From the IMG/VR virus record IMGVR_UViG_3300025840_000013: 64,000 nt of DNA. The stretch is one strand, 5' to 3'. Numbering within the stretch: the first letter of the stretch is position 1; every line of letters starts with the position of its first letter. The position numbers and the translations under genes are program-made. This DNA is from a virus. The notes under the pieces are model-generated. The model worked only from the letters and a program-made list of their open reading frames with translations. It did not search any database and was not told the origin of the DNA. Positions 1-64,000 of the stretch are shown here, piece by piece.

Positions 1-66
1 TGCATGATATTTTACCTAAGTAGTATTAGGAACTGACTGAAATATCTCCTTAGATAATGGTAACTT

Positions 67-106
67 GCCCTTAGAGAGTCTGCAAGGATTCTCTAAGGGT
101 TTTTTT
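67..106 (+). terminator. Rho-independent terminator
   Basis: 14-bp stem GCCCTTAGAGAGTC/GATTCTCTAAGGGT, loop TGCAAG, followed by a T-run. Confidence 0.8.
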
Positions 107-274
107 ATTTGTCATCTTTCGAAAATACTTAGAGTGTAACTTTAAATTTATGGGACTCCTAGAAAATCTTGCGGGAATGATATAGTCACCCGACACGCCT
201 CTAAAAAGTCTGCAAGTTTTCTAAAAGGTGTTTTTCAAAAATTTTTTTTGAGGGCAAAATATCTAAATACCTTT

Positions 275-457
275 ATGGAGAAAAAAGAAGCATATCGCCT
301 GTTCTGGTTAGTCAAGGGGCATCTTAACGCCCCTCATAATACTATCATGGATTCTGCAGATGGATATTTTAAGAGAGTCTGGTATGATTATGCAGGAGAA
401 GACATGGAGATATGGTTAGAGGGATTTGAAGATGCTTGGAGAAAGGTACAAGATTAA
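275..457 (+). CDS. hypothetical protein
   Basis: ORF track 248..457; ATG at 275 is the more plausible start; its stop overlaps the next ATG. Confidence 0.55.
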   Translation: MEKKEAYRLFWLVKGHLNAPHNTIMDSADGYFKRVWYDYAGEDMEIWLEGFEDAWRKVQD

Positions 458-642
458 TGTGGACATTAGTGTTTATAATCTTAATGGAAAACGAAGTAGT
501 CGCAACAAACGTAGGGACATACAATACAATGTATGAATGTTTTGCAAACAGAGAACAACTCGCAATTACAGCTGGTGGAGAAAAAGGATACTATCCTTTA
601 GACATGCAGGGTATCTGTATTCAGAGAGAAGGAAAAGAATAA
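457..642 (+). CDS. small secreted/membrane hypothetical protein
   Basis: TAATG coupling with the upstream ORF; hydrophobic N-terminus MWTLVFIIL and two Cys. Confidence 0.6.
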   Translation: MWTLVFIILMENEVVATNVGTYNTMYECFANREQLAITAGGEKGYYPLDMQGICIQREGKE

Positions 643-646
643 TTCG

Positions 647-949
647 ATGTCTGAACTCACAGCGTTCCTAATACTTTTTGTTCCCATAGTTTGGTGGGTT
701 TGGTGGATGAATAAAGATAAACCTAAAGTTAAACTGGATTTTGGCCCAGAAAAACCTGATAAAATGATTAGTTGGGATGGAGCCTTTTACATACTCTGGA
801 ATTGGAAAAGTTATCTTGCAAAAACTGTATGGTTAGGCGCAATTCCATTTCTTTGGTATTCGGAGGGTTTTGGTTCAGCATTTGTATGGTCATTCTTTGG
901 AGGTCTTTTAATAGTTCTTGGAAAATTTTGGGAGTTGTTTGAGAGATGA
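647..949 (+). CDS. membrane protein, hypothetical
   Basis: Trp-rich with three hydrophobic segments. Confidence 0.6.
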   Translation: MSELTAFLILFVPIVWWVWWMNKDKPKVKLDFGPEKPDKMISWDGAFYILWNWKSYLAKTVWLGAIPFLWYSEGFGSAFVWSFFGGLLIVLGKFWELFER

Positions 950-1542
950 GAATTGTTTACATTCACGGTGCAACTGCAACTGAAAGAACCTTTGCGTTTA
1001 TTCAAAAGAACATTAATGCAAAGAATCCAATATACCTTAACTACAATTCCAAGGATGCAACTGCAAAAGAGAACCTAGACTTTCTAAAGGAAACGTTGAG
1101 AGAACAAATGCGTCCTAATGACAAGTTATTTTATATTATGCATTCTCTAGGAGGCATCTACGGAATTTATTTACAGGAAGAATTTGCATACAACTCTTCG
1201 TTTGCGGTTTCGCTTGCAACTCCTTTCAATGGTTCAGAAGTTGCAAACTGGGGAAGATGGATCGCACCACAATATCAATTGTTTGCAGATATCGTTCCTA
1301 ACAGTCGATTTATCACAGAGTCACGAAAGATTAAGATTGTAATTCCATGGAAACAGGTGATTACAACAACTGGAGATGTTCCTTTAATAGCAGGAAAGAA
1401 TGATGGCGTAGTCACAATGGAATCAATGATGAGTCGAGATGATGTTGACTATTATGCAATTGACCGTAATCACTATGAGATTGTTCAGTCTAAAAGAACT
1501 GTCAGTTTGATTTCGGATTGTTTAAAGGGAATTCGAAAGTGA
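946..1542 (+). CDS. alpha/beta hydrolase (lipase/esterase-like)
   Basis: IHG oxyanion motif, HSLGG nucleophile elbow, TPFNGS, NDGVV Asp, C-terminal His (RNH). Confidence 0.85.
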   Translation: MRIVYIHGATATERTFAFIQKNINAKNPIYLNYNSKDATAKENLDFLKETLREQMRPNDKLFYIMHSLGGIYGIYLQEEFAYNSSFAVSLATPFNGSEVANWGRWIAPQYQLFADIVPNSRFITESRKIKIVIPWKQVITTTGDVPLIAGKNDGVVTMESMMSRDDVDYYAIDRNHYEIVQSKRTVSLISDCLKGIRK

Positions 1543-1713
1543 TGGTGGAAGTTTCATCTCAAATTTCTCAATTTTTTCTTTGAGTTCTTTCTCTTGTTTC
1601 TTTGCGAGATAGAGTGCCATTTCTAGTGAATTGATTTTATCATGAGCACTATTCAAAGATTCTTCTAAGACTCGCATTCTTTCCAGTGTTCTATTTGGGG
1701 TTCCTTCAGACAT
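1522..1713 (-). CDS. small coiled-coil hypothetical protein
   Basis: Heptad-like sequence; AGGAG SD on the minus strand upstream of the ATG. Confidence 0.5.
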   Translation of the reverse strand: MSEGTPNRTLERMRVLEESLNSAHDKINSLEMALYLAKKQEKELKEKIEKFEMKLPPSLSNSL

Positions 1714-1719
1714 TTTCTA

Positions 1720-1757
1720 TTGACTCCTGAGTTATTCTATAGTAATATGTATAAATA
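1720..1757 (+). promoter_or_regulatory. sigma70-like promoter with adjacent T4 late motif
   Basis: TTGACT-17-TAATAT, then TATAAATA at 1750-1757. Confidence 0.55.
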
Positions 1758-1810
1758 GAAACGAGTCAAAAAATTGGTCAAATCGGTCTGGTCAAAGTCT
1801 TTAATATAAT

Positions 1811-2080
1811 ATGAAAGGAAATGTGAAAATGGGATGGTGGAATAAACTAGCTCAAGAACAACAGAGTGAATGTAAGTATGATGAACGTCATGGAGGCCCT
1901 TACGATAGAGGAAGTGCGGATAGTTATTATCGAAGAGGGTTTCAGCCTCATTACTTTGTAGGAGCTACTTATCAATCGAATGCTGTAACGATTGAGAATA
2001 TGACGCCCGAAGAAATCATGGCCTACAAAGCAGGATATGACGATAACGAAGAAGACGGAAACTTCAAAGATTGGGGTTAA
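1811..2080 (+). CDS. phage hypothetical protein
   Basis: ORF with RHGGPYDRGSADSYY...AYKAGY motif; probable start at the internal ATG after AAAGGA. Confidence 0.7.
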   Translation: MKGNVKMGWWNKLAQEQQSECKYDERHGGPYDRGSADSYYRRGFQPHYFVGATYQSNAVTIENMTPEEIMAYKAGYDDNEEDGNFKDWG

Positions 2081-2085
2081 AGTGC

Positions 2086-2114
2086 TTGACAAACTTCTAA
2101 TTAGATCGTATAAT
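2086..2114 (+). promoter_or_regulatory. early sigma70 promoter (perfect consensus)
   Basis: TTGACA-17 nt-TATAAT. Confidence 0.9.
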
Positions 2115-2146
2115 GTATGTAACAGTTAGGCAAAAGGACACAGTAC

Positions 2147-2425
2147 ATGGCATATTACACCTACACCAAAGATCCAATAGGTTGCTTCGTAGAGAAGGAA
2201 GTGGGTAATTACTTTGAATATTCACTCAACGATGATCCGTTCAACTTCTGCGAAGACTTTCCGCACAAGGTTTGGGTAGGTGGCAAAGACGTATGCGGTA
2301 TGACTGGTTATCGTTATGCAATAGTCAAGAAGACTGTAGCCTACATCTGCGTAGACGAAGATGAATACGGACTGCCTGTGCTGGAAAAATGGCAACTCAA
2401 AAAGAATACAGAGTATGCAATATAG
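2147..2425 (+). CDS. hypothetical protein
   Basis: ORF with AAGGA SD directly behind a promoter. Confidence 0.75.
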   Translation: MAYYTYTKDPIGCFVEKEVGNYFEYSLNDDPFNFCEDFPHKVWVGGKDVCGMTGYRYAIVKKTVAYICVDEDEYGLPVLEKWQLKKNTEYAI

Positions 2426-2448
2426 TGAAATAACGAAAGGATTAAATT

Positions 2449-2613
2449 ATGATTCGCTTTATGATTGGAATGTTGTTAGTTTTTGGTTCTGTTGGTGGAC
2501 TTGAACAGGATACTGCGACCTTTACGGAAGCAATTCTCGGTTCACTTCTTGGATTGACTCTAATGTTTTGGGCACTTCCCAAACTTAATGCTCTTGCGGA
2601 TGAAGAATACTAG
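2449..2613 (+). CDS. small two-TM membrane protein (54 aa, not in ORF track)
   Basis: AAAGGA SD; MIRFMIGMLLVFGSVGGLEQDTATFTEAILGSLLGLTLMFWALPKLNALADEEY. Confidence 0.7.
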   Translation: MIRFMIGMLLVFGSVGGLEQDTATFTEAILGSLLGLTLMFWALPKLNALADEEY

Positions 2614-2643
2614 ATTATATCGAAATCTTAAAGGAGACAAAAA

Positions 2644-2847
2644 ATGTCAATAGAAGCTTGGTTGTTAATCACTGCATTCATTTTTACTGTGTTTGGTTTC
2701 ATTTGGGGCCGTGGAAACAAAGAAGAAAGTGATGTTGCAGCAATCGAAAACACTTTAGATCAACTCATCGACAAAGGATACTTGCGTTTTCGTAAAGACG
2801 ATGAGGACAATATAGAACTCTTGAAATGGAATCATTTTGGAGATTAG
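2644..2847 (+). CDS. membrane-anchored hypothetical protein
   Basis: AAGGAG SD; N-terminal TM helix. Confidence 0.7.
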   Translation: MSIEAWLLITAFIFTVFGFIWGRGNKEESDVAAIENTLDQLIDKGYLRFRKDDEDNIELLKWNHFGD

Positions 2848-2868
2848 TGTTTAGGAAAGGAACTAAAT

Positions 2869-3060
2869 ATGGATATAGTATATGGAGTCCAAATCGAAAT
2901 CGATGAGGGCGAATATGAATATGTTAGAGAAGGGAATGGTTGGAAGTCAGACTCTCCCTTTCTAACATTTAACACTAAAGAAGATGCTCTTATTGAAGCT
3001 AAAAAGTGGAATACTGGAGTCGTTGTAAATTTATCGAAACTTTCATCATGGAAAAGTTAG
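2869..3060 (+). CDS. hypothetical protein
   Basis: AAGGA SD; tightly packed ORF. Confidence 0.65.
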   Translation: MDIVYGVQIEIDEGEYEYVREGNGWKSDSPFLTFNTKEDALIEAKKWNTGVVVNLSKLSSWKS

Positions 3061-3251
3061 AAAAAAGTTTATTTCATAATAAAAGAACTATTGTGAAATA
3101 TAGAGAAGCATTTCAACAAGGCGCACTAGCATGCCGTGAAGGCCTTGGATTTGAAAATTGCCCTTGGGTGGATGATGATTTTCGAAAACAGGCATGGAGA
3201 GATGGTTGGGAATCTGCAATGACTTGGGTTCTGGAGAAGGCATATTCTTAA
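3048..3251 (+). CDS. ribosome modulation factor (Rmf/CrpP-fold)-like protein
   Basis: EAFQQGALACREGLGFENCPW...RKQAWRDGWESA matches the RMF pattern A-x3-G-x2-A-x3-G-x5-CP[YW]...W-x2-GW-x2-A; start uncertain (track gives 3006). Confidence 0.65.
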   Translation: MEKLEKSLFHNKRTIVKYREAFQQGALACREGLGFENCPWVDDDFRKQAWRDGWESAMTWVLEKAYS

Positions 3252-3266
3252 AAAATAATAAATAAA

Positions 3267-3479
3267 ATGGAGAATATTATGCATGAAGTACAACTAGATT
3301 TGTTTAGTGACCCACCTCTACCTTATAGACGGAATGAAAATAAAGAACGTGTAGAACATCTTGAATGGATACTGACACAGATTGGTTTAAAGGTAAAGGC
3401 ATATCAAGAAACTAAAGAAGATTTTGTTTTAGAAGGAATTCCTTCCTTCATAAATGATTACTTTAGTAAATATAATTAA
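3267..3479 (+). CDS. hypothetical protein
   Basis: ORF; contains QLDLF, a beta-clamp-binding-like pentapeptide. Confidence 0.6.
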   Translation: MENIMHEVQLDLFSDPPLPYRRNENKERVEHLEWILTQIGLKVKAYQETKEDFVLEGIPSFINDYFSKYN

Positions 3480-3491
3480 AAAGGATAATAT

Positions 3492-3707
3492 ATGTACCTA
3501 GAATGGTGGATGATAATCACCATCGGGTTATTCTTTGTAATTGCAATCAGCAGAACTTGGAAAAAGGCACACTATGAAGGTTTCTGTATGGGCGCAACTG
3601 TCTTATTAAACACAGTGGAAAAAGTAATTCCAGAAGATTCAGTCGAGTTTCATAAAATAGTTAAAGAATTGACAAAAAAACCTGATAAAAAAATAAAAAA
3701 TATTTAA
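3492..3707 (+). CDS. membrane-anchored hypothetical protein
   Basis: AAGGA SD; N-terminal TM helix. Confidence 0.65.
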   Translation: MYLEWWMIITIGLFFVIAISRTWKKAHYEGFCMGATVLLNTVEKVIPEDSVEFHKIVKELTKKPDKKIKNI

Positions 3708-3715
3708 ATTAGAGC

Positions 3716-3744
3716 TTGACATTTGTATGTAGAGTACTTATATT
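3716..3744 (+). promoter_or_regulatory. early sigma70 promoter
   Basis: cTTGACA-17-TATATT. Confidence 0.8.
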
Positions 3745-3773
3745 AATAGTATAGGGAACAGTTAGAGGTTGTT

Positions 3774-4226
3774 ATGGTAGATTTTGAAGAACTCTATGTC
3801 AAAGGTTCCACTAAAAATAAAAGAAAACTGGCAGAGTTAGCGGTAACTTTTGCTAAAAGTATTTTATTTCCTCGCCACAGAAACGTTGTTGTCGAAGTTG
3901 AACTCATTCCAGACTTAAATGGTAAAGAAGGTATCTGGGGCGATTGTATTGACGATGAGGATCGTTGGTATATTGTCCGTGTTGATTCCAAATTATCTGC
4001 AAAAGACTTTGTTGAAACAATTTTACATGAGATGGTTCATGTAAAACAGTATGTTCGTAAAGAATTAGTACAACATTCAGTCAAGCATCAGTTGTGGAAG
4101 GGTGGCCAAATCCCCTCAGAAACTAAATATGAAGAACGTCCATGGGAAATTGAAGCGTTTTCATTAGAAAAAGACTTATCTGAATCATTTATCACTACTC
4201 ACGGATGGAAATTCTTAGGAGTTTAA
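3774..4226 (+). CDS. zincin-type metallopeptidase (HEXXH)
   Basis: TILHEMVHVKQY plus downstream PWEIEA third-ligand motif. Confidence 0.8.
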   Translation: MVDFEELYVKGSTKNKRKLAELAVTFAKSILFPRHRNVVVEVELIPDLNGKEGIWGDCIDDEDRWYIVRVDSKLSAKDFVETILHEMVHVKQYVRKELVQHSVKHQLWKGGQIPSETKYEERPWEIEAFSLEKDLSESFITTHGWKFLGV

Positions 4227-4230
4227 CCGA

Positions 4231-4440
4231 ATGCATTTGGCTGAACAACAATGCCAGCAGGAAGAAGTGTTTGAAGAGATTGTAATTCAGGCCGTACAGG
4301 AGTCTGAAAGTTTGGAACAGGTAAAAAATGAGTGTTTGAAATCAAAAAAACTCGTTGAGCACTGGAGTCAAGAAGAAATTGATGAATTTATCGCAGACCT
4401 TTGGAGTGAATACTGGACAAAATACCTAACAGACTACTAA
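4231..4440 (+). CDS. hypothetical protein
   Basis: Acidic small ORF, tightly packed. Confidence 0.6.
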   Translation: MHLAEQQCQQEEVFEEIVIQAVQESESLEQVKNECLKSKKLVEHWSQEEIDEFIADLWSEYWTKYLTDY

Positions 4441-4456
4441 AAAATGTAAAATATTC

Positions 4457-4485
4457 TTGACTTTATCATAATATTACTGTATTAT
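4457..4485 (+). promoter_or_regulatory. early sigma70 promoter
   Basis: cTTGACT-17-TATTAT. Confidence 0.75.
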
Positions 4486-4508
4486 GTAAAGTATAGTGAA
4501 CAAAAGAG

Positions 4509-4856
4509 GTGAAAGACATGTCGAAGATGGGTAATTATGTTGTTGGTTTGATGGAAGATGGACTTTGGGAAGAGCCAGATTATCCAGAACCCGACATCGA
4601 AGCGTATTATGAAGAATATTATACAGAAAAACTTAGTGCCTTCAAATCTGCACTAAAACAGGCTATGATGATTTACGATTGTAGCTGGATTCCCGCCCTC
4701 AGAACCATGTACCAAGTCGAAAAAAAGGATGTAGAACCGTTTGATATTCAATCGGATGCATATTGTTATAGAAAATTAGAGAGTTATCTCTACGAATGGG
4801 AATTGGGCAAGGAAAAAATTGACGAAATATGTAAAAAATTCTTCTTTAGGGCTTGA
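4509..4856 (+). CDS. hypothetical protein
   Basis: ORF behind a promoter; GAGGT SD favours the ATG at 4518. Confidence 0.7.
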   Translation: MKDMSKMGNYVVGLMEDGLWEEPDYPEPDIEAYYEEYYTEKLSAFKSALKQAMMIYDCSWIPALRTMYQVEKKDVEPFDIQSDAYCYRKLESYLYEWELGKEKIDEICKKFFFRA

Positions 4857-4881
4857 CATTCGCCCTAAAAAGTATTATATT
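4853..4881 (+). promoter_or_regulatory. early sigma70 promoter
   Basis: cTTGACA-17-TATATT. Confidence 0.8.
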
Positions 4882-4922
4882 ATATATGTAAGATGATGAA
4901 ATAACTGATGAGGTTCTAAATT

Positions 4923-5351
4923 ATGGCATATGTTTCCCAAGAAATGAAAAAATCACTCGCTCCTGCGATCAAATCTGTACTTAAGAAGTACGGATTCAAG
5001 GGAACGATTGGTGTTCACAATCATTCTTCTTTGGTAGTAAACATTAAGAGTGGTGTTCTTGATCTAATTGGTATCGCCAATGCAAAAAACAAAGAGATAT
5101 CAGAACGCAGGAACATGCCCTACTACGCCAACGAAGGTTACTTCCAAGCAAATCCCTACCACCCAGATCAGTACGGCGAAGCTTCTCAATTCTTTGAGGA
5201 GTTGGTTGCCGCTATGAAAGGTGCTTTCTCTAAAGATGGCCCTAAGTGGTATGACAATAGTGATGCGATGATTGATTATTTCGATACTGCGTATTACTTG
5301 GACATCAATGTAGGTAAGTGGGACAAACCTTACGAATTCACAGGAGTGTAA
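4923..5351 (+). CDS. phage hypothetical protein
   Basis: GAGG SD; ends in DNSDAMIDYFDTAYYLDINVGKWDKPY. Confidence 0.8.
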   Translation: MAYVSQEMKKSLAPAIKSVLKKYGFKGTIGVHNHSSLVVNIKSGVLDLIGIANAKNKEISERRNMPYYANEGYFQANPYHPDQYGEASQFFEELVAAMKGAFSKDGPKWYDNSDAMIDYFDTAYYLDINVGKWDKPYEFTGV

Positions 5352-5354
5352 TTC

Positions 5355-5603
5355 ATGGCTGTTCGTTCAAAAAAATACAATGAAAAAATTCATATCGATT
5401 TGGACGGGCCCCAAGGGAACGCATTTGTTCTTTTTGGAATCGCTGAAAAACTTGCCTCTATATGTGGTGTAGATTCGGAGTCCATCATACAAGATATGAA
5501 ATCTGGAGATTATCTCAATCTCCTTAAAGTGTTTGAAGAGAATTTTGGACACATCGTAGTTTTGGAAACTAGTAATCAGGAGTACTTAGATGTTTTTTGT
5601 TGA
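5355..5603 (+). CDS. phage hypothetical protein
   Basis: AGGAG SD; IDLDGPQGNAF...SGDY motif. Confidence 0.75.
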   Translation: MAVRSKKYNEKIHIDLDGPQGNAFVLFGIAEKLASICGVDSESIIQDMKSGDYLNLLKVFEENFGHIVVLETSNQEYLDVFC

Positions 5604-5730
5604 AGTGAAAGAAAGATTCAGTGAAGAAAAATTCCGTTGGGAAGCTCTAACGGAAGAACAGGCATTAGATGTTGTTGCAAAACTTAAGTCTGATGGTAAA
5701 TATTGGTCACTTGAAATTGGAGAAATGTAG
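5590..5730 (+). CDS. small hypothetical protein (46 aa, not in ORF track)
   Basis: AGGAG SD; MFFVEVKERFSEEKFRWEALTEEQALDVVAKLKSDGKYWSLEIGEM. Confidence 0.55.
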   Translation: MFFVEVKERFSEEKFRWEALTEEQALDVVAKLKSDGKYWSLEIGEM

Positions 5731-5787
5731 AATGTTACTTTACATTTTTGGTTTTTTCGACTAAGTATTATAGTTAAGGAGTTCTAA

Positions 5788-5994
5788 ATGTCGAAAATAC
5801 AAGAAAAAATAAAAACTCTTATGGATACTGTACAAGAGAGTTTAGAAAGTCAGCGACATATTGAGTCGCCAGAAGAGTTTATGATTGAACTGGATAAAGT
5901 TGGACTTTACTTCAGTCACATGAATGATGAAGATCGTGATTACTATCAAGCGGCACAAATCGCTTTTGAAGAACAAAGGAAGTGGACTATTTAA
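5788..5994 (+). CDS. hypothetical protein
   Basis: AAGGAG SD. Confidence 0.7.
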   Translation: MSKIQEKIKTLMDTVQESLESQRHIESPEEFMIELDKVGLYFSHMNDEDRDYYQAAQIAFEEQRKWTI

Positions 5995-5995
5995 A

Positions 5996-6313
5996 ATGAA
6001 ACTTGCAAATTTTGAAATGATTGAAAAGGATTACATGCCTGGCGGTTTTCAGTCATTATTATCCTTTGGTGAGCATCATCAATTGAGTGTTATTAGTGGT
6101 GAAGGTGCATATGGTTCGAAAAATGCTCCCTATGAGATCGCCGTATTCATCAATGGAGAATTTGCAAATTTGCCTGGCATTATTGAAGATGATATTAAGG
6201 GATACTTGACAGAAGATGAAGTTGATACGATCATAAAAAAACTTCATACTATTACAAAAGAAATCCCTGTTCAAGCCAATTTGATGGAGAGTTACAATGT
6301 CACAAATATCTGA
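5996..6313 (+). CDS. hypothetical protein
   Basis: Track 5924..6313; ATG at 5996 follows the previous stop. Confidence 0.65.
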   Translation: MKLANFEMIEKDYMPGGFQSLLSFGEHHQLSVISGEGAYGSKNAPYEIAVFINGEFANLPGIIEDDIKGYLTEDEVDTIIKKLHTITKEIPVQANLMESYNVTNI

Positions 6314-6500
6314 AGTAAAAAATAATATAGGTAAACTTTATTCTGTTGGGTTAGATTATGATTCTGCCAAGAAACAGTTTTTTGAGTCTGCGTATGAAAA
6401 GTTTTCTAAAGAAAAGTTGGAAACAATTTTTGATGAAGAGTGGAATAGATACGAACACATGTATTTTGCCAATTTAAATTTCTTCAAGAAAGGAATTTAG
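6297..6500 (+). CDS. hypothetical protein
   Basis: GGAG SD. Confidence 0.6.
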   Translation: MSQISEVKNNIGKLYSVGLDYDSAKKQFFESAYEKFSKEKLETIFDEEWNRYEHMYFANLNFFKKGI

Positions 6501-6764
6501 ATGGACTTGGATGAGTATGAGGAAGATATTAGATTAAATGCAGTAAGTTATAGTATTATAGCATTTAAACCTCAAACCTCAACAAAACAAGTCGGGGAAA
6601 CAAAAACTTTTGAAGATGCCATAAAAATGGCATATGAAATTCATAAAGAAAATAGTTTCCGCAGTGTATTGATTTATGCAGTTAATGAGACTGGACGATT
6701 TGTTTTAAATGCCTTCGTTAGAAGTGATGATATGAAACTCAAAATAATTGGGAGTAGAAAATGA
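6501..6764 (+). CDS. hypothetical protein
   Basis: AAGGA SD; abuts the previous stop. Confidence 0.65.
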   Translation: MDLDEYEEDIRLNAVSYSIIAFKPQTSTKQVGETKTFEDAIKMAYEIHKENSFRSVLIYAVNETGRFVLNAFVRSDDMKLKIIGSRK

Positions 6765-6985
6765 GTAATCAGCGAAGAGGAAACTGGAAACCAGCTGCAA
6801 TGAATGATAGTAGTAGAATAGATGCAATGTCTTTGACTACTTTCTGTAAACATGCAAAAGTTATTTTAGAGGAACGTGGAGAAGAAGATGCTGCATTCTA
6901 CTTTGGACAAGTAGAAGATTGGTTGCGTGATGGGGGAAGAATTCAAACTGGACACAATGATGTTGCCAGAATTCTTGGTGTGTAA
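6761..6985 (+). CDS. hypothetical protein
   Basis: ATGA overlap, GGGAG SD. Confidence 0.65.
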   Translation: MSNQRRGNWKPAAMNDSSRIDAMSLTTFCKHAKVILEERGEEDAAFYFGQVEDWLRDGGRIQTGHNDVARILGV

Positions 6986-7176
6986 TGAAATATTTTCCAA
7001 CTGATGTTTCGGATGTTCGTATTGACGATGATGAGGCAAAAATGTTCGGCATCTCTGATAGAGAACTTATTAAACATCTTTTTAAAAAGGTTGTTCTATT
7101 AGAAGAAACAGTTTATGAACTTGAGCATCAACTTAGAATTCATGAAGAATGGATAAAGTTAAGGGAAAAAAATTAA
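6985..7176 (+). CDS. hypothetical protein
   Basis: TAATG coupling. Confidence 0.6.
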   Translation: MKYFPTDVSDVRIDDDEAKMFGISDRELIKHLFKKVVLLEETVYELEHQLRIHEEWIKLREKN

Positions 7177-7182
7177 AATATA

Positions 7183-7211
7183 TTGACAATATGTTTCATA
7201 TATGGTACATT
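7183..7211 (+). promoter_or_regulatory. sigma70 promoter for the tRNA cluster
   Basis: TTGACA-17-TACATT just upstream of tRNA-Arg. Confidence 0.7.
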
Positions 7212-7246
7212 AATACTTGTATGACTATTTTATGAAACATAGAAAT

Positions 7247-7323
7247 CTGCCCTTAGCTCAGCTGGATAGAGCAACAGCCTTCTAAGCTGTGGGTCGTAGG
7301 TTCGAATCCTACAGGGCAGGCCA
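7247..7323 (+). tRNA. tRNA-Arg(TCT)
   Basis: Acceptor CTGCCCT/AGGGCAG, anticodon arm ACAGC-CTTCTAA-GCTGT, TTCGAAT loop, encoded CCA. Confidence 0.97.
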
Positions 7324-7330
7324 ATTAATA

Positions 7331-7445
7331 TCGGGCGAGTCGGACGCTCGATTTTGTCGAGTGAGTAAAAACACGGTTAAGCCTGAAAACGACACTAAAT
7401 AGAAGACTCAGGTGGGAAGTTGGAAATCCCTCACAAGAAACCAAC
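7331..7445 (+). ncRNA. candidate structured RNA with pseudoknots, downstream of tRNA-Arg
   Basis: Stems TCGGGCG/CGCTCGA, TGTCG/CGACA crossing CCTGA/TCAGG, and H-type GGGA/TCCC + GTTGG/CCAAC. Confidence 0.5.
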
Positions 7446-7461
7446 ATGATTAAACAGGGGC

Positions 7462-7548
7462 GGACAGTAGGAAGAGGCGACTAATGTATAAGAAAATAAA
7501 GCGGCCTGCAACCCCTCAAACTGCTAAGGTTACGAACACCTACTGTCC
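7462..7548 (+). ncRNA. candidate structured RNA closed by a 10-bp stem
   Basis: GGACAGTAGG/CCTACTGTCC enclosing 67 nt, followed by a T-run. Confidence 0.45.
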
Positions 7549-7569
7549 TTTTTATTCGGAGTTACTATA

Positions 7570-7773
7570 ATGCAAGTATCACCAGTATCGCCAGTAAGAA
7601 TTGTGAGTGAGTATGTTAGACAACTGAATGTCGGTGATAAAATTCATAACATTGTAGTAACACATAAAGATTTTGGAGGCTCTGTTAGAGTTGAAGAAGT
7701 TTATAGAACATACGATAAAACTGGAAAGATAAGAACAGTCGAACCAGTTAGTAAAGTTGATGTTGAAGTTTAG
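7570..7773 (+). CDS. hypothetical protein within the tRNA cluster
   Basis: GGAG SD; TAG stop abuts the 5' end of tRNA-Gly. Confidence 0.65.
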   Translation: MQVSPVSPVRIVSEYVRQLNVGDKIHNIVVTHKDFGGSVRVEEVYRTYDKTGKIRTVEPVSKVDVEV

Positions 7774-7847
7774 GCGGATGTCGTATAATGGTATTACCTT
7801 AGCCTTCCAAGCTAATGACAGGGGTTCGATTCCCCTCATCCGCTCCA
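7774..7847 (+). tRNA. tRNA-Gly(TCC)
   Basis: GCGGATG/CATCCGC acceptor, TTAGC-CTTCCAA-GCTAA, CCA. Confidence 0.97.
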
Positions 7848-7855
7848 AAAATAAA

Positions 7856-8026
7856 AATCCAAGGTGACGGCCTGTGGATTGTGGTGACTGAATAATCCCT
7901 TGCAAATGGGGATAAGGTAATGTCGAAGGAACTTAGCGGTTCGTCTTAGCGGATGCAGACAGGTATGAGTCAAGTTAGACAGGAAGTTTGCCAGTGACTC
8001 GTTGCAGGATCCTAACCCTGCCCACA
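7856..8026 (+). ncRNA. candidate multi-stem ncRNA with twin CTTAGCGG hairpins (possibly manA-like)
   Basis: At least seven helices, duplicated loop, GCAAAT/GTTTGC pseudoknot; family assignment not verified. Confidence 0.6.
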
Positions 8027-8038
8027 CTAATAAATTTC

Positions 8039-8118
8039 TAAGTACACATGAGAGTAGATGCACCTACTTTCCTGTGCATAGGACAAGGGTTTGAAAGACT
8101 GCAAGTCATGTGTATTTA
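8039..8118 (+). ncRNA. candidate kissing-loop RNA
   Basis: 13-bp closing stem; two hairpins whose loops ATGCAC and GTGCAT are exact reverse complements. Confidence 0.55.
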
Positions 8119-8127
8119 AAAATTTAT

Positions 8128-8204
8128 CGGGGTATAGCGCAGTCTGGTAGCGCATCTGCTTTGGGAGCAGAGGGTCGTTGGTTCGAATCCAGCTACCCCG
8201 ACCA
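8128..8204 (+). tRNA. tRNA-Pro(TGG)
   Basis: CGGGGTA/TACCCCG acceptor, TCTGC-TTTGGGA-GCAGA, CCA. Confidence 0.97.
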
Positions 8205-8216
8205 ATTTAGGAATAT

Positions 8217-8292
8217 TCCCAGATAGCTCAGTTGGTAGAGCAAATGACTGTTAATCATTGGGTCGGGGGTTCGAGCCCCTCTCTGGGAGCCA
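8217..8292 (+). tRNA. tRNA-Asn(GTT)
   Basis: TCCCAGA/TCTGGGA acceptor, AATGA-CTGTTAA-TCATT, CCA. Confidence 0.97.
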
Positions 8293-8312
8293 AATAAAGA
8301 GTAGGATACTAG

Positions 8313-8855
8313 TTGAGTAATTTTAGATTTATTGAAAAGAACCTAGATGTAAGTAAGATACTACAACAAGTTCTTGATAATCCAAAAGATTGGAATTATG
8401 TTAATAACTTAAAGACAGATGGAAAAGATGTCGGCGGTGATGTAGACCCATATGGATTCTTGCCTCTAGTTATGGCAGTTGTAAAGCCAGGAGAAAGTCC
8501 AAAGAATACAGAAAAAACTCAGAAGACTGAGCTTTATGATAAATATGATGAAGTTTCGAAGTGGTTAAGAAGTCAAGGAATAACACAATTATCAAGAGCT
8601 GCATTTTTTAAGTTGGGTGTTGATGAGTGGGTTGGTAAACATATAGATGAAGGATCTTACTATTTAACTAGAGATAGGTATCATCTTTCTCTACAAGGTA
8701 GTTATGATTATGAAGTTGATGGAGAATGGCATACTATTGAGCCGGGCACTTTCTTCTGGTTTGATAATAAAAAATACCATCAGGCGCATAATGTAGGTGA
8801 TGTTGAAAGAATAACTTTTGTATTTGATGTTCCAAAGTCAGAAAACAATCCATAG
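8313..8855 (+). CDS. aspartyl/asparaginyl beta-hydroxylase-like 2OG-Fe(II) oxygenase
   Basis: HID...RYHL...FWFDNKKYHQAHN...RITFVFD double-stranded beta-helix motifs; TTG start with AGGA SD. Confidence 0.8.
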   Translation: MSNFRFIEKNLDVSKILQQVLDNPKDWNYVNNLKTDGKDVGGDVDPYGFLPLVMAVVKPGESPKNTEKTQKTELYDKYDEVSKWLRSQGITQLSRAAFFKLGVDEWVGKHIDEGSYYLTRDRYHLSLQGSYDYEVDGEWHTIEPGTFFWFDNKKYHQAHNVGDVERITFVFDVPKSENNP

Positions 8856-8867
8856 TAAGGATACGAG

Positions 8868-9149
8868 ATGTATAAACCTCTACCAGAAGAAGTAACAATA
8901 AAAAAATCAGGTATACACGGACTTGGCCTTTGGTGCATAAAACCGATCAAAGAAGGAACTGAGATCGGAATGTCGCATTTTTATTGGGGAGAAAATTTGC
9001 AAAGAACTCCATTAGGTGCTTTTTATAATCACTCTGACGAACCTAATATAGTAAAGATTAAAAAAGATAGTAGATTCTTTATTGTTGCCATTAGAGATAT
9101 TTGGCCAGGCGAAGAGATTACATGTCAGTATACTTTTTATCAGATGTAA
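8868..9149 (+). CDS. minimal SET-domain protein (putative lysine methyltransferase)
   Basis: SGIHGLGL, YNHSDEPN, RDIWPGEEITCQY signature motifs. Confidence 0.9.
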   Translation: MYKPLPEEVTIKKSGIHGLGLWCIKPIKEGTEIGMSHFYWGENLQRTPLGAFYNHSDEPNIVKIKKDSRFFIVAIRDIWPGEEITCQYTFYQM

Positions 9150-9165
9150 AGGATGTATATATATT

Positions 9166-9339
9166 ATGAGAATGGAAACTGCGAAGAAAAATTTTGATAT
9201 TGATGTTGCAGGGAATATACTTTTAAATAGTAGTCAGTCTCCCAAGGATTTGCAAATTCAAAGTGGAGATACATATGCTGCAATGATTGTTGATGGAAAG
9301 CCCATTCTAATTAAGTTGGAGTTAACTTTAAAAGAATAG
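9166..9339 (+). CDS. hypothetical protein
   Basis: Track 9082..9339; internal ATG after AAGGA. Confidence 0.5.
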   Translation: MRMETAKKNFDIDVAGNILLNSSQSPKDLQIQSGDTYAAMIVDGKPILIKLELTLKE

Positions 9340-9347
9340 GAATAGTT

Positions 9348-9545
9348 ATGTCACTTGGATTTAGAGACAAATACCAAAACATAATTAAGAATTTAGTTCA
9401 GAATGCCGACCAGTGCAGTCAACAGTGGGTTCTTACTGGAGAACCAGAATGGCATGCTGCATATATGATGTATGTTGGAAAGGTTTGTGAATTAAAGGAC
9501 TGGATTAAAGAAAGAGAAAGTGAAATAGAGAATACGCCGCTGTAG
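9348..9545 (+). CDS. hypothetical protein whose stop codon lies inside tRNA-Thr
   Basis: AGGA SD; last codons overlap tRNA-Thr at 9536-9545. Confidence 0.65.
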   Translation: MSLGFRDKYQNIIKNLVQNADQCSQQWVLTGEPEWHAAYMMYVGKVCELKDWIKERESEIENTPL

Positions 9546-9611
9546 CTCAGCTGGTAGAGCAACTGATTTGTAATCAGTAGGTCGGGAGTTCGAATCTCTC
9601 TAGCGGCACCA
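9536..9611 (+). tRNA. tRNA-Thr(TGT)
   Basis: GCCGCTG/TAGCGGC acceptor, ACTGA-TTTGTAA-TCAGT, CCA. Confidence 0.96.
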
Positions 9612-9623
9612 TATAGGTGTTGG

Positions 9624-9893
9624 ATGGAAAACAAAGAAAGAAAAATAATTCTTCTAACAGATATAATAGAACAAAAGGTTCGAAAAGAAAAAGAGCTTGA
9701 ATATTATCAACGAGAGTTGGAAAAATTAAATAATAAAATGTTTTTCATTCGCAAAGAAATCGACTTAACAAATCTTATAATAGATTTAATAGGGCGAGAA
9801 AAAATCATGGATATGCGTGAAGTTATTGATGACAAGAGTGTAGAAAAATTGATTGGTAATGATAGTGGCGAAGAAGACGGAAGCGAAACCTAA
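9624..9893 (+). CDS. coiled-coil hypothetical protein
   Basis: KEKELEYYQRELEKL heptads. Confidence 0.75.
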   Translation: MENKERKIILLTDIIEQKVRKEKELEYYQRELEKLNNKMFFIRKEIDLTNLIIDLIGREKIMDMREVIDDKSVEKLIGNDSGEEDGSET

Positions 9894-10524
9894 ACGGAAA
9901 AGAAGAACAAAGGCAGAAATGGAAGCCGCCCGAGAGGCCGAGTCTCAATCCTCAAAACCAAAACAAAAGAGGAAGCGCAGACCCAAAGCAGAGATAGAGG
10001 CCGCTCGGGCAGCATCATTACCACCAGAACCCAAGTGGTATGAGATTGGGTATAAGGGCCCAAAACCGCCCCCACCAAAACCAAAAAAGAAACCTCGTTC
10101 ATATTCCCCACCCCCACCAAGACAAAAGTTCGATACTAGTTTAATCGACAAACAAATAAAATTCCCTGGCGGCGCCAAGTACGCAATTACTAAGGAAACA
10201 AAACATGGTAGACATGTATTGTCTTGGGGAATGGGTGATTGGAGTATATTATATAATGCAAGATATAATAATACTGAAAAACATTGGCAATTTTATCTTG
10301 ACTTATACAAAAGAACGTGCGATAATGGTAAAAATGAAAAAACAAAAAAGGTGAAAAATAATGGTACAGCAAATGCAACAACAAAGTCCAGTGTCAAATC
10401 TGGACGCACCAACACTAAAGGCAATCCTACAAGAAAAAGCACAACGAGTGGTGTTCGAAAAGGCAGACGGAACTCTAAGAGTAATGCATTGCACGACAAA
10501 CCCGAAGATCGTGCCGTGGCCTGA
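9853..10524 (+). CDS. Lys/Arg/Pro-rich basic protein with two RKRRxKAExEAAR repeats
   Basis: KPKRKRRTKAEMEAAR and KQKRKRRPKAEIEAAR, poly-Pro tracts; 3' end overlaps the next gene. Confidence 0.6.
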   Translation: MVMIVAKKTEAKPKRKRRTKAEMEAAREAESQSSKPKQKRKRRPKAEIEAARAASLPPEPKWYEIGYKGPKPPPPKPKKKPRSYSPPPPRQKFDTSLIDKQIKFPGGAKYAITKETKHGRHVLSWGMGDWSILYNARYNNTEKHWQFYLDLYKRTCDNGKNEKTKKVKNNGTANATTKSSVKSGRTNTKGNPTRKSTTSGVRKGRRNSKSNALHDKPEDRAVA

Positions 10525-10657
10525 TAATCCAGTAGAAGCAGAAGGCTCAGTTCAAAAAGAAAAAGATCCAAACCTTATTGTTGTTTGGGATTTAGAAAAA
10601 GATGGATGGAGATCATTTCGATTTGAAAGACTCAGAGAATATGGAGATTTAGAATAA
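10361..10657 (+). CDS. DUF2693/WYL_2-like SH3-fold protein
   Basis: VVFEKADGTLRVMHCT...VWDLEKDGWRSFR motif; AAGGTG SD. Confidence 0.8.
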   Translation: MVQQMQQQSPVSNLDAPTLKAILQEKAQRVVFEKADGTLRVMHCTTNPKIVPWPDNPVEAEGSVQKEKDPNLIVVWDLEKDGWRSFRFERLREYGDLE

Positions 10658-10929
10658 TGGGTGGTAAGTCAAAGGGAAAAAATTACACCTCTAAGGGCGA
10701 ACGGCGAAGTGTATCACGGCAGAATAGAACCAAAAACCCAAAGGGTACTCTTGTACACGCAATTCGTCAAAGAGAGGCATGGCAACAAGGTAAGAATGTA
10801 GTTCTTACAATTCCAAATCCAAATACTTCAGAAACCAATAAACCTTTCATAAAGGTTAAGGCGAGTGAGGTATGGGGAGATTTTAGAAATCAAAGAAAAT
10901 TTATGATGAAAGGAGCACCGGCTGTATGA
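10657..10929 (+). CDS. basic hypothetical protein
   Basis: YTSKGERRSV...AWQQGKNVVLTIPNPN. Confidence 0.75.
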   Translation: MGGKSKGKNYTSKGERRSVSRQNRTKNPKGTLVHAIRQREAWQQGKNVVLTIPNPNTSETNKPFIKVKASEVWGDFRNQRKFMMKGAPAV

Positions 10930-11513
10930 TAGAAGGATTTAAGCCACCTTGTGTGGTATTCAGAACTAGGGTCAGAGATGAATCAATCGAAGGCCCAAAC
11001 CCATATCGTTGGGAAGATGTAACAAGTGATGATCTGTTCAAAGGTAAGAGGGTAGTTTTATTCAGTTTGCCTGGCGCATTTACACCTACTTGTTCTACAT
11101 ATCAATTGCCTGGCTTTGAAAGTAATTATTCAAAGATTAAAGAATATGGTATTGACGAAGTATACTGCATTTCGGTTAACGATGCATTTGTTATGAATGC
11201 ATGGGCCAAGGCACAAGATATTCAAAATGTAAAAGTTATTCCAGATGGTTCTGGAAACTTTACTCGATTTATGGGAATGTTAATTGGCAAAAACCATTTA
11301 GGGTTTGGTATGCGTAGTTGGAGATATATGTGTGTTATTAATGACGGTGTTATTGAACATTGGTGGCAAGAGCCAGGCATTAATAACGATGGAAGTGATG
11401 ATGATCCATATGTACAAACAACTCCAGAAAATATGTTGAGTTATCTAGATCAAAAAAATATGTGGAATGAAGTTAAAAAACGAACCAGTATCGGCGATTA
11501 CACGGTTGTATAA
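10926..11513 (+). CDS. peroxiredoxin (Prx5/Redoxin family)
   Basis: LPGAFTPTCS active-site motif, SVNDAFVMNAW, RSWRY. Confidence 0.93.
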   Translation: MIEGFKPPCVVFRTRVRDESIEGPNPYRWEDVTSDDLFKGKRVVLFSLPGAFTPTCSTYQLPGFESNYSKIKEYGIDEVYCISVNDAFVMNAWAKAQDIQNVKVIPDGSGNFTRFMGMLIGKNHLGFGMRSWRYMCVINDGVIEHWWQEPGINNDGSDDDPYVQTTPENMLSYLDQKNMWNEVKKRTSIGDYTVV

Positions 11514-12310
11514 TGTATGATATAAGACCCCTTCACAAGAATAATGCTTCTGTATTTGTTGCAGAACGCCATTATTCTGCAGTTATGCCTCGACTAACTA
11601 AACATTATCTAGGATTTCACTTAGATGATAAGTTAGTTGGGGTTTTAACTTTAGGATGGGGAACCAATCCGATGGGAACAATTAAAAAAATGTTTCCAGA
11701 TTTGACAACTTCTGATTACTTTGAAATTGGAAAGATGTGCATGGATGATTCTATGCCTAGAAACTCCGAATCCCAAATGTTGTCCCAAACAGTAAAGTGG
11801 ATGCGTGAAAATACAAATGCAAAATATCTGTACACTTGGGCAGATGGAATAGTTGGAAAGCCAGGATATGTTTACCAGTCTGCAAACTTTCTTTATGGTG
11901 GTTTTATATGGTCTGATGTATATGTCTCTGAAACAGGCGAGAAGGTACATTTTAGGACTATACAGAGGAAGATGAAGAAAGAGATGGGTAGACATGATAC
12001 GAAGTATGGCCCTCGACCAAATGACGCCAAAATGGGTGATATGGGGTTTTCAAGAGTTTGGGGTAAACAGTTCAGATATATCTATCCATTGACTAAGACA
12101 GATAGAAAATATATGAATAGAAATTCTACATGTTGTTGGACAAATCAATATCCAAAGGATGAAGATTTGCAATGGAAAATTAAAAGGCCCGGCGAAACAG
12201 AATACGAATGGTGTGATGATATGCCGTTCATTCATAGTAATGATATAAAACATAATAAGAGTAATATTGCAAGATATAAGGCAGATATTACGATTGATAG
12301 TTTTTTTTAA
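11513..12310 (+). CDS. Mom-like adenine-modifying GNAT enzyme
   Basis: RHYS, EIGKMCMDDSMPRNSESQMLS, TWADG...GYVYQSANFLYGG resemble Mu Mom family motifs. Confidence 0.75.
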   Translation: MYDIRPLHKNNASVFVAERHYSAVMPRLTKHYLGFHLDDKLVGVLTLGWGTNPMGTIKKMFPDLTTSDYFEIGKMCMDDSMPRNSESQMLSQTVKWMRENTNAKYLYTWADGIVGKPGYVYQSANFLYGGFIWSDVYVSETGEKVHFRTIQRKMKKEMGRHDTKYGPRPNDAKMGDMGFSRVWGKQFRYIYPLTKTDRKYMNRNSTCCWTNQYPKDEDLQWKIKRPGETEYEWCDDMPFIHSNDIKHNKSNIARYKADITIDSFF

Positions 12311-12336
12311 TAACCTATATAATTGTGGAGTATATA

Positions 12337-12492
12337 ATGAAAAAGAGAAATATAAATCAATTAAGGATTAGATTGCGTGGCGCAAGGTCAAGGACTAGAC
12401 AATATTGGCAACGACAGGCGTATATAAACAGACAGAGAAGAAATTCTCAGGAGATTAATAATGATAGATTACAGTACAAATTACACGCTTAG
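12337..12492 (+). CDS. small Arg-rich protein (51 aa, not in ORF track)
   Basis: GGAG SD; MKKRNINQLRIRLRGARSRTRQYWQRQAYINRQRRNSQEINNDRLQYKLHA. Confidence 0.45.
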   Translation: MKKRNINQLRIRLRGARSRTRQYWQRQAYINRQRRNSQEINNDRLQYKLHA

Positions 12493-13009
12493 TAGTGTAC
12501 ATACCGATGCTGGCAATGATGAGGTTATTACTCATTCATTCGATGCGACAAATGCAACACTTGGTGAAGTGTTGGAGAAAATCGAAATCTTTTTGATTGC
12601 AGTAGGATTTGATTGGATTAAGAAAGGTGAAATTCAGCATGTGAAAGGTGTGACTGATGAAGACTATGACTCTACTGTAGGAGCAGAATTGTTTGATGAA
12701 TATTCTGTAAGTGCAGAAGAAATGTATAATAGACTTAACGGTTTAGATAATACTGCAAAAATTGTTGAATTTCCTAAGAAAGAAAAAGAAGAAAATATAA
12801 CATTGACTACTGGTTCTAATGATTATGTTTTTTCTGGGGAGTATGATATGGGTTCTATCACATTTGATGGAATGGATATTACTGATGGTATGAATATTAC
12901 CTTAGATACTTCCGATATTTCTTTTACTCAAGATTATAACGTATCTTTAACTCCAGATGACGTTACATTTAAATTTACTAACTTCGAAAACGAAAAAGAA
13001 AAGGATTAA
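12461..13009 (+). CDS. acidic hypothetical protein
   Basis: AGGAG SD; Asp/Thr-rich C-terminus. Confidence 0.7.
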   Translation: MIDYSTNYTLSSVHTDAGNDEVITHSFDATNATLGEVLEKIEIFLIAVGFDWIKKGEIQHVKGVTDEDYDSTVGAELFDEYSVSAEEMYNRLNGLDNTAKIVEFPKKEKEENITLTTGSNDYVFSGEYDMGSITFDGMDITDGMNITLDTSDISFTQDYNVSLTPDDVTFKFTNFENEKEKD

Positions 13010-13011
13010 AA

Positions 13012-13467
13012 ATGGCTTTTAAATTATCGAATAGATCACTTTCTAAATTAGAAGGTGTTCATGATGACATGGTTAGAGTTGTCAGCCGTGCCATCGAATT
13101 GACTGAGGTCGATTTTGGAGTGATTCAAGGTTTAAGAACGCTCGAAGAACAAGAGGCTTTAGTTGCAAAGGGCGCAAGTCAAACAATGAAGAGTAAACAT
13201 CTTGATGGACTTGCAGTAGACTTAATGGCCTATGTTGGAGGCCGTGGCGTCTGGGAACTCAATGTGTATGATGAGGTTGCTGATGCAATGAAGGCAGCTG
13301 CAATAGAAGAGGGTGTGGCAATCCGCTGGGGTGCAGCCTGGCACATTGATGACATTAGGGAGTGGGATGGTTCCATGGAAGATGCCATGAACGCCTATGT
13401 TGATTTAAGACGCTCTCAAGGAAGACGCCCATTTATTGACGCACCACACTTTGAGCTGATGGTATGA
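13012..13467 (+). CDS. M15-family L-Ala-D-Glu peptidase endolysin (T5 lysin-like)
   Basis: GLRTLEEQ, SKHLDGLAVD, IRWG, DAPHFEL. Confidence 0.9.
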   Translation: MAFKLSNRSLSKLEGVHDDMVRVVSRAIELTEVDFGVIQGLRTLEEQEALVAKGASQTMKSKHLDGLAVDLMAYVGGRGVWELNVYDEVADAMKAAAIEEGVAIRWGAAWHIDDIREWDGSMEDAMNAYVDLRRSQGRRPFIDAPHFELMV

Positions 13468-13661
13468 AAATAAGTTGGGGTTACTTTATAAGTATCCCCA
13501 TGTCTTCTTACTTTATCCTTCTATTCCTCTTGGGTTTATTTGGAAAAAGTTTAATGATATTTACACCAGAAAAAAATATAGTAATGTATGAGTTTTTTGG
13601 TGTTGTATTAATACATTATATTTTTTATATTATTTTTTGCTTGACAAAAAGAAAAGAATAG
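13464..13661 (+). CDS. small two-TM protein with basic C-terminus (holin candidate)
   Basis: ATGA overlap with the endolysin; two hydrophobic helices, ends TKRKE. Confidence 0.4.
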   Translation: MKISWGYFISIPMSSYFILLFLLGLFGKSLMIFTPEKNIVMYEFFGVVLIHYIFYIIFCLTKRKE

Positions 13662-13671
13662 TGTATAAATA
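13641..13671 (+). promoter_or_regulatory. composite sigma70 / T4 late promoter for the tmRNA
   Basis: cTTGACA-17-TATAAA where the -10 box is part of TATAAATA. Confidence 0.75.
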
Positions 13672-13674
13672 CAG

Positions 13675-13980
13675 TTGTAATTGTTGATACGATTCAACAT
13701 ACATACTGGACTTGGGGGCAGTACCCAACGCCTCCACCATAAGCACATCCGTAAGGCGCAGTAAGGTTCCCAACGGATTACCGTAGAAGACTACGCAGGG
13801 TGTGTTTATGATGGGGGCGAACTAGGATCGACAGGTGTGTAGAGATGAGAGTAGATTACCGTGTTGACCTACGATATTCGGTCGAACAAAACTAAACGCA
13901 AACGATAACTTTGCACCTGAGTTTGCTCTAGCAGCATGATCAGCGGGGTATGGGTTCCACCTTGTTACCAAACGGGCCCG
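13675..13980 (+). ncRNA. ssrA: circularly permuted two-piece tmRNA, alphaproteobacterial type
   Basis: Acceptor piece ends GGAC-TTGGG-GGCAGTA-CCCAA-CGCCTCC-ACCA (13739); coding piece starts GGGGGCG (13813) with a G3.U pair; tag ORF 13898-13939 ANDNFAPEFALAA*; outer ends approximate. Confidence 0.93.
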
Positions 13981-14005
13981 CAGTCATAGTAAAAGGATTT
14001 AATAA

Positions 14006-14353
14006 ATGACAAAGTTTTTATTCGGGGCCGCTTCGGCGGTTTTTTTATGCACATCTGCAATGGCAGAAGGAATTAGAGGCCATGTAGATGGCGAAGTTGA
14101 ATATAGTTTGGAAAATGAAAAATTTACATCTGAATTAGGATACACAATGGCACTTCCACAAGGATTGGTGCTACGCCCATGGGCAGATTTTTCATATGAT
14201 CGTAACTTAGCATCTGATACAATTAATTTTGACGGTGTTAATTTAGGAGTTTCATATGCAGTATCTCCTGCACTTTCTCTTTACAGTGATATTAGTGCAG
14301 ATCATGATTTTGAATATGAAGATACATCAGTTGGATTTCGCTTTACATTCTGA
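14006..14353 (+). CDS. small outer-membrane beta-barrel protein
   Basis: Signal peptide ending AMA, alternating beta strands, C-terminal VGFRFTF motif. Confidence 0.75.
   Translation: MTKFLFGAASAVFLCTSAMAEGIRGHVDGEVEYSLENEKFTSELGYTMALPQGLVLRPWADFSYDRNLASDTINFDGVNLGVSYAVSPALSLYSDISADHDFEYEDTSVGFRFTF
14027..14046 (+). terminator. intrinsic terminator inside the signal-peptide codons of the OMP gene
   Basis: GCCGC-TTCG-GCGGT followed by a T-run (cUUCGg tetraloop). Confidence 0.7.
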
Positions 14354-14429
14354 TTTTCATACTATATAATAAAGGTGGCAACTTCCTATAAAGTTGCTAA
14401 TTACACACATCACACAGAAAAGGAGAAAT

Positions 14430-14681
14430 ATGATGAGTAATAAAAATCCATTTGAAATTAGACTAGAAGTTTTAAAAATGGCAAAAGATATGTCTGAACA
14501 AAGTTACCATATGGCAATGGATACATATTGGCAAACTTTGAATGCGACTGCAGAGACATGGAATAAAAGTGTTGAGGAATTGGTTCAACATACACAACAC
14601 TTGAAACCAGAAATGCCTGCCCCTCAAGACATCATGAAAAAGGCTCAAGAGTTGTATACTTTTATTTCAACTAAAGAGTAA
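14430..14681 (+). CDS. phage hypothetical protein
   Basis: AAGGAG SD; NPFEIRLEVLKMAKDM...IMKKAQELYTFIS. Confidence 0.8.
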   Translation: MMSNKNPFEIRLEVLKMAKDMSEQSYHMAMDTYWQTLNATAETWNKSVEELVQHTQHLKPEMPAPQDIMKKAQELYTFISTKE

Positions 14682-14686
14682 AATTG

Positions 14687-14713
14687 ATAGGGGGTGCAAC
14701 GCCCCCTATTTTT
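14687..14713 (+). terminator. Rho-independent terminator
   Basis: GATAGGGGGTG-CAA-CGCCCCCTATT followed by TTT. Confidence 0.8.
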
Positions 14714-14778
14714 AAAAATGCGTGAAACGCAATATTGTAGAGATGGTTAGAGATATATAATGATAGAGGTAATTTATA

Positions 14779-14994
14779 GTGAAAGAACAGATTTATTCAG
14801 TTCACTTACAGGATGAAATGCCTCGAATTGGTTCTGGAAGAAGGACTGTTGTGGTTAAAGTAGGACGAAAATGGGTTTATGTCAGAAATAACACAAATGA
14901 TCCTTTATTGATTAGAAAATGTAAAATTAAACTTAACCAATGGAATACTATTGTGAAAAATAAATTCACGCAAAAACACATTATGGAGAAGTAA
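14779..14994 (+). CDS. hypothetical protein
   Basis: GAGG SD, GTG start; PRIGSGRRTVVVKVGRKWV. Confidence 0.65.
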   Translation: MKEQIYSVHLQDEMPRIGSGRRTVVVKVGRKWVYVRNNTNDPLLIRKCKIKLNQWNTIVKNKFTQKHIMEK

Positions 14995-15001
14995 TAATAT
15001 T

Positions 15002-15271
15002 ATGCCGAGATATGATTTTAAATGTACAGATTGTGATCATGAATTTGAAGTTTGGTGTCGTATTGCTGAAAGAGAAGAACATTTAAATGGCTCTTGTCCA
15101 AGCTGTCAAATCACAGGAAAAATCCAACAATTTCTTACTGGTGCTCCAAATATTGGAGATCCTGTTCGCATGGGCAGACAAAAAGTTCCACAATCATTTA
15201 AGGAGAATGTTTTAGATAGAGTGGCCAAAGTGCCTGGTGCAGTAAAAACAGAGTCTAAATTTAATATGTAA
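15002..15271 (+). CDS. FmdB-family zinc-ribbon protein
   Basis: MPRYDFKCTDCDHEFE...CPSC. Confidence 0.85.
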   Translation: MPRYDFKCTDCDHEFEVWCRIAEREEHLNGSCPSCQITGKIQQFLTGAPNIGDPVRMGRQKVPQSFKENVLDRVAKVPGAVKTESKFNM

Positions 15272-15311
15272 TTTTTCACCGTGGATTCCAACTTTCAAAG
15301 GAGTCTCATTA

Positions 15312-16028
15312 GTGAGTAGAAAAGCTAGAAAGACAAAATCAAACAGTAATAGTAGATTAATAGGGATAGATACACGAACACATCTTAAAAAAATTACACC
15401 AATAACGCCAGCACAAGAAGAAGTGTTTGATGCCTTTTATGAAGACCATTTGTTTCTTCATGGAGTTGCAGGGACAGGAAAGACATACATCTCTTTGTAC
15501 CTTGCACTAGATGAATTAATGAATAAATCTTCTAGTTATAGAGATATACAAATTATCAGAAGTGTTGTTCCGACAAGGGATATGGGGTTTCTGCCCGGCT
15601 CGGAAAAACAAAAACTTCAATCATACGAAACCCCATATAGAACCATAGTAAACGAATTATTTGAATGCGGCAGTGCATACGAAAGTTTACGAAAAACTTC
15701 CCTCATAAATTTTAACTCGACATCTTATATAAGAGGCATGACCTTTTATGATAGTATTATTATTGTAGATGAATGCCAGAACATGAATTTTCATGAACTG
15801 GATTCTGTCATAACTAGAATAGGAGACAACTGTAAAATAATTTTCTGTGGAGACTTTAGACAGTCAGACTTTAAATGGAAAGATGAAAAAGATGGAATAC
15901 TTGACTTTATGAAAATCATAAAAAGTATGGATCGTTTTTCTTTCATTGAGTTTATGCAACAAGATATTGTCAGAAGTCCTTTGGTAAAGTCCTATATAAT
16001 TAATAAATTAGAATTGGGTTTTGCCTAA
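15312..16028 (+). CDS. phoH: PhoH-like ATPase
   Basis: GVAGTGKT Walker A, MGFLPG, RGMTF, IIVDECQN, GDFRQSD, DIVRS. Confidence 0.95.
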   Translation: MSRKARKTKSNSNSRLIGIDTRTHLKKITPITPAQEEVFDAFYEDHLFLHGVAGTGKTYISLYLALDELMNKSSSYRDIQIIRSVVPTRDMGFLPGSEKQKLQSYETPYRTIVNELFECGSAYESLRKTSLINFNSTSYIRGMTFYDSIIIVDECQNMNFHELDSVITRIGDNCKIIFCGDFRQSDFKWKDEKDGILDFMKIIKSMDRFSFIEFMQQDIVRSPLVKSYIINKLELGFA

Positions 16029-16041
16029 AAGGAGGCCTCAA

Positions 16042-16383
16042 ATGGAAAACATAATCGAAGCTAAAGATATTTTTTCTGCTAAAGTAAAATCTAAAAGTAA
16101 CAACTTAGAGGATATAAAGTCATTTATTAATTTAGGTGGTATGGATGAAGATTATGATGTATCTATTGGGACTACAAATGAACTCCTTGATGAATTTGTT
16201 TACATTATGACAGAGGAGTATGGTTTTGACTTAAGTAATAAGGCCCTTGTTGATGATTTGAGTTTTATGGGAATTGTATTGCAGGCCATTATGGACAGAC
16301 ATTATGGAATTGAAAATGCTCTAATACAGAATATTGACGAAGCGATAGAAGAACTTAAAACAAGACAAGAAGAAATATCGTAA
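16042..16383 (+). CDS. acidic hypothetical protein
   Basis: AGGAGG SD before the ATG at 16042 (track 16021). Confidence 0.65.
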   Translation: MENIIEAKDIFSAKVKSKSNNLEDIKSFINLGGMDEDYDVSIGTTNELLDEFVYIMTEEYGFDLSNKALVDDLSFMGIVLQAIMDRHYGIENALIQNIDEAIEELKTRQEEIS

Positions 16384-16390
16384 AAACTGC

Positions 16391-16419
16391 TTGACATGTC
16401 GAAGGATATTTGATATAAT
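16391..16419 (+). promoter_or_regulatory. sigma70 promoter (perfect consensus)
   Basis: cTTGACA-17-TATAAT. Confidence 0.88.
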
Positions 16420-16441
16420 GTAGTCAACTTTGGAGTAATTT

Positions 16442-17110
16442 ATGTTTAATCATGTTCAATTGGATTTGCCTGAATTTTCACTGAGAAGTGAAACCCTTAA
16501 GTCTGGTACTAGATATTACTATGACGAAGATGGCAACAAATATCCTTCGATAACAACTGTCATATCACATTTTTCTAAGAAGTCCATAATGGAGTGGAGA
16601 AACCGTGTAGGCGAAAAAGAAGCTAATAGAATCACTACTCAGGCCGCAAGAAGAGGAACTTCTGTGCATCAGTTGTGTGAAGATTATATAAATAACATAG
16701 AAATAGATTATAGTAAACTCATGCCGAATGATACAGAGATGTTTCTAACATTGAAAGAAACTCTTGATACTAGATTAGATGATGTATATGTTCAAGAGTG
16801 GCCAATGTATTCTGGACATCTAGGAATTGCGGGAAAATGTGATTGTATTGCATATTTTGATGGTAAACTTTCTATTATTGATTTTAAAACATCAAGAAAG
16901 TCAATGCATCCAAATAAACTGGAGAACTACTTCAGACAAGCATCTGGTTATGCTGTTATGTTTGAAGAGAGGACAAAAATTCCTATAAATAATCTAGTAA
17001 TCATTGCGGCCATTGATGACCAAAAAGATGCGGAAGTTTATACTTCTAAACGTGATAGTCATATCAATGGATTGATAGAAATGATAACAGAATATAAAGC
17101 ACAATTGTAG
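16442..17110 (+). CDS. PD-(D/E)xK exonuclease
   Basis: YPSITTV, RGTSVH, AGKCDCI, IIDFKTS, Q-x3-YA; typical neighbour of phoH in T4-like phages. Confidence 0.9.
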   Translation: MFNHVQLDLPEFSLRSETLKSGTRYYYDEDGNKYPSITTVISHFSKKSIMEWRNRVGEKEANRITTQAARRGTSVHQLCEDYINNIEIDYSKLMPNDTEMFLTLKETLDTRLDDVYVQEWPMYSGHLGIAGKCDCIAYFDGKLSIIDFKTSRKSMHPNKLENYFRQASGYAVMFEERTKIPINNLVIIAAIDDQKDAEVYTSKRDSHINGLIEMITEYKAQL

Positions 17111-17122
17111 GAAATAAAAAAC

Positions 17123-17914
17123 ATGGTTCAATATCTAAAAAGTAGTGCAAGAAGATATGTAGGAGTCCCAGACTATTTGGGAGTGATGTATGATTACAAC
17201 ACAAGAACAAGGGCGGGACATTTGTTTGTCGGCGGTTTTAAAAGAAAGCCTGGCATTCGATCTAGTGATATTGTACTATTTGATGGAAACATTCTTTTGC
17301 CTGCTACTAACAATTACAGAGAAAAAATCTTTCGAGTAAACCCCGCTACTACTATCAAATTTGAATATGAAAAAACAAATACTTTAGATCGAGTTCAATG
17401 TGGTATCATTCCACTTGATGAACCAGAGATTGGTGAAAGTATTAGTAACGCAAACAATTCTACCCACATTTATCAAAACAATACAGCACAAGAACAATCT
17501 ATAAAAATATATTCTAATTATAAAGCATCAGTAGATTCTAAGTTGAGATTCAGAATTACAGAAGTAATCTCTGATAATACTCCTGTTCGTAGTACGGAAC
17601 TTTATACTAAAGGAGATTTATGTCCAGGCGCTCCACTTGGATGGCAAAGAATTTTAAGATGGGATATAGATAAGATTCCAACCGTAGGATTTTCTTTGTC
17701 TGTGGGTAAGGAACTTGGCGAGAATGAGTTTATTTTCAGAGACTTTATAAATTCACAAAACAGTTATTTTAAAGTTCTGCCCAATTATTTTTCAAAGCAG
17801 GGGTCTAAGGTAGACTGCAGGGCGGATATTACTTTCGAAACGGAAGATGTAAGTGCTATGAATTTAGACCCAGTGGCACAAGTTGAAATCACAAGTATTA
17901 TAGGGAGAATGTAA
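17123..17914 (+). CDS. hypothetical protein
   Basis: 263-aa ORF with AGGA SD; no recognised motif. Confidence 0.7.
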   Translation: MVQYLKSSARRYVGVPDYLGVMYDYNTRTRAGHLFVGGFKRKPGIRSSDIVLFDGNILLPATNNYREKIFRVNPATTIKFEYEKTNTLDRVQCGIIPLDEPEIGESISNANNSTHIYQNNTAQEQSIKIYSNYKASVDSKLRFRITEVISDNTPVRSTELYTKGDLCPGAPLGWQRILRWDIDKIPTVGFSLSVGKELGENEFIFRDFINSQNSYFKVLPNYFSKQGSKVDCRADITFETEDVSAMNLDPVAQVEITSIIGRM

Positions 17915-17915
17915 T

Positions 17916-18077
17916 ATGGTAAATTGGATCAAAGCTAGATTAACAGAAAGAACATCATGGGATGGTGGCGCACTTATTGCGATGGGTGTTGTTGCACTAC
18001 TCTTTGATGGTTTAATTACATGGGCTGCATATGCAGCGATTGTTTATGGTCTTTGGACTATCTGGAAATCAGAATAA
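17916..18077 (+). CDS. small two-TM membrane protein (53 aa, not in ORF track)
   Basis: MVNWIKARLTERTSWDGGALIAMGVVALLFDGLITWAAYAAIVYGLWTIWKSE. Confidence 0.75.
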   Translation: MVNWIKARLTERTSWDGGALIAMGVVALLFDGLITWAAYAAIVYGLWTIWKSE

Positions 18078-18081
18078 ACTA

Positions 18082-18124
18082 TTGACAAAACGTGTGTTAT
18101 AGCGTATTATACGCTGTAACACAT
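18082..18124 (+). promoter_or_regulatory. sigma70 promoter with a 15-bp inverted repeat centred on the -10 box
   Basis: TTGACA-17-TATTAT; GTGTGTTATAGCGTA-TTA-TACGCTGTAACACAT. Confidence 0.7.
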
Positions 18125-18145
18125 ATCTAAGGAGAATTTATTATA

Positions 18146-18370
18146 ATGTTGAAACTTAAGAGTTCAAAAGAATTTAGTGATGAGATAGAAAAACAAGTTT
18201 CTAAATTAAACAGTACATATATTGATACAATCACATACTATTGCGAGAAGAATAATTTAGAAATAGAAAATGTAGTTTCTCTTTTGAGTCCTTTCATAAA
18301 AGAAAAAATCAAGTACGAGGCTGAAGGACTGAACATGGTTCAGAAGTCTACGGAAAAATTGCCTCTATGA
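18146..18370 (+). CDS. gp33: late transcription co-activator gp33
   Basis: FSDEIE...YIDTITYYCEKNNLEIE...LSPFIKEKIKYEA; synteny with gp59 and gp32. Confidence 0.9.
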   Translation: MLKLKSSKEFSDEIEKQVSKLNSTYIDTITYYCEKNNLEIENVVSLLSPFIKEKIKYEAEGLNMVQKSTEKLPL

Positions 18371-19062
18371 TTACTATGTCTGGTAAGAAGATAGATGACT
18401 TTGAGGCGTTTAAAATTTACCTTGCAATGAAAAGTCATTTTAATAGTGAGTATGATTTTATAAAGTATAAAGGAAAAGTTTCTCCGAAGAAAGAGACATA
18501 TTATGGTAGGAGAGATAGAAGAACTTTTGAAGAACTTTCAAGAAGGTTTGATAAAAAAAGTTTAGAAGAGTTTCTGCTCGCATTATTCTTGAATGTGACA
18601 GAAAATGGTAATCTTGCAATTTCTCGTAATGAGTTTATGTGGACAGGAAATCTTTTAGATAAAGAATCTTACGATACATATAAAAATTGGAAGAAAAGAA
18701 TTCAAAGTATAAAGTATACTTTTACTAATGATTGTCATGTATTGTTTACAAGGGCGTCTGAGGAAAATATAGAGTTTAATTCCATATTTAAATCTATTGA
18801 CAATGACTACCCATTTATTGTATTCTTAGAAAAACGTGGAGAACTTTCATTAGAAACGTTAATTATCTTTGAAAAGATTTTTGCTTTCATAGATAAGGTC
18901 AAAATAAACGATACAACTTATTGGCCTATATACACTAAGAAAGTAAAAGACTATATGTCTTTCTTAGACATAGATGTTAATTATTATGTTAATGTTCTTA
19001 GGGACATATTGATTGATGATTATTATGAAGATTATGGTCAATTAATTAAAAAAACTAGTTGA
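18367..19062 (+). CDS. gp59: helicase loader gp59
   Basis: YLAMKSHFNSEYDFIKYKGK...SLETLII. Confidence 0.9.
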   Translation: MITMSGKKIDDFEAFKIYLAMKSHFNSEYDFIKYKGKVSPKKETYYGRRDRRTFEELSRRFDKKSLEEFLLALFLNVTENGNLAISRNEFMWTGNLLDKESYDTYKNWKKRIQSIKYTFTNDCHVLFTRASEENIEFNSIFKSIDNDYPFIVFLEKRGELSLETLIIFEKIFAFIDKVKINDTTYWPIYTKKVKDYMSFLDIDVNYYVNVLRDILIDDYYEDYGQLIKKTS

Positions 19063-19087
19063 CAACCTTTGGATAATATAGTATATT
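19059..19087 (+). promoter_or_regulatory. sigma70 promoter for gp32
   Basis: TTGACA-17-TATATT. Confidence 0.75.
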
Positions 19088-19130
19088 AGTAAAAATACAA
19101 AACGCATATAACGTATAAAGGAGAAAAATT

Positions 19131-20039
19131 ATGTCTTTTGCAAACCTTAAAAAAGGTCGCTCTAACTTTGCTCGCCTTGCGGAAGAGTTGGAAAAAACCC
19201 AATCCCCACAACAAACCACATCAAATATCGATGATCGATTTTGGAAACCAACTATTGGTAAGGATGGTAACAGTTATGCTGTAATTCGTTTCCTTCCCCC
19301 TGCAGATGGTGAAGATATTCCTTGGGTTCGTGTGTTTAATCATGGTTTTAAAGGCCCAGGCGGTTGGTTGATTGATAACTGTCTTACTACAATCAACAAA
19401 CAGTGTCCTGTTTGTGAGTCTAATACTGAACTATGGAATACTGGTTCACAAGACAATCAAAACCTTGCCCGTGATCGTAAACGTAAACTTAAGTTCCTTT
19501 CGAACATTTATGTTGTAAAAGATCCTGCAAACCCAGATAATGAAGGAAAAGTTTTTCTTTACTCATACGGTAAGAAAATCTTTGACAAGTTGAACGAGGC
19601 AATGAATCCTCATTTCGAAGATGAAGCTCGTTACAACCCATTTGATTTTTGGGATGGTGCAAACTTCAAACTGAAGTATCGTACTGTTGACGGTTATGGT
19701 AACTATGACAAGTCTGAATTCGATTCACAGGCAGCGCTTGCAGATGATGATTCGGAATTGGAAACAATCTATAACCAACTATATTCATTGCAAGAGTTTG
19801 TAAGTGAAGAGAAGTTCAAGTCTTATGAACAACTCAAGGAACGCCTTGATCGTGTTCTTGGACTTCAACAGTCTGCAGTTTCAGTAGAAACAGATTTTGT
19901 TTCTGATGATTCTTCATACTACGCTGAACCTACTCAGACTAAATCTGCGCCTGCGCCAGAACCAAAGTCTGTGTCTTATAATGAAGATGAGGAAGATGAT
20001 TCAATCTCTTACTTTGAACGTCTTGCGGATGAAAGTTAG
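19131..20039 (+). CDS. gp32: single-stranded DNA-binding protein gp32
   Basis: DDRFWKP, AVIRFLP, CPVCE zinc site, GANFKLK, acidic C-terminal tail. Confidence 0.97.
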   Translation: MSFANLKKGRSNFARLAEELEKTQSPQQTTSNIDDRFWKPTIGKDGNSYAVIRFLPPADGEDIPWVRVFNHGFKGPGGWLIDNCLTTINKQCPVCESNTELWNTGSQDNQNLARDRKRKLKFLSNIYVVKDPANPDNEGKVFLYSYGKKIFDKLNEAMNPHFEDEARYNPFDFWDGANFKLKYRTVDGYGNYDKSEFDSQAALADDDSELETIYNQLYSLQEFVSEEKFKSYEQLKERLDRVLGLQQSAVSVETDFVSDDSSYYAEPTQTKSAPAPEPKSVSYNEDEEDDSISYFERLADES

Positions 20040-20040
20040 A

Positions 20041-20155
20041 CAGTTGGTGGCACTGAAGTGTTAGTGTAAGACACGACACAGAGTCCATACAGGTAATAGA
20101 AGGTATACAACACACTCGACCGCCATCTATTATCGCATATAAAGAACTGAGTGTG
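20041..20155 (+). ncRNA. candidate pseudoknotted RNA 3' of gp32
   Basis: TGGTGG/CCGCCA, GTGTT/GACAC, GGTAATAGA/TCTATTATC, CACACTC/GAGTGTG. Confidence 0.45.
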
Positions 20156-20158
20156 GGG

Positions 20159-20190
20159 AAAGGGCAGGGAGAAATCCTTGCCCTTTTTTT
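20159..20190 (+). terminator. Rho-independent terminator
   Basis: AGGGCAGGGA-GAAA-TCCTTGCCCT followed by a T-run. Confidence 0.88.
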
Positions 20191-20198
20191 GTCTTAGG

Positions 20199-20215
20199 TA
20201 TGTTCACATTGCATA
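20199..20215. promoter_or_regulatory. LysR-type T-N11-A inverted repeat
   Basis: TATG-TTCACATTG-CATA upstream of the DUF1127 operon. Confidence 0.45.
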
Positions 20216-20316
20216 TCGAAATTGCGAAAATTATATGACAATTTTCTGCACTTGCGAAATAAATATTAATGTCAGAATCACTGACATTTCACACATATCA
20301 TACACAGGAGAATAAA

Positions 20317-20418
20317 ATGAGTGTCGAAGAAATTATTAAGAGTTTGAGTGTTCTTACAGTATCACTTACTATTGTGGCTGCAGTTATGTTTATGTCTATC
20401 TTTCCGTATGTTAATTAA
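20317..20418 (+). CDS. small single-TM protein (33 aa, not in ORF track)
   Basis: AGGAG SD; MSVEEIIKSLSVLTVSLTIVAAVMFMSIFPYVN. Confidence 0.6.
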   Translation: MSVEEIIKSLSVLTVSLTIVAAVMFMSIFPYVN

Positions 20419-20429
20419 CGGAGAATTAG

Positions 20430-20645
20430 ATGACACAATTAGTATTAACAGCATCAGAATGGTTAAACATTACCCCATTTGTAGATTTTATTCGTGATTT
20501 ACAAAAAAGAATGAAATTGAGAAAACTTCAAAAAGAAACTATAAAAGAATTAAGTTCACTATCCGATAAAGATTTAAGTGATATTGGTATTGCAAGATCA
20601 CAGATAAAATCTATTGCAATGGAATTGGATTTAAAAGATGTTTAA
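20430..20645 (+). CDS. DUF1127 (YjiS-like) small protein
   Basis: ETIKELSSLSDKDLSDIGIARSQI matches the L-x2-LSD-x2-L-x-DIG-x2-R-x2-I signature. Confidence 0.88.
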   Translation: MTQLVLTASEWLNITPFVDFIRDLQKRMKLRKLQKETIKELSSLSDKDLSDIGIARSQIKSIAMELDLKDV

Positions 20646-20751
20646 AAGAATTTTAGAAACTTTTGAACGTATTGGAAGAGCAAGAGCCGCACACGTTCTT
20701 GTACAGCAGGGTTTATACGAAGAAGCAAAAAGAGTTATGTGTAGGGACTGA
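20638..20751 (+). CDS. small protein (37 aa, not in ORF track)
   Basis: MFKRILETFERIGRARAAHVLVQQGLYEEAKRVMCRD; overlaps the DUF1127 stop. Confidence 0.6.
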   Translation: MFKRILETFERIGRARAAHVLVQQGLYEEAKRVMCRD

Positions 20752-20758
20752 AAGGTTC

Positions 20759-23302
20759 CTACCATGCACCTACTAGTGATAATCTAGCATCTCTTACAGC
20801 ACCATCAGTATGTCTTACTTCTGGTTTTTGTTTAGGCATAATTGTCGAATTATTAGTTACATTATTCACAGTGTTTTGTTGTGGTGCATTAATAATATTT
20901 GCGGCCTGTTTCGCATCTGCTGTAGATTTATCCATAGCAGCATTGTCCATCATATTAGACGCTTCTAATTTTTTGTTAGGAACATCACTTGAGAATGATT
21001 GTTGTGCAGAAACACCAGAATCAAAATCCATCATTTCTTGTGCAGATGGATTCGCAAATGCATTTTCTTCTTTTGGAGTGATATTCAATTTGTCCAATTC
21101 AGCTTGTAGTTTTTCTATTTCTGCTGTATCTTCTTCTCTACCTTTAGAATCTCTACCCCAATAAACATTTTCACCACCTTCACTTCTGGTAATTCTGTCT
21201 TTTGCCTCTGCAATTTTTGACTGAAGTTCTGCTTTTTGATCTTCTGGAGAAATCTCTGGTGCGATTGCACCTTCTTCACCATCAAATGCACCCATATCCT
21301 TCGCCATGAGTCCAGCATCAATCGCTGTTGACGCAGCAGTACCAAGGCCTGGTATTATACTAGTAAGTCCAGAAAGTACCTCTAGGCCTGCACCAGAGAA
21401 GTCTCCACCAAATGCTCTTTGAGCACCAAATCCCAATCCTGCAATTAAACCAACGCCAGGGATTTTTTTCAATAAAGATTTCCCAAGTCCCTTACCAGCT
21501 GTTGCGGCGCCCTTTGTGGCGACACTGGCGGCGCCCTTTCCAGTTACTTTAGATGCAAGTCCACTTATTTTCGCACCAACTCCTTTTGCTGGTGCTGTTA
21601 TTTTATCCATTACTGATGGCATTTTTGGGGGTACTGAAATACTTGGCGTTTTTGGAAGTTTGTCGGGTATTGCACTACCAACACCTTTTATTCTATCAGG
21701 CATCGAAGTCATTGTATTTTTTACATTACTCGCAACATTACTTGCAGCGCTTGCTGTTTTCACCGCTCCAGTTGCAGCAAGTCCTGCTACTGCCCCGCCG
21801 CCAAGTTTCAGTGCATTTAATCCAATGTTTTTAATTCCCCCCAATGCACCTCTTGCGACATTCAGTCCACCACCGACTAGACTTCTTGCTCTTCCTGTAA
21901 TTCCAGATCCTGCATTCCTTATTAGATTGCCAAGTCTACCAAATCTACCACCGCTTGCTCTATTTGCTACTGAACCAACTCTTCCTAGACCACCTCTTAC
22001 TGCTCCACCAGCTCTTGAGAATGCACCTCTAATACCGCCTCTTCCTCTAACGTTACCTCGACCTCTTCTACCTCTTCGTCCATCTCCAACGCCGTCTAAT
22101 AGGCCGCCTCCGATTCCACCTAACAATCCGTCTAAAAATCCACCCCCATCACCAGAGATTTCATCTAAGTTTCCAGTGTTTTCTGCAATCTGTTCGAGAA
22201 GTTTAATTTGTTTTTTCTCTAATTCTTGTTCTATTTTTCTTTCTCTATTAGCTTCTCTTTGATTTTCTAAATCTAATGGAGATGGATTGTCAGAAGTATC
22301 CTGCAAGAATTTTAGAAGATTTACTACTTCTTCTAGATATGGACTGTTTTCGCCAAGTTGCTCTTTTACTTCATCCAACTTAGTTGCTGTGATTTGAGAA
22401 ACTTCACTTGGAGTAGATGTTTCATCGGTAGATAAACTTTGAGTATTTTCGGACGGAGATGGTACTGTAATATTTTCTCTATCGTCTGATACTGAGGTTT
22501 CTGGTTGTGGAACAGATACTGGAGATTCTGACATATCAAGTCCATAACTTTTTCTAATGGACTCAATTTCATCTTCTCTTGCCTTGTTTGCGTCTTCTGC
22601 TTCTTTTGCTGTTTTTGCCTGACGAATGATAGCATTTTTCTGTTCGTCAATAACTTCTTGTTCAGTAATACCTCTTGCAAGTGCTTGTGCTGCTACTTCT
22701 TCCGATGTTATATTTGCTCTTGAGATTGCTTCTTCATTTGATATTTGTGTTCTTAAAACAGAAAATTCTTCTTCTTCAATTTTTTTCTGTTCTACAATTC
22801 TTCTTTGTCTCTCTTCTTCCTCTGCCTTATTTGCCTTACTTGTTTCTCTGAATTGTTTAATTCTGTCACCAACAAATGATGCACCAAATGCTAATAGTGG
22901 ACTACCACTCAATGCACCTGTAATAACTCCACCAATTCCACTAATTGAACTTTCTACTGTCTTTGTTGCAAGATCACCAATAGATTTTTTAAATGTAGTG
23001 TTTTGTTTTATACTTTCTTGAGATGCTCTTAATATCTCTTGAAGTGCTTTCTTTTCTTGGTCAGTAACACCCTCTAGTTGTGCCAAATCGGCATCAAGAA
23101 GGTCTATCTTCTTTTTGGTTTCTTTAAATTCTTTTACAGATATACCTTCTTGTTGTCCAAGAATATCAGCAACTTCTGCAAGGGCCTGTCTAGCTGCGGC
23201 TGACTGCAACTGGTCGGTTGCAGTGCTAAATGAAGCAGACAATTCCTCTTGGTTTTGTCTGATAAGTTTTTCTGTTACCGCTTTTAGATCAGGACTTGCC
23301 AT
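20759..23302 (-). CDS. tape-measure/baseplate-hub gp29-like protein
   Basis: Long helical protein with LLKKIPGVGLIAGLGF segment and NNVTNNST tail; position downstream of gp26/gp51. Confidence 0.65.
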   Translation of the reverse strand: MASPDLKAVTEKLIRQNQEELSASFSTATDQLQSAAARQALAEVADILGQQEGISVKEFKETKKKIDLLDADLAQLEGVTDQEKKALQEILRASQESIKQNTTFKKSIGDLATKTVESSISGIGGVITGALSGSPLLAFGASFVGDRIKQFRETSKANKAEEEERQRRIVEQKKIEEEEFSVLRTQISNEEAISRANITSEEVAAQALARGITEQEVIDEQKNAIIRQAKTAKEAEDANKAREDEIESIRKSYGLDMSESPVSVPQPETSVSDDRENITVPSPSENTQSLSTDETSTPSEVSQITATKLDEVKEQLGENSPYLEEVVNLLKFLQDTSDNPSPLDLENQREANRERKIEQELEKKQIKLLEQIAENTGNLDEISGDGGGFLDGLLGGIGGGLLDGVGDGRRGRRGRGNVRGRGGIRGAFSRAGGAVRGGLGRVGSVANRASGGRFGRLGNLIRNAGSGITGRARSLVGGGLNVARGALGGIKNIGLNALKLGGGAVAGLAATGAVKTASAASNVASNVKNTMTSMPDRIKGVGSAIPDKLPKTPSISVPPKMPSVMDKITAPAKGVGAKISGLASKVTGKGAASVATKGAATAGKGLGKSLLKKIPGVGLIAGLGFGAQRAFGGDFSGAGLEVLSGLTSIIPGLGTAASTAIDAGLMAKDMGAFDGEEGAIAPEISPEDQKAELQSKIAEAKDRITRSEGGENVYWGRDSKGREEDTAEIEKLQAELDKLNITPKEENAFANPSAQEMMDFDSGVSAQQSFSSDVPNKKLEASNMMDNAAMDKSTADAKQAANIINAPQQNTVNNVTNNSTIMPKQKPEVRHTDGAVRDARLSLVGAW

Positions 23303-23305
23303 TTA

Positions 23306-23635
23306 TTACTTCTTCTTATCTGAATATGCGTTGCCCGCAAAGAATGCGGCCACAATTGCAGCGACAGAAACGAAGTATGTTGCCGCCATGTCACCCAGAA
23401 TCTTTGATGCTTGATCCAATCCTGCAACTACTGCAATCACTACTGCGAAGGGATAGAGTAACATACCGAATAAAGAGAACCAGGCCATTTGACGCATTGC
23501 ATCTCTGCGAGCGTCAGCATCTTCTAGTTCTTTTCTTTTAAACTCAAGATACATCTTTTCTTCTTCTTTTGAAACCTTTCCATCTCCATTAGTATCGGCG
23601 GGGTGATGTCCAGATGCTTTAATTTCTTCTTCCAT
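23306..23635 (-). CDS. EF-hand-containing two-TM membrane protein
   Basis: DTNGDGKVSKEE EF-hand loop, then two hydrophobic helices. Confidence 0.75.
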   Translation of the reverse strand: MEEEIKASGHHPADTNGDGKVSKEEEKMYLEFKRKELEDADARRDAMRQMAWFSLFGMLLYPFAVVIAVVAGLDQASKILGDMAATYFVSVAAIVAAFFAGNAYSDKKK

Positions 23636-23636
23636 A

Positions 23637-23831
23637 TTAACTCCTCATTGCGTCTTTTCTACGCTTTTCTTCTTCTTTAATATAGTTTATCAAAAGATTT
23701 AAATATATCTCTCTTTCCCACGGTATCATATCTTCTAATTCACTCAAACTATATTTATGGTGCTGCATCAACGCAAAATTATTTCGATACATCGATGCAA
23801 GGGACTCATGATTTAAACTTAGGAAAAAAAA
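23637..23831 (-). CDS. gp51: gp51-like baseplate hub assembly segment (probable -1 frameshift extension of gp26)
   Basis: HESLASMYRNNFALMQHHKYSLSELEDMIPWEREIY; frame is open through the T8 slippery run. Confidence 0.8.
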   Translation of the reverse strand, partial: FFFLSLNHESLASMYRNNFALMQHHKYSLSELEDMIPWEREIYLNLLINYIKEEEKRRKDAMRS

Positions 23832-24541
23832 TCGGTAATTCCTTTTACTTTCATCGATTTTTTCCATCCACATTTTCTACAAACAATATTTACATCACAC
23901 GCCGTTTCTGGCATTGTATTGAAAAAATTGTTAATAGATTCAAACTGTTGTTGTGTTAAATTCTCAACAAAAGTTTTTAATTCACTTTCTGAATAATCAG
24001 ACGCATTATATACTTCACTTCCATCAACGATCATGTCAATACAAGTAGCTACAACATCAATTACATCATCTACACTATCTGCAGTTAATACAGAATTTAA
24101 GATATTAAAATCTGGATATTTCATAATGATTTTAATATCTGATGTTAGATTCAATTCATTGGTGTGTCCTTCTTGATTTTCAATCTCCGCCTTTTCTAAG
24201 TCTAATGTGAAAGGAATTTGACAGCCCCCCTGCCCTACTCCTTCTTCTTTACAATCTTCCCGATTGTAACTCAAACCAATTACGTTTCCGATAGACTTAC
24301 TTCTAAGTTTGATGAAAATGTGTTCAATATCAAATGTAGAAAGTTTATCAACATCTACATCTGATACTAAACAGTTTCCAATAATTTGTTTTATCGCATC
24401 AATTTTTTCTTGTAGTTCTTCTCCTTCTTGTGCCATCAGAAGAATTTTTTCTTCTTTGACTAAAAATGGACGAAACTTTACACTTTCATTTGTTGATGGT
24501 ATAGTCAAATCATATGTTGGTGCATTAATTGTAGGTAACAT
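23819..24541 (-). CDS. gp26: baseplate hub subunit/assembly chaperone gp26
   Basis: MLPTINAPTY, FRPFLVKEEKILL, LRSKSIG, MKYP, CxxC, GITDFF. Confidence 0.9.
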   Translation of the reverse strand: MLPTINAPTYDLTIPSTNESVKFRPFLVKEEKILLMAQEGEELQEKIDAIKQIIGNCLVSDVDVDKLSTFDIEHIFIKLRSKSIGNVIGLSYNREDCKEEGVGQGGCQIPFTLDLEKAEIENQEGHTNELNLTSDIKIIMKYPDFNILNSVLTADSVDDVIDVVATCIDMIVDGSEVYNASDYSESELKTFVENLTQQQFESINNFFNTMPETACDVNIVCRKCGWKKSMKVKGITDFFS

Positions 24542-24571
24542 ATTTTATCCTCTTCAAGTATAATTTAATTA

Positions 24572-25162
24572 TTATGGGCCGGTTACAGTAAGCTCTGGGC
24601 CGGTTACAGTAAGCTGTACACGTTTATTCGCCTCCTCTTTACTATATTCAGAACGATATTTTCTGTAGAACATCGTAATCTGACATTGCGCCGGTTCTTC
24701 GTTTGCATATGCATATTCAACTGGGCCTATAGATAATGGATATAGATTCTCAAATGTTACAGTGTGTGTTCTCTCATCGTTTTTATTATATGTAATGAGC
24801 TCTGCCTGTGGTGCCACATAGTCGTTATAATATGAAATTTTATGTGTAGTAAAATCTATAACTTGGTGAAACCAATCTTCAAACCAATCTCTTTCTTTTA
24901 AGTTATCGCTCAAATATATACTAAATGTCAATTGATCGTATGTAGTTGTGTATGGTGCCATTCTTATAGGGCCATAAATTTTTGTTTCCGTTGTTGAAAT
25001 GGTTTTCCCTGGCAAAGAAATTGATGGAACACGAAATTTTAATAAATTGTCTGGATTTGTTAGAAACGACTTCGGCGGTGGTTTAATTCTAAGTTCATAA
25101 CGATTTGCCTGAGTAAGGCCAGATTTTGAAATGTTTGCAATAAAATCTTCTATTGATGCCAT
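24572..25162 (-). CDS. gp54: baseplate tail-tube initiator gp54-like
   Basis: GLTQANRY, SLPGK, FEDW, NLYPLSIG tube-fold motifs; synteny. Confidence 0.75.
   Translation of the reverse strand: MASIEDFIANISKSGLTQANRYELRIKPPPKSFLTNPDNLLKFRVPSISLPGKTISTTETKIYGPIRMAPYTTTYDQLTFSIYLSDNLKERDWFEDWFHQVIDFTTHKISYYNDYVAPQAELITYNKNDERTHTVTFENLYPLSIGPVEYAYANEEPAQCQITMFYRKYRSEYSKEEANKRVQLTVTGPELTVTGP
24575..24616. repeat. 21-bp tandem duplication at the 3' end of gp54
   Basis: TGGGCCGGTTACAGTAAGCTC then TGGGCCGGTTACAGTAAGCTG (LTVTGP twice). Confidence 0.9.
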
Positions 25163-25738
25163 TTATGATCTCCTAGCAGAATCTGACCAAACTTTCGAAG
25201 CAGCGGCCTTTTTGAATTTTTGTACTGGTAAAAACAATGCGATGTCCCATTCATTTGCCTCAATTTTTACAAACTTTGATCTAACATGAGTAAACAAGTA
25301 TTTTTTGAGACAAGGTTTTATGACATTATATTTAGACAGACCTTTTAGAACATTATAAGATAATCTGAGTCTTGTTGTTGAATCATATCTTTTGTTCGAT
25401 GCAATTTCAGATAATGCATTCATTACAACGATTCTATTTCTTGGCGAAACATAGTGCAAGTTAATTCCAACAAACCCCCCAGATATTCTTTCTACCATAA
25501 AGATAAGTGGAAATTCATCGTAATATGGCAACTTCTTTGCATACTTAGGGTCATATTGATAACAATACATACTACCAATATTAGGTGTTGCTGCAGAACG
25601 ATCCCCATCGCCCAATAGGGATGCCCTTGTGATTCTCGTTTCTCTTGCCTTTTTTCTAAACCACTCCCTTGCTTTATCAGTATTTGGTCTAATGTTTCGA
25701 GCAGCGAGTCTATTTAATAGTGGTGTAAAGTCTGTCAT
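25163..25738 (-). CDS. gp2: DNA end protector gp2
   Basis: YDPKYAKKLPYYDEFPLI, GINLHY, KPCLKKYL, FLPVQKF. Confidence 0.93.
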   Translation of the reverse strand: MTDFTPLLNRLAARNIRPNTDKAREWFRKKARETRITRASLLGDGDRSAATPNIGSMYCYQYDPKYAKKLPYYDEFPLIFMVERISGGFVGINLHYVSPRNRIVVMNALSEIASNKRYDSTTRLRLSYNVLKGLSKYNVIKPCLKKYLFTHVRSKFVKIEANEWDIALFLPVQKFKKAAASKVWSDSARRS

Positions 25739-25771
25739 TCGTTTATGCCGTTTTTTACTATTTATATCGTT

Positions 25772-26215
25772 TTATTGAGCGAGTTGATCTTCTGTTAAAA
25801 TTTTAAATTCCCACTTCCTATCTTCGCAAAATTCTTTCGCATATTTCCACTTGGCCTCGTTAATACTCCATGTTTTCATTTCACTCAAATATCTTGGTGT
25901 AATCTTGGTTCGCTTTCTTGGGGGTTTGGTTTCTTTTTTTGGTTTTACTTCGATAACAATGGTTCTTGATTTATTTTCTTCTTGGATTCTTATTACAAAA
26001 TCTGGATAATATTTGTGTTGTTTTCTGTCCACTGGTGAAATGTAAGGTATTACTAATTCTTCGCTCGACCAGAAAGTGATTGCTTCGTTGTTGTCGCAAT
26101 ACACCATAAACCTTCTTTCCCATGAAGAACGATATATAATGTTATTCACATTTCCTGCATATTTTTCTGGATTTACTGGTTTGTATTTTCCTCTATAAGT
26201 AAATCTTTTTCTCAC
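25772..26215 (-). CDS. gp4: head completion nuclease gp4
   Basis: YRSSWE, WSSEE, YYPDF, IEVKP, NEAKW. Confidence 0.93.
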   Translation of the reverse strand: MRKRFTYRGKYKPVNPEKYAGNVNNIIYRSSWERRFMVYCDNNEAITFWSSEELVIPYISPVDRKQHKYYPDFVIRIQEENKSRTIVIEVKPKKETKPPRKRTKITPRYLSEMKTWSINEAKWKYAKEFCEDRKWEFKILTEDQLAQ

Positions 26216-26229
26216 TTCATAAAAACCTT

Positions 26230-26237
26230 TATAAATA
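26230..26237 (+). promoter_or_regulatory. T4-type late promoter
   Basis: TATAAATA upstream of gp48. Confidence 0.75.
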
Positions 26238-26266
26238 GTACTAAAATATTTAGGAGCAAGTATTTA

Positions 26267-27112
26267 ATGGCCGCATCAGACTCACCATCCACTTTGACGC
26301 AACAGAGACAACAGGTTGCAGCAGGCGGGGAAACTTATATATATCCAATGTCATTGCATGAACATGAAGAAGTTGTGGAGATGAAAGATTTTGTTAGATT
26401 TACTGCATATAAAGGCGAGCAGCCTGGCTACACAACCATGCAGACAAGAGGAACTGCAGTTGATCTTGAGAAAATAGGGAGTGTTACTCTTCATCTTCCA
26501 GAAAATATTGAAAATTCAACAAAATCCCAATTTGAAGGTGCAGACAGTGGCGCCTTGGGGTTGATGGGTAAAACTGGTGCAGTAGCAGGCGAAGATAATG
26601 GATTCTTAGACAAAGTACTCAATCTTGGTGGGGAACTTTCATTATCGGCAACGCAATTTGCAGGAGGCCTTGCATTTGGTGGAGATGGTAATTTGCAGTC
26701 TCAAGTTATTGGTGGTAGAGTTTCTGGTGCGAATAAACATATGTTATTCAGAGGAATTGATTTTAGGGCATTCAATTATCAATATAGTATTCTTCCAAGG
26801 TCAGCAAAAGAATCTATTGAAATTAATAACATGATAAAATTTTTAAGAAAGAATATGCTTCCAGAAATGACAGGCCTAAATTTTTTCCAAGTTCCCAATA
26901 CATTTACTGTTGAATACTACTTGGGTGGTAGACCTGCCGAGTTTCTTCACAAAATCAAACCATGTGTATTAACTGACTGTACTGTTAAATATGGTGGCAA
27001 CGGTGCGTTTGCAACTTTCAATGAAACAGATGCTCCTGCAGTTATTGAGCTATCTCTGACTTTCCAAGAGATTCAGTTGGTTACTTCTTCAGACGCAGCG
27101 GAGGGTTACTAA
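26267..27112 (+). CDS. gp48: baseplate tail-tube cap gp48
   Basis: LFRGIDFRAFNY, PRSAKES, KPCVLTDCTVKY, LTFQE. Confidence 0.85.
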   Translation: MAASDSPSTLTQQRQQVAAGGETYIYPMSLHEHEEVVEMKDFVRFTAYKGEQPGYTTMQTRGTAVDLEKIGSVTLHLPENIENSTKSQFEGADSGALGLMGKTGAVAGEDNGFLDKVLNLGGELSLSATQFAGGLAFGGDGNLQSQVIGGRVSGANKHMLFRGIDFRAFNYQYSILPRSAKESIEINNMIKFLRKNMLPEMTGLNFFQVPNTFTVEYYLGGRPAEFLHKIKPCVLTDCTVKYGGNGAFATFNETDAPAVIELSLTFQEIQLVTSSDAAEGY

Positions 27113-27780
27113 TGTTTAGTTATCTAGAAAAAAAGAAATATGATTTGATGTTGAATGGAAAACCAAAAAATGTAACTAATATTTTTCAAAATGCATATAT
27201 CCTAGAAAAATATAGAGAAGATCCTCTTTCGCATTATGAGTATACTGTCAGGGATGAAGACACGCCAGAAACAATTGCACATTTATACTATGGAAGTCAT
27301 ACTTATGGTTGGGTTATTTTGTGGATGAACGATATTTCAAATGTTTACGATGATTGGCCAATGACAAGTAGAACACTACAAACTCATATCGAAACTGTTT
27401 ATGGGGCTCCCGCTTATGCAGGGTCAAATTTTTATCCAAGAATATTTAAAACTGGTGATTATATTTATGACACATTAGAACAAAAAGTTTTTGTCAGAAG
27501 AAATGACAGATGGGAAATTGTACTCAATGATTATTCTGCAAGCAATTTAAATGGATTGTCTATTTCAAGGAATATTCCTATTCATTATACTCATGATGTA
27601 TTGGGACATAAAATATCTCCAGACACATATAATCTTCTTACTCCACAGGATAAGAAAAAATATACAATCTATAGTGCATACGATTATGAACATGATAAGA
27701 ATGAAAAGAATAGAGTGATTAAATTAATGAGAGCAAATTTATTAAATGATTTTCTTTTGAGATTTGAAGAGGTTCTTTAA
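27112..27780 (+). CDS. gp53: baseplate wedge gp53
   Basis: DTPETIAHLYYG...WVILWMN...DWP; NEKNRVIKL. Confidence 0.9.
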   Translation: MFSYLEKKKYDLMLNGKPKNVTNIFQNAYILEKYREDPLSHYEYTVRDEDTPETIAHLYYGSHTYGWVILWMNDISNVYDDWPMTSRTLQTHIETVYGAPAYAGSNFYPRIFKTGDYIYDTLEQKVFVRRNDRWEIVLNDYSASNLNGLSISRNIPIHYTHDVLGHKISPDTYNLLTPQDKKKYTIYSAYDYEHDKNEKNRVIKLMRANLLNDFLLRFEEVL

Positions 27781-29060
27781 TGTCAGATACATTTAAGTTA
27801 GGTGATTACAATATTCGTAAATTCACTATTCGTTCACATAACGGATTTGAATTAGACCTTAAAAGATATTTTACATCAATTCGCATTTTTGAAGATATAC
27901 TATCGTCTAGTATTACGGCGACAGTTAGTTTTATGGATGTAGAAGATATGTTAACTTTTATGCCAATTGTTGGACAAGAAGAAGTTTCTTTAGATTTTGA
28001 AGTTCCAGAGTGGAAAAATATTAAGTTGGATTTCCTTGTTCATAAAATATCTGAACTAACAGATGATGAGGGAACTCAGACTTATAATTTAGAATTAATT
28101 TCAAAAGATTTTGCAAAAAATTTTGAAGAAAAAGTGTCGGAATATTTTCAAGGAAGTTCTACAGATATTGCACAAACCATTTTTTCAAGACTTGGTAGTT
28201 CAAAGAGTCTTTCTGTAGAATCAAGTAGTGACCAGTACAGTGGTGATAATGGATTGGTAATTCCAAATTATACTCCAATGAAAAGTATTTCATTTTTATG
28301 TAATAAAGCATTCAGTGAGACATATAAAAGTTCTTCGTATATGTTTTTTGAAACAACAAAAGAATATGTTATGAAACCGTTAGAAATGCTAACACAGGCA
28401 GAACCAAAGAATAAATTCATCGTTGGTGCATACAAAAGTGCTGGGGCAAAAGAACTTGATGATATTTCAACAAATGTTGAAAATAAGAAAGTAATTAGTT
28501 TTAATTTTGATTCAAACTTCGATGTGCTTGGAAATATTACAAAGGGGTTTTATAATTCAGAAGTTTATGCTGTGGATTTACTAACACGACAGGTTAATAA
28601 TTATACACACTCATATTGGGAAAATTATGGAGACTACAAGTACTTGGACAGTAATACTTTTCAAGATACTACTGGACAAGGAATGCAATATAAACCAAAA
28701 AACTTATATGTTGTTCCAGAAAGAGACTTGCAGGGTGGGAATCCTACATTCAATCAGGAAAAACTCTTTCTTCCAAGATTGTTTTATATGCAGTTGATGA
28801 AAAACATAAAAGTAACTATTACTGTTTTTGGAGATACTGATGTTTGTGCTGGAGATATCTTAGAACTTGAAATGCCAATATATCAAAGAGATAACACAGG
28901 AACAAACAAATATTATAGTGGAAAGTATTTAGTGTTTGCAATTAGACATAGAATTGAGGGTGGAAGATATCAAACTGACATTGAGTTGGTTAGAGATAGT
29001 ATCGGACTTCCGTTACCAGCGGAACAGCCAACGCCTCCATCAGGTGGGAGTATACAATAA
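27780..29060 (+). CDS. baseplate hub protein (gp27-like)
   Basis: IFEDILS, PIVGQE, YMFFET, SGKYLVFAIRH; lies between gp53 and gp5. Confidence 0.7.
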   Translation: MSDTFKLGDYNIRKFTIRSHNGFELDLKRYFTSIRIFEDILSSSITATVSFMDVEDMLTFMPIVGQEEVSLDFEVPEWKNIKLDFLVHKISELTDDEGTQTYNLELISKDFAKNFEEKVSEYFQGSSTDIAQTIFSRLGSSKSLSVESSSDQYSGDNGLVIPNYTPMKSISFLCNKAFSETYKSSSYMFFETTKEYVMKPLEMLTQAEPKNKFIVGAYKSAGAKELDDISTNVENKKVISFNFDSNFDVLGNITKGFYNSEVYAVDLLTRQVNNYTHSYWENYGDYKYLDSNTFQDTTGQGMQYKPKNLYVVPERDLQGGNPTFNQEKLFLPRLFYMQLMKNIKVTITVFGDTDVCAGDILELEMPIYQRDNTGTNKYYSGKYLVFAIRHRIEGGRYQTDIELVRDSIGLPLPAEQPTPPSGGSIQ

Positions 29061-31360
29061 TGGATATGAATATGTTTTCGGGTAGAGAGGGAATGGTTTG
29101 GTGGCAGGGTGTTATCGAAGACGTAAAAGACCCAGAAGCTCTTGGCCGAGTAAAAGTTAGAATTATTGGATGGCATACTGCAGACAAGGCACTTCTTCCT
29201 ACAGAAAAACTTCCATGGGCATCTCCAATCATGCCTATTACCAGTTCATCTACTGGTGGTATCGGACAATCTCCAACGGGCGCAATGCCGGGTGCTTGGG
29301 TTATGGGATTTTTTAGAGATGGAGAACAAGGTCAAGATCCTATAATTTTTGGAACAGTTTATGGACGCCCAACAGAGGGTTCCGAAACAAATGCAGATGG
29401 AACATATCCTTCAGAAAGTGGGTCAGTATTCGGTGGTTCTACTAAAAATGAATCTGATGTTAATAGACTTGCAAGGGGTGTAAGTGATAGTACATCTAAT
29501 ACAAATGGTGGAGATGAAAATACATCTTCTTCTGGAAATGCGACTGAATGTGGAAAAGAAGTTAACCAAGATGGTGTTTCAAGTGATAAAGAAAATAGAA
29601 AAAGACTTAGTAAGATTACTACAAAGTCTGGAAAGAGTGCTTGGGTTGCTACAGTATTTAAAGATCAGTTCCAAGGATTTGTGAATGAACTTGAGAGTAC
29701 AGGGTATGTTATTAAAAGTATTGGTGGATATGCATATCGAAAAAATGTAAACAATCCAAGTAGATTTAGTTATCATGCTAGTGGTGCCGCAATTGATATT
29801 AATCCCGCCGAGAATCCTAATGGGAATACTTTGATAACAGATATGCCAGACGGCGTATCTTCTATTGCAAAGAAATATGGTTTAGGTTGGGGCGGCGATT
29901 GGAATAGTGTTAAGGACGCAATGCATTTTAGTGCTGCATCTGGAGAAAGAGGTTCTACTCCTTTAAAACGAAACGGTATTGTTCCTGACCCATCATCAGG
30001 CAGTCAAACCGAAAGTTCTTCTGGTGGTGGTACTGATAAGCCAGGAGAGAGTCAAGAATGTGATACCGTAACAACCAGTGAATCGGGTGCAACTTCTAGT
30101 AGGTCTGCAGATACAGCGGCGCAACAACAAAGTCAGGCACCATCTGCAAGTGCAACACAATGGTCTGCTGGAAAATCTTATAATGAAGGTGATTTGGTGA
30201 AATCGCCGCCACTAGAAGAGGGAGAAGAGTCTGGCGGGCCTCCATACACAATGCGTTCTGGAACTTTGGCGGCCGCCGAAGCACTTGGAATCAGTGCGAT
30301 TGATCTTGCAACAGTGATGTCATACGAAACTGGCGGCACACTCGATCCTCAGAAAAGAGGGCCTACCACTAAATGGGGTCAACACAGAGGACTTATTCAA
30401 TTCGGAGAGCCGCAGGCAAAGCAATACGGTGTAGACTTCAGTACTCCACAAACAGCAATAGACACTCAACTTGGCCCAAGCGGTGCTGTGGTTAAGTATT
30501 TACGAGATAAGGGTGTCAGGCCTGGCATGGGTAGACTAGAAGTTTATTCTGCAATCAATGCTGGTGGTATCGGAGAAAAGTATTATAGTCGCTCAGATAC
30601 CGCAGCTGGCGGGGCAGCAGGGACTGTAAGAGACAAAGTAAACAATCAGATGGAAGGACATGAAAGAAACGCCAAGCGTCTTCTAGCGGGTTCTAATGAC
30701 AGTACATTTGTCCAACAAAAAACATTTATTGCTAAAAATTCTGGAACTTCTGATGCAGAAGGTGATGGCCCAACTTCATCAAGTTTAAAAGATGGTGACA
30801 TTCTTTGGGAAGTATATGAAGATCCATTACCAGTGATTGATGATGCAGTGGAAGAAGGTAGTGTGGTAGATGTGGATCAGTCTCCATCAACATTTAATGC
30901 AAACTCTGGCAACTCTTCATATGGACAGGACACATATAATCCACGTTCTATTGTCGAAATGAAAAAGGAAAGTACTGAAAGTACAGAACTATTTGATGAA
31001 CCACCAACTCCATACGCTGCAGAGTATCCACACAACAAAGTGTTATCTACTGAGTCTGGACACCATCAAGAGTTTGATGACACGCCCGGCGCAGAAAGAA
31101 TACATACATATCATAGGTCTGGAACATTTGAAGAAATACATCCAGATGGTTCTGTGGTCACAAAAGTTGTTAAGGATAATTATGAAATTATCTTTGGTAA
31201 TAATAATATTTACGTTAAGGGAACGATTAACGTTGTTGTAGATGCAGATGTAAATATTAGAGTGGGTGGCAATGTCGATGCGAAAGTCGGTGGAACAATT
31301 GATACCGAATCTGGTGGGAATACCACAATAAAAGCACCAAACATTCATTTAAATCCATAA
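29060..31360 (+). CDS. gp5: baseplate spike gp5 with M15 peptidase and lysozyme-like domains
   Basis: OB-fold GVIEDVKDPEALGRVKVRI; SYHASGAAIDIN...DAMHFS; SYETGG...GLIQFG; YPHNKV..TESGH..EFDDTPGAERI and beta-helix. Confidence 0.9.
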   Translation: MDMNMFSGREGMVWWQGVIEDVKDPEALGRVKVRIIGWHTADKALLPTEKLPWASPIMPITSSSTGGIGQSPTGAMPGAWVMGFFRDGEQGQDPIIFGTVYGRPTEGSETNADGTYPSESGSVFGGSTKNESDVNRLARGVSDSTSNTNGGDENTSSSGNATECGKEVNQDGVSSDKENRKRLSKITTKSGKSAWVATVFKDQFQGFVNELESTGYVIKSIGGYAYRKNVNNPSRFSYHASGAAIDINPAENPNGNTLITDMPDGVSSIAKKYGLGWGGDWNSVKDAMHFSAASGERGSTPLKRNGIVPDPSSGSQTESSSGGGTDKPGESQECDTVTTSESGATSSRSADTAAQQQSQAPSASATQWSAGKSYNEGDLVKSPPLEEGEESGGPPYTMRSGTLAAAEALGISAIDLATVMSYETGGTLDPQKRGPTTKWGQHRGLIQFGEPQAKQYGVDFSTPQTAIDTQLGPSGAVVKYLRDKGVRPGMGRLEVYSAINAGGIGEKYYSRSDTAAGGAAGTVRDKVNNQMEGHERNAKRLLAGSNDSTFVQQKTFIAKNSGTSDAEGDGPTSSSLKDGDILWEVYEDPLPVIDDAVEEGSVVDVDQSPSTFNANSGNSSYGQDTYNPRSIVEMKKESTESTELFDEPPTPYAAEYPHNKVLSTESGHHQEFDDTPGAERIHTYHRSGTFEEIHPDGSVVTKVVKDNYEIIFGNNNIYVKGTINVVVDADVNIRVGGNVDAKVGGTIDTESGGNTTIKAPNIHLNP

Positions 31361-31369
31361 GAGGAAGTC

Positions 31370-31885
31370 ATGTCAAATTTAAGTAGTGCAGAAGAAAGAC
31401 TTGGGATATTACCATCTAAGAGAGATCAATATATTGATTTTGATCTAACGTTTAGACGAAATCCAGTCAGTGGAGATGTTTTAATCAAAAAAGATATTGG
31501 TTCAATAAATCAAAGTATTAAAAATATTTTATTGACTAATAAACTCGAAAAACCATTTAAACCAAGGTTCGGTGGAAATATTTACAACACTTTATTTGAT
31601 TTAATGACGAATTGGGATTATAAGGGTTCGCCGCATGACATAAATATGCAAGAAGAGATAAAACTTGCGTTAAAAATACATGAACCAAGGATAGTAGTTT
31701 CTGATGTTAATTTTTTCTCTAGAGAAAGAGTTATGTCATCGTTGAAAGGAATAAAGACAGAAGACGAAAGAATGAGACAGGCACAGTTAGTAGATAATAA
31801 TACCTTAGAAGTTAGTATAGTATACAATGTCCCTGCATCCGAAGAAGATATAACATTTCAATTTAGTATAAAAAGAGTACGATAA
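31370..31885 (+). CDS. gp25: baseplate wedge gp25
   Basis: SIKNILLTNKLEKPFKPRFG, HEPRI. Confidence 0.92.
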   Translation: MSNLSSAEERLGILPSKRDQYIDFDLTFRRNPVSGDVLIKKDIGSINQSIKNILLTNKLEKPFKPRFGGNIYNTLFDLMTNWDYKGSPHDINMQEEIKLALKIHEPRIVVSDVNFFSRERVMSSLKGIKTEDERMRQAQLVDNNTLEVSIVYNVPASEEDITFQFSIKRVR

Positions 31886-33829
31886 ATGGCCAAAAATATA
31901 AACATATCAGATTTAAGTTTTGATGGAATAAAAGACAATATCAAAAAATACATGGAGAATGATAAAGTTTTCAAAGATTATAACTTTGAAGGCTCTGCAT
32001 TGTCTAGTATTCTCGACATACTAACATATAATACTTATTACAATTCATATTATATGAACATGATCGCAAACGAAAGTTTTTTAGATACTGCAAGAATTCG
32101 TGAGAATGTTGTATCCAAGGCAAAGTTATTGGGTTATACTCCACGTTCTAATAAGTCTGCGACTGCATTGGTTGCAGTAACATTTAAGATTATTAGAAAG
32201 AATAGACAAGAAAGAGATTATCAATATAACACATTAAGAATCGATAGACAACTTGCATTTTCTACTTCTATTGATAACGAATCTTATATTTTTGTTCCGA
32301 AGGTTTCTAGGTCAATTACAAGGTCACGCTCTGCAGCAGAACCAGATGGTTCAAGGGCTCATTACTATACTATAAACGATTTAGAATTGTTTCAAGGACA
32401 ACAAGTGGAAGAAAAGTTTGTTGTTGATATTAACAATCCAAACCAAAAATTTATTTTATCTAACGAAAATGTAGATACTGGCACTATTCAAGTTCTAGTA
32501 CAGGCAAGTGCAGACGATGATGTTGTTTCTGAATTTAATTTAGCAACTGATACTACACAACTTTCGGATATTTCTAAAACATATTTTCTTCAAGAATCGA
32601 GAGATATGAAGTATGAAATATTTTTTGGAGATGGTGTTCTTGGGGACGAAGTAGAAAATGGTAATATAATTACAGTTCGTTATATTACGACAAAGGGTGC
32701 TAATGGAAATGGTATTACTGGAAGACTTACTGCAGTTGCACTGCCTAAAGGTGTAATTGTTGACACCGAAAATGTTCAGATTATTGGTGAGAGTTATGGT
32801 GGTGCCGACAGAGAAGATATTGAGTCTATTAAATTTTTTGCACCAAGAACATTCGAAAGTCAAAATAGAGCAGTTACTGCCAGAGACTATAAAGCGATTG
32901 TTCCACAAATTTATCCAGAGGTAGACACGATGAATGTTTGGGGTGGAGAAGATAATGACCCTCCTGCATATGGTTCTGTGTTTATGTCTATTAAACCAAA
33001 TACTGGATTGATTCTTTCCACTCAAGAAAAACAATATATTTTGAATCAGTTGAAAAGTAATTATTCAGTTCTTACTCTTTCGCCTCAAATTATCGACCCC
33101 GACTATTTAAAATTGAAGATAACTACAAATGTAAAGTATAATGATGAGTCAACCTTATTGGACGAATCGGCACTAAAAGAATCTGTAAGGCAAAATATCA
33201 TTTCTTATAATAATGAGTTTCTAAACGAATTTAATAGTTATTTTAGATATTCGCAGTTCTTGTCTACCATTGATAAAACTGATGATTCTGTTACAAATAA
33301 CATAACAGAAGTTTTGATGATTAATGAAAAAACACCAGTATATAATGGTGTTGCATCATATACATTCAATTTTAATAATGCAATACGTCCTAATAGTTTG
33401 TATTCTAATGCATTTACTATTGCTGGATTAAGTGACCCTCATTATATTGAAGATGACGGATTGGGTGGATTGAGAATATACACATTAACTCCATTATTCG
33501 CTAGAAAATATAATAATGTTTTGGGTGGAACTATTAACTATGGAACTGGTAAAGTTGTTTTGAATGATATTCAGATTACAGGCATTGTTGGCTCAACCGT
33601 TTTAGGTTTGGTTGCAGAACCAGAATCTAATGATATATTTCCTGTTCGTAATCAAATTATCTTTATTGATTATGACGAACTTGATATTGTAATGATGCCT
33701 GATACAGATGAATTTAATGAGAACTACGATATCTCTTCACAGAGAGTTGTTGTCACTAGATCACTTAGAACAACATATAATACATCACAGGCAAGTATTA
33801 CAAATGTAATATCTGATACTACAACATAA
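31886..33829 (+). CDS. gp6: baseplate wedge gp6
   Basis: DYNFEGS, ESFLDTA, FGDGVLG, QNRAVTARDY, WGGEDN. Confidence 0.95.
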   Translation: MAKNINISDLSFDGIKDNIKKYMENDKVFKDYNFEGSALSSILDILTYNTYYNSYYMNMIANESFLDTARIRENVVSKAKLLGYTPRSNKSATALVAVTFKIIRKNRQERDYQYNTLRIDRQLAFSTSIDNESYIFVPKVSRSITRSRSAAEPDGSRAHYYTINDLELFQGQQVEEKFVVDINNPNQKFILSNENVDTGTIQVLVQASADDDVVSEFNLATDTTQLSDISKTYFLQESRDMKYEIFFGDGVLGDEVENGNIITVRYITTKGANGNGITGRLTAVALPKGVIVDTENVQIIGESYGGADREDIESIKFFAPRTFESQNRAVTARDYKAIVPQIYPEVDTMNVWGGEDNDPPAYGSVFMSIKPNTGLILSTQEKQYILNQLKSNYSVLTLSPQIIDPDYLKLKITTNVKYNDESTLLDESALKESVRQNIISYNNEFLNEFNSYFRYSQFLSTIDKTDDSVTNNITEVLMINEKTPVYNGVASYTFNFNNAIRPNSLYSNAFTIAGLSDPHYIEDDGLGGLRIYTLTPLFARKYNNVLGGTINYGTGKVVLNDIQITGIVGSTVLGLVAEPESNDIFPVRNQIIFIDYDELDIVMMPDTDEFNENYDISSQRVVVTRSLRTTYNTSQASITNVISDTTT

Positions 33830-33848
33830 CAAGCAGAAGTTAAATTAA

Positions 33849-36800
33849 ATGGATAGAACTAATTTACAAAATATTGCATCTAGGATAAGAGAACAACTTC
33901 CTACTTATTTAAACAGTAGTGAATATGATAACTTTGTTCGTTTTTTAGAACTGTATTATGAATGGTTGGCACTAGATGACAATGTTAGTAATGTCACTGG
34001 AAAAATTACTTCACTTACAGACTTAGACGAAACTTTTGATGTTTTTGTTCAAGAGTTTAAGTCTGAACTTGCTGGCGCATGGCCAACCATTACCAAGATT
34101 AAGACAAATACTCAAATTGCAACTGAAATTTTGCAAGAATTAAACAATGGCGATGATGCAGAAACATCTATAGATACTACTGCTGACCAAGAATTTTTTA
34201 CTGACGGTGTTTCTGCAAAATATGTAATGGATTATTTTAATCCCTTTTATTATTTCTCAGATCAAGATGTAGACACAAAAGTTACTAAGATACGAGTCTT
34301 TATAAATGATGTCAATTTTGCTGGAAGAGTTGGGGAATCTTTAAGTGATGTTGTAGATAATTTAACACCCCCAAATGATGACCCAACAGGAAGCACTGGT
34401 GATTGGGTTGAATTAATTGAGGGAGTTGATTATAGACTTTTAGAAAACTCTATTATTTTTCAAGATGAAAATAACGATCCGATTGTTCATGATAATCGTG
34501 ATATTATAAAAATAAGATTTTATTTGAGAACTTTTATAAGTCCTACTGCAGACGTAGATACTGAATCTGCAATCCAAAAATTAGTAGAAGAAAGTGGAAA
34601 AGAAAAAACCAGATATACTAATGAAAGAAACTTTTTAAAGTTAATTAATAAGTTCTATAAACAAAAGGGCAGCGAAAGTTCCTATAAATTTTTGTTTAGG
34701 GCACTGTTTAATGAAGATATAGAAATATATTACCCAAAAGAAAACTTGTTAAAACCAAGTTCTAATACTTGGCAAACACTAACAAGTCTTAGGACTGTTC
34801 CGTATGAAGGCCCAATTAAGATCAATCAACCACTGTTCATTGAAGGTGAGTCTAGTGGTGCCTCAGCAAATATTGAATATTTCAATGATTATACTTTAGG
34901 TGATTATAAAGTTCGTGAATATGTAATTAGTTCTATCAATGGTGAGTTTTCTAGTAAAGAAACTGTAAAAATAAAACAAATAGATTCATCCATTTATGAA
35001 GAAAGTTTATATGAATGTGTCGTAGGATTTGAAATAGAAAATCCTGGCGAAGATATGCCACGAAATTTGACACTGCAAAATAATTTATCTTCAAATGGTA
35101 GTGGTTATGGTTTTGCTGCAAAAATCGCACACACTTCTTTCGGCCCAGTTGAAAATATCAAAATTGTTAATAATGGAGATCAGTATATTACTGGCGAAAC
35201 AATTGAGTTTCAAAATGGCAACACATTGGGTTCATATGCTATTGGTCAAATTAGTTCTATTCAATCCGTTAAAAATAATTTTAGTGTTTCATTCTTTCAA
35301 AACCCAGAAAGTTTAGAATATCCAGTCATGTCATTTGATATTGGACTTTCGGGGTTTGATTTTGGCCCTAGAGCACAAAATCCATCAGTTACGATTGAAA
35401 ACATAGATTATCTCTATGATGATGTTTTTTATCTATACGATTATGAAGACATCTATAATAGAAAAATTACACATCAGGTCCAAACGTTTTTTGCCGCCGT
35501 CAAAGATTATAAGACTGGGGAGTTAAGTTCTACTTATAGAAGTTCTATAACTCCAGTCGAAGAACCACCATTTATAATTACAAATTTAAATGAAGGTGAT
35601 CCCACAGAATATAGATTAAGAACAGACTTGGAGTTTCAAGTTACATCTGTAAATGAATTTGGTGGTATTACTGGAGTTTCAATTACAAATAACTTAGCAA
35701 GTCCAACCAATGTTTTCCCACAGATTGCGGATGTAAGAAACCAAACTGCAACCTATCATCAAGGTAGAGGTGTAGGTGCGTTGTTTGATGTTGCATATCT
35801 TGATAATGTAATAACTTCTGTCACTTTAGGGAGTCAAGAAACTTCTAAACATTATGTCCCTGGCGATTTTATTAAAATTGACGGCGAACAATTTTTTAAT
35901 GGTGTGTCGGGTGTTCATGATATCTTTATAAAAGTATTGACTGTTACAGGTGGTTCGGCATATTTAAATCTAGACGCATCTTCATATACTACAACTTCTA
36001 GAATTGGTACAGGCGCTGTGTGGGATATTGATACAGACGAACCCAGTTATCCCCAAAACCTTTCTGTTCTTTTGAGTGATGCAAATGCACAAGGAGTTTT
36101 ATCACCAACTACAAATTATATCGTTGGGGATAAGTTTACAATTTTAGGTTCTGTTGTTGGTGGTACGGATGGAGAGAATGATGTAACAATTACCGTAACA
36201 GAAGTCAACGATGAAGGACGAATCGAAGATTTTGAAGTTTTTGCAAATCCAATCACTGGACATATATCAACATTTGAAGTTTTAAATCCAACAACTCCGA
36301 TGCCAGATGGATATTCATATTACTACGCACCACAATATACCGCTTCTACTCAAAATGGCGGAACTTCTGGAACAGGTGCAATATTTAATTTCATTAGAAG
36401 AGATGGGACAACATATTATGTAACAAATCCTGCGTCAAGATTTAATGGAATTAACTATTCCGTTGGCGATTCAATTACAATAATTGGTAGTGAATTGGGG
36501 GGTGTTGATGGAATTAACGATCTAGTTTTTGATGTAATTAAGATTGACGACAATGGTGGTATATTGCAGATTGGAAATATTAGTGGAACTGCTATTAATT
36601 CATCGCCAGAAAATCTAAACAAGAATGATAATTTAGTTAGTGTTATGTCTAATGGTTATGGTGCAACCTTTGATGTTAATATTAATAACGGAGTATATAC
36701 TGTTACGCCAAATCAACCAGGCGCCAATTATCTTGTAGGACAAAATTTTAAGATTAAAGGTTATAAGTTAGCACACCAATACTTAAAAGAAGGATTTAAA

Positions 36801-39800
36801 GCAGGACTTGCAAAGGTTGGGGAACATGCATTATACACAGATTATGGATGGTTGAGAAGTGATAACATCGATCTAAAATTTGATGTCGAGTTAACCAACA
36901 AAGAACTAACAATCGACTTTTGGTATTTTAGAAAATCTATTTCTATTACAGATATAGATTCGCCCGGCGGCGTTATTTTTGCAATCAACAGTGAAGATGG
37001 TGGTACTCAACATTTAACCCTTTGGCAAAATTATGATGGTACAATTGATTTAATTGATTCTTCTGGAAATGTACTTGGTGCAAGATCAGTTCCGTTTGGA
37101 GAGTGGAATCATATAGCGGTTTATTTTTCTAACGATGGAACTTCTATCTATTTGAATGGACTATTAGAAAATACAATTCCTGGCGTCAATATGTTAAATT
37201 ATAGTACAAACTCAAATTTCTATATTGGTGCAAGACAGATTGTAGATGGAAATTCTTTAGTAATTATGAATGATTATACTCTTGGTTTCTTTGGTGCATT
37301 CAGAATGACTAAAGGACAAAGATATGTTGCTAATTATGAATCTAATATTACTTTAGAAGGAGATCCTGCAGCAGTCGAGGCGGCATTTGATGATTGGTAT
37401 AGATTTTCACATTCTGGTGCATCATCATACCAAGCAATCCCCAGCGACTTGTCTGCATGGATTTATAACTCTAGTACAAATAGTATTGAATGTACCGCAA
37501 ACACAGGTAGTTTTACTGGTTTTATTGGCTCAACTCCTGCAACAAACTTAGAATTTGAATCCGTCATGTCAAGTACTTCATCAGATGATGATACACTTGC
37601 GCTTATAGTTGGATTTGTGACTAATGGATTACAACCTACAGACGCTGGATATAAAGAATATACTTTAAGTGCGGTCAGAAATATGGGCGGAACTACTCCT
37701 AATGTTGGTTGGGGAATAGTATATAATTATCTACAAGATGATCAGATTGTTCTTCAAACATCTAATGTACCGTTTATTTCTGGTGGATGGAGTGCAAATG
37801 GTGCTACAAAAGTAAAAGTAATAAAAAATGGTGCCAGTGTATATGCAACTACTTCCCAGAATGGGTCAACTTCTTTAGATTCTTCAACTACACTTTATGT
37901 TGATTTGAGTACAAACCCAGTCTTAAATAAATTTGAAGGTGCAATTCAGTGGGGTTTTGGCGCACACAGTCAAGATGCTGCGAACTTCTCATTGTTAGAT
38001 GCATCGGGTTCTTCTACTGGTGTTTTAGTAGAAGATAAGGGAACCCAGAACCCTGTTTCTGGTAATGGAATAAGTCCAGAACATGTCAATCCTATTCCCT
38101 TTAAACAAGATATTAGACAGTCATCAAGATATCTAGAAAGAGTTGACGCCGTTGGAGGCGAAACAGTTATTGAATTATTCTATGACAGTAATTCTGCAGT
38201 GAGAATATTCAAAGTTACAGATAGTATTATCACTCCAGAAAACATTCCAGATGCATTCCCAACAAATCCTATAGAACGGTTGGTATGGGAATGGGCGGAT
38301 AATTATTATATCTGGATTGATGGTGCATGGAAAAACTATGTTGAACTTGACCCATCAGAGTATAATGCAACAACAGGTACTGCGATAACCTTTACTAATC
38401 CGTTAGTTGCTGGTGATATTATAATGATTAGATATTATGGTGCTTTGTCGGACAAGCTTGAATATGTGATATTCAATAGTGAATCTTTAGTAGAACCAAA
38501 TAAAATCAGATTGAGAAGGTGGGTAGATAATCCTCAAACTCTTGATGACACTATGGCGCAATATCAATTGCCTGATGCCCATACACTGACTGTTGGATGG
38601 GAAGAAATTCCAAAGTCTGGTATTGAGACTACTAGACTTATTACAGGTGGTGAGGGTTACATTAGATATCCATATGGAAATGTTGCGAGGGAAACATTGT
38701 CGTATACTTCTACTGGTAGAAGTGGAGTTTTGCGAGGACTTGGAAAAGATATTGGTAAAATTAATAGACTAGAAATATACGCAAATCCATTTAGAGAAGA
38801 TTTTGACGGATTTGGAGTTGGATATGATACTCCACCAGAAATTGACTTGAGTAATTATGGTAATGGACAGGCATCTATTAAAGTACTAACTGGGCCTCTA
38901 TGTGTTCGTGATGGTGTTTATGTCAACCAACAAGGATTTATTTCAGATGATAATCGTATTCATGATGGTTATCTGTGGCAGGATTATTCTTATGTTGTAA
39001 AAGTAAACAGATATATTGATGAGTGGAGAAGAATCGTTAAGAAGATTATTCACCCCGCTGGTTTGATGATGTTTGGAGAATTTACTACTCTAACTAAGGC
39101 CTCTGTAAGAAAAGGACTTGGGGTTGCATATCGTGAACTCATGTTCGAAATTATTAAAAATGTTAATTTGAGAATGCGTAATATGGATGGTAGTGGAAGT
39201 TGGACATATGCTACTGCCCAACAAACTGATATCAACGATTTGAATTCTCATGGTTATTATTTTGTGTATGATAATCGTCAACTTAGTATTGACAGTGAAA
39301 TTGATGGCCTTTATCAAGGTGTAGGAACTGGAGAAATATCTGATGATACAGTTGGTGCAGCAACGGTAGATAGTGGGTCTGGTAGATATGCATTATTAGA
39401 TGAAAATGGAAATAATGCTTTGCGCTGGGAAGATGTAAAGAAAATCGCAATTAACTACAAAGATGCATATGGAAAAGATTATGGACACTATTGGTCGTCT
39501 AAAATACTTGGTAATACATTTACAATATATGATACATCTGATGAGAGTATGACTAATGATGAATGGATAAATGTAAGGCCTTGGGCAAAGTATGTTGTAG
39601 AGAGTGTAGAACTAGATCCTGATTATCTTGACAGAATTGCAGTTTTTGATGTGAAGATTATTCAGTCTTATAGAGAACTTCCTTCTACTGCTCCTCAGAA
39701 TAGAGTTGAGTTTAGATGGGACAACATTTGGCGTGGGAATGTAAACAGACAACCAAACTATTGGGTTGGTGCTATTGCAGATGGTGCAAATCCAAGAGAT

Positions 39801-40514
39801 GAAAAAATGGTGATAAATATAACAGGTAAGTATATGTTCTACAAAAACTATACTGGTGACCTGCCGACATTACACACCACATACAGGTCACTAGAAAGGT
39901 TTAAGTTTTACTTTACTTCCAGATTCCCTTGGGAAAGGTTGAGACCATTACTGTTTAGTCCTCAGAGAGAAATGGATAATTCTCCATATCTGATAAAACG
40001 ACCAATTGTAAATGGAAATGGATTGACTCATATTCCCGCAAAGGCAGAAGGCCTTGGGATTTGGTATCACTTACCAGTGGATGCAACAGATAATGATTGG
40101 ATTGCAAATACAGACGGAACAGATCATAATTGGAGAAATACTGTAATTGAAGATGTTGTAAAACTTGCAGATAACAAATATCGTGCGGTTTTAGATTCGT
40201 TTATTAATATTACACCTGTATTCTTGATAATGAGTGAGGAAGAACCAGATGTCCCGACTAGAAAAAGACTGGGGCCTACAAATTTAACAATTGAGAGAAT
40301 AAAATTTAATGATAGATTACAATCAGGACTTGATTATAATGTAGATAGAGTTGACTATGACGAAAATTTATTAGACTTGAATACTTTTATAAAGTATCAA
40401 GCAGAACACATTCATGATAAGTCAAATGTCGCACCAGAATCATCTATTGTACTGTATAATACGAATCCAACAACAATTGAAGAATTAAATCAACAGATTG
40501 TTCTGAAAGACTAA
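33849..40514 (+). CDS. gp7: baseplate wedge initiator gp7-like, expanded with repeats and lectin-like domains
   Basis: FLELYYEWL, FYKQKGSESSYKFLFRALF, WQDYSYV, IIHPAG; LamG-like segment; between gp6 and gp8. Confidence 0.8.
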   Translation: MDRTNLQNIASRIREQLPTYLNSSEYDNFVRFLELYYEWLALDDNVSNVTGKITSLTDLDETFDVFVQEFKSELAGAWPTITKIKTNTQIATEILQELNNGDDAETSIDTTADQEFFTDGVSAKYVMDYFNPFYYFSDQDVDTKVTKIRVFINDVNFAGRVGESLSDVVDNLTPPNDDPTGSTGDWVELIEGVDYRLLENSIIFQDENNDPIVHDNRDIIKIRFYLRTFISPTADVDTESAIQKLVEESGKEKTRYTNERNFLKLINKFYKQKGSESSYKFLFRALFNEDIEIYYPKENLLKPSSNTWQTLTSLRTVPYEGPIKINQPLFIEGESSGASANIEYFNDYTLGDYKVREYVISSINGEFSSKETVKIKQIDSSIYEESLYECVVGFEIENPGEDMPRNLTLQNNLSSNGSGYGFAAKIAHTSFGPVENIKIVNNGDQYITGETIEFQNGNTLGSYAIGQISSIQSVKNNFSVSFFQNPESLEYPVMSFDIGLSGFDFGPRAQNPSVTIENIDYLYDDVFYLYDYEDIYNRKITHQVQTFFAAVKDYKTGELSSTYRSSITPVEEPPFIITNLNEGDPTEYRLRTDLEFQVTSVNEFGGITGVSITNNLASPTNVFPQIADVRNQTATYHQGRGVGALFDVAYLDNVITSVTLGSQETSKHYVPGDFIKIDGEQFFNGVSGVHDIFIKVLTVTGGSAYLNLDASSYTTTSRIGTGAVWDIDTDEPSYPQNLSVLLSDANAQGVLSPTTNYIVGDKFTILGSVVGGTDGENDVTITVTEVNDEGRIEDFEVFANPITGHISTFEVLNPTTPMPDGYSYYYAPQYTASTQNGGTSGTGAIFNFIRRDGTTYYVTNPASRFNGINYSVGDSITIIGSELGGVDGINDLVFDVIKIDDNGGILQIGNISGTAINSSPENLNKNDNLVSVMSNGYGATFDVNINNGVYTVTPNQPGANYLVGQNFKIKGYKLAHQYLKEGFKAGLAKVGEHALYTDYGWLRSDNIDLKFDVELTNKELTIDFWYFRKSISITDIDSPGGVIFAINSEDGGTQHLTLWQNYDGTIDLIDSSGNVLGARSVPFGEWNHIAVYFSNDGTSIYLNGLLENTIPGVNMLNYSTNSNFYIGARQIVDGNSLVIMNDYTLGFFGAFRMTKGQRYVANYESNITLEGDPAAVEAAFDDWYRFSHSGASSYQAIPSDLSAWIYNSSTNSIECTANTGSFTGFIGSTPATNLEFESVMSSTSSDDDTLALIVGFVTNGLQPTDAGYKEYTLSAVRNMGGTTPNVGWGIVYNYLQDDQIVLQTSNVPFISGGWSANGATKVKVIKNGASVYATTSQNGSTSLDSSTTLYVDLSTNPVLNKFEGAIQWGFGAHSQDAANFSLLDASGSSTGVLVEDKGTQNPVSGNGISPEHVNPIPFKQDIRQSSRYLERVDAVGGETVIELFYDSNSAVRIFKVTDSIITPENIPDAFPTNPIERLVWEWADNYYIWIDGAWKNYVELDPSEYNATTGTAITFTNPLVAGDIIMIRYYGALSDKLEYVIFNSESLVEPNKIRLRRWVDNPQTLDDTMAQYQLPDAHTLTVGWEEIPKSGIETTRLITGGEGYIRYPYGNVARETLSYTSTGRSGVLRGLGKDIGKINRLEIYANPFREDFDGFGVGYDTPPEIDLSNYGNGQASIKVLTGPLCVRDGVYVNQQGFISDDNRIHDGYLWQDYSYVVKVNRYIDEWRRIVKKIIHPAGLMMFGEFTTLTKASVRKGLGVAYRELMFEIIKNVNLRMRNMDGSGSWTYATAQQTDINDLNSHGYYFVYDNRQLSIDSEIDGLYQGVGTGEISDDTVGAATVDSGSGRYALLDENGNNALRWEDVKKIAINYKDAYGKDYGHYWSSKILGNTFTIYDTSDESMTNDEWINVRPWAKYVVESVELDPDYLDRIAVFDVKIIQSYRELPSTAPQNRVEFRWDNIWRGNVNRQPNYWVGAIADGANPRDEKMVINITGKYMFYKNYTGDLPTLHTTYRSLERFKFYFTSRFPWERLRPLLFSPQREMDNSPYLIKRPIVNGNGLTHIPAKAEGLGIWYHLPVDATDNDWIANTDGTDHNWRNTVIEDVVKLADNKYRAVLDSFINITPVFLIMSEEEPDVPTRKRLGPTNLTIERIKFNDRLQSGLDYNVDRVDYDENLLDLNTFIKYQAEHIHDKSNVAPESSIVLYNTNPTTIEELNQQIVLKD

Positions 40515-40523
40515 AAAATAAAT

Positions 40524-40531
40524 TATAAATA
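40524..40531 (+). promoter_or_regulatory. T4-type late promoter
   Basis: TATAAATA upstream of gp8. Confidence 0.75.
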
Positions 40532-40565
40532 GTATTAAAATTCATGACACTAAAAAGGTAAAAAA

Positions 40566-42260
40566 ATGGCAGCGATTATTACAAACAAATTAAGAATTTT
40601 CAATGCAATGGAATTCTTGCAATCAATTAACAGATCCGCACCTAATTGGAAACCTAACAATACCTATGCAGAAGGTGATGTTGTGGTCAACAACCAGAAC
40701 TCATTTATTGCACTAGGAAATATTAGTGGTTCTTCCACAAGTGGTGTTTCTGCTGGTGATGGGGATGGCCCAGCACCAGATACTCTCCAAGATGGTACTG
40801 TACAGTGGGCCCATCAAGGACAATCGGTTTACAATATGCTTTATATGGCAATTGGTAAACAAACTCCTTGGTTAAATGATTCAAACCCACCGACACCAGA
40901 AGATTCAATTGGTTACTCATATAGATTTAAGTACGATACAATTGCACTTAAGAAAGTCAATTACAGTGATATGACTCTTGCAATTCCAAGAATCAACTGG
41001 ACTTCTGGTAGAGTATATACTATGTACGAACATGATAACCCAGAAGAAATTATTCCAAATGGATATGTGATTGTTGCATCTGGAAATCAATTTAATGTTT
41101 ATAAGTGTATTAATAACCAAAAATATGATGCTGCTGCCCAAACAGTGACTACAGTTGCTTCAACAGTCCAACCATCAACTACTGGAACAGAAATTGAAGA
41201 GACTGTAGATGGTTATAAGTGGAAGTTTATGTATGCAATCGATCTTCAAGATTCTCTTAAATTCTTGACAAAAGATTATATTCCAGTTAAAAATCTTCTA
41301 GAAGATCCAGTTGCACCTGGCACCGCCGCTCAGGTACAGTGGGACATCAAACAAGCCGCATCTCAACCAAATCCTGGCCAAATTGAACATGTAAAAATTA
41401 TGCCAAACGAAGAGGGTGGTGCGATTGGTGGAGGATTGGGTTATCATCCAAACATTCAACAAACAGCCTCTGTTACACTAACTGGTAATCAAGTTACCAT
41501 CGCCGGTGTTGACGGTGCGACAGATTATACTGGTTATGATTTAGTAGACCTTGGAAATCAGGAACAGTTTAGAATTACAAACTGGAGTCTTTCTGGTACA
41601 ACTGCAACTGCAAATGTAAACGGTTCTTTTACTGGTGGTGCTGGTAGAGATATTCTTATTGCGCCCGGCGTTAATATTTCTGGTAATGGTTCTTCTTTCA
41701 GTGCATATGGACTTGTCGTAGACCAAAGAATTGAAAAAATTGTTATCACCAGTACTGGTGCAAATTGGTCTGCTGTAGACAACGCAACCGTTGATGTTAA
41801 TAATGTTCCAGCATACAATTTCGATGGAACATTGAATGTAAATGCATGTAAAGTAAAACCAATTGTTTCCCCAGAAAATGGACATGGATTTAATCCTGTA
41901 GAAGAATTGGGTGGTTATTATGTAATGACTGCAATAAAACTTGAATATGACGAACAGTCTACAAGAGAAAATTCTTTGGGGAGTTTGGAAACTAAGATTA
42001 TGTTTCCTGTCGAAAATTCTGAAGCACAGTTTAGACAGATTGCTATTGTCGCTGATCCCGATGCACAGACTCAGGGTGGGTCGACTCCTGCAAACGAAGA
42101 GTCATATAGAGGCCCACAGCACCCAGATTTTGGTTCTGCAGATGAAGAAACATTTGATATCGTAACTGGTACAGGTAAAGTTCTCTACATTGAAAACCGA
42201 CAGCCCGTTTCTAGAGCCATTGATCAAATTGAAGATATTAAAGTAGTATTTGAATTCTAA
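40566..42260 (+). CDS. gp8: baseplate wedge gp8
   Basis: MAAIITNKLRI, PRINWTSG, VYKCINN, DGYKWKFMY, YIENR...EDIKVVFEF. Confidence 0.92.
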   Translation: MAAIITNKLRIFNAMEFLQSINRSAPNWKPNNTYAEGDVVVNNQNSFIALGNISGSSTSGVSAGDGDGPAPDTLQDGTVQWAHQGQSVYNMLYMAIGKQTPWLNDSNPPTPEDSIGYSYRFKYDTIALKKVNYSDMTLAIPRINWTSGRVYTMYEHDNPEEIIPNGYVIVASGNQFNVYKCINNQKYDAAAQTVTTVASTVQPSTTGTEIEETVDGYKWKFMYAIDLQDSLKFLTKDYIPVKNLLEDPVAPGTAAQVQWDIKQAASQPNPGQIEHVKIMPNEEGGAIGGGLGYHPNIQQTASVTLTGNQVTIAGVDGATDYTGYDLVDLGNQEQFRITNWSLSGTTATANVNGSFTGGAGRDILIAPGVNISGNGSSFSAYGLVVDQRIEKIVITSTGANWSAVDNATVDVNNVPAYNFDGTLNVNACKVKPIVSPENGHGFNPVEELGGYYVMTAIKLEYDEQSTRENSLGSLETKIMFPVENSEAQFRQIAIVADPDAQTQGGSTPANEESYRGPQHPDFGSADEETFDIVTGTGKVLYIENRQPVSRAIDQIEDIKVVFEF

Positions 42261-42294
42261 TTAAAATAAAAAACCAGTTGAGAGAAGAAGACAC

Positions 42295-45200
42295 ATGGCA
42301 ATAAATTTAAACGTCACTCCCTATCACGATGACTATGATATTGATAAAGGGTACTTGAGGGTATTGTATAAGCCTGGAAATTCTGTACAGGCAAGAGAAT
42401 TAACGCAACAACAAACAATCTTACAACAACAAATTGCAAACATGGGAGATCACTTCTTTAAAGAAGGTTCTATGGTTATCCCTGGCAGTTCTGCTGTAGA
42501 TGTTGCTGTTCCTTATATCAAAGTGACTCTTGCTGAAGGACTTACCACTGCTGCAGAATTTGTCGGCAAAGTAATTCAAGGTAATAAGACAGGGATCAGG
42601 GCGATTGTCATTTCTTATGCTGATGCTGTTGATTTAAATCAAGATGCACAGATTGATGATAATGATGAACCAACAACACTGTTTGTAAAATATCTTGATG
42701 GTGTTGCTGGAGGCCAAAGAGTAGTAGATGGTGTTACACTTGAAATTGATGATGAAAATGGAATCGATTTTGTTGTTAATGGAAATACTGTAAATTTAAA
42801 AGAGGGTGATACTTCATCCTTCGTAGAGGGAGAGGTTCTAACTGCATCAAATGATGATGGTTTAAATTTAATCGCAACAGTTGCACTTAGTTCCGACCAT
42901 GCAGATCCTTTAGGTAAGGGTTCTCTTGCATTTGTTGAAGAAGGAATTTATTACACTCAGGGGTTTATGGTCAAAAACCAATCACAAAGTGTAATTCTAG
43001 ACAAATATGATGACACTCCTAGTTATAAAATTGGATTTGAAATACAAGAAACGGTTGTAAGTGCAAACGAAGATCCATCTCTTTTTGATAACGCACAGGG
43101 AACAACAAATTACAACGCCCCTGGCGCCGATAGATATCGAATCAATCTCGTATGGAGTAAAAGAACATTAGATACTCCAACAACAGATAACTTTATAGAA
43201 ATTATTACCGTTCAAGACGGTATTATTAAAACACATGTTAGAAATACAGAATATTCAGTAATTACCGATGTACTTGCAAGAAGAACTTATGATGAGTCTG
43301 GTGATTATACGGTTCGCCCATTCAATTTAGACATTAGAGAGTATTTCAAAGAAAATGGAAATGGTGGTGTATACACCATGAAAAATTTTGAATTTGATAC
43401 CGAAGTGGCAGCAAAAGATTTCGCACTAAAGAATTTTACAGATGAAGATGGAATGGTCGATCAAAATGGAAACGGACTTGCTCATACAGTAAGTGCATTA
43501 GAACTTATAAAATTTTCTGATCAAAATTTGGATTCGACTGGATTAAAATATTACCCAGGCTCAAGTCATCAATTTTTAGTTGATGCAGTAAGAAATTATC
43601 TTGCACTTGGAGTTGAGAGTGGAAAGGCCTATGTTAGAGGTTATGAAATTACCAAAACGGCCACTACATACATTCCTTATAAAAGGTCGAGAGAAAATTA
43701 TCAAGTAAACAATCATTATATTCCTGTCGATCTGGGCCCATACATCTACATTACAGATGCAAAAGGACTTCCACTGATAGATGAAGAAGTTAAACTTGTT
43801 AATATGAACATTTCTCCAGTAATTAATGAAGATTACACAATTGTAACATCGAATTTAGATGATGCTGATACTGCATATTTCCAACCAGTACAATATGACG
43901 AAGATTTGACATTTTTTGCTGGTGGCGGCACTAACTTGGGCGCAAATGCATATGGTATTGATGTAATTGCAAATGCAAAAGTTAAGGCGATAGAATATTT
44001 TACAGATTCCGATGATGATTCAATTGATGACAACTACGGAACTTCTACTTTTAGGCCTTCAAATACATCCGTTGAAACTGGAATATGGAAAGTTTTTCTA
44101 TATGACATCGAATATGAAATTAATCCAAGAACAAATGTTCCTTATACTATGTTGGATGCAAGGTCTATTGTTTCAAATGAAGAAGTTGTTCCAACAACAT
44201 TAGGTGGTTCAATTTATAGATTTGGCGCTAACGTATTAACACTGATGTCATTGTCGGATGTGCAGGGACAGTTTACACTAAAATCTCTCATCTATGATAG
44301 ATATGATAGAGATGTAAGAGCAATTAACTATTATTATAACTCTGCAGATCAGTTCCTATTGGTAAAAAATCTTAATTCTGGAAATGGATTGTCTACAGAA
44401 TCGGGAGTATTGCCTAGTGCAACCTTTGTTACAAATGAACTTATTAACGAGGCGATTGCCAGTGGTTCTGCTGGGACAGATACTACATCTTTTGATGGTA
44501 ATGCATCTGCTGATATGACAGGAACTCAGGCAAGGATTACTGGTAAATTTGCACTTTTGTCAGATGGTGGTGCAAGTATTGTTGATACTGGTAAAAGATT
44601 TTTGCAAACTGTTAGATTTGTTGATGATGAAAGTGGAAGAGAAACAGTAGATACTCAATACGATGTACTGAAAGTATTTGAAGATCAAACAGTTACAGCC
44701 AATGGACAGCTTGTTTTAACCGCAACAGATGATAACTCATTCTTTATTTCAACTCAAAGTTTATATTTGGCATTTGATAGGGCAGATTTGAATTCTTCTG
44801 TAGGTGAAATTGGTAGAATTACAAGTATTTCATTTTCTTCTGATAGAAGAACTGCCACTCTTAATGTCACAAATTTGCCCGCAGGAACAACTGGGGTAAC
44901 TGTATACGCACCAATCAAAAAGACTTCTTCCAGAGAAAAAATTAAAACTTTGAGAGAAAATCAGTTACATTTGCCTTACACCTTAGTGGATGCAATTGGA
45001 CAAACAATTGGACAAACTGACTATGATAATGTAAACGATGCAAATAACGATACATCTCTAAGTTATGATGTAGATTTATTAGGATCAAATTCTAGTGTTG
45101 CAACAGGAGTTGTGAATTCTTCAATTCCTACTGGCGCAAATAATGATCTTATTCTTAGTGTGTCTAATTTTCAATTACCACATTCAGATGTATATGAAAT

Positions 45201-48200
45201 CAAAAAAATATATGACACTTGTAATGTAAACAATACTTCTTATAGAATTTCAATTGAATCAAATGACAGAAAATTCCTACATGAAATGACAGAGGCAGAT
45301 TTTGAATTTGCACTGAAAGCCTATACTTTTTATGAAACGACTGGCGCCTCTCCATTTTCTGTTGATTTAGATCATACTGTATATCCAACTCTTGTTAGTA
45401 TTCAACCGCAACTGACTGTTGATGGTACAGTAAATCCATTTAAGGAAGAAATCGAAGAATTATGGTTGAGTAATGTTGGTATCGAAACTCCTGCAGAAGT
45501 TCCTGTTAAAATTAATGATATTACTGATAGATATACTTTATTTTCTGGACAAAGACATTCTATCATTCAATTGGGCGAATTAGAACTAAAGGCTGGTACA
45601 TTACCATGTGGCGGCCGCCCCATTATTATTTACTCTTATTTTGAACACGGCACAGGCGATTATGCATCCGTAGACTCATATGTTAATATCCCATATCATA
45701 AAATCCCAATTTTTGAGGGTGTTAGATTACACAGTACATTAGACTTTAGACCTGCTGCAACTTATCAACAACTGTCTGGGTATCCATATGGTAAGGGTGT
45801 TGTTTCTGGAATTTCTGATTATCCAATCGATGCGAGTGCAATCAGTGCAGATATGCGTATCTATTTTGGTAGAGCGGATAAACTTTACATGGATAAGTTT
45901 GGAAACATTAATGTGAAGTATGGTGCTCCTTCTGAAACTCCTGTTTTCCCAACAGATCCAGAAGATGGAATGGTATTATACACATTAGAAACACTACCAT
46001 ATACTGGTGTTCCTAAAGATGTTAGTGCGAAAATGATTGACAATAGAAGATATACCATGAGAGATATTGGTAAACTTGATAAGAGAATTACTAATTTAGA
46101 ATATTATACTTCTTTAAATCTTTTAGAAAAAGAAACTAAAGACTTGTTGGTTACGGACGAAAATGGACTTGATAGATTTAAGAATGGATTTGTAGTTGAA
46201 AACTTTACTGGTTTTGGAACTGCAAACGTTTATGATTCTGATTTTAACGCTTCTATGGATACAGGAAAGGGTGAGTTGCGTCCGTTTTTTACTACCTCAA
46301 ACATTCCAATGCATTTAGATTTTGTAAACTCTGAGGGATTTGAAGTTTCGGGTAGATGGGCGTCACTTCCATATACGAGTCAGTTATTAATCGAACAAAG
46401 AAAATCTTCAAAAACTGTAAATGTAAACCCATTTGCAATTTTTAGTTTTAAGGGTTCTATGGTACTTGTACCTTCTACGGACAACTGGCATGACGATCCA
46501 AAGTATTTGGATACAATTACAATTAATGAACGAGGAAACACAGATAATTTTGAAGAACTTGCACAGAGGTCAGGAATTCTTGGAACCGTTTGGGGCTCTT
46601 GGGAAACGACATGGACTGGTGCAACTAATCAGGCAACAAATACAAGTTCTCGTACCGAATCTAGTGGAAACAATGACCGCACAGTAACAACTACAACTAA
46701 TACTTGGAATGATACAGGAACAAGAACAAGAACAGGTGTTACAACATCACTTAACGAAAGTTGGACTCCAGTTACTACAGATAAACTGGTCAGTACTGAA
46801 CAAATTCCATTTATTCGTACTAGAGATGTATATTTTAAAGCCACTGGGATGAAACCAAATACAAAGTTGTTTGCATTCTTTGACAATACACCAGTTAGTG
46901 ATTATGTTACTCCGATAAAAACATTAAATATTACAAATGTTCCGCCGGCAACAGCGCAATATATTAAAAACAATAGAAATATATTTGCAGATCAATATGG
47001 TGAATTGAAATTGCGTGGACAATCTACTGCACATGAAATCTTTGTTGCAGATATTGATTATTTGGATGCAACTTCTCTAAAACTTTATGTATTGGATAAT
47101 GTGCCTGGCAAAAGTAATAGTTCTTTCAGTTTAGGAGAGGTTCTATTCTTAGTTGAACGAGATGGGAAATCTCATAACATTGGAAGCTTCCCAAATGAAG
47201 GTATTGTTGGTGGTTCTGCTTTAAGATCAGACTCAGCTGGTACTGTTTACGGTAACTTTTCAATTCCAAATAACAACCAAACTCCAAATGATGATGATTT
47301 GAAATTCAGAACTGGAGAAAGGGTGTTTAAGTTATGCGATCAACCAAACGGAAATCTAGATGATTCCGATACGGATACGAATGCAACATATACTGCAAGA
47401 GGAATCATTGAAACTAGACAAAAAACAACCGTAAATACAAGAACAGTTGAAATTGTTGATACAGTAACCAGTTCGACAGAAGATGTTGTTTCAGAATTAC
47501 GTTCAAGTAGTAATTCTAGTTTTGGTCAATGGAGACAAGTTCGTGGATGGGGTGACCCACTTGCACAATCATTTTTGGTTGATGTAGAGGGCGGCGCCTT
47601 CATTACAAGTGCGGAGATTTTCTTCTCTGCAAAAGACGAAGTTGTTCCAGTGACTCTGCAAATAAGAAATATGGTTAATGGATATCCTGGCCAATATATA
47701 CTTGGTGAAAAGATGTTAGATCCAAGACAAGATTTAATTCAACTTTCGGATGATGGTTCTTTAGAAACAATATTTACCTTTGATGAACCAGTATATTTGG
47801 AAGAGGCAACAGAATACTGCCTTGTATTAATTGCAAATACGCAAGGATATAGAGTTCATGTTGCAACATTAGGACAAGAGGCACTTGATGGATCTGGAAT
47901 TATTTCTGAACAACCTTATGCTGGTGTTTTCTTTAAATCTCAAAATGCTTCTACATGGACTGCAGAACAAAAAGAAGATTTAAAATTCACACTTTCTAGA
48001 GCAAAATTTGATATTAATAAAGATAGTAGTCTATATTTCACAAATTCCGAAATAGATGTTGGAATGTCCGATATTAATGTTATGGAGAGAATATTTGATG
48101 ATAACGCAATGTTTGTTCATAAAGATAGTTCTCTTATTACATTTACTGTAAATGATAGTTCTGGATGTGTCCCAACAAGTTTCTGGCAACCAAACGGATA

Positions 48201-49230
48201 TAATTATGTTACTCTTAAAAATTTCCATGGGACTTACGACCAATATAGCGCTGCAGATTTAAATGGTTCGCATTTGGTTGTTGCAACAACTCATAATTCG
48301 TTTACTATCGATATGAGAGGTTTTTTCTATCCAGAAGGAGTGCAGTCAGCAAGAATTGCCCATGGTGGAACCATTCCATCAGTTGACTCTATATTTACTC
48401 CTGCATCAAATACATTTTCGCAGTTTAGACAAAAGAAACCAGCTAGTTGGTGTACTAATATTAAATATGATTTAATGAAACCTAACATTACATCTGTTGA
48501 ACTAGCTGGTACTGGTATTTCGATGAAATTTAAAGCATTGACAGGTACATCGCAGGATTCGACAGAGGCGCCAGGGGTTAAAGACTTAAGTTTCAGAGGA
48601 ATTACACCAAATCAAAACTATGCATTTAATAGACCAATGATGGTTGCAGACAATTATAATGAGACTGTTTTTGATACATCTACGAATTCCCTTGACAAAA
48701 AGTCATTGATCTGGAAGGTAGACTTAGTTTCTAATAAGGACAATCTGAGTCCTATTATCGACTTAGAAAGAATTGCTGCCGTATTGGTATCTAATGTAAC
48801 AAATAGTGCTGAAAATGTTCCTAGTGGAGTTAGAGGACATGTCAATACTGGATTTGTTGATGAAACGAGTCCACACGGTGGTTCAGCTGCAACTAAGTAT
48901 ATGACAAGAGAAATTAAATTAGATCAGTCATCAACATCACTAAAAATTATAGGTTCAGTTTATCGCCCAGATGTAACAGATGTAGATTTTTACTATAAGA
49001 TTAAAACATCACCAGATCAGAATTTTGAAAAACTTAATTATGTATTACTTGACCGTCCTGCCGTTTATGATAAGGCATCTAGAGATGTTTCAGATTATAA
49101 AGAATTTGATTACGAAGTAAGAAATTTACCAGAATTTAATTCTGTAGCAATCAAAATTGTTCTTAAGAGTAAAAACTCTAGTGTTGTACCAAAAGTCAGA
49201 GACTTTAGAGTTATTGCATTGGCAACTTAA
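42295..49230 (+). CDS. large virion structural protein (DUF4815/VrlC-like)
   Basis: PYHDDY, QARELTQ, APGADRY, RRTYDESGDY, YTMRDIG, RFKNGF, DPLAQSF, FKSQNASTW. Confidence 0.85.
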   Translation: MAINLNVTPYHDDYDIDKGYLRVLYKPGNSVQARELTQQQTILQQQIANMGDHFFKEGSMVIPGSSAVDVAVPYIKVTLAEGLTTAAEFVGKVIQGNKTGIRAIVISYADAVDLNQDAQIDDNDEPTTLFVKYLDGVAGGQRVVDGVTLEIDDENGIDFVVNGNTVNLKEGDTSSFVEGEVLTASNDDGLNLIATVALSSDHADPLGKGSLAFVEEGIYYTQGFMVKNQSQSVILDKYDDTPSYKIGFEIQETVVSANEDPSLFDNAQGTTNYNAPGADRYRINLVWSKRTLDTPTTDNFIEIITVQDGIIKTHVRNTEYSVITDVLARRTYDESGDYTVRPFNLDIREYFKENGNGGVYTMKNFEFDTEVAAKDFALKNFTDEDGMVDQNGNGLAHTVSALELIKFSDQNLDSTGLKYYPGSSHQFLVDAVRNYLALGVESGKAYVRGYEITKTATTYIPYKRSRENYQVNNHYIPVDLGPYIYITDAKGLPLIDEEVKLVNMNISPVINEDYTIVTSNLDDADTAYFQPVQYDEDLTFFAGGGTNLGANAYGIDVIANAKVKAIEYFTDSDDDSIDDNYGTSTFRPSNTSVETGIWKVFLYDIEYEINPRTNVPYTMLDARSIVSNEEVVPTTLGGSIYRFGANVLTLMSLSDVQGQFTLKSLIYDRYDRDVRAINYYYNSADQFLLVKNLNSGNGLSTESGVLPSATFVTNELINEAIASGSAGTDTTSFDGNASADMTGTQARITGKFALLSDGGASIVDTGKRFLQTVRFVDDESGRETVDTQYDVLKVFEDQTVTANGQLVLTATDDNSFFISTQSLYLAFDRADLNSSVGEIGRITSISFSSDRRTATLNVTNLPAGTTGVTVYAPIKKTSSREKIKTLRENQLHLPYTLVDAIGQTIGQTDYDNVNDANNDTSLSYDVDLLGSNSSVATGVVNSSIPTGANNDLILSVSNFQLPHSDVYEIKKIYDTCNVNNTSYRISIESNDRKFLHEMTEADFEFALKAYTFYETTGASPFSVDLDHTVYPTLVSIQPQLTVDGTVNPFKEEIEELWLSNVGIETPAEVPVKINDITDRYTLFSGQRHSIIQLGELELKAGTLPCGGRPIIIYSYFEHGTGDYASVDSYVNIPYHKIPIFEGVRLHSTLDFRPAATYQQLSGYPYGKGVVSGISDYPIDASAISADMRIYFGRADKLYMDKFGNINVKYGAPSETPVFPTDPEDGMVLYTLETLPYTGVPKDVSAKMIDNRRYTMRDIGKLDKRITNLEYYTSLNLLEKETKDLLVTDENGLDRFKNGFVVENFTGFGTANVYDSDFNASMDTGKGELRPFFTTSNIPMHLDFVNSEGFEVSGRWASLPYTSQLLIEQRKSSKTVNVNPFAIFSFKGSMVLVPSTDNWHDDPKYLDTITINERGNTDNFEELAQRSGILGTVWGSWETTWTGATNQATNTSSRTESSGNNDRTVTTTTNTWNDTGTRTRTGVTTSLNESWTPVTTDKLVSTEQIPFIRTRDVYFKATGMKPNTKLFAFFDNTPVSDYVTPIKTLNITNVPPATAQYIKNNRNIFADQYGELKLRGQSTAHEIFVADIDYLDATSLKLYVLDNVPGKSNSSFSLGEVLFLVERDGKSHNIGSFPNEGIVGGSALRSDSAGTVYGNFSIPNNNQTPNDDDLKFRTGERVFKLCDQPNGNLDDSDTDTNATYTARGIIETRQKTTVNTRTVEIVDTVTSSTEDVVSELRSSSNSSFGQWRQVRGWGDPLAQSFLVDVEGGAFITSAEIFFSAKDEVVPVTLQIRNMVNGYPGQYILGEKMLDPRQDLIQLSDDGSLETIFTFDEPVYLEEATEYCLVLIANTQGYRVHVATLGQEALDGSGIISEQPYAGVFFKSQNASTWTAEQKEDLKFTLSRAKFDINKDSSLYFTNSEIDVGMSDINVMERIFDDNAMFVHKDSSLITFTVNDSSGCVPTSFWQPNGYNYVTLKNFHGTYDQYSAADLNGSHLVVATTHNSFTIDMRGFFYPEGVQSARIAHGGTIPSVDSIFTPASNTFSQFRQKKPASWCTNIKYDLMKPNITSVELAGTGISMKFKALTGTSQDSTEAPGVKDLSFRGITPNQNYAFNRPMMVADNYNETVFDTSTNSLDKKSLIWKVDLVSNKDNLSPIIDLERIAAVLVSNVTNSAENVPSGVRGHVNTGFVDETSPHGGSAATKYMTREIKLDQSSTSLKIIGSVYRPDVTDVDFYYKIKTSPDQNFEKLNYVLLDRPAVYDKASRDVSDYKEFDYEVRNLPEFNSVAIKIVLKSKNSSVVPKVRDFRVIALAT

Positions 49231-49443
49231 TTGGAGAATATAATGAGACTAAAAGTTAAGGGTAATAAAGATCTTGTCAGAGATACGAACTCACAGGCGA
49301 TAATAAATACTGATAACAATGGTTATAATAATTTTATCAGAAGGTCTAATGCACTTAGAAGGCGTGACGATGAAATAAAAGATTTACAACAAGAAATGAA
49401 TGAAATAAAAAACACACTAAACTTAATATTGGAGAAACTTTAA
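49231..49443 (+). CDS. small virion-module protein
   Basis: LVRDTNSQAIINTD plus coiled coil; probable start at the internal ATG after GGAG. Confidence 0.75.
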   Translation: MENIMRLKVKGNKDLVRDTNSQAIINTDNNGYNNFIRRSNALRRRDDEIKDLQQEMNEIKNTLNLILEKL

Positions 49444-50643
49444 ATGGCCGTAGAATATCCATCCCTTGTAGATGTGTTGACAACAGACACCTTTGAAGAG
49501 TGGAGAGTCAAAACTAATAATTTCAAAGCTTATGCCGAGGCAGCGGCTGCAAATATTGGTAATCTCGCATTCTTAGAAACTGATGCACAGTCTACAATCG
49601 TTGACGCAATCAACGAAGTAAACACTCATACAGATATCAATACTAGAAATATTGGTAACATGTCTACTCTTGACCCAGAAAATCGTGGGTGGAGAAGAGA
49701 TAATCTTGTAGACACAATTAATGCAGAAAATCAATGGTCTGTAGAATACACAGACGATGAGGTAGAAAAAGAAAGAAATGCACGAATTGCAGCAGACAAT
49801 GCCCTACAGGCAGAATTAGATGTAACTCAGAATGCTGCCGGATTAAACGCTGACGGAACATATTCATTAATTTCTACGGCAACATATGTTCCTGCTGCGA
49901 CTAGTCTTAGACAGGGAATTAGTCTTTTAGATACCACTTTGAAAACTAAATCTGATTTGTTAGATAGATTAAATATTACAGTTGGTGGTGGTGCTCTTAC
50001 TGGACAGTTTGATTATGATGGTTTGGGTGTTAATTATCTTTCTACAGACAGTGATAATAATGCAGTAGTAAAGACAAATCTTGTTGAATTAGATACTGCA
50101 GTAAAAGTTAATGAGGACGATATCACTTCATTAGAATCTAAAACAACTAGATTGGAAAATGTACAAAACTTCTTGAAACACTCAGTGGGTACAAACAATG
50201 ATGGTGTATACGATGCAGTATTATCAAATAATTATGCAGACTACGGTACTGTAAAAGAAAACATAAACATTCTTGATTCCACATTGAAATTGGTTAATGA
50301 TGAAGTTTTTGGAAGTCTTAAAGATAGAGTTGACAATATTGTAACTGATTTAGAAACCAAAGAAGATAAGTTAATTGTAAGAGGGCCTGGCGCTACTGAT
50401 GCAGACCCACTTGGTAACTTGAATAGTGGTGTCGGTGATACTACTTCAATTGTTAATGCCATTAATGCACTATATCAACAGGTTCTTCCATTAATTACCG
50501 ACCACAACGCTGGTGGATATGTTAAGAAAACTGGCGATACAATGTCTGGAACACTAACAATCGAAGGTGCAGATCTCAAAGTTACTGGAAATCAGTCGCT
50601 GAAAATTGAATGTAGTGGTGATATTATTGCATTCCAAGTTTAA
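49444..50643 (+). CDS. fibritin/neck- or fibre-like coiled-coil protein
   Basis: DTFEEWRVKTN N-terminus, IVDAINE repeats, YVKKTGDTMSG fibre motif, GDIIAF. Confidence 0.7.
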   Translation: MAVEYPSLVDVLTTDTFEEWRVKTNNFKAYAEAAAANIGNLAFLETDAQSTIVDAINEVNTHTDINTRNIGNMSTLDPENRGWRRDNLVDTINAENQWSVEYTDDEVEKERNARIAADNALQAELDVTQNAAGLNADGTYSLISTATYVPAATSLRQGISLLDTTLKTKSDLLDRLNITVGGGALTGQFDYDGLGVNYLSTDSDNNAVVKTNLVELDTAVKVNEDDITSLESKTTRLENVQNFLKHSVGTNNDGVYDAVLSNNYADYGTVKENINILDSTLKLVNDEVFGSLKDRVDNIVTDLETKEDKLIVRGPGATDADPLGNLNSGVGDTTSIVNAINALYQQVLPLITDHNAGGYVKKTGDTMSGTLTIEGADLKVTGNQSLKIECSGDIIAFQV

Positions 50644-50671
50644 TTAATTAGTAAGAGAAGAGAATTCTAAC

Positions 50672-53600
50672 ATGGCAATACCAGCAGACGGCAGACTGAA
50701 AATGACGCACATTGTTGCGGAGTTTAAACCAGTAAATAACTCCGCACCCCATTCTCTGTCTGAATATTATAGAGGTGGTGGTAATGTTCCAGATAGATTT
50801 AATAATAGAAATATTCCTGTTGGGCCCAGAGGGCGTACAATAAAATATTCTGATTTCCGTGGAACATCTGATGCAACACTTCCTTATAATATTTTAATTC
50901 CTACCATATGTGTTGAAGACGCATGGAAATATATGCGCCTTAGAGATGGAACATTTATGACTAGGTGGGATCAGATTAATGATAATAATACCGTCTATTT
51001 CACAAGAAATGAAGAACTTGGTTCTGTAAGAATTGATACTCCACAAGATTGGGAATATGTTAAGTTAACTATTCCTGCAATGAGTTTCAAGATGGGAACT
51101 GAAGAAGGATTTGAGCAAGTTGGGTATGAACAACACTGGTCTAACAAAGTAGACAATCAACAAGTCTTTGAGGCTGGTGATTGGAAAATTAGAATTCCAA
51201 AAGGATACAGAAGACTTAGAATTTTAGCAACTGGTGCCGGTGGTTCTGGTTCTTCACAATATATTCCTGGCCAACCTACTGTAGAAGATTATGTTCGTGA
51301 AGGATTGGTAGGTACGGAAGACCAAGGATTTGCTGGCGAAGACACAACTATTACAATGCCAAATAATCAGAAGATTAAAATTTTTGGTGGTATTGGTGGT
51401 AAACTTTCAAATGCAACAGGAGAGTCTACAACAATTCGTGGCGAGACTACTGATACACTTCAAACAGAGACTGGAACAGTAACACTTGCAAGTGGTTTTT
51501 CAGAAACTGATTATGCCGAAGGTAAGTACAATGGTTCATATATTTTAGAAACTAATGACTCAAACTACCAATTTTATTGGCAAAACCAACTTCTTGCAAC
51601 ATCAAATGATATTTCAGAAGATGTTAGAGATAGTTCTGGTTGGTTGTATACTTCAACTTCTGAAGTTATTGATGAAGATCCTCAAGGTACATTAAAGTGG
51701 TATAAGGTATCTAGAGTTAAAAGTTTAGAAGTCTCTGCAGAAGTTACGGATAGAATATACAATAGTATGTTGGAAAGAAACGCTAATGCAACAGAGAAAT
51801 CTAGACATGTAAACTCAGATACTGTGGTGGATGTCATTCGTTATATACAGGGAAGAACTGGATTTGTTGATGTTATCGCTGCAAACCCAGACTTTGGGCC
51901 CAACACATTTTCAACTACAGATGGATTTAAATATTTACTTGCTCAAGCAAGTAGTTTGTCTACAAGTACAACAACGAATATTCCAAATTATTCTGGCACC
52001 GATACTGGTACTATTAATACCAGTGGTAATCTCTATCAACACAAAGTTTATGCAGAAAATGGTACAACTGCCAATAATAATCAAACAACAACTACAACTA
52101 TATCAAATGTGGCAGATAATTTACTTTTGACTTTTGAACATCTTGGCGATACCACTTTTGCATACAATGCGAATTTTCTTTTCCCAATTAGAAATGTCCG
52201 AGGCACAATCTCTAATGGATTTCCTGCACTGGGAGAATATGTATTTACAGATATCGATGGCCAGAATTACTACAGAGGCGAAATAATTGGTGTAAGTGAT
52301 GGCTTCATCGATACCACAAGGGTTGGTTTTGACGAAGACTTCACCGAGGGCCAATCAGGTTTTGCCGAGATAACGTATTCTGCTTGGACTGCATCTACAC
52401 AAACCACTGAAGTAACATCTACTACCGCAAATACTCCTATTGCAGCAAATTCTGCCGCAACAAATTCTGAGTTTGTTGTTTCAAGTAGTGGTAATTTTTA
52501 TTATGAATATAATGCATACTTACAAAATACTACGCAGAGTGTTCGCCCAGAATTAGAAATTTATGTGAACGGTGTTCGTCAAGTTAATTATACTGGATCA
52601 AGTGCTCCCACTCTAACAGGAAATCAAGGAGAAATTAGACTTGCTTCTGGTAGATTGAATATTACAAATCCAGACTCTACAGTTAAAGTTGTTACTGATT
52701 TAAAAACGGTGACTACATCTGCAATTCTACCAGAAATTGATGGTGGTGGGTTTAGTACTATTGCACGAAGTGGAACGCACGATTTACCACTTGGTGCAAC
52801 TGGCCAACCCGCTGGTAAGGGTATCTTTATTTGGGGTCATAATTTTTTTGCATCTCAGAAATTATACACCGATGTGAATGGAAATGTCAGTGTTGTTCAC
52901 CAATCTTCTTCAGACCCCGAATATTGGTTCTTTATGACAACAGAAGAAGATGCAGGGCAATTTTATACTCCAGCATCTTATGGTACAGAACGAATATTTG
53001 TTGGAGTTCACAACGCTGGAAAATCAGTATATGTTTGGGGTAAAAACTATTTTAGATCATATACCTTTAGTGTTGATAATGATGGTTACTTTTCTTTCAT
53101 ACATCCATCGTCAAGTGACAGAGAACAATGGTACTATGCGATTGGTAAAAGAGGTGCGAATTTTACAACCCCAGCTGAATCTGGAACTTATACATTAGAA
53201 CTTGATGCCACTTATGCAGGAATGGAAGTTATAGTTTGGTCTAAAAACTTCTGGGGTATAAACGGACGCTTAACGCCTACTTCTACTAGTCCTGCTCCAA
53301 GACATCTTGTTTTTGACTCTGAGGGTAAGGTTGAATTGTCCCATTGGTCATCTTCAGATGATGAACAGTGGTACTGGTGTGTTACGGATGGTGGCACTAC
53401 ATCACAACCAGCTGGAGTTGGTGGTGTTTCAATGAATAGTTTCACACTAGAAACTTCACTGGACACAGATACAATCGATAAAATTTATCAAAAATATGTT
53501 GGAAGAAACTCTAATGTAATTGACAGAGACCTTTTCCGTCAACAAAATTATACAGTATTCCAAGGAATCAATTATGTTGTTGGTACTGCCGAATACGCCG

Positions 53601-56356
53601 CACAATTTGGATCTACAGTTACGGAACCACCTGTCGTAATACCTGGCCAGGGAACTATACCCACAAAGAGTCAACTGATTAGTGTTACTGGTGGGGTTGC
53701 GACAAATAGAACTTACGCACTATCTACTTTACCAATAAACTCTTTGAAATACACAAGAGATAATTTACAAAGTACTCCATTGTCGTATTATGCAGACCTT
53801 CCATCAAGTGGTGCAAATATTGTAAGTGCATTGGTTGAAAAATTCCCAATTAATACTTACTGGTTCGAATCATCAGGATTAGGAGAATTGCATTTCTTTA
53901 ATAATGATGGTGGAGACGGCGGTTCTTCGTGGCATGGTTCTGGTACAAGAGTTGCACCTGAGTTTCCAACAAATGGAAGTCCATCAGAACCAAATCCAGT
54001 ATATGGATCTGGTGGTGCAGCTGGCCAACATGGTATGAGATATTATAGTAGTACATCGAAAAGTGCTACTATTGGTGGACAGGCAGCTGCAAGTGGATTC
54101 TTTGGTGACTTTATGGTATCGCCCGGCGATATTGTTGATATTAAAGTCGGTAGAGGTGGACAATCAAATCAGACCTCATACTTAGATTTGGTGCCTGGCA
54201 GTCAAACTCAAGAAAGTACATATGAATCTAACTCAGGAGATGGTGGAGATGGTGTAGTTGTCGTATTTGGTTCTAAAGGAAACGATTATACAAAAATATC
54301 AAAGCCTGGCATTGCATTGATTGACGATAGAGGACAAGTTGTTATGTACTCTGTTGCGAATGTATTTTGTGAAGGAAATCAAGAGTTAACTGGTTCAATT
54401 TCTTCAAAAGAAATACTTTTATTCGGACAAGGAAAACAGTATTACTTGGTGCATACTTTCCAATTGCAGAAAAACGGAACACAAAAATACCGTGTATATT
54501 TATGTCAAAATGGAGAACATTACGCAAAAGTAGAAAGAAGTGGCACTGCGCCTGGCCCATTCTTTAGTCCCAGTCCACCAGCTGGATATCTTCCATCCGT
54601 ACAAATAACTACAGATCCAGTACAGGCGCCAGATGAATATGTTGTCACTGGTGCAAAGAGAAGTGACATTGATAATGATATTCAAAGTCCAGACCCATGG
54701 CCGATTAGAAAATGTACGGTTACATTTGAAACTACTCGACAAGCTAGTTATGAAAACACAATGACATTTACTAATATTGGTAGTGGTGGTATTGGCCCGT
54801 CATCAATCGTATTTGGCCCTAATGCTAGTACACAGACATTTACATTGAGTGAAGATGATGTCTATGTTTTACGTTCCTCTGGATTGCAAAGTAACAGAGC
54901 ATCATCAATGACAACAAGAATCATCGATGATGGAAGGTCACACCAAAACACAACTGGTGGTTCAACTTCTGACGGACGGCCGACAGGTGTTCTTAGAAAT
55001 AAACAATTTCCAGATTATTTACATTCTGGTAACTGTGATGAAACCCCTACAGGTGGTACATCTGTTTTTGCCGTGCTAAAACAGGAAGGTCAACCCACTA
55101 TGTATTATATTAAATGGGGAACAGATGTGATTAAAGGTGATGGTGTTAGTTTTGGAACTGTTGCCAAAGCTGATAATACTCTTTCTTCATATGGATTTGT
55201 TCCCGCTGTCGAAAATAACCCCTACAGTAACTATTCATGGGATATAAATTGGGAAGGATCGTGGTCTTTTGACAACGACAGTTCAAATACAGAAAGTATA
55301 GATTATAATGGATGGCGCTATCATAGGGATCCAAGCAATCTCATTGCCGCTTGTACTAAGACTGCTGGGGGTAATACAATAACATATCAAATATGGGGAA
55401 TATTCAGAAAAGAACTGCCGGGCGGAGAATCGACAACTGAAAACAACAATAACAGTTGGACTACACTTGAAATGGATGACGGTGTTGATAATGACTTCAC
55501 TGACTTAAGAGTTACACCTTCGCCAATGGGTAACTTTTATGTAGAGGGTGGATTAACTCACTTTAATTGTTTCTTCTTGGGTGATGGAACTGGAACTGGA
55601 ACAACTTGGACACGCCCACCGCCTGCAGACACGGGCGGTAACAATGATAATAGTGGCGGCCCTTCTGGACCAAGCACTGCACCTGTAACAGTAGTTACAG
55701 ATGGGGATGGGGATCCAGTTGTTGATAGCAATGGGGATCCAGTAACTTCTGGTGGCGGTGGTAATGATGATAATCATAATGAACCAACATTTATGTCTCA
55801 CTATGAACCATCAACTGGAACTGTAACATATTTTGATAGTCCTATGACACATAATGAAATTCAATCCCTAAGGGCGGATCAACCAGATGGTGTATTCTCT
55901 ACTGGAACTGGAGCGCCTGGGGCAATGATTGGCCCAACTAGAGATGACAACATTAGTGATTCTGGTGGTAGTGGTACTTCTGGACAGTCTGATAAGATTG
56001 TTTGTACGGAGATGTATAGACAGACACAACTAGATGATTGGAAAACTGCAATGAAGATTTGGGGATTGCACACAAAGACTCATTTGACTCAGTATCACCA
56101 AAGAGGGTATCATTTCTTATTCATGCCTTGGGTTAAAGGAATGAGAAAGAGTGATACCTTAACTAAGTCTGGTGGATGGTTGGCACAAAGAAGAACGCAA
56201 CACTTAAAGTATATTTTAAGTAGAGATGGTTATGCAGGACACTTAGGTATTGGTAAAAAAGAGAAAGACGATATTGTGGGAAGAATTTGGTGTACTGTGT
56301 GGCATCCAATTACTTTTGTAACTGGAAAAATTCTTTCAATATTTAGAGATAAATAG
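50672..56356 (+). CDS. large tail-fibre/adhesin-like protein with Gly-rich domain and IVCT C-terminal domain
   Basis: SLSEYYRGG N-terminus, GAGGSG/GGDGG Gly-rich elements, internal repeats, DKIVCTEMY...GYH tail. Confidence 0.7.
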   Translation: MAIPADGRLKMTHIVAEFKPVNNSAPHSLSEYYRGGGNVPDRFNNRNIPVGPRGRTIKYSDFRGTSDATLPYNILIPTICVEDAWKYMRLRDGTFMTRWDQINDNNTVYFTRNEELGSVRIDTPQDWEYVKLTIPAMSFKMGTEEGFEQVGYEQHWSNKVDNQQVFEAGDWKIRIPKGYRRLRILATGAGGSGSSQYIPGQPTVEDYVREGLVGTEDQGFAGEDTTITMPNNQKIKIFGGIGGKLSNATGESTTIRGETTDTLQTETGTVTLASGFSETDYAEGKYNGSYILETNDSNYQFYWQNQLLATSNDISEDVRDSSGWLYTSTSEVIDEDPQGTLKWYKVSRVKSLEVSAEVTDRIYNSMLERNANATEKSRHVNSDTVVDVIRYIQGRTGFVDVIAANPDFGPNTFSTTDGFKYLLAQASSLSTSTTTNIPNYSGTDTGTINTSGNLYQHKVYAENGTTANNNQTTTTTISNVADNLLLTFEHLGDTTFAYNANFLFPIRNVRGTISNGFPALGEYVFTDIDGQNYYRGEIIGVSDGFIDTTRVGFDEDFTEGQSGFAEITYSAWTASTQTTEVTSTTANTPIAANSAATNSEFVVSSSGNFYYEYNAYLQNTTQSVRPELEIYVNGVRQVNYTGSSAPTLTGNQGEIRLASGRLNITNPDSTVKVVTDLKTVTTSAILPEIDGGGFSTIARSGTHDLPLGATGQPAGKGIFIWGHNFFASQKLYTDVNGNVSVVHQSSSDPEYWFFMTTEEDAGQFYTPASYGTERIFVGVHNAGKSVYVWGKNYFRSYTFSVDNDGYFSFIHPSSSDREQWYYAIGKRGANFTTPAESGTYTLELDATYAGMEVIVWSKNFWGINGRLTPTSTSPAPRHLVFDSEGKVELSHWSSSDDEQWYWCVTDGGTTSQPAGVGGVSMNSFTLETSLDTDTIDKIYQKYVGRNSNVIDRDLFRQQNYTVFQGINYVVGTAEYAAQFGSTVTEPPVVIPGQGTIPTKSQLISVTGGVATNRTYALSTLPINSLKYTRDNLQSTPLSYYADLPSSGANIVSALVEKFPINTYWFESSGLGELHFFNNDGGDGGSSWHGSGTRVAPEFPTNGSPSEPNPVYGSGGAAGQHGMRYYSSTSKSATIGGQAAASGFFGDFMVSPGDIVDIKVGRGGQSNQTSYLDLVPGSQTQESTYESNSGDGGDGVVVVFGSKGNDYTKISKPGIALIDDRGQVVMYSVANVFCEGNQELTGSISSKEILLFGQGKQYYLVHTFQLQKNGTQKYRVYLCQNGEHYAKVERSGTAPGPFFSPSPPAGYLPSVQITTDPVQAPDEYVVTGAKRSDIDNDIQSPDPWPIRKCTVTFETTRQASYENTMTFTNIGSGGIGPSSIVFGPNASTQTFTLSEDDVYVLRSSGLQSNRASSMTTRIIDDGRSHQNTTGGSTSDGRPTGVLRNKQFPDYLHSGNCDETPTGGTSVFAVLKQEGQPTMYYIKWGTDVIKGDGVSFGTVAKADNTLSSYGFVPAVENNPYSNYSWDINWEGSWSFDNDSSNTESIDYNGWRYHRDPSNLIAACTKTAGGNTITYQIWGIFRKELPGGESTTENNNNSWTTLEMDDGVDNDFTDLRVTPSPMGNFYVEGGLTHFNCFFLGDGTGTGTTWTRPPPADTGGNNDNSGGPSGPSTAPVTVVTDGDGDPVVDSNGDPVTSGGGGNDDNHNEPTFMSHYEPSTGTVTYFDSPMTHNEIQSLRADQPDGVFSTGTGAPGAMIGPTRDDNISDSGGSGTSGQSDKIVCTEMYRQTQLDDWKTAMKIWGLHTKTHLTQYHQRGYHFLFMPWVKGMRKSDTLTKSGGWLAQRRTQHLKYILSRDGYAGHLGIGKKEKDDIVGRIWCTVWHPITFVTGKILSIFRDK

Positions 56357-56384
56357 TTGATAAAGTAATGAGAGAAAAAAATTA

Positions 56385-58433
56385 ATGGCACAGAGAAATA
56401 TAGACCCAAACTACTTTCCTAATTTTGGAATATCTCGTCAAAGAAATTCATTTACTTCTGTAATTGGTAATGGTGGCGTAAACAGTAATGATGGTAGTAT
56501 CAGTGGCGGATTTATGGGCGTTCTTGCTGAAGATTTGGCAAGAGAATGGCCATTATTTGCTGGTGAACCAATCGCTGGAAATGAATTAATTGATGAGACT
56601 CAAACTCTAGTTACAACTCAAATAACAAAACAGTTCTTTAGTCAGATATCACTAAACCGCCCAACTTCTGCAAATGGTGGGGGTAGTGGTGTATATGCTG
56701 GGGTTGCAAACTTCAGTGAGGTTGGTGATGGAACCAATCCAGAGCAACATGTTATGATTTTTCAGACCACAAATCAAATTCTGCCTAAGTCTGGTGCAGT
56801 TGCGAGAGGTATTGATCAAAATTATAGAATAAGATTTGAATTCGACCTTAGACCACGTTTGTTTGGTGCCGGTGTTGGTACGAGTGGTGATAAAGAATTT
56901 AATAGTGAATTGTATCAACTAAATCTTAGAATGGCATCGCAGGGAAGGCCAAAATATCAAGAAGGAAATACTGTACTAGAGGCAGAGTATCAGCCACAAT
57001 ATCATCCAGGCTACAGTTATAATGGGATTTTAAATAGTGGTTGGGAAACTACAGTCGGTATTCCAAATCCTATGTATGGATGGTTTAAGGTAAATGTAGG
57101 AACGTCTAATCAAATTAGTACAGATGGTACTATTTCAAGTCCACAACTTACGACTGATGGATTGATTACATTAGAAAATGGTTCAACTGTTGATACTTCT
57201 ATTATAAGAATGCCAGGTGAAATGGTAGACTTGCATTTTGATGATGTAACTATTACTGCAGATGTTGCAAATACAGGGCCATATTTTGTCTTTGGACAAA
57301 ACACAGATACTGGTAACTATGGTATTAATCAAGGATATTATTATCCAGTATACTTAGATAAGGCTGCAGCAGATCAGGCAGATATTGACGCTGGTGGAAC
57401 AGGTTCTTCTACAGTTCATACTTTTACAGAGTATCCACTTGCAACCTTCTACATTCCAGATACAGGTTCTTCATTTAATCAGGCAGGCGCACCTTCTGGA
57501 ACGGATTATAAGAAATATGTTAATAACAGGTCGATTAGATTTAGAAATAAAAGAAAGGGTTATGGTTGGTTTAAAAGATTTCCAAAAATGAATGCAGAAT
57601 TGCAAGGAACCTATCCGTTCTCATATAGGCTTACTATGACAGAAAAGGGTATTGTTCTTTACATGTATGATGATGCTGCTGCAGATCAGGCAGACGATTA
57701 TTCATGGTTCTGTATACAAAGAACATCAAGCAATGAGTCGGGACTTCCAAGAACAGACGAAGCGTCAAAATTCCCTGTTCATTGTATGTATTCTTGTTCT
57801 AGAGAAAGTTTTTATTCTTCTGATGCTGGAATTTACTTTTCCAATCAAGCAGCAAACCTACAGACTGCAGAAGATTTGGTAGACACAGTATTCGATGAAG
57901 CAGGAAATATATACAATTTATCAAATATGGACAATTCAAAAACATTCTATATATTAAGTCCATACGATAGAGAAGACTATCTTGCCGATGAATGGCAGGC
58001 AAAAAATATTTGGAGATTTGTTGTAAGAGAATTTGATGTATTAAAACCAACTGATGTGCATAAATTTGCAACAAAACATCAGACAGATAGTAATGCAGTT
58101 ATTAATCCATTAGAACAATTGGCCATTACAGATGAAAATAGATTTATCATTACCTTTCCAACTGGACTAACAACACAGAGATATATGTATCCTAAAGAAG
58201 AGATGGATATGATTTGTTTTTCATCTGCAGAAGTAGTAGCAGAATCCAGTAATGTACCAATGACAACATACCTATACAATGGTACTAATGTAGACCAAAG
58301 AAGATACCAAGGAATGCGTTCAACTATGGCATTTGGAAATGGAATGAGATTACTAGTCTTAGTAAATGGACAATATATTTTTAATAGTGATATCAATCTT
58401 GACACATATGACCCTGTGGGAACACCTGCATAA
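56385..58433 (+). CDS. virion structural protein, paralog 1
   Basis: Shares YPxSYRLT, PVHC, RFVVRE-DVLKP, INP-EQL-IT, TTQR-YP and GNGMR motifs with the next gene. Confidence 0.75.
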   Translation: MAQRNIDPNYFPNFGISRQRNSFTSVIGNGGVNSNDGSISGGFMGVLAEDLAREWPLFAGEPIAGNELIDETQTLVTTQITKQFFSQISLNRPTSANGGGSGVYAGVANFSEVGDGTNPEQHVMIFQTTNQILPKSGAVARGIDQNYRIRFEFDLRPRLFGAGVGTSGDKEFNSELYQLNLRMASQGRPKYQEGNTVLEAEYQPQYHPGYSYNGILNSGWETTVGIPNPMYGWFKVNVGTSNQISTDGTISSPQLTTDGLITLENGSTVDTSIIRMPGEMVDLHFDDVTITADVANTGPYFVFGQNTDTGNYGINQGYYYPVYLDKAAADQADIDAGGTGSSTVHTFTEYPLATFYIPDTGSSFNQAGAPSGTDYKKYVNNRSIRFRNKRKGYGWFKRFPKMNAELQGTYPFSYRLTMTEKGIVLYMYDDAAADQADDYSWFCIQRTSSNESGLPRTDEASKFPVHCMYSCSRESFYSSDAGIYFSNQAANLQTAEDLVDTVFDEAGNIYNLSNMDNSKTFYILSPYDREDYLADEWQAKNIWRFVVREFDVLKPTDVHKFATKHQTDSNAVINPLEQLAITDENRFIITFPTGLTTQRYMYPKEEMDMICFSSAEVVAESSNVPMTTYLYNGTNVDQRRYQGMRSTMAFGNGMRLLVLVNGQYIFNSDINLDTYDPVGTPA

Positions 58434-58476
58434 TGAATATAGTTTGAGAATTTAGTAAAACAACAAAAAAATTTTT

Positions 58477-58484
58477 ATAAATAT
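58477..58484 (+). promoter_or_regulatory. T4-type late promoter
   Basis: TATAAATA upstream of paralog 2. Confidence 0.7.
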
Positions 58485-58509
58485 AAAGAAAAATACAAAG
58501 GAGATATGA

Positions 58510-61500
58510 ATGTCTATTGCCAGTGGATATAGCATACAAAGAAATGACATTATCGATGTCCCTCACCGCAGTCAAGTTGAAACACACAATGCACTGAGTG
58601 GGTCTAATATTTATTTTTTAAGATCAAGACCTGATGTTTCTGATAAGGATTGGGAATGGGATATTAGAATTGGAGAAACACGTTTTTACCTTAACAGAGG
58701 TTTAGGTAATAACTCTATGGTGTCTGGGGTAACTGCAACTGATGCAGAATTATATAAAGATAGAGTTTATGTAGAGGGTAGTACTTCTGCAGGACAAGGT
58801 TCGATTAGATACGATTCGGCGTTGGGAGAGTTTGGTGGAATTGTTTTTGCAGAAGAGGTTAGACCTATTTCTGGTGAAATAATTGAAATCAAGTATATCG
58901 AACATGTTACACATTTCACAGGAAGTGATGGTGGACTTTTATTCCAACTGGCACACGATTTAACAGTTCATCCATTTGAATTCCCAGAAATCTTTAATTT
59001 AAATTTAAGTAGAGATGTAACTTTTGATACTGATGCAGATGGTACTCCTGGCAATGAAATTACCAGCGATTTTACCACAAGTGAAATCCTTAATGAAATT
59101 GACACAGGAACTGGAAATCTTACTGCGTATCAACAGGTATTACCAGTTCAGTATAACAGAGATTATTCCGAAGATGGTACGCCAGCAGATCAATTAGTTG
59201 CTGGTAAACTTTGGAAAGTTGTGAGAGAACATAAAGTAGTTACAGAATTAAACTTAGGTTCGGGTGGTGCAACACCGTTTGCAAGTATTGACCCTTCTGA
59301 TTCAAATACATGGCCAAGTATCATCGGAGATTTCCCACTTACAATTTCTGATCTTGGTTCTGGTGAATTTAGAGTTTCTTTGAATGGAAGAGTTTTACCG
59401 TCTGAAGATTGGATTGCGACTTCTAATAATGTTTCAAGGTCAACTCTATTTAAATTTAAAAGAACAGAGGTAATGCCTTGGGTCTCAGACCTAAGTCAAT
59501 GCGTGTTTACTATATCTTACCATTGGGGTAAGACAATTGATGTTCCGTATGGTGCATTAGTGGGGCCTGGCGGACTGGGCCCCCAGCAAGAGACACTTTC
59601 TGGTGGTGCAAATGATTATTCATGGCCAAAAAACAATGCAGTTGATACTGATTACTGGGCGTACTCAAAGGCAACAACATCAGATGGACAACCAACAGGT
59701 ACTGCAGTAAATGGTTTCGTTGCATTTTTCTACGACCAAACAACTGATACTCCAAATATTGCAGCTGCGATTACTGCATCTGGACAGAAAGACGAGTTGG
59801 CAACCACAGAGGAAGGCACATCTTGGATGCTTACATTCCAAGAAAATGATAACTTCCAAAGACCATTCGATTTGATTTATCCTACTCCAGTTAGTAACGA
59901 TAAAGAAGATGTTAAAGATGCATTGAGAAGAATTACAAATGGATTCTTAGTTGAGTCCAACAAAGGTGTCGATTTATTATCAGACACTAACTTGAGTTTT
60001 GCATCAAGTCTTTCTCCTTCTGCCGTAAGAAAACCACAGAAGTGGAGAATGAGATTTGAGTGGAACGATGATGAAAGATATTTAAAAGTAAATGTTGCAA
60101 CTTCTTATCAGCTGAAAGATGATTTTACTATTTCACAACCACAAGGCCGTGACGGGATTAAGAATCCTGTTTACAGAGAGCCCGGCGAGTTGTGTGATGT
60201 GTATAGTTCACCAATGATTGGTAGAGGTGCAATCTTACAAATGAGTAAAGCCAAATCACAGTGGTTTAGAAAAACTCAAATAGAAGATTCGCTTTCAACC
60301 TCATATCCAATGTCTTATAGACTTACAGTTACAAATCATGGTTTGGGACTTTTCTTATTTGACCATGCATCAGTGGATCAAGACGATGATTACGCATGGT
60401 TAGTAGTACAAAGACATGTTGACCAAACAACTGGACAACCAGAGTTTGCTGAAAAGTCTCCAGTACACTGTGTATATTCGCCATGCAAACGTCCTGTAGA
60501 TGTTGCAAGTCTAACTCCATATTTTGCATCTCAAGATTTGGATGATTTAAGTAAACCTGGCCCAATCCAAAACTCACTTGGACAAGTTTTCAGATCAGAA
60601 GCGCCGACTATCTTTGTTAACAGAGATCTTGCGTTATTTAATGGAATTGTTAATGCAATCGACTTTAATCCAATTGGATATGCAACAGGCGGAACCACCA
60701 CAAACACATTAGGACAATTATACTATAACGATATTAGAAGTGACCTTACGAGAGGATTTACTGGAACAGGATATGCAGAAAATCAGAATCTTTGGTCATT
60801 AACTGCTCATAGGTTGCAAATTGATAGAGACATAACAGTTTCTACTGCATTTGCTTCTAGTGGAGTTAGAAATGTAGAAGTCTTGACGCCAGGGAAGTTT
60901 ATCGCACAAGAAATTACAGATGCAGAAGGAAATATTACACGAAAAGGTGGTAGAATCGTTGCGTTTAATAAAGAAACTGGTAGATTAATTATCGCTGGAC
61001 ATGTTGGACTAACCTTCGCACGCCCACCAGCTGCCGAAGGCGCTGACCCTGATGCACCACCATCACCATTGGTACTAAAAGAAGGAACTTCTGGATCGGG
61101 TGATGTATCGATTGATTTCACTGCTGAAACTACTGGTGACTTCGTTGCAATTCCACTAGATGGGCCTACAGGAAATACATTCCAAGAAGAATTTCAACAT
61201 GCTGTTTTTGACCTTCAAATTCAAGGTTTTAACTCTCTTCCAAGAAGGAAGGATGTTGCATTTACAACTGGTGCATCACCATCGCCATCGGCGGTTGAAC
61301 AGATTAAAACATTTACAGTAACTCCTGCAGTTCCGCCTGCGACAGATCCAACAACAACAACTACAATTGATGGACTGGAACATTATGATCGTTCTGGAGA
61401 GATCCTCACTTCTTCGACTGCAGTACCGGCGCAATATGTCATGGGTTCTAATGCAGGAGTGAGTTTGTCGGAAAATGTTGCATTCCCACAAAACCTTTTA

Positions 61501-62793
61501 GAAAGAATGTCAACATTTAAGTACGCATCACGTTCTGGTGATGGAGTACCCACATCTGATACTTCTGTTGGACTTGTTGATTATAAATCTGCAGATTCTG
61601 CATTACTAGATATTCTATACAGTGCTCCAGTTGCAAACATGGACAAAATTTTTGAGTCTATGGTTATTGCATTGGACGATGTAGAAATTATTAGAGATAA
61701 GAGTGCATATATTTTATCTTATGACGAATGGGTTAGTCATGGTGATCCTAATACAGTACAGAGATTTGTGGAGTCTTTAGACGCCGCTGGGGTTACAACA
61801 ATTGGTTCAGATTTTAGAGTTCCTTCTATAGATGGAACTACTATTAGATGGGACAATGTTGATGTCGCAACCAAAACATTGACAGTTGGTGACACAAACC
61901 CATCTACTGGAAGAAATTTCTTTTACGCACACGCCGGCGCAAGTTCTGCGAACCAACCAACTTATGCATTAGTGGCAGCCAATCATGCGGTTCAGTCATC
62001 TGTAAGAGAAAATCTTTTGAACAAAATGCCTGGAGACCCAGTGTGGACTGACCAAAGTTCTTTGAAAAATGAATACATGTATGATTTCTTCAATCAGACG
62101 CTCTATTTTAAGGTTTCTCCAAGAGCGGGCGCAGAATTGACAATATCTATTATTAACTATGTTACTTCAAATCCTGCTCAGGGTGCATATATTATTACTG
62201 TTCCAGAGGATAGAGATTTCCCAGAAAGAAATATGAATGAAGTGAAAACAATCAATAGATTTGTTGTTAGAGAACAAGATGTATTAAAACCATGGGATTT
62301 CCATGTTTCTGCAACAATGCACGAAATCGATTCTCATGCTGTTATCAATCCGATGGAACAACTTTCTATTACACAAGATAGAAATTTTGTTTTCTCGTTC
62401 CCAACTCAGATAACAACTCAAAGATTCTATTATCCACAAAGTGAACTTGATATTATTTGTATTTCTTCTGCAGATTTCTCGACACAATCGGGTCATGTAG
62501 AAATAAACAAATATGATGATTCGGATGGAGTAAATGAAGAGTTTAGAGGTGGTTCTTTTGTTCCTGCCTCAATTTCTTCAACTTCTCCTGCTGAAGTTAC
62601 AAGATATGCAGGACATGAAGGCCCTGATGGGGTTAAGTATATTTGGAGAAAAAATGCCAGAAAGTATGAAGGTATGTCTGCAACATTACCAAATGGAAAT
62701 GGTATGAGAGTGTTTATGCAAGTTACTGGTTCTAGTATTAGATACAGTGATGTAACGCCTGGTACTGCGCCTGGGTCGACACTAGGAAGTTAA
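58510..62793 (+). CDS. virion structural protein, paralog 2
   Basis: Same conserved blocks as paralog 1 with large insertions. Confidence 0.8.
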   Translation: MSIASGYSIQRNDIIDVPHRSQVETHNALSGSNIYFLRSRPDVSDKDWEWDIRIGETRFYLNRGLGNNSMVSGVTATDAELYKDRVYVEGSTSAGQGSIRYDSALGEFGGIVFAEEVRPISGEIIEIKYIEHVTHFTGSDGGLLFQLAHDLTVHPFEFPEIFNLNLSRDVTFDTDADGTPGNEITSDFTTSEILNEIDTGTGNLTAYQQVLPVQYNRDYSEDGTPADQLVAGKLWKVVREHKVVTELNLGSGGATPFASIDPSDSNTWPSIIGDFPLTISDLGSGEFRVSLNGRVLPSEDWIATSNNVSRSTLFKFKRTEVMPWVSDLSQCVFTISYHWGKTIDVPYGALVGPGGLGPQQETLSGGANDYSWPKNNAVDTDYWAYSKATTSDGQPTGTAVNGFVAFFYDQTTDTPNIAAAITASGQKDELATTEEGTSWMLTFQENDNFQRPFDLIYPTPVSNDKEDVKDALRRITNGFLVESNKGVDLLSDTNLSFASSLSPSAVRKPQKWRMRFEWNDDERYLKVNVATSYQLKDDFTISQPQGRDGIKNPVYREPGELCDVYSSPMIGRGAILQMSKAKSQWFRKTQIEDSLSTSYPMSYRLTVTNHGLGLFLFDHASVDQDDDYAWLVVQRHVDQTTGQPEFAEKSPVHCVYSPCKRPVDVASLTPYFASQDLDDLSKPGPIQNSLGQVFRSEAPTIFVNRDLALFNGIVNAIDFNPIGYATGGTTTNTLGQLYYNDIRSDLTRGFTGTGYAENQNLWSLTAHRLQIDRDITVSTAFASSGVRNVEVLTPGKFIAQEITDAEGNITRKGGRIVAFNKETGRLIIAGHVGLTFARPPAAEGADPDAPPSPLVLKEGTSGSGDVSIDFTAETTGDFVAIPLDGPTGNTFQEEFQHAVFDLQIQGFNSLPRRKDVAFTTGASPSPSAVEQIKTFTVTPAVPPATDPTTTTTIDGLEHYDRSGEILTSSTAVPAQYVMGSNAGVSLSENVAFPQNLLERMSTFKYASRSGDGVPTSDTSVGLVDYKSADSALLDILYSAPVANMDKIFESMVIALDDVEIIRDKSAYILSYDEWVSHGDPNTVQRFVESLDAAGVTTIGSDFRVPSIDGTTIRWDNVDVATKTLTVGDTNPSTGRNFFYAHAGASSANQPTYALVAANHAVQSSVRENLLNKMPGDPVWTDQSSLKNEYMYDFFNQTLYFKVSPRAGAELTISIINYVTSNPAQGAYIITVPEDRDFPERNMNEVKTINRFVVREQDVLKPWDFHVSATMHEIDSHAVINPMEQLSITQDRNFVFSFPTQITTQRFYYPQSELDIICISSADFSTQSGHVEINKYDDSDGVNEEFRGGSFVPASISSTSPAEVTRYAGHEGPDGVKYIWRKNARKYEGMSATLPNGNGMRVFMQVTGSSIRYSDVTPGTAPGSTLGS

Positions 62794-62822
62794 AATAAAA
62801 TAAAATAATTACATAAACTGGG

Positions 62823-62857
62823 TATAAATACTTGAAACACTTTAAAGTTATAAATAT
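62823..62857 (+). promoter_or_regulatory. two tandem T4-type late promoters
   Basis: TATAAATA twice upstream of paralog 3. Confidence 0.7.
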
Positions 62858-62887
62858 AAGAAAAAACATTCAAAGGAGAATTATTAG

Positions 62888-64000
62888 ATGACTACTGCAT
62901 TATCGACAGAGTTCCTTTCTGGTGGATTTTCTATTCAAAGAAACGAAATGGTATCTATGCAACAGCAGAAATACGCACAGAAGTTCGAATTTTTGAATAG
63001 TTTCAATCAGACATATACAAGGCTTTCAAAACCGGCCCAACACGAATTTGACAGAATCGCACCATATGCACTCTCTTCACAGAGAAGAGTATTTGTTGGT
63101 GGTACTGTTACAACTGTTACACGCCCATTAAAACAAACATATAGAAACGGAAATCTTCCTTCTGTTCTTGGTTCAATTCAATTAGATGCAAACGGTGCAA
63201 TTCAATCTATCAATGTTCTTGATGGTGGTTTTGGTTATGCACCAAATACAACTTTTAATGTAAATATTAGAGGTGGTGAACCAACAAGTGGAACATTAAC
63301 TCCTGCAGTTGTAACTGCAACTTCTGATAATTCTGGTAGAATTGTTTCGGTTGATATTGTTTCTTCTGGTAACAATTACGATGCAGCTGCTGCACAAACT
63401 TTAAGTGCAAAAATTGATGAAAGTCCAGATGAAGGACAGTTTTATGTTTCGTTCTTTGAAGGTATTGGCGCACTTACTTCCGTAAACATCACTAGTGGAC
63501 AAACAGGACATAGGCCAGGCGTCTATTATGTTGCAACAACAACTACAGATTCTGTTGCTGGTAGTGGTGCAAAATTCCAAGTATATGTTGATGCTGGTGG
63601 CACAGTAACAAAAGTCGTTCCATTGGAGTTCGGTGAAACTTATGTAATTGCTGACACAATCACTATTCCAAACAGCGAACTTGGAAATGATGGTGGAAGT
63701 GATTTGGTAATCACTGTAGAAGCAGTAACAACATCAACCCAACTTGCATTCGATTACGGAACAGTAACTTGGAGAAGTGAATCTTTCCAAGTTGGTGATA
63801 CAGTTCTTTTAGAGTACTTTATTGATACTGACAAAGATCCTTCTGCAAGTGATGGCTTCTTAAGAACTCTTGCAAAAGATTTATGTTTACACCCATATGG
63901 TAACTACTATAGTTCTGCGTTTTCTAGTGTTCCACAAAGATCAGCGTCCATTGTAATTAAGGGCGGTGCAGTAGATGGCGCATCTGTAGAACTTTATGAC
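62888..64000 (+). CDS. virion structural protein, paralog 3 (runs off the window)
   Basis: AAGGAG SD; SGGFSIQRNE and DGFLRTLAKDLCLHP match SGYSIQRND and GGLLFQLAHDLTVHP of paralog 2. Confidence 0.75.
   Translation, partial: MTTALSTEFLSGGFSIQRNEMVSMQQQKYAQKFEFLNSFNQTYTRLSKPAQHEFDRIAPYALSSQRRVFVGGTVTTVTRPLKQTYRNGNLPSVLGSIQLDANGAIQSINVLDGGFGYAPNTTFNVNIRGGEPTSGTLTPAVVTATSDNSGRIVSVDIVSSGNNYDAAAAQTLSAKIDESPDEGQFYVSFFEGIGALTSVNITSGQTGHRPGVYYVATTTTDSVAGSGAKFQVYVDAGGTVTKVVPLEFGETYVIADTITIPNSELGNDGGSDLVITVEAVTTSTQLAFDYGTVTWRSESFQVGDTVLLEYFIDTDKDPSASDGFLRTLAKDLCLHPYGNYYSSAFSSVPQRSASIVIKGGAVDGASVELYD

Follow-up and report, generated by a model that had tools for sequence, protein, structure and literature searches.

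A divergent manA-family RNA with twin UUAGCG hairpins in the tRNA array of a marine T4-like phage

Results

The element lies among the tRNA genes of a T4-like myophage

The DNA analysed here, referred to as the window, is a 64,000-nucleotide stretch of the IMG/VR virus record IMGVR_UViG_3300025840_000013. It is part of a marine T4-like myophage and encodes gp32, a gp5-type baseplate hub, gp6 and gp7-like wedge proteins and a tail sheath-like protein. The gp6 of the window is at most 38% identical to the gp6 of Methylophilales phage Melnitz, Pelagibacter phage HTVC008M and Synechococcus myophages. ARAGORN and Rfam identified five tRNA genes, all on the + strand, between 7247 and 9611, and the element that is the subject of this report stands between the genes for tRNA-Gly and tRNA-Pro (Table 1). 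A weak terminator-like hairpin (7336-7350, +) is located just 3' of tRNA-Arg in a non-coding stretch (7331-7445), and a small ORF (7570-7773) lies downstream of that stretch. From 7351 to 8518 of the + strand, consensus matching revealed no terminator-like site. Two reverse-strand ORFs that overlap the element, 7836-8063 and 7579-7905, were rejected as spurious, as they have no Pfam match and are crossed by compensatory base changes.

The gap between the element and tRNA-Pro is filled by a second folded RNA, which is a neighbour and not a part of the element. The segment 8032-8127 folds with an energy of −26.7 kcal/mol (z −3.38; none of 200 shuffles was as good), and the distance of 102 nt from the closing stem of the element to tRNA-Pro is kept in eight relatives. 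The folded RNA matched no Rfam family, the best score (TEG147, 18.8 bits) being noise. Two further observations concern the surrounding genes. A 65-aa ORF (9348-9545, +) ends 10 nt inside the tRNA-Thr gene (9536-9611), so that its stop codon is within the tRNA, and an ORF at 11513-12310 (+) matches a Mom-like DNA modification protein family (phrog_1384, E 5.7e-39).

Table 1. Positions of the element, its helices and its neighbours in the window
Feature	Position	Strand	Remarks
Promoter-like site	7183-7211		Precedes tRNA-Arg; consensus match only
tRNA-Gly (UCC)	7774-7847	+	ARAGORN; Rfam tRNA 67.7 bits; encoded CCA; upstream neighbour, 3' end 8 nt before P1
manA-family RNA, twin-UUAGCG sub-group	7856-8026	+	First base of P1 to end of closing stem
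P1 hairpin	7856-7880	+	6 bp + 4 bp, one bulged G; AATCCA 7856-7861 / TGGATT 7875-7880; inner AGGT/GCCT
Closing stem	7881-7884 / 8022-8025	+	GTGG / CCAC
Conserved core strand	7885-7895	+	TGACTGAATAA; flanks P3 together with TAAGGT 7913-7918
P3 hairpin	7896-7912	+	TCCCT 7896-7900 / GGGGA 7908-7912; loop L3 TGCAAAT 7901-7907
P4 stem	7921-7961	+	TGTC 7921-7924 / GACA 7958-7961; encloses both twin hairpins
First twin hairpin	7929-7942	+	GAAC / loop TTAGCG 7933-7938 / GTTC
Second twin hairpin	7943-7954	+	GTC / loop TTAGCG 7946-7951 / GAT; abuts first hairpin, no spacer
P8 long hairpin	7965-8002	+	8 bp; ATGAGTCA 7965-7972 / TGACTCGT 7995-8002; interior holds GTTTGC 7986-7991
P9 hairpin	8004-8021	+	GCAGG 8004-8008 / loop ATCCTAAC / CCTGC 8017-8021; abuts 3' strand of closing stem
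Separate folded RNA	8039-8118	+	About 80 nt, long closing stem; between manA-family RNA and tRNA-Pro
tRNA-Pro (UGG)	8128-8204	+	ARAGORN and Rfam; downstream neighbour of manA-family RNA
tRNA-Asn	8217-8292	+	Next after tRNA-Pro

The preliminary description of this DNA, made from the letters alone, had listed an AATCCA/TGGATT helix, a GTGG/CCAC closing stem, a TGTC/GACA junction and the twin hairpins, and these, like all the other helices in its list, are present in the sequence at the positions given in Table 1. The word CTTAGCGG begins at 7932 and again at 7945, so that both twin hairpins display the same loop. In the core around P3, A7887-C7888 pair with G7917-T7918. The P9 loop has 8 nt in the window (ATCCTAAC) and 7-11 nt in the relatives described below.

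Compensatory changes establish the fold

Homologues were collected by scanning IMG/VR for the pattern CTTAGCGG-N5-CTTAGCGG, which gave 66 loci, namely 53 clear homologues and 13 chance matches. Because this first set was baited on the twin loops, the invariance of the loops within it is by construction, and two scans anchored on the core served as an independent check. The minimum free energy fold recovers most of the helices, with a z-score of −1.94 and 7 of 200 shuffles folding as well; an energy that is barely better than that of shuffles does not by itself establish the structure, for which covariation is the main evidence. In a MAFFT-based alignment of 11 close and mid-distance homologues, to which a hand-drawn structure including an L3-L8 pairing was applied, 89.8% of the cells were paired as compared with 74.4% in shuffles and 38-52% when the partners were slid, and double-sided changes were seen at 29 of the 51 pairs.

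A covariance model (R1) built from the alignment of these 11 homologues found one copy in the window (7855-8031) and one in each of the 53 loci. In the R1 alignment of the 54 matches (37 distinct), 93.7% of the cells were paired as compared with 68.0% in shuffles, and compensatory changes were found at 37 of 45 pairs; this alignment is fitted to the model, which favours the structure, and the MAFFT-based count agrees with it. All helices other than P8 were 90-100% paired among the 37 distinct homologues. Compensatory changes occurred at all ten pairs of P1 and, with 100% pairing in each case, at 4 of 4 pairs of the closing stem, 5 of 5 of P3, 3 of 4 of P4 and 3 of 5 of P9. Both twin hairpins were 100% paired as well: the third pair of the first is UA in 22 sequences, AU in 12 and CG in 3, and the second varies between GU, GC and AU and between UA and CG. 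In P8, each of the 8 pairs showed compensatory changes, yet pairing reached only 76% of the cells, since conservation does not extend to the inner two pairs. These results demonstrate that the fold of 7856-8026 is real and conserved.

The element belongs to the manA family

A permissive cmscan search of 501 nt with the Rfam model for manA (RF01745) gave a full-length match at 7859-8031 (model positions 1-192) with 44.4 bits and an E value of 2.9e-10. This score is below the Rfam gathering score of 55.2, and the element is missed at gathering thresholds. The alignment covers P1 with its GACG loop (7866-7869), which aligns with GAcg of the Rfam consensus, as well as the closing stem, UGACUGAAUAA, UAAGGU, P3, P4, P8 and P9. 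The shortfall in score arises because the usual three junction hairpins are replaced by two UUAGCG hairpins, which the model skips as local ends. The core strands around P3, UGACUGAAUAA (7885-7895) and UAAGGU (7913-7918), match the manA core exactly; the pattern GTGACTGAATAA...TAAGGT, where the Rfam consensus is most strongly conserved, has a single occurrence in the window and none in 100 shuffles.

The other twin-loop elements scored 35.7-67.8 bits with RF01745. Six of them are above the cut-off (60.3-67.8 bits; loci L002, L004, L055, L005, L042 and L033), and R1 recovers these at 68-85 bits. Since twin-loop relatives pass 55.2 bits and are also found by R1, the link to accepted manA members is continuous. 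The Rfam cut-off nonetheless leaves a sizeable branch of manA undetected: scanning with nothing but the twin-loop pattern led to the 53 viral loci, and 7 of the 13 elements checked fall below it. A relative whose P8 and P9 sequences are the same, and which has a tRNA downstream, is already present in the raw alignment of 2010 from which the Rfam seed was drawn. Judged from these sequence comparisons, the element is a divergent, below-threshold member of the known manA family, in a little-described sub-group with twin loops. The preliminary description had raised manA as a possible identity and had proposed a cmscan search that included manA, together with covariation analysis, as the check; the search bore the identity out with a match to this known motif, below its cut-off, and the stems are kept in homologues with compensatory changes.

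Cultured phages yielded no close relative. When 7848-8127 was compared by blastn with 50,697 phage records, T4-type genomes included, the single match was a chance one to a Rhizobium phage, and no manA match was found in phages Melnitz and Bellamy. Pelagibacter phage HTVC008M has a weak manA-like match (locus L303, 1495-1688; KC465899.1, approximately 5031-5224) with 25.9 bits for RF01745 and 20.8 bits for R1. It lies directly upstream of the gp32 gene and overlaps a 56-aa hypothetical CDS (AGE60342.1), which may be spurious.

Complementarity of L3 and L8 covaries

The hexamer GCAAAT in L3 (7902-7907) is complementary to GTTTGC in the interior of P8 (7986-7991), and it had been suggested from the window alone that the two can pair. 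The homologues bear this out, as the complementarity itself covaries: L3 and L8 are complementary over at least 6 bp in 11 of the 13 distinct L3 types, as compared with 29 of 156 cross pairings. Nine or more distinct word pairs occur, among them GCAAAU/GUUUGC, CAGUAU/GUACUG, CAGGC/GCUUG, GAACGU/GCGUUC and GUUCGU/GCGAAC, and further ACAAAGC/GUUUUGU, AGUCAA/UUGACU, AGCUAU/AUAGCU and AGCUAC/GUAGUU. The covariation would fit an intramolecular pseudoknot or an intermolecular kissing contact, between which it cannot tell.

Three other candidate contacts were considered, of which the first two were rejected and the third is treated as speculative. GTTAG (7974-7978, in L8) and CTAAC (8012-8016, in L9) are complementary in the window; however, among 36 distinct sequences the L8-L9 pairings within an RNA (mean 4.3 bp) are about as long as cross pairings (4.0 bp), and the contact is therefore not claimed. 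Pairing of the twin loops with the P9 loop (UUAG/CUAA) is possible in part of the sub-branch to which the window belongs and is absent where the P9 loop is UAAAAGGCAAU. Pairing of the twin loops with each other, either as UUAG/UUAG through two wobbles or as a GC/GC core with flanking G-A, is short, chance-prone and too weak to claim. No segment of the RNA is consistently Watson-Crick complementary to the twin loops.

The twin loops are one form of a variable junction

In the classic manA elements (about 70 of cyanophage type, collected by the core-anchored scans), the junction has three hairpins with the loops GUGGUG (L5), GNRA or similar (L6) and UUACCA (L7), and the outer loops, GUGGUG and UUACCA, are mutually complementary. 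The RNA of the window departs from this arrangement: instead of three hairpins, its P4 encloses two abutting hairpins with identical UUAGCG loops. The core-anchored scans also recovered twin UUAGCG loops on unrelated stems, among them GAUA/UAUC, GGC/GCC, UCC/GGA and GUCC/GGAC (loci L192, L259, L268 and L261). The presence of the same loop on such different stems argues that the loop sequence is selected independently of the stems. There is in addition a variant with a single UUAGCG loop (L127 and L148), and several further junction forms were seen in these scans. Taken together, the sequences indicate that the periphery of manA is modular, and that the twin-UUAGCG arrangement is one of several alternatives.

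Some loop words appear at other positions. In two viral contigs (L253 and L294), both junction hairpins carry GUAAC-containing, GNRA-like loops, and a UUAGCGG or UAGCGGG word is found inside P8. In the twin-UUAGCG element L003 (3852-4031), the P9 loop is GUGGUAU and the interior of P8 contains ACCA, which are the words of the classic L5 and L7.

One hypothesis for the conservation of the loops, which extends the suggestion in the preliminary description of a site for a dimeric protein, for example a decoy, is that the twin UUAGCG hairpins are sites for a dimeric phage or host protein, the RNA serving as a decoy, sponge or scaffold. Such a role would explain features that have just been described, in that at least eight stem sequences unrelated to one another carry the same loop, some of them in relatives collected without the loop bait, the two hairpins always abut without a spacer, and the loops lack a consistent Watson-Crick partner within the RNA. 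On the other hand, nothing in the analysed data points to a protein partner; other sub-groups have at this place GNRA-like (GUAAC) or complementary loops, which are typical elements of RNA-RNA contacts, and the loops at that position make RNA-RNA contacts in the solved manA assemblies. We regard protein binding as an unlikely purpose of the twin loops.

Twin-loop elements stand in tRNA arrays

With the window counted, a tRNA or tmRNA gene lies within 300 nt at 38 of the 54 twin-loop loci and within 30 nt at 30 of them, and the 63 tRNA genes that flank the elements all share the strand of their element. Typical gaps to the flanking tRNAs, 2-9 nt on the upstream side and 5-11 nt on the downstream side, are like those between tRNAs, and which tRNAs flank the element varies by lineage (Gly/Pro, Gly/Thr, Asn/Asp, Asn/Gly, Gln/Gly and Met). 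In contrast, among the classic three-hairpin manA elements of cyanophages a tRNA is within 300 nt at only 8 of the 72 loci with enough flank; the loci are interrelated and cannot be counted as independent events, but the difference is large nonetheless. At 16 of the 54 twin-loop loci the nearest 300 nt are free of tRNA genes (a few of these loci being cut by contig ends), so that the linkage is not obligatory. The statement in the preliminary description that manA RNAs are established as tRNA-adjacent went too far, given that the 2010 paper describes elements in 5' UTRs (PMC2864571) and that few of the classic loci are near a tRNA.

A tmRNA is also found near several twin-loop loci, upstream at L008 and L063 and downstream at L026. 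The window itself encodes a circularly permuted (two-piece) tmRNA at 13637-13982 (+; tmRNA_permuted 120.5 bits, alpha_tmRNA 112.9 bits) with the tag ANDNFAPEFALAA.

This context bears on whether the element is a cis-regulatory riboswitch or leader, which would respond to a ligand or a condition by controlling downstream genes. In Rfam and in the 2010 paper, manA is classed as cis-regulatory, a riboswitch candidate in 5' UTRs (PMC2864571), and an mRNA leader would agree with the ORF that is found 24-92 nt downstream at some twin-loop loci and with the position of the weak HTVC008M match just upstream of gp32. In the window, however, no ORF starts after the element, which is not in a 5' UTR; the next features are the second folded RNA and tRNA-Pro, and the 3' end of the element is free of any overlapping terminator or helix that would sequester a start codon. 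In the sub-group as a whole, 70% of the members are within tRNA arrays with spacers like those between tRNAs, and the ORFs downstream of the tRNA-less loci belong to no common family, as they comprise small unknown ORFs, one for a terminase-like protein and members of two unrelated PHROGs without known function. It had been argued from the window that a position before a tRNA, rather than before a CDS, speaks against a riboswitch; the 38 loci in same-strand tRNA arrays, and the unrelated genes downstream of the others, uphold that argument, and we consider a riboswitch or leader function improbable for this RNA.

Finally, the position in a tRNA slot and the 5-bp P9 hairpin that abuts the closing stem, which had been described as a T-arm-like, tRNA-like 3' end, might suggest a degenerate tRNA or a processing signal in which P9 and the closing stem imitate the T-arm/acceptor stack, but this can hardly be so, as 7856-8031 has no tRNA, tmRNA or tRNA-clan match at E up to 10 and none from ARAGORN, the P9 loop of 7-11 nt lacks the T-loop consensus, the same fold is also found outside tRNA arrays, and the conserved core is that of manA.

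Discussion

The twin-loop element occupies a slot in a tRNA array, its spacing from the adjacent genes is like that between tRNAs, and it has no gene to regulate, from which we infer that it is a gene for a free RNA co-transcribed with the tRNAs. We think it reasonably probable that the product is a free tRNA-array RNA of the manA family that is released by tRNA processing, probably associates with itself and is not a riboswitch. The element would most likely be transcribed together with the tRNAs. RNase P cleavage would then generate the 5' end of the following tRNA and 3'-end processing would complete the preceding one, so that the manA RNA would be released as a free, stable RNA of about 175-280 nt, which might act in trans. 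By analogy with the manA RNAs studied by cryo-EM, its exposed loops would probably join copies into closed oligomers via RNA-RNA contacts. The covarying L3/L8 pair is a candidate for such a contact and, less surely, so are the twin UUAGCG loops. As the twin loops are identical and not Watson-Crick complementary, the L5-L7 complementarity of every reported manA pentamer is absent here, and assembly of the twin-loop RNA may consequently differ or may not occur.

The family itself was already known, and what the gene context does is to sharpen a long-standing question about it. Described in 2010, manA is to this day an orphan "riboswitch candidate", and here is a sub-group that stands in the place of tRNA genes and is followed by no common gene. 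The place, the varied flanking tRNAs and the lack of a common gene argue that at least the twin-loop members are free RNAs and not mRNA leaders. A free RNA fits the 2026 report of manA cages (10.64898/2026.07.01.735769) and is paralleled by ROOL and GOLLD, which are found beside phage tRNA islands. The exchange between sub-groups of peripheral loop modules (GUGGUG/UUACCA, twin UUAGCG and twin GUAAC), at sites whose loops hold the solved assemblies together, also provides a natural series on loop identity versus oligomer geometry.

A bolder hypothesis, which we offer as speculation and think rather doubtful, is that twin-loop manA is a third tRNA-island-linked phage RNA after ROOL and GOLLD, which would be cut from a tRNA precursor and, during infection, would build closed particles made of RNA alone inside the cell. 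The UUAGCG loops would then be either like-with-like contacts between protomers or docking sites that face outward for a tRNA- or translation-related partner. If this is true, the recurrent tRNA linkage of cage-forming RNAs would point to a shared function in the supply or protection of tRNA during infection.

It is useful to compare the element with known systems. RNAC and RNAD of phage T4 (species 1 and 2 RNAs) have their genes in the T4 tRNA cluster and are matured with the tRNAs. The functions of these RNAs are still unknown (PMC9697503). They resemble the RNA of the window in being small RNAs, stable ones, of a T4-type phage; unlike it, they have simpler structures that are not manA-like, and blastn with 7848-8127 detected no sequence similarity to them.

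ROOL and GOLLD are phage RNAs that are "often near tRNA islands" and form nanocages (Kretsch et al. 2025, PMC12286853). Like the RNA described here, they are phage-encoded and elaborate, their function is unknown, and they often lie beside tRNA islands; their RNA-only closed cages have been seen, whereas those of the window RNA are predicted. They differ in being three to five times larger and in having unrelated secondary structures, and their Rfam models gave no match in the whole window at gathering thresholds, nor in 7700-8200 at E up to 10.

The manA motif was described in 2010 as a set of 5'-UTR elements, presumed cis-regulatory and a riboswitch candidate (Weinberg et al. 2010, PMC2864571). 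The RNA of the window shares with manA RF01745 the order of the helices and the core, the L3-L8 pairing that the consensus of 2010 marked as "pseudoknot?", and the occurrence in marine T4-like phages. It is unlike the described members in that it scores below the cut-off, has two UUAGCG hairpins in place of three and resides in a tRNA array instead of a 5' UTR, and in that its phage, with the divergent gp6 noted above, is not a cyanophage-like relative.

The closest comparison is with the manA RNAs studied by cryo-EM. Five of these form pentamer-based octamers, decamers or a 60-subunit shell, which are held together by the kissing loops L5-L7', L3-L8' and L8-L9' and by a GNRA-receptor contact; assembly was shown in vitro only, at high concentrations of RNA and Mg (preprint 10.64898/2026.07.01.735769). 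UUAGCG loops occur 0 times in the construct table of that study, and an L5-L7' Watson-Crick pairing is impossible in the RNA of the window. The family core is nevertheless the same, and the P1-P9, L5, L7, L8 and L9 numbering of the supplement maps onto the helices of the window. In the Photobacterium manA pentamers, the positions at which the window has L3 and L8 are those of the intermolecular L3-L8' kissing contact (10.64898/2026.07.01.735769). Given that the helix numbering maps across, the counterpart of the window's covarying L3-L8 pair is a contact between protomers in those pentamers.

What the first reader, a model, noticed from the sequence alone, without database searches (positions are those of the whole stretch)
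8039..8118. 80-nt kissing-loop RNA between tRNAs
Seen: 13-bp closing stem TAAGTACACATGA/TCATGTGTATTTA; hairpin AGTAG-ATGCAC-CTACT next to TCCT-GTGCAT-AGGA; the two 6-nt loops are exact reverse complements; a weak third hairpin around GTTTGAAAGAC. Inference: a compact tertiary-folded RNA (aptamer-, ribozyme- or decoy-like) released when tRNA-Pro is processed. The alternative simple ATGCAC/GTGCAT hairpin could make it a switch.
Basis: partly seen in the sequence, partly recalled or inferred. Interest (0 to 1): 0.7.

Follow-up and report, generated by a model that had tools for sequence, protein, structure and literature searches.

The report
Phage RNA cassette with kissing loops
The 80-base stretch is a real, conserved small RNA found only in aquatic phage sequence: a hairpin-closed cassette that usually sits in the cut-out spacer of phage tmRNA genes and here lies in a tRNA cluster, with two loops that stay complementary as they mutate; its job is unknown.

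Summary
The closing stem is longer than reported: 22-nt arms at 8030-8051 and 8106-8127 fill the gap between a manA-like RNA and tRNA-Pro. Pattern scans recovered 59 distinct relatives from phage and metagenome contigs, and none from 185,579 prokaryote genomes. Most relatives are the intervening segment of permuted phage tmRNA genes; others lie between tRNAs or after an unknown RNA. All share a nearly invariant 36-nt core: two adjacent hairpins with complementary hexaloops, then a hypervariable GNRA-type hairpin, inside a variable closing helix. In 51 distinct sequences the loop-loop pairing is 100% kept, with two compensatory changes and three wobble changes. Both small hairpins also show compensatory changes. 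The RNAfold minimum-energy helices are broken in relatives. In closely related phages the locus lacks the cassette, or lacks both cassette and manA. With at most one linker nucleotide, both hairpins and a six-pair kiss probably cannot coexist within one molecule. I therefore favour pairing between molecules, or an alternating fold. The function is unknown. No Rfam family matches. The wider class of stem-closed cassettes in tmRNA spacers and tRNA arrays was noted earlier in this scan on other phage DNA.

The parts
8030..8051 (+).
   Evidence: Inverted repeat I1, 22 nt, 91% complementary; fold z -4.3. In L139, C8038 becomes T and repairs the single C.A mismatch.
8052..8052 (+). Invariant junction G; it may pair with U8069 and stack hairpin 1 on P1
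   Evidence: Invariant in 51 sequences. RNAfold pairs it with U8069.
8053..8068 (+). Hairpin 1: stem 8053-8057/8064-8068, hexaloop L1 8058-8063
   Evidence: 99.6% of cells paired. Loop-closing pair changes G-C to U-A in L371. U-A/U.G polymorphism at 8055/8066.
8069..8069 (+). Single invariant U between hairpins 1 and 2
   Evidence: Invariant column 31.
8070..8083 (+). Hairpin 2: stem 8070-8073/8080-8083, hexaloop L2 8074-8079
   Evidence: 97.5% of cells paired. Two pairs changed on both sides (C-G to U-A in L309; U-A to C-G in L371). The top pair is non-standard in 5 sequences.
8058..8079 (+). Loop-loop pairing K: L1 8058-8063 with L2 8074-8079, six pairs
   Evidence: 100% paired in 51 distinct sequences. 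Pair 8060/8077: G-C 44, A-U 7. Pair 8062/8075: A-U 48, G.U 2, U-A 1. Pair 8063/8074: C-G 50, U.G 1. None of 500 shuffles reached the whole-structure values.
8084..8087 (+). Invariant junction CAAG
   Evidence: Invariant columns 46-49.
8088..8100 (+). Hairpin 3: 3-4 bp stem with a GNRA-like loop, hypervariable in sequence
   Evidence: 33 distinct versions, 30 of which fold as 3-5 bp hairpins with 3-5 nt loops; many changes on both sides.
8101..8105 (+). Second junction, N + CAAG
   Evidence: CAAG conserved in 50 of 51 sequences. One window-lineage haplotype has A8104 changed to T.
8106..8127 (+). 3' arm of P1; it ends one base before the 5' end of tRNA-Pro
   Evidence: In L139, A8108 to G and A8122 to G both give U.G wobbles. 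tRNA-Pro starts at 8128.
7859..8031 (+). Upstream neighbour: manA-like RNA. It is not part of the cassette
   Evidence: RF01745, 44.4 bits, E 1.5e-9, full model length. Homologous loci carry manA without the cassette.
8128..8204 (+). Downstream neighbour: tRNA-Pro (UGG). Its RNase P site would define the cassette's 3' end
   Evidence: ARAGORN and Rfam tRNA.

Best explanation
The stretch 8030-8127 is one copy of a phage-specific, modular small RNA, a stem-closed cassette. Its usual home is the intervening segment that is cut out of circularly permuted phage tmRNA precursors.

In this phage lineage a copy has been inserted between a manA-like RNA and tRNA-Pro. It is transcribed with the tRNA cluster. 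I infer that RNase P frees it by cutting at 8127/8128, and that trimming on the other side runs up to its 22-bp closing helix, which would protect the ends.

The functional part is the nearly invariant 36-nt core. It consists of two adjacent hairpins whose hexaloops pair with each other, next to a variable GNRA-type hairpin, all meeting at a four-way junction.

Shown here:
- family membership;
- the insertion polymorphism;
- selection on all the helices, including the loop-loop pairing;
- restriction to phage and metagenome sequence.

Inferred:
- release as a stable RNA;
- loop pairing between molecules. The hairpins are joined by at most one nucleotide, so the loops most likely pair head-to-tail between molecules, giving a closed dimer or a chain. 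Phage-associated manA, ROOL and GOLLD RNAs were recently shown to assemble this way. I give this about 40%.
- otherwise the core alternates between the two-hairpin form and a pseudoknot form.

The cellular role is unknown.
For: - Homologues: 69 IMG/VR contigs and 77 metagenome contigs match loop-free patterns, giving 59 distinct cassettes. The covariance model scores members at 73-106 bits and everything else at 29 bits or less.
- Contexts: permuted tmRNA spacers confirmed by ARAGORN (L212, L232, L238, L282, L309); between tRNA-Pro and tRNA-Asn (L315) with the same outer stem as the window; between tRNA-Trp and tRNA-Ser (L314); after an unknown RNA and before a terminator (L242).
- Covariation: K is 100% paired with 2 pairs changed on both sides; hairpin 1 has 1 such pair and hairpin 2 has 2. 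None of 500 shuffles reached the observed whole-structure values, and slid controls fall to 21-48% paired. Hairpin 3 has 33 versions.
- Strand: the many G.U pairs would be C.A on the other strand.
- Insertion states: tRNA-Gly and tRNA-Pro only 8 nt apart (L006, L007); manA only (L056, L074, L140-L142); manA plus cassette (window lineage).
- The P1 stem keeps the tmRNA-spacer signature found in 34 phage tmRNA genes with at least 14 unrelated interiors.
- Absent from 185,579 prokaryote genomes.
- Precedent for quaternary kissing loops: bioRxiv 10.64898/2026.07.01.735769 for manA; PMC12286853 for ROOL and GOLLD.
Against:
- The core is so conserved that compensatory events are few: about 2 for K, 1 for hairpin 1 and 2 for hairpin 2.
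- Members were collected with patterns that fixed parts of the core, so divergent members may be missing.
- Covariation cannot tell pairing within a molecule from pairing between molecules, nor simultaneous helices from alternating ones.
- The steric argument is reasoning from helix geometry, not a model.
- In the window lineage most haplotypes weaken hairpin 1 (U.G, then A.C) without compensation.
- In one context the cassette is followed by a terminator rather than an RNase P site, so release by tRNA processing is not universal.
Confidence: 0.55

Rival explanations
1. The loop complementarity works within one molecule as a conformational switch or pseudoknot. The core alternates between the two-hairpin (cloverleaf-like) form and a form in which the six-pair helix K forms with only one of the two hairpins. 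This could gate processing of the neighbouring tmRNA or tRNA, or binding of a partner.
For: All three helices covary, as expected if each forms at some time. Nested energies are close: -24.0 kcal/mol for the two-hairpin state against -23.1 for the K state in the window copy, and within 1-4 kcal/mol in eight other members. K plus one hairpin is sterically feasible, because a 5-6 nt linker is then free (inference).
Against: No ligand, protein or processing step is known that would need a switch. The cassette works in unrelated contexts (tmRNA spacer, tRNA gaps, before a terminator), so a context-specific gate is unlikely. The two-hairpin state is the predicted minimum in most members.
Confidence: 0.3
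2. It is a compact monomer in which both hairpins and the six-pair kiss form together.
For: It is the simplest reading of covariation in all three helices. A four-way junction can lay adjacent arms side by side.
Against: In fully paired hexaloop kisses known to me (TAR-TAR*, ColE1), the stems stack coaxially on the loop helix. That would put the two stem bases about 40 A apart, yet here they are joined by 0-1 nt (8069). The lysine riboswitch needs a long stem and a K-turn to kiss within one molecule. This rests on my knowledge and inference; it was not modelled.
Confidence: 0.12
3. It is only a processing spacer or a neutral insertion: a long hairpin that separates manA RNA from tRNA-Pro, with an interior of no consequence.
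For: Close relatives do without it. tmRNA spacers carry many unrelated interiors in the same closing stem.
Against: The 36-nt interior is nearly invariant across copies whose closing stems, third hairpin and flanking genes all differ. Its few changes are overwhelmingly pair-preserving. A filler would drift.
Confidence: 0.05
4. It is a DNA-level mobile element (MITE-like or attC-like inverted repeat), or an expression platform or terminator of the manA RNA.
For: Terminal inverted repeats, presence/absence polymorphism, and different insertion sites.
Against: It is single-copy in the window. It always lies in the sense direction inside RNA transcription units. It has strand-specific G.U pairs and GNRA-type loops. 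No terminator-like site was found. 120 other manA loci lack anything similar downstream, and most cassettes have no manA nearby.
Confidence: 0.03

Closest known systems
Intervening segment of circularly permuted (two-piece) tmRNA genes (Keiler, Shapiro and Williams 2000, from my knowledge; tmRNA database paper PMC11915505)
   Same: 35 of 59 distinct relatives are exactly this segment: between the CCA end of the acceptor piece and the 5' G of the coding piece, removed by tRNA-processing enzymes. The window copy keeps the spacer-type closing stem.
   Different: The literature treats the segment as a discarded spacer. PMC11915505 reports only a tRNA-Ala and a repeat inside such segments. Here the interior is a conserved, covarying RNA that also occurs outside tmRNA genes, and the window copy lies in a tRNA cluster.
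Phage T4 stable RNAs C and D (species 1 and 2) and the phage T5 stable RNAs in tRNA regions (my knowledge, not tested)
   Same: Small non-tRNA RNAs co-transcribed and processed with phage tRNA clusters, with function still unknown.
   Different: Those RNAs are not known to share a module with tmRNA spacers or to have complementary loops.
Self-assembling phage-associated RNAs: manA (bioRxiv 10.64898/2026.07.01.735769), ROOL and GOLLD (PMC12286853)
   Same: Encoded in phages, often beside tRNA genes. They are held together by kissing loops between molecules. One conserved loop-loop covariation in ROOL, first read as tertiary, proved quaternary. A manA-like RNA lies directly upstream of this cassette.
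   Different: Those RNAs run from under 200 nt (manA) to more than 800 nt (GOLLD) with many interfaces, and their assembly is shown by cryo-EM. This one is about 80 nt with one complementary loop pair, and its assembly is only inferred.
   Same: Two mutually complementary loops in one RNA that cannot pair within the molecule and so link copies into dimers or rings.
   Different: No sequence or fold relation and no Rfam hit. pRNA acts on the packaging motor. Nothing links this cassette to packaging.
3'ETS-leuZ, an sRNA sponge released from an E. coli tRNA precursor (my knowledge)
   Same: A functional RNA that is a by-product of tRNA precursor processing.
   Different: That RNA is unstructured and acts by base-pairing to sRNAs. 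No targets are known here.

Membership tests
This cassette family (covariance model R1, built here from 51 relatives) | Closing helix P1 of at least 11 bp around the core | tested here: met
   22-nt arms 8030-8051/8106-8127. Relatives have 11-29 bp.
This cassette family (covariance model R1, built here from 51 relatives) | Conserved 36-nt core: two hairpins with complementary hexaloops, then the CAAG junction | tested here: met
   The window copy scores 98.1 bits over the full model. It is one of the sequences the model was built from, so it matches by construction. Members range 73-106 bits and non-members 29 or less.
This cassette family (covariance model R1, built here from 51 relatives) | Variable third hairpin followed by a second CAAG | tested here: met
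   8088-8105.
tmRNA intervening segment | Lies between the CCA end of the acceptor piece and the 5' end of the coding piece of a permuted tmRNA | tested here: not met
   The window copy lies between manA-like RNA and tRNA-Pro. The window's own tmRNA (13637-13982) carries a different interior.
manA RNA (RF01745) | Match to the Rfam model | tested here: not met
   The model match ends at 8031. Nothing from manA covers 8039-8118.
tRNA or tRNA-like gene | Cloverleaf recognised by ARAGORN or Rfam tRNA | tested here: not met
   No call at 8030-8127.
Known self-cleaving ribozymes and riboswitches in Rfam 15 | Match to any of 4227 models at E up to 10 | tested here: not met
   Only chance-level hits: TEG147 at 18.8 bits and mir-210 at 13.9 bits.
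Intrinsic terminator | GC-rich stem followed by a U tract | tested here: not met
   No terminator-like site at the element. The 3' arm is followed by A-rich sequence.
Kissing-loop interaction | Loop complementarity kept by compensatory change | tested here: met
   G-C to A-U (7 sequences), A-U to U-A (1), three wobble changes, none broken among 51.
Kissing-loop interaction | Loops physically paired, within or between molecules | not testable with these tools
   Needs probing, native gels or a structure.
T4 RNA C/D-type stable RNA | Accumulates as a discrete stable RNA after tRNA-cluster processing | not testable with these tools

The most novel reading that the evidence does not exclude
The cassette is a self-assembling RNA. 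Its two hexaloops cannot meet within one molecule, so each pairs with the other loop of a second copy. This would build a closed antiparallel dimer or longer chains. Hairpin 1 plus the kiss plus hairpin 2 comes to about 16 bp, roughly 1.5 A-form turns between the two junctions. That would make it the smallest natural member of the newly recognised class of phage RNA assemblies (manA, ROOL, GOLLD), delivered by tmRNA and tRNA processing.
Probability: 0.3. Interest if true: 0.85.

Novelty: new variant of a known kind. Interest (0 to 1): 0.68.

Why it matters
The spacer cut out of two-piece tmRNA and the gaps in phage tRNA arrays are usually treated as waste. This finding shows that one such waste sequence is a sharply conserved, covarying RNA. 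It has been moved between tmRNA genes and tRNA clusters, and it was found only in phage and metagenome sequence.

It gives a compact, about 80-nt, experimentally tractable case for two open questions:
- What do the unexplained small RNAs of phage tRNA regions do?
- How widespread are RNA-RNA assemblies among phage non-coding RNAs?

It also supplies a ready covariance model for annotating the family.

Tried and rejected
- RNAfold minimum-energy fold of the 80 nt: its two inner helices are broken in relatives, so it is rejected.
- BLAST of 7848-8127 against 50,697 phage records: nothing. The nearest held virus record, G001, has no match.
- 120 manA loci: none has a similar element downstream, so the cassette is not a manA appendage.
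- A 15-mer from hairpin 3: all 63 hits outside the window lineage are chance.
- Second copy in the window: none.
- The covariance model over about 1.5 Mb of fetched phage loci (L201-L386; L001-L200 were not searched): no intermediate-scoring distant relatives.
- Prokaryote genomes: 5 pattern hits, all chance by the model.
- Two pattern hits (L326, L350) were excluded as non-members because they lack P1 and the second CAAG. That criterion is independent of the loops.
- The idea that complementary loops are a general design of tmRNA-spacer interiors: not seen in 21 other distinct spacer sequences (about 14 interior types) under my criteria.
- L316 joins the window-type 5' half to a tmRNA 3' half at a contig end. 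I treat it as a probable assembly chimera across the shared core, not as evidence.

Full report
**Observation.** It has a 13-bp closing stem with one G.U. Hairpin 1 has its stem at 8053-8057/8064-8068. Hairpin 2 has its stem at 8070-8073/8080-8083. The two hexaloops, 8058-8063 and 8074-8079, are exact reverse complements. A third small hairpin lies at 8088-8100. The inverted repeat reaches further out than reported, with arms 8030-8051 and 8106-8127, 22 nt and 91% complementary. The hairpin therefore fills the whole gap between a manA-like RNA and tRNA-Pro. The manA match covers 7859-8031 at 44.4 bits, below Rfam's cut-off of 55.2, E 1.5e-9. tRNA-Pro starts at 8128. The 101-nt fold has z = -4.3, against -2.2 for the 80 nt alone. 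Two adjacent hairpins with exactly complementary hexaloops arose in 3 of 300,000 shuffles of the interior. A bare 6-nt inverted repeat arose in about 15%.

**Setting.** The window belongs to a marine or estuarine T4-like myovirus. It has a gp32-like protein 55% identical to those of cyanophages, gp5- and gp6-like baseplate proteins, and about 36% G+C. It carries five tRNA genes and a permuted, alphaproteobacterial-type tmRNA. A sigma-70-like promoter lies at 7183-7211. No terminator-like site lies at the element.

**Close relatives and insertion states.** Thirteen IMG/VR contigs carry the same locus at 97-100% identity. Three states exist:
- tRNA-Gly and tRNA-Pro only 8 nt apart (L006, L007);
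- tRNA-Gly, manA, 4 nt, tRNA-Pro, with no hairpin (L056, L074, L140-L142);
- manA plus hairpin (the window lineage).

The hairpin is therefore a separate, lineage-specific unit. Within the lineage, three changes in the closing stem of L139 all preserve or repair pairing. The 3' arm of hairpin 1 drifts from U-A to U.G and then to an A.C mismatch, without compensation.

**Finding the family.** Notes from earlier agents of this scan described stem-closed cassettes shared by tmRNA spacers and tRNA arrays, and pointed to a tmRNA spacer in another genome that shares words with my stretch. I tested this lead. A pattern joining the tmRNA 3' end to the closing-stem signature found 34 phage tmRNA genes, where I estimate well under one by chance. 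Their interiors fall into about 15 unrelated types, counting this family. One of them, L212, is a clear homologue of my element.

I then ran three further scans. One left both loops free, one left both stems free, and one on metagenomes left the loops and three stem positions free. Together they gave 59 distinct members. Two pattern-only hits lack the closing helix and the second CAAG, and were set aside on that ground. A covariance model built from 51 distinct members scores members at 73-106 bits and everything else at 29 bits or less. The window has one copy, at 98.1 bits. The same pattern found only chance hits in 185,579 prokaryote genomes.

**Architecture.** The parts, in order, are:
- P1, variable in sequence and length;
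- an invariant G;
- hairpin 1, one U, hairpin 2;
- an invariant CAAG;
- hairpin 3, with 33 versions that nearly all form a 3-4 bp stem with a GNRA-like loop;
- N plus CAAG;
- the return strand of P1.

In tmRNA genes, P1 runs on through the ACCA/UGAU internal loop into the acceptor stem. This gives about 21 bp in the precursor.

**Contexts.**
- 35 distinct members are tmRNA intervening segments, with ARAGORN confirming the genes tested.
- L315 lies between tRNA-Pro and tRNA-Asn and has the same outer stem as the window copy.
- L314 lies between tRNA-Trp and tRNA-Ser.
- L242 follows a promoter and an unknown RNA of about 200 nt, and precedes a terminator.

**Covariation (alignment A2, 51 distinct sequences).**
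- The loop-loop helix is paired in 100% of cells. Pair 8060/8077 is G-C in 44 and A-U in 7. Pair 8062/8075 is A-U in 48, G.U in 2 and U-A in 1. Pair 8063/8074 is C-G in 50 and U.G in 1.
- Hairpin 1 is 99.6% paired, with one G-C to U-A change.
- Hairpin 2 is 97.5% paired, with C-G to U-A and U-A to C-G changes. Its top pair is non-standard in five sequences.
- None of 500 shuffles reached the observed values, and slid controls fall to 21-48% paired.
- The loops were unconstrained in two of the three scans, so their complementarity is not an artefact of the patterns.
- The A-U loop variant occurs in one clade, so I count about two independent compensatory events and three wobble events in the kiss.
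- The inner helices of the RNAfold minimum are broken in L212 and are rejected.
- The many G.U pairs fix the RNA to the + strand.

**How the helices can coexist.** In nested folding the two-hairpin, cloverleaf-like state is the minimum or close to it in eight of the nine members tested (not in L130, the window-lineage copy with the weakened hairpin 1). The K-only state lies 1-4 kcal/mol higher in eight of the nine. RNAfold pairs G8052 with U8069, which stacks hairpin 1 on P1. In the fully paired hexaloop kisses I know of (TAR-TAR*, ColE1), both stems stack coaxially on the loop helix. The stem bases are then about 40 A apart. Here they are joined by 0-1 nt. This is inference from helix geometry, not a model. 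It leaves three readings:
- pairing between molecules;
- an alternation between the two-hairpin form and a pseudoknot of K with one hairpin;
- least likely, a strained all-in-one fold.

manA RNAs, the family of the RNA lying directly upstream here, form pentamers and 60-mer cages through kissing loops between molecules (bioRxiv 10.64898/2026.07.01.735769). ROOL and GOLLD, phage RNAs often found near tRNA islands, form cages, and one of their loop-loop covariations, first read as tertiary, is quaternary (PMC12286853).

**Comparison with what is known.** No Rfam 15 family matches. The 2025 tmRNA database paper describes the intervening segment as absent from mature tmRNA. It mentions only a tRNA-Ala and a repeat found inside such segments. 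The nearest functional analogues are the unexplained stable RNAs of the T4 and T5 tRNA regions, which I cite from my own knowledge. Complementary loops are not a general property of tmRNA-spacer interiors: 21 other distinct spacer sequences (about 14 interior types) lack them under my criteria.

**Verdict.** This is a real, conserved structured RNA found only in phage and metagenome sequence. Still to be shown are the function, the release as a stable RNA, and whether the kiss is within or between molecules. The broader cassette phenomenon was already noted by this scan on other phage DNA. New here are this interior family, its covariation-supported loop pairing, and the tRNA-cluster copy.

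Noticed in passing
window 7859-8031: A manA-like RNA (RF01745, 44.4 bits, below the 55.2 cut-off) lies between tRNA-Gly and the cassette. A related version (L056, L074, L140-L142) has a very different 3' half and abuts tRNA-Pro directly. Of 125 manA-pattern sites in fetched phage loci, 14 have a tRNA within 600 nt.
   Followed up: partly
window 13740-13812: The window's own tmRNA intervening segment has the same closing-stem signature but an unrelated interior. The identical interior occurs in L203, L208 and L228, attached to a different tmRNA coding piece. This is consistent with interiors being swapped.
   Followed up: partly
L002-L004, L130, L132, L135, L138 (between tRNA-Pro and tRNA-Asn): Some close relatives carry an extra tRNA-Cys (GCA) of about 77 nt between tRNA-Pro and tRNA-Asn. 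It is absent from the window.
   Followed up: no
L316:27-107 (metagenome contig Ga0075515_10947049, at the contig end): The 5' half of the cassette and its upstream flank match the window locus, while the third hairpin, 3' stem and downstream sequence are those of a tmRNA coding piece. This is either an assembly chimera across the shared 37-nt core or a real recombinant.
   Followed up: no
L242:3440-3870 (- strand): A non-coding unit of about 400 nt: a sigma-70-like promoter, an unannotated RNA of about 200 nt with no Rfam match, the cassette with a closing stem of about 26 bp, then an intrinsic terminator.
   Followed up: no
window 7570-7773 and 7774: A 67-codon ORF ends at the base before tRNA-Gly starts, so the mRNA and the tRNA/ncRNA cluster are probably one transcript. 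A promoter-like site (TTGACA, 17 nt spacer, TACATT, with TG) lies at 7183-7211, ahead of tRNA-Arg.
   Followed up: no
L292:4980-5062: A freshwater-2 RNA (RF02980, 58.9 bits) lies about 1.5 kb from a cassette copy in a phage contig.
   Followed up: no

Follow-up and report, generated by a model that had tools for sequence, protein, structure and literature searches.

The intervening segment (IVS) of a circularly permuted tmRNA gene, in a 64,000-nucleotide stretch of viral DNA (IMG/VR record IMGVR_UViG_3300025840_000013; the whole stretch is hereafter the window), is rather likely to be a modular cassette, in which a carrier stem of conserved sequence encloses a structured RNA cargo with a 31-nt invariant core, and which is swapped among phages and then released, acting on its own. 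The stem-bounded cassette system centered on the tmRNA spacer is real and apparently undescribed, and two structured RNA families found with it are apparently undescribed too: a 73-nt RNA with the 31-nt invariant core and a four-helix RNA with complementary loops. The IVS of two-piece tmRNAs, so far treated as disposable, behaves here as a cargo slot, and permuted tmRNA genes of the alpha and the beta type are seen to have exchanged a precisely bounded RNA module laterally. These relationships tie the spacers of tmRNA genes to small RNAs in phage tRNA clusters that have so far had no explanation, and they bear on annotation, in which small genes and RNAs inside tmRNA genes, such as the IVS ORF of phage Melnitz, are now skipped. 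Culturable systems for testing exist, namely Melnitz on OM43 and pelagimyophages on SAR11.

The tmRNA gene and its setting

The G+C content of the window is ~36%, and tRNA genes for Arg, Gly, Pro, Asn, and Thr form a cluster at 7247-9611. ARAGORN places a circularly permuted tmRNA with the tag ANDNFAPEFALAA at 13646-14030, and full-length matches to the Rfam models RF04321 and RF01849 scored 120.5 and 112.9 bits (gathering scores 47 and 50, respectively); the gene qualifies as a circularly permuted tmRNA of the alpha type (RF01849). On the + strand, the acceptor piece (13677-13739 in the RF04321 alignment) comprises the T-arm, the 3′ acceptor strand, and an encoded CCA at 13737-13739, while the coding piece (13813-13982; ARAGORN and Rfam) holds the tag reading frame, which ends in LAA and spans 13898-13939 including the stop (ARAGORN). 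In the precursor fold the acceptor piece, with T-arm and CCA, comes first and the 5′ strand of the coding piece completes the acceptor stem.

A promoter-like site read from the sequence (TTGACA, a 17-nt spacer, and TATAAA; 13641-13669, + strand) stands upstream of the tmRNA gene; it is absent from the consensus-scan list because the last base of its second hexamer is not T. An equal promoter arrangement is found upstream of the ssrA gene of Melnitz, ahead of which an early promoter has been placed (PMC9004378). The closest named relatives of the window tmRNA are those of Methylophilales phages of the Melnitz group, and genes near the tmRNA encode PhoH, a PD-(D/E)XK nuclease, a Mom-like protein, and a peroxiredoxin; such neighbors are in keeping with a source of the window among aquatic T4-like myophages related to Melnitz and the pelagimyophages (PMC9004378). 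No homing endonuclease was recognized among the 10 largest ORFs at 9.8-17.1 kb. The nearest record, G001, is without the tRNA region. As read from the sequence, ~250 nt between tRNA-Arg and a small ORF at 7571 (7324-7570) are likely non-coding and could hold another RNA of the tRNA operon.

Anatomy and conservation of the cassette

The IVS is a 73-nt cassette on the + strand occupying exactly 13740-13812, between the end of the CCA at 13739 and the start of the coding piece at 13813, just as the original prediction had delimited it. Its predicted 11-bp closing stem was likewise borne out: the two strands of the carrier stem P1 (13740-13750 and 13798-13808, both + strand) pair through nine Watson-Crick and two G-U pairs, and the fold agrees with the comparison of copies, in which two pairs are changed on both sides. 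An inner helix of seven positions had also been proposed, and the comparison of copies places it as P2 (13756-13762 with 13790-13796, + strand). P2 is present, and perfect in relatives, but contains one C-A mismatch in the window where relatives have U-A; one pair of this helix varies as A-U, G-U, or G-C, and one is changed on both sides. The proposed ACGG/CCGU hairpin (13773-13784) exists too, although its sequence is the same in every copy and the minimum-energy fold offers a rival pairing. Because the apical part of the cassette never varies, the apical fold is tentative. This hairpin is held by an invariant block of 31 nt (13761-13791, + strand), identical in all eight aligned copies. At its 3′ end the cassette closes with a UGAU leader (13809-13812, + strand), which abuts the coding piece at its mature 5′ end and whose positions are each shared by 31-33 of 34 class representatives.

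Folded alone, the IVS departs only modestly from shuffles (z -2.27), and the cassette fold is taken as real because of the comparison with relatives, not because of fold energy alone. Among the seven tmRNA-borne copies there are 20 variable columns, all in stems or junctions and some with compensatory changes, and none inside the 31-nt block (P = 1.2e-6 for a variation-free block of 31 nt; 5e-5 when corrected for block position), the window-type cargo being represented by only six distinct sequences in these seven contexts. Such a pattern, with changing stems and a fixed core, is a sign that the cargo is under selection and has not simply been copied recently.

Searches for a known identity or origin of this RNA were negative. 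Rfam 15 gave no credible match to the window IVS, lenient thresholds included (best 17.4 bits, gathering score 39). The best antisense complement of the invariant core in the window was 11 nt at 5633, which 64 of 200 shuffled cores equaled. In bacterial genomes an 18-nt word from the core occurred only in Streptomyces, Flagellimonas, and a deltaproteobacterial MAG, in no case in a tmRNA context; these matches were set down to chance, with ~17 expected in 596 Gb by a rough estimate, and the bacterial genomes searched with this word gave no sign of a host origin of the cassette.

Exchange between tmRNA backbones

The core of the window IVS was found in seven viral and eight metagenome contigs, and the IVS is carried by at least six other tmRNA backbones, with identity of up to 72/72; the backbones that share it are 51-58% identical where measured. 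In L124, L125, and L127 the IVS is 72/72 identical to that of the window, and the flanking tmRNA pieces are 55-58% identical. Conversely, the tmRNA pieces of G001 are 99-100% identical to those of the window and its IVS is unrelated (92 nt vs. 73 nt); the closing stem of G001 is kept via compensatory changes despite the replaced cargo. Further backbones with the window cargo have the tags ANDDVYSLAA, ANDDNYTLALAA, ANDDVYQLAA, and ANDELYEHAIAA. The transfers are sharply bounded in the alignments, which show that conservation of the cargo does not depend on the tmRNA around it.

The tmRNA that hosts the cassette in L124 is best matched by the beta_tmRNA model (RF01850, 101.8 bits), and the alpha and beta lineages of permuted tmRNA are held to have independent origins. 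L183 has the cargo module (inner helix and core) outside any tmRNA, within a larger stem-closed element of a tRNA array, ~107 nt after tRNA-Arg and ahead of a protein gene, with no tRNA 5′ end directly adjacent. Judged by these copies, the cargo has been exchanged among very different tmRNA genes, including one of beta type, and into a tRNA array. L124 contains two permuted tmRNA genes, an alpha-type gene with a short IVS (579-877) and the beta-type gene with the window’s 72-nt cassette (6532-6902). In L184, the tmRNA range given by ARAGORN (872-1374) has a tRNA-Met inside it (976-1054), just upstream of an acceptor piece with a window-type cassette. A supposed copy in L182 was rejected as a chance match in coding-looking sequence.

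The tmRNA spacer as a slot for many cargos

The last 26 nt of the acceptor piece recur exactly in at least 119 viral contigs. In the contigs sharing this word, the IVS is 31-210 nt long and falls into ~32 unrelated classes, most of the sampled tmRNA genes having been retrieved by this one common word and hence being related. The cargos are of several kinds, including minimal hairpins of 31-32 nt, structured RNAs, and small ORFs with ribosome-binding sites. In a census of 162 parsed phage tmRNA genes, 43 backbone clusters and 40 cargo clusters were combined many-to-many: more than one cargo was found in 10 backbones (one of them with 10), and more than one backbone for 10 cargos. The window’s backbone has five cargos and its cargo occurs in four of the backbone clusters of this census, while the cargo type represented in the window by a second element at 8039-8118 occurs in 11 backbones. 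The census shows a slot that accommodates dozens of unrelated cargos in related phages.

What the classes have in common is the carrier stem, for which 34 unrelated class representatives give the consensus 5′ UAARYACAY, with the complement at the 3′ end and then the UGAU tail. A carrier stem of 8-14 bp defines the cassette class, and the window IVS (11 bp) and the 8039-8118 element (13 bp) both fit. The consensus could be a tmRNA processing requirement and not part of a mobile unit. When Rfam was run on 19 other IVS classes, only tmRNA, tRNA, and glutamine-riboswitch matches were returned. A Blast comparison of all IVSs against all loci found non-tmRNA copies only of the 8039-type RNA, before tRNA-Pro, and of the ORF in the L018 IVS, which has homologues elsewhere in other phages.

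Protein-coding cargos have features of their own. Pfam and PHROGs searches with eight IVS ORFs gave a single match, DUF6356; the 152-nt IVS of L005 (6425-6598) encodes this member of the family (E = 4.8e-8, above the cut-off), so IVS ORFs can be genuine protein genes. In the published ssrA of Methylophilales phage Melnitz (MZ577097; L142, 1554-1718), the 142-nt IVS holds a small ORF, equipped with a ribosome-binding site but not annotated, that is related to the ORF in the L010 IVS. The Melnitz ORF has no stop codon in the IVS and runs 42 nt into the coding piece, so that a cut at the mature 5′ end would yield a non-stop message; the IVS ORFs of L013, L005, L002, L018, and L074 likewise overrun into the coding piece. 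A conserved small hydrophobic peptide is encoded by another class (L037, 2279-2401, and 13 other distinct IVSs; 159-186 nt), with its ribosome-binding site in the carrier stem and the UGA of the UGAU tail as its stop, and this peptide had no Pfam or PHROG matches. The 60-nt IVS of L023 contains a tandem duplication with a unit of ~23 nt that includes the 5′ strand of the carrier stem, as might result from the doubling of a cassette boundary.

A second cassette in the tRNA cluster

The element at 8039-8118 (+ strand), a putative kissing-loop RNA according to its fold and the alignment of relatives, lies 9 nt upstream of tRNA-Pro (8128-8204, + strand; ARAGORN). It is built, all on the + strand, of P1 (8039-8051 with 8106-8118), H1 (8053-8057 with 8064-8068), H2 (8070-8073 with 8080-8083), and H3 (8088-8090 with 8098-8100). 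In nine sequences of this type the four-helix junction has 98% of cells paired and 11 pairs changed on both sides, against 0 or 1 double-changed pair in slid controls. Its two 6-nt hairpin loops (8058-8063 and 8074-8079, + strand) are exact mutual complements and covary, with the loop pairs AUGCAC/GUGCAU vs. CUGCAA/UUGCAG within the type and CUGCAU/AUGCAG in another class. The H1 and H2 hairpins are one base apart, and geometric reasoning suggests that the loops are no less likely to pair across two molecules than inside a single one. The best Rfam 15 match to 8039-8118 was 18.8 bits (gathering score 56.1).

A 34-nt core of this element is found exactly in 15 viral contigs, in 13 of them as a tmRNA IVS. 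With a degenerate motif 57 copies of the type were recovered, 46 as tmRNA IVSs and 11 upstream of tRNA-Pro; the latter are all of one clade, which includes the window, and L101 and L126 are among the contigs with the tRNA-Pro arrangement. The distribution of copies shows 8039-8118 to be an IVS-type cargo relocated to the tRNA-Pro leader in the window’s clade. Enrichment of cassettes beside tRNA genes, which the original prediction had led one to look for, is narrow: it is seen for the 8039 type in this one clade (11 contigs) and for the window type in one contig, but the usual home of both is the tmRNA IVS. Between tRNA-Gly and the second cassette, directly upstream of the latter, lies a manA-like structured RNA (7859-8031, + strand; RF01745, 44.4 bits against a gathering score of 55.2, E = 4.4e-9), and a flank of this kind accompanies all 11 copies upstream of tRNA-Pro.

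Processing and proposed action

It is established that tRNA-processing enzymes split the transcript of a permuted tmRNA gene in two (PMC11915505). The precursor of the window tmRNA has a predicted fold of -61.2 kcal/mol (z -3.76), in which the acceptor and carrier stems are nearly continuous and form a composite helix of ~21 bp with two single-base bulges. We propose that these two stems are stacked in the precursor, that RNase P would cut at 13812/13813, after the UGAU leader, and that the cut of CCA 3′ maturation would fall at 13739/13740. Alternatively, RNase III might cut the composite helix, whose predicted form is compatible with cleavage by this enzyme. By either route a stem-closed RNA of 70-80 nt would be released. 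Release by RNase P cannot account for every context, given that the L183 copy lies away from any tRNA 5′ end. The released RNA would act alone, most likely by binding a protein or ligand via the invariant core, the very invariance of which suggests a specific partner, either a protein or a small ligand. Exchange would most likely proceed by recombination of co-infecting phages at the short conserved sequences of the acceptor and carrier stems.

Contigs of the metatranscriptomes X1 and X2 span the whole precursor, IVS included, and those of X5 and X7 do not cover the IVS and start at 13808/13809, all of these being assembled contigs in which RNA ends are not visible. The gaps in X5 and X7 are likelier to be assembly breaks, since the IVS is hypervariable among co-occurring phages; DNA carry-over may also be present in metatranscriptome contigs. 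In X7 the outer 9 nt of both carrier strands match the window (13748 / 13800) and the 51 nt between are skipped, which hints that the stem encloses another cargo there or that a deletion has occurred.

A broader reading can be advanced, though we hold it with distinctly less assurance than the cassette itself and regard it as tentative. According to this reading, aquatic phages employ the excised tmRNA spacer, and equivalent places in tRNA operons, as a general expression and delivery slot for mobile cargo bounded by a stem. This cargo, comprising new families of structured RNAs and mini-genes, would pass from one independently permuted tmRNA lineage to another, be freed by the host’s stable-RNA processing enzymes, and act in trans in infection, for example as protein-binding decoys or as self-assembling or anti-defence RNAs.

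Alternative explanations

The cassette might instead be a cis-acting aptamer or folding switch that controls the maturation or expression of the downstream tmRNA piece, tRNA, or mRNA, and not a released, trans-acting RNA. An invariant core inside covarying helices is indeed the typical anatomy of a ligand-binding aptamer, in L183 the module is closely followed by a protein gene that has a ribosome-binding site, a manA-like RNA adjoins the second cassette, and riboswitches occur near tmRNA in relatives, as with the glutamine riboswitch after the Melnitz tmRNA (PMC9004378). However, the downstream partner of the window cargo varies by context (alpha-type tmRNA, beta-type tmRNA, or protein gene), no Rfam aptamer was matched, and the slot is also filled by minimal hairpins of 31-32 nt and by protein-coding cargos, so that tmRNA maturation does not depend on any one regulator. 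We consider control in cis unlikely.

It is equally unlikely, in our estimation, that the cassette is a selfish or neutral passenger spread by recombination into a slot that tolerates anything stem-closed, with no benefit to the phage, as in the case of 23S rRNA intervening sequences. The sporadic, many-to-many distribution and the sharp bounds of the transfers would be expected of such an element, some spacers are minimal hairpins, and structure could be selected for the element’s own spread. Yet substitutions wholly avoid the 31-nt core while the stems change with compensation, and the four helices and complementary loops of the 8039 type are kept by covariation across at least 11 backbones and a non-tmRNA site.

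That the IVS is a plain spacer or processing scaffold, merely joining the acceptor strands while its sequence drifts freely, is the standard view of permuted tmRNA and agrees with the high variability of IVS length and sequence, but it is very improbable here, as drift predicts the reverse of what is seen: the IVS is identical where the tmRNAs agree at 55-58% and unrelated where they agree at 99-100%. The invariant core speaks against drift as well.

Relationship between the two window elements

The original prediction had also regarded 13740-13812 and 8039-8118 as alike. Local alignment of the two gives a score of 13, compared with 13.0 +/- 2.1 for dinucleotide shuffles, their inner parts are no more similar (p ~0.39), and 79% of unrelated IVS class pairs score at least as high as they do. 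The 3′ strand that had seemed similar corresponds, in the 8039-type family, to the loop and 3′ strand of the third hairpin, H3; because this hairpin is variable and covarying, the similarity is taken as coincidental. Of the mirrored ends, the closing-stem consensus stands as common to both elements, but the likeness of the cargos is at chance. Covariance models of the 8039-type RNA (R1) and the IVS type (R2) gave no cross-matches between the two RNAs at E up to 1, nor did R2 match any other IVS class at E up to 1. The closing-stem consensus with nine pairs occurs at three sites in the window vs. 0.2 in shuffles, and two of these are 13740-13812 and 8039-8118; the third, at 54213-54368, falls within an ORF of 1894 aa and was taken as chance.

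The suspected cassette family, made up of stem-closed RNAs that share one kind of carrier stem, holds up, with both window elements as members and well over 100 contigs in place of two copies, whereas the cargos belong to two distinct families by alignment and covariance models. The view that the two elements are copies of a single RNA family can point to the carrier-stem consensus in both and to a short common word, AAGACT, but is hardly tenable with an alignment score at shuffle level, two models that do not recognize each other’s RNA, and a word that sits in the variable hairpin of the 8039-type family.

Comparison with known systems

The closest known counterpart is the IVS of permuted tmRNA genes in general, which has the same position, following the encoded CCA and preceding the coding piece (Keiler, Shapiro and Williams 2000; Sharkady and Williams 2004; PMC11915505). 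The known IVS is missing from mature tmRNA, with the precursor cut by tRNA-processing enzymes, and in the literature it is a spacer, whereas the window IVS is a conserved structured RNA, common to unrelated backbones and part of a large exchangeable repertoire. Oddities inside an IVS have been recorded as one tRNA-Ala and one repetitive element (PMC11915505). The two-piece tmRNAs of Melnitz-like and pelagimyophage-like phages are the nearest named relatives and have the promoter layout, PhoH, and the PD-(D/E)XK nuclease in common with the window (PMC9004378). The phage tmRNA and a glutamine riboswitch are discussed in that report, in the text of which the word “intervening” is absent (PMC9004378); by Rfam, the Melnitz glutamine riboswitch lies 3′ of the coding piece. 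A conserved, exchanged IVS cargo is not described in the literature searched, a search that was incomplete and is no proof of novelty.

Bacterial 23S rRNAs contain sporadic intervening sequences that are excised by RNase III, some of them with an S23p ORF. These resemble the phage cassettes as stem-closed inserts in a stable-RNA gene that are removed without religation, that have a patchy distribution suggesting lateral exchange, and that at times encode protein. The cassettes differ in being borne by another host RNA and most likely handled by other nucleases, and many of the phage cargos, unlike 23S rRNA intervening sequences, are covarying structured RNAs, some of them located in tRNA operons.

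Stable RNAs C and D of phage T4 are structured non-coding RNAs in a phage tRNA cluster. Together with GOLLD, ROOL, and the manA RNA (RF01745), they are like the window RNAs in their co-location with phage tRNAs, probable co-transcription, and a function that is not known. GOLLD and ROOL form complexes via kissing loops (10.1101/2024.12.08.627333), and the complementary loops of the 8039 type recall such loop-loop contacts of RNA-RNA assembly. Compared with these RNAs, those of the window are far shorter, at 73-80 nt, and no Rfam model matches them.

Finally, integron gene cassettes offer an analogy, and only that, in having one expression slot, many interchangeable cargos, and a conserved structured boundary. 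Unlike in integrons, there is no integrase or attC-type site; the slot of the phage cassettes lies inside a stable-RNA gene, and homologous or microhomology recombination is probably enough.
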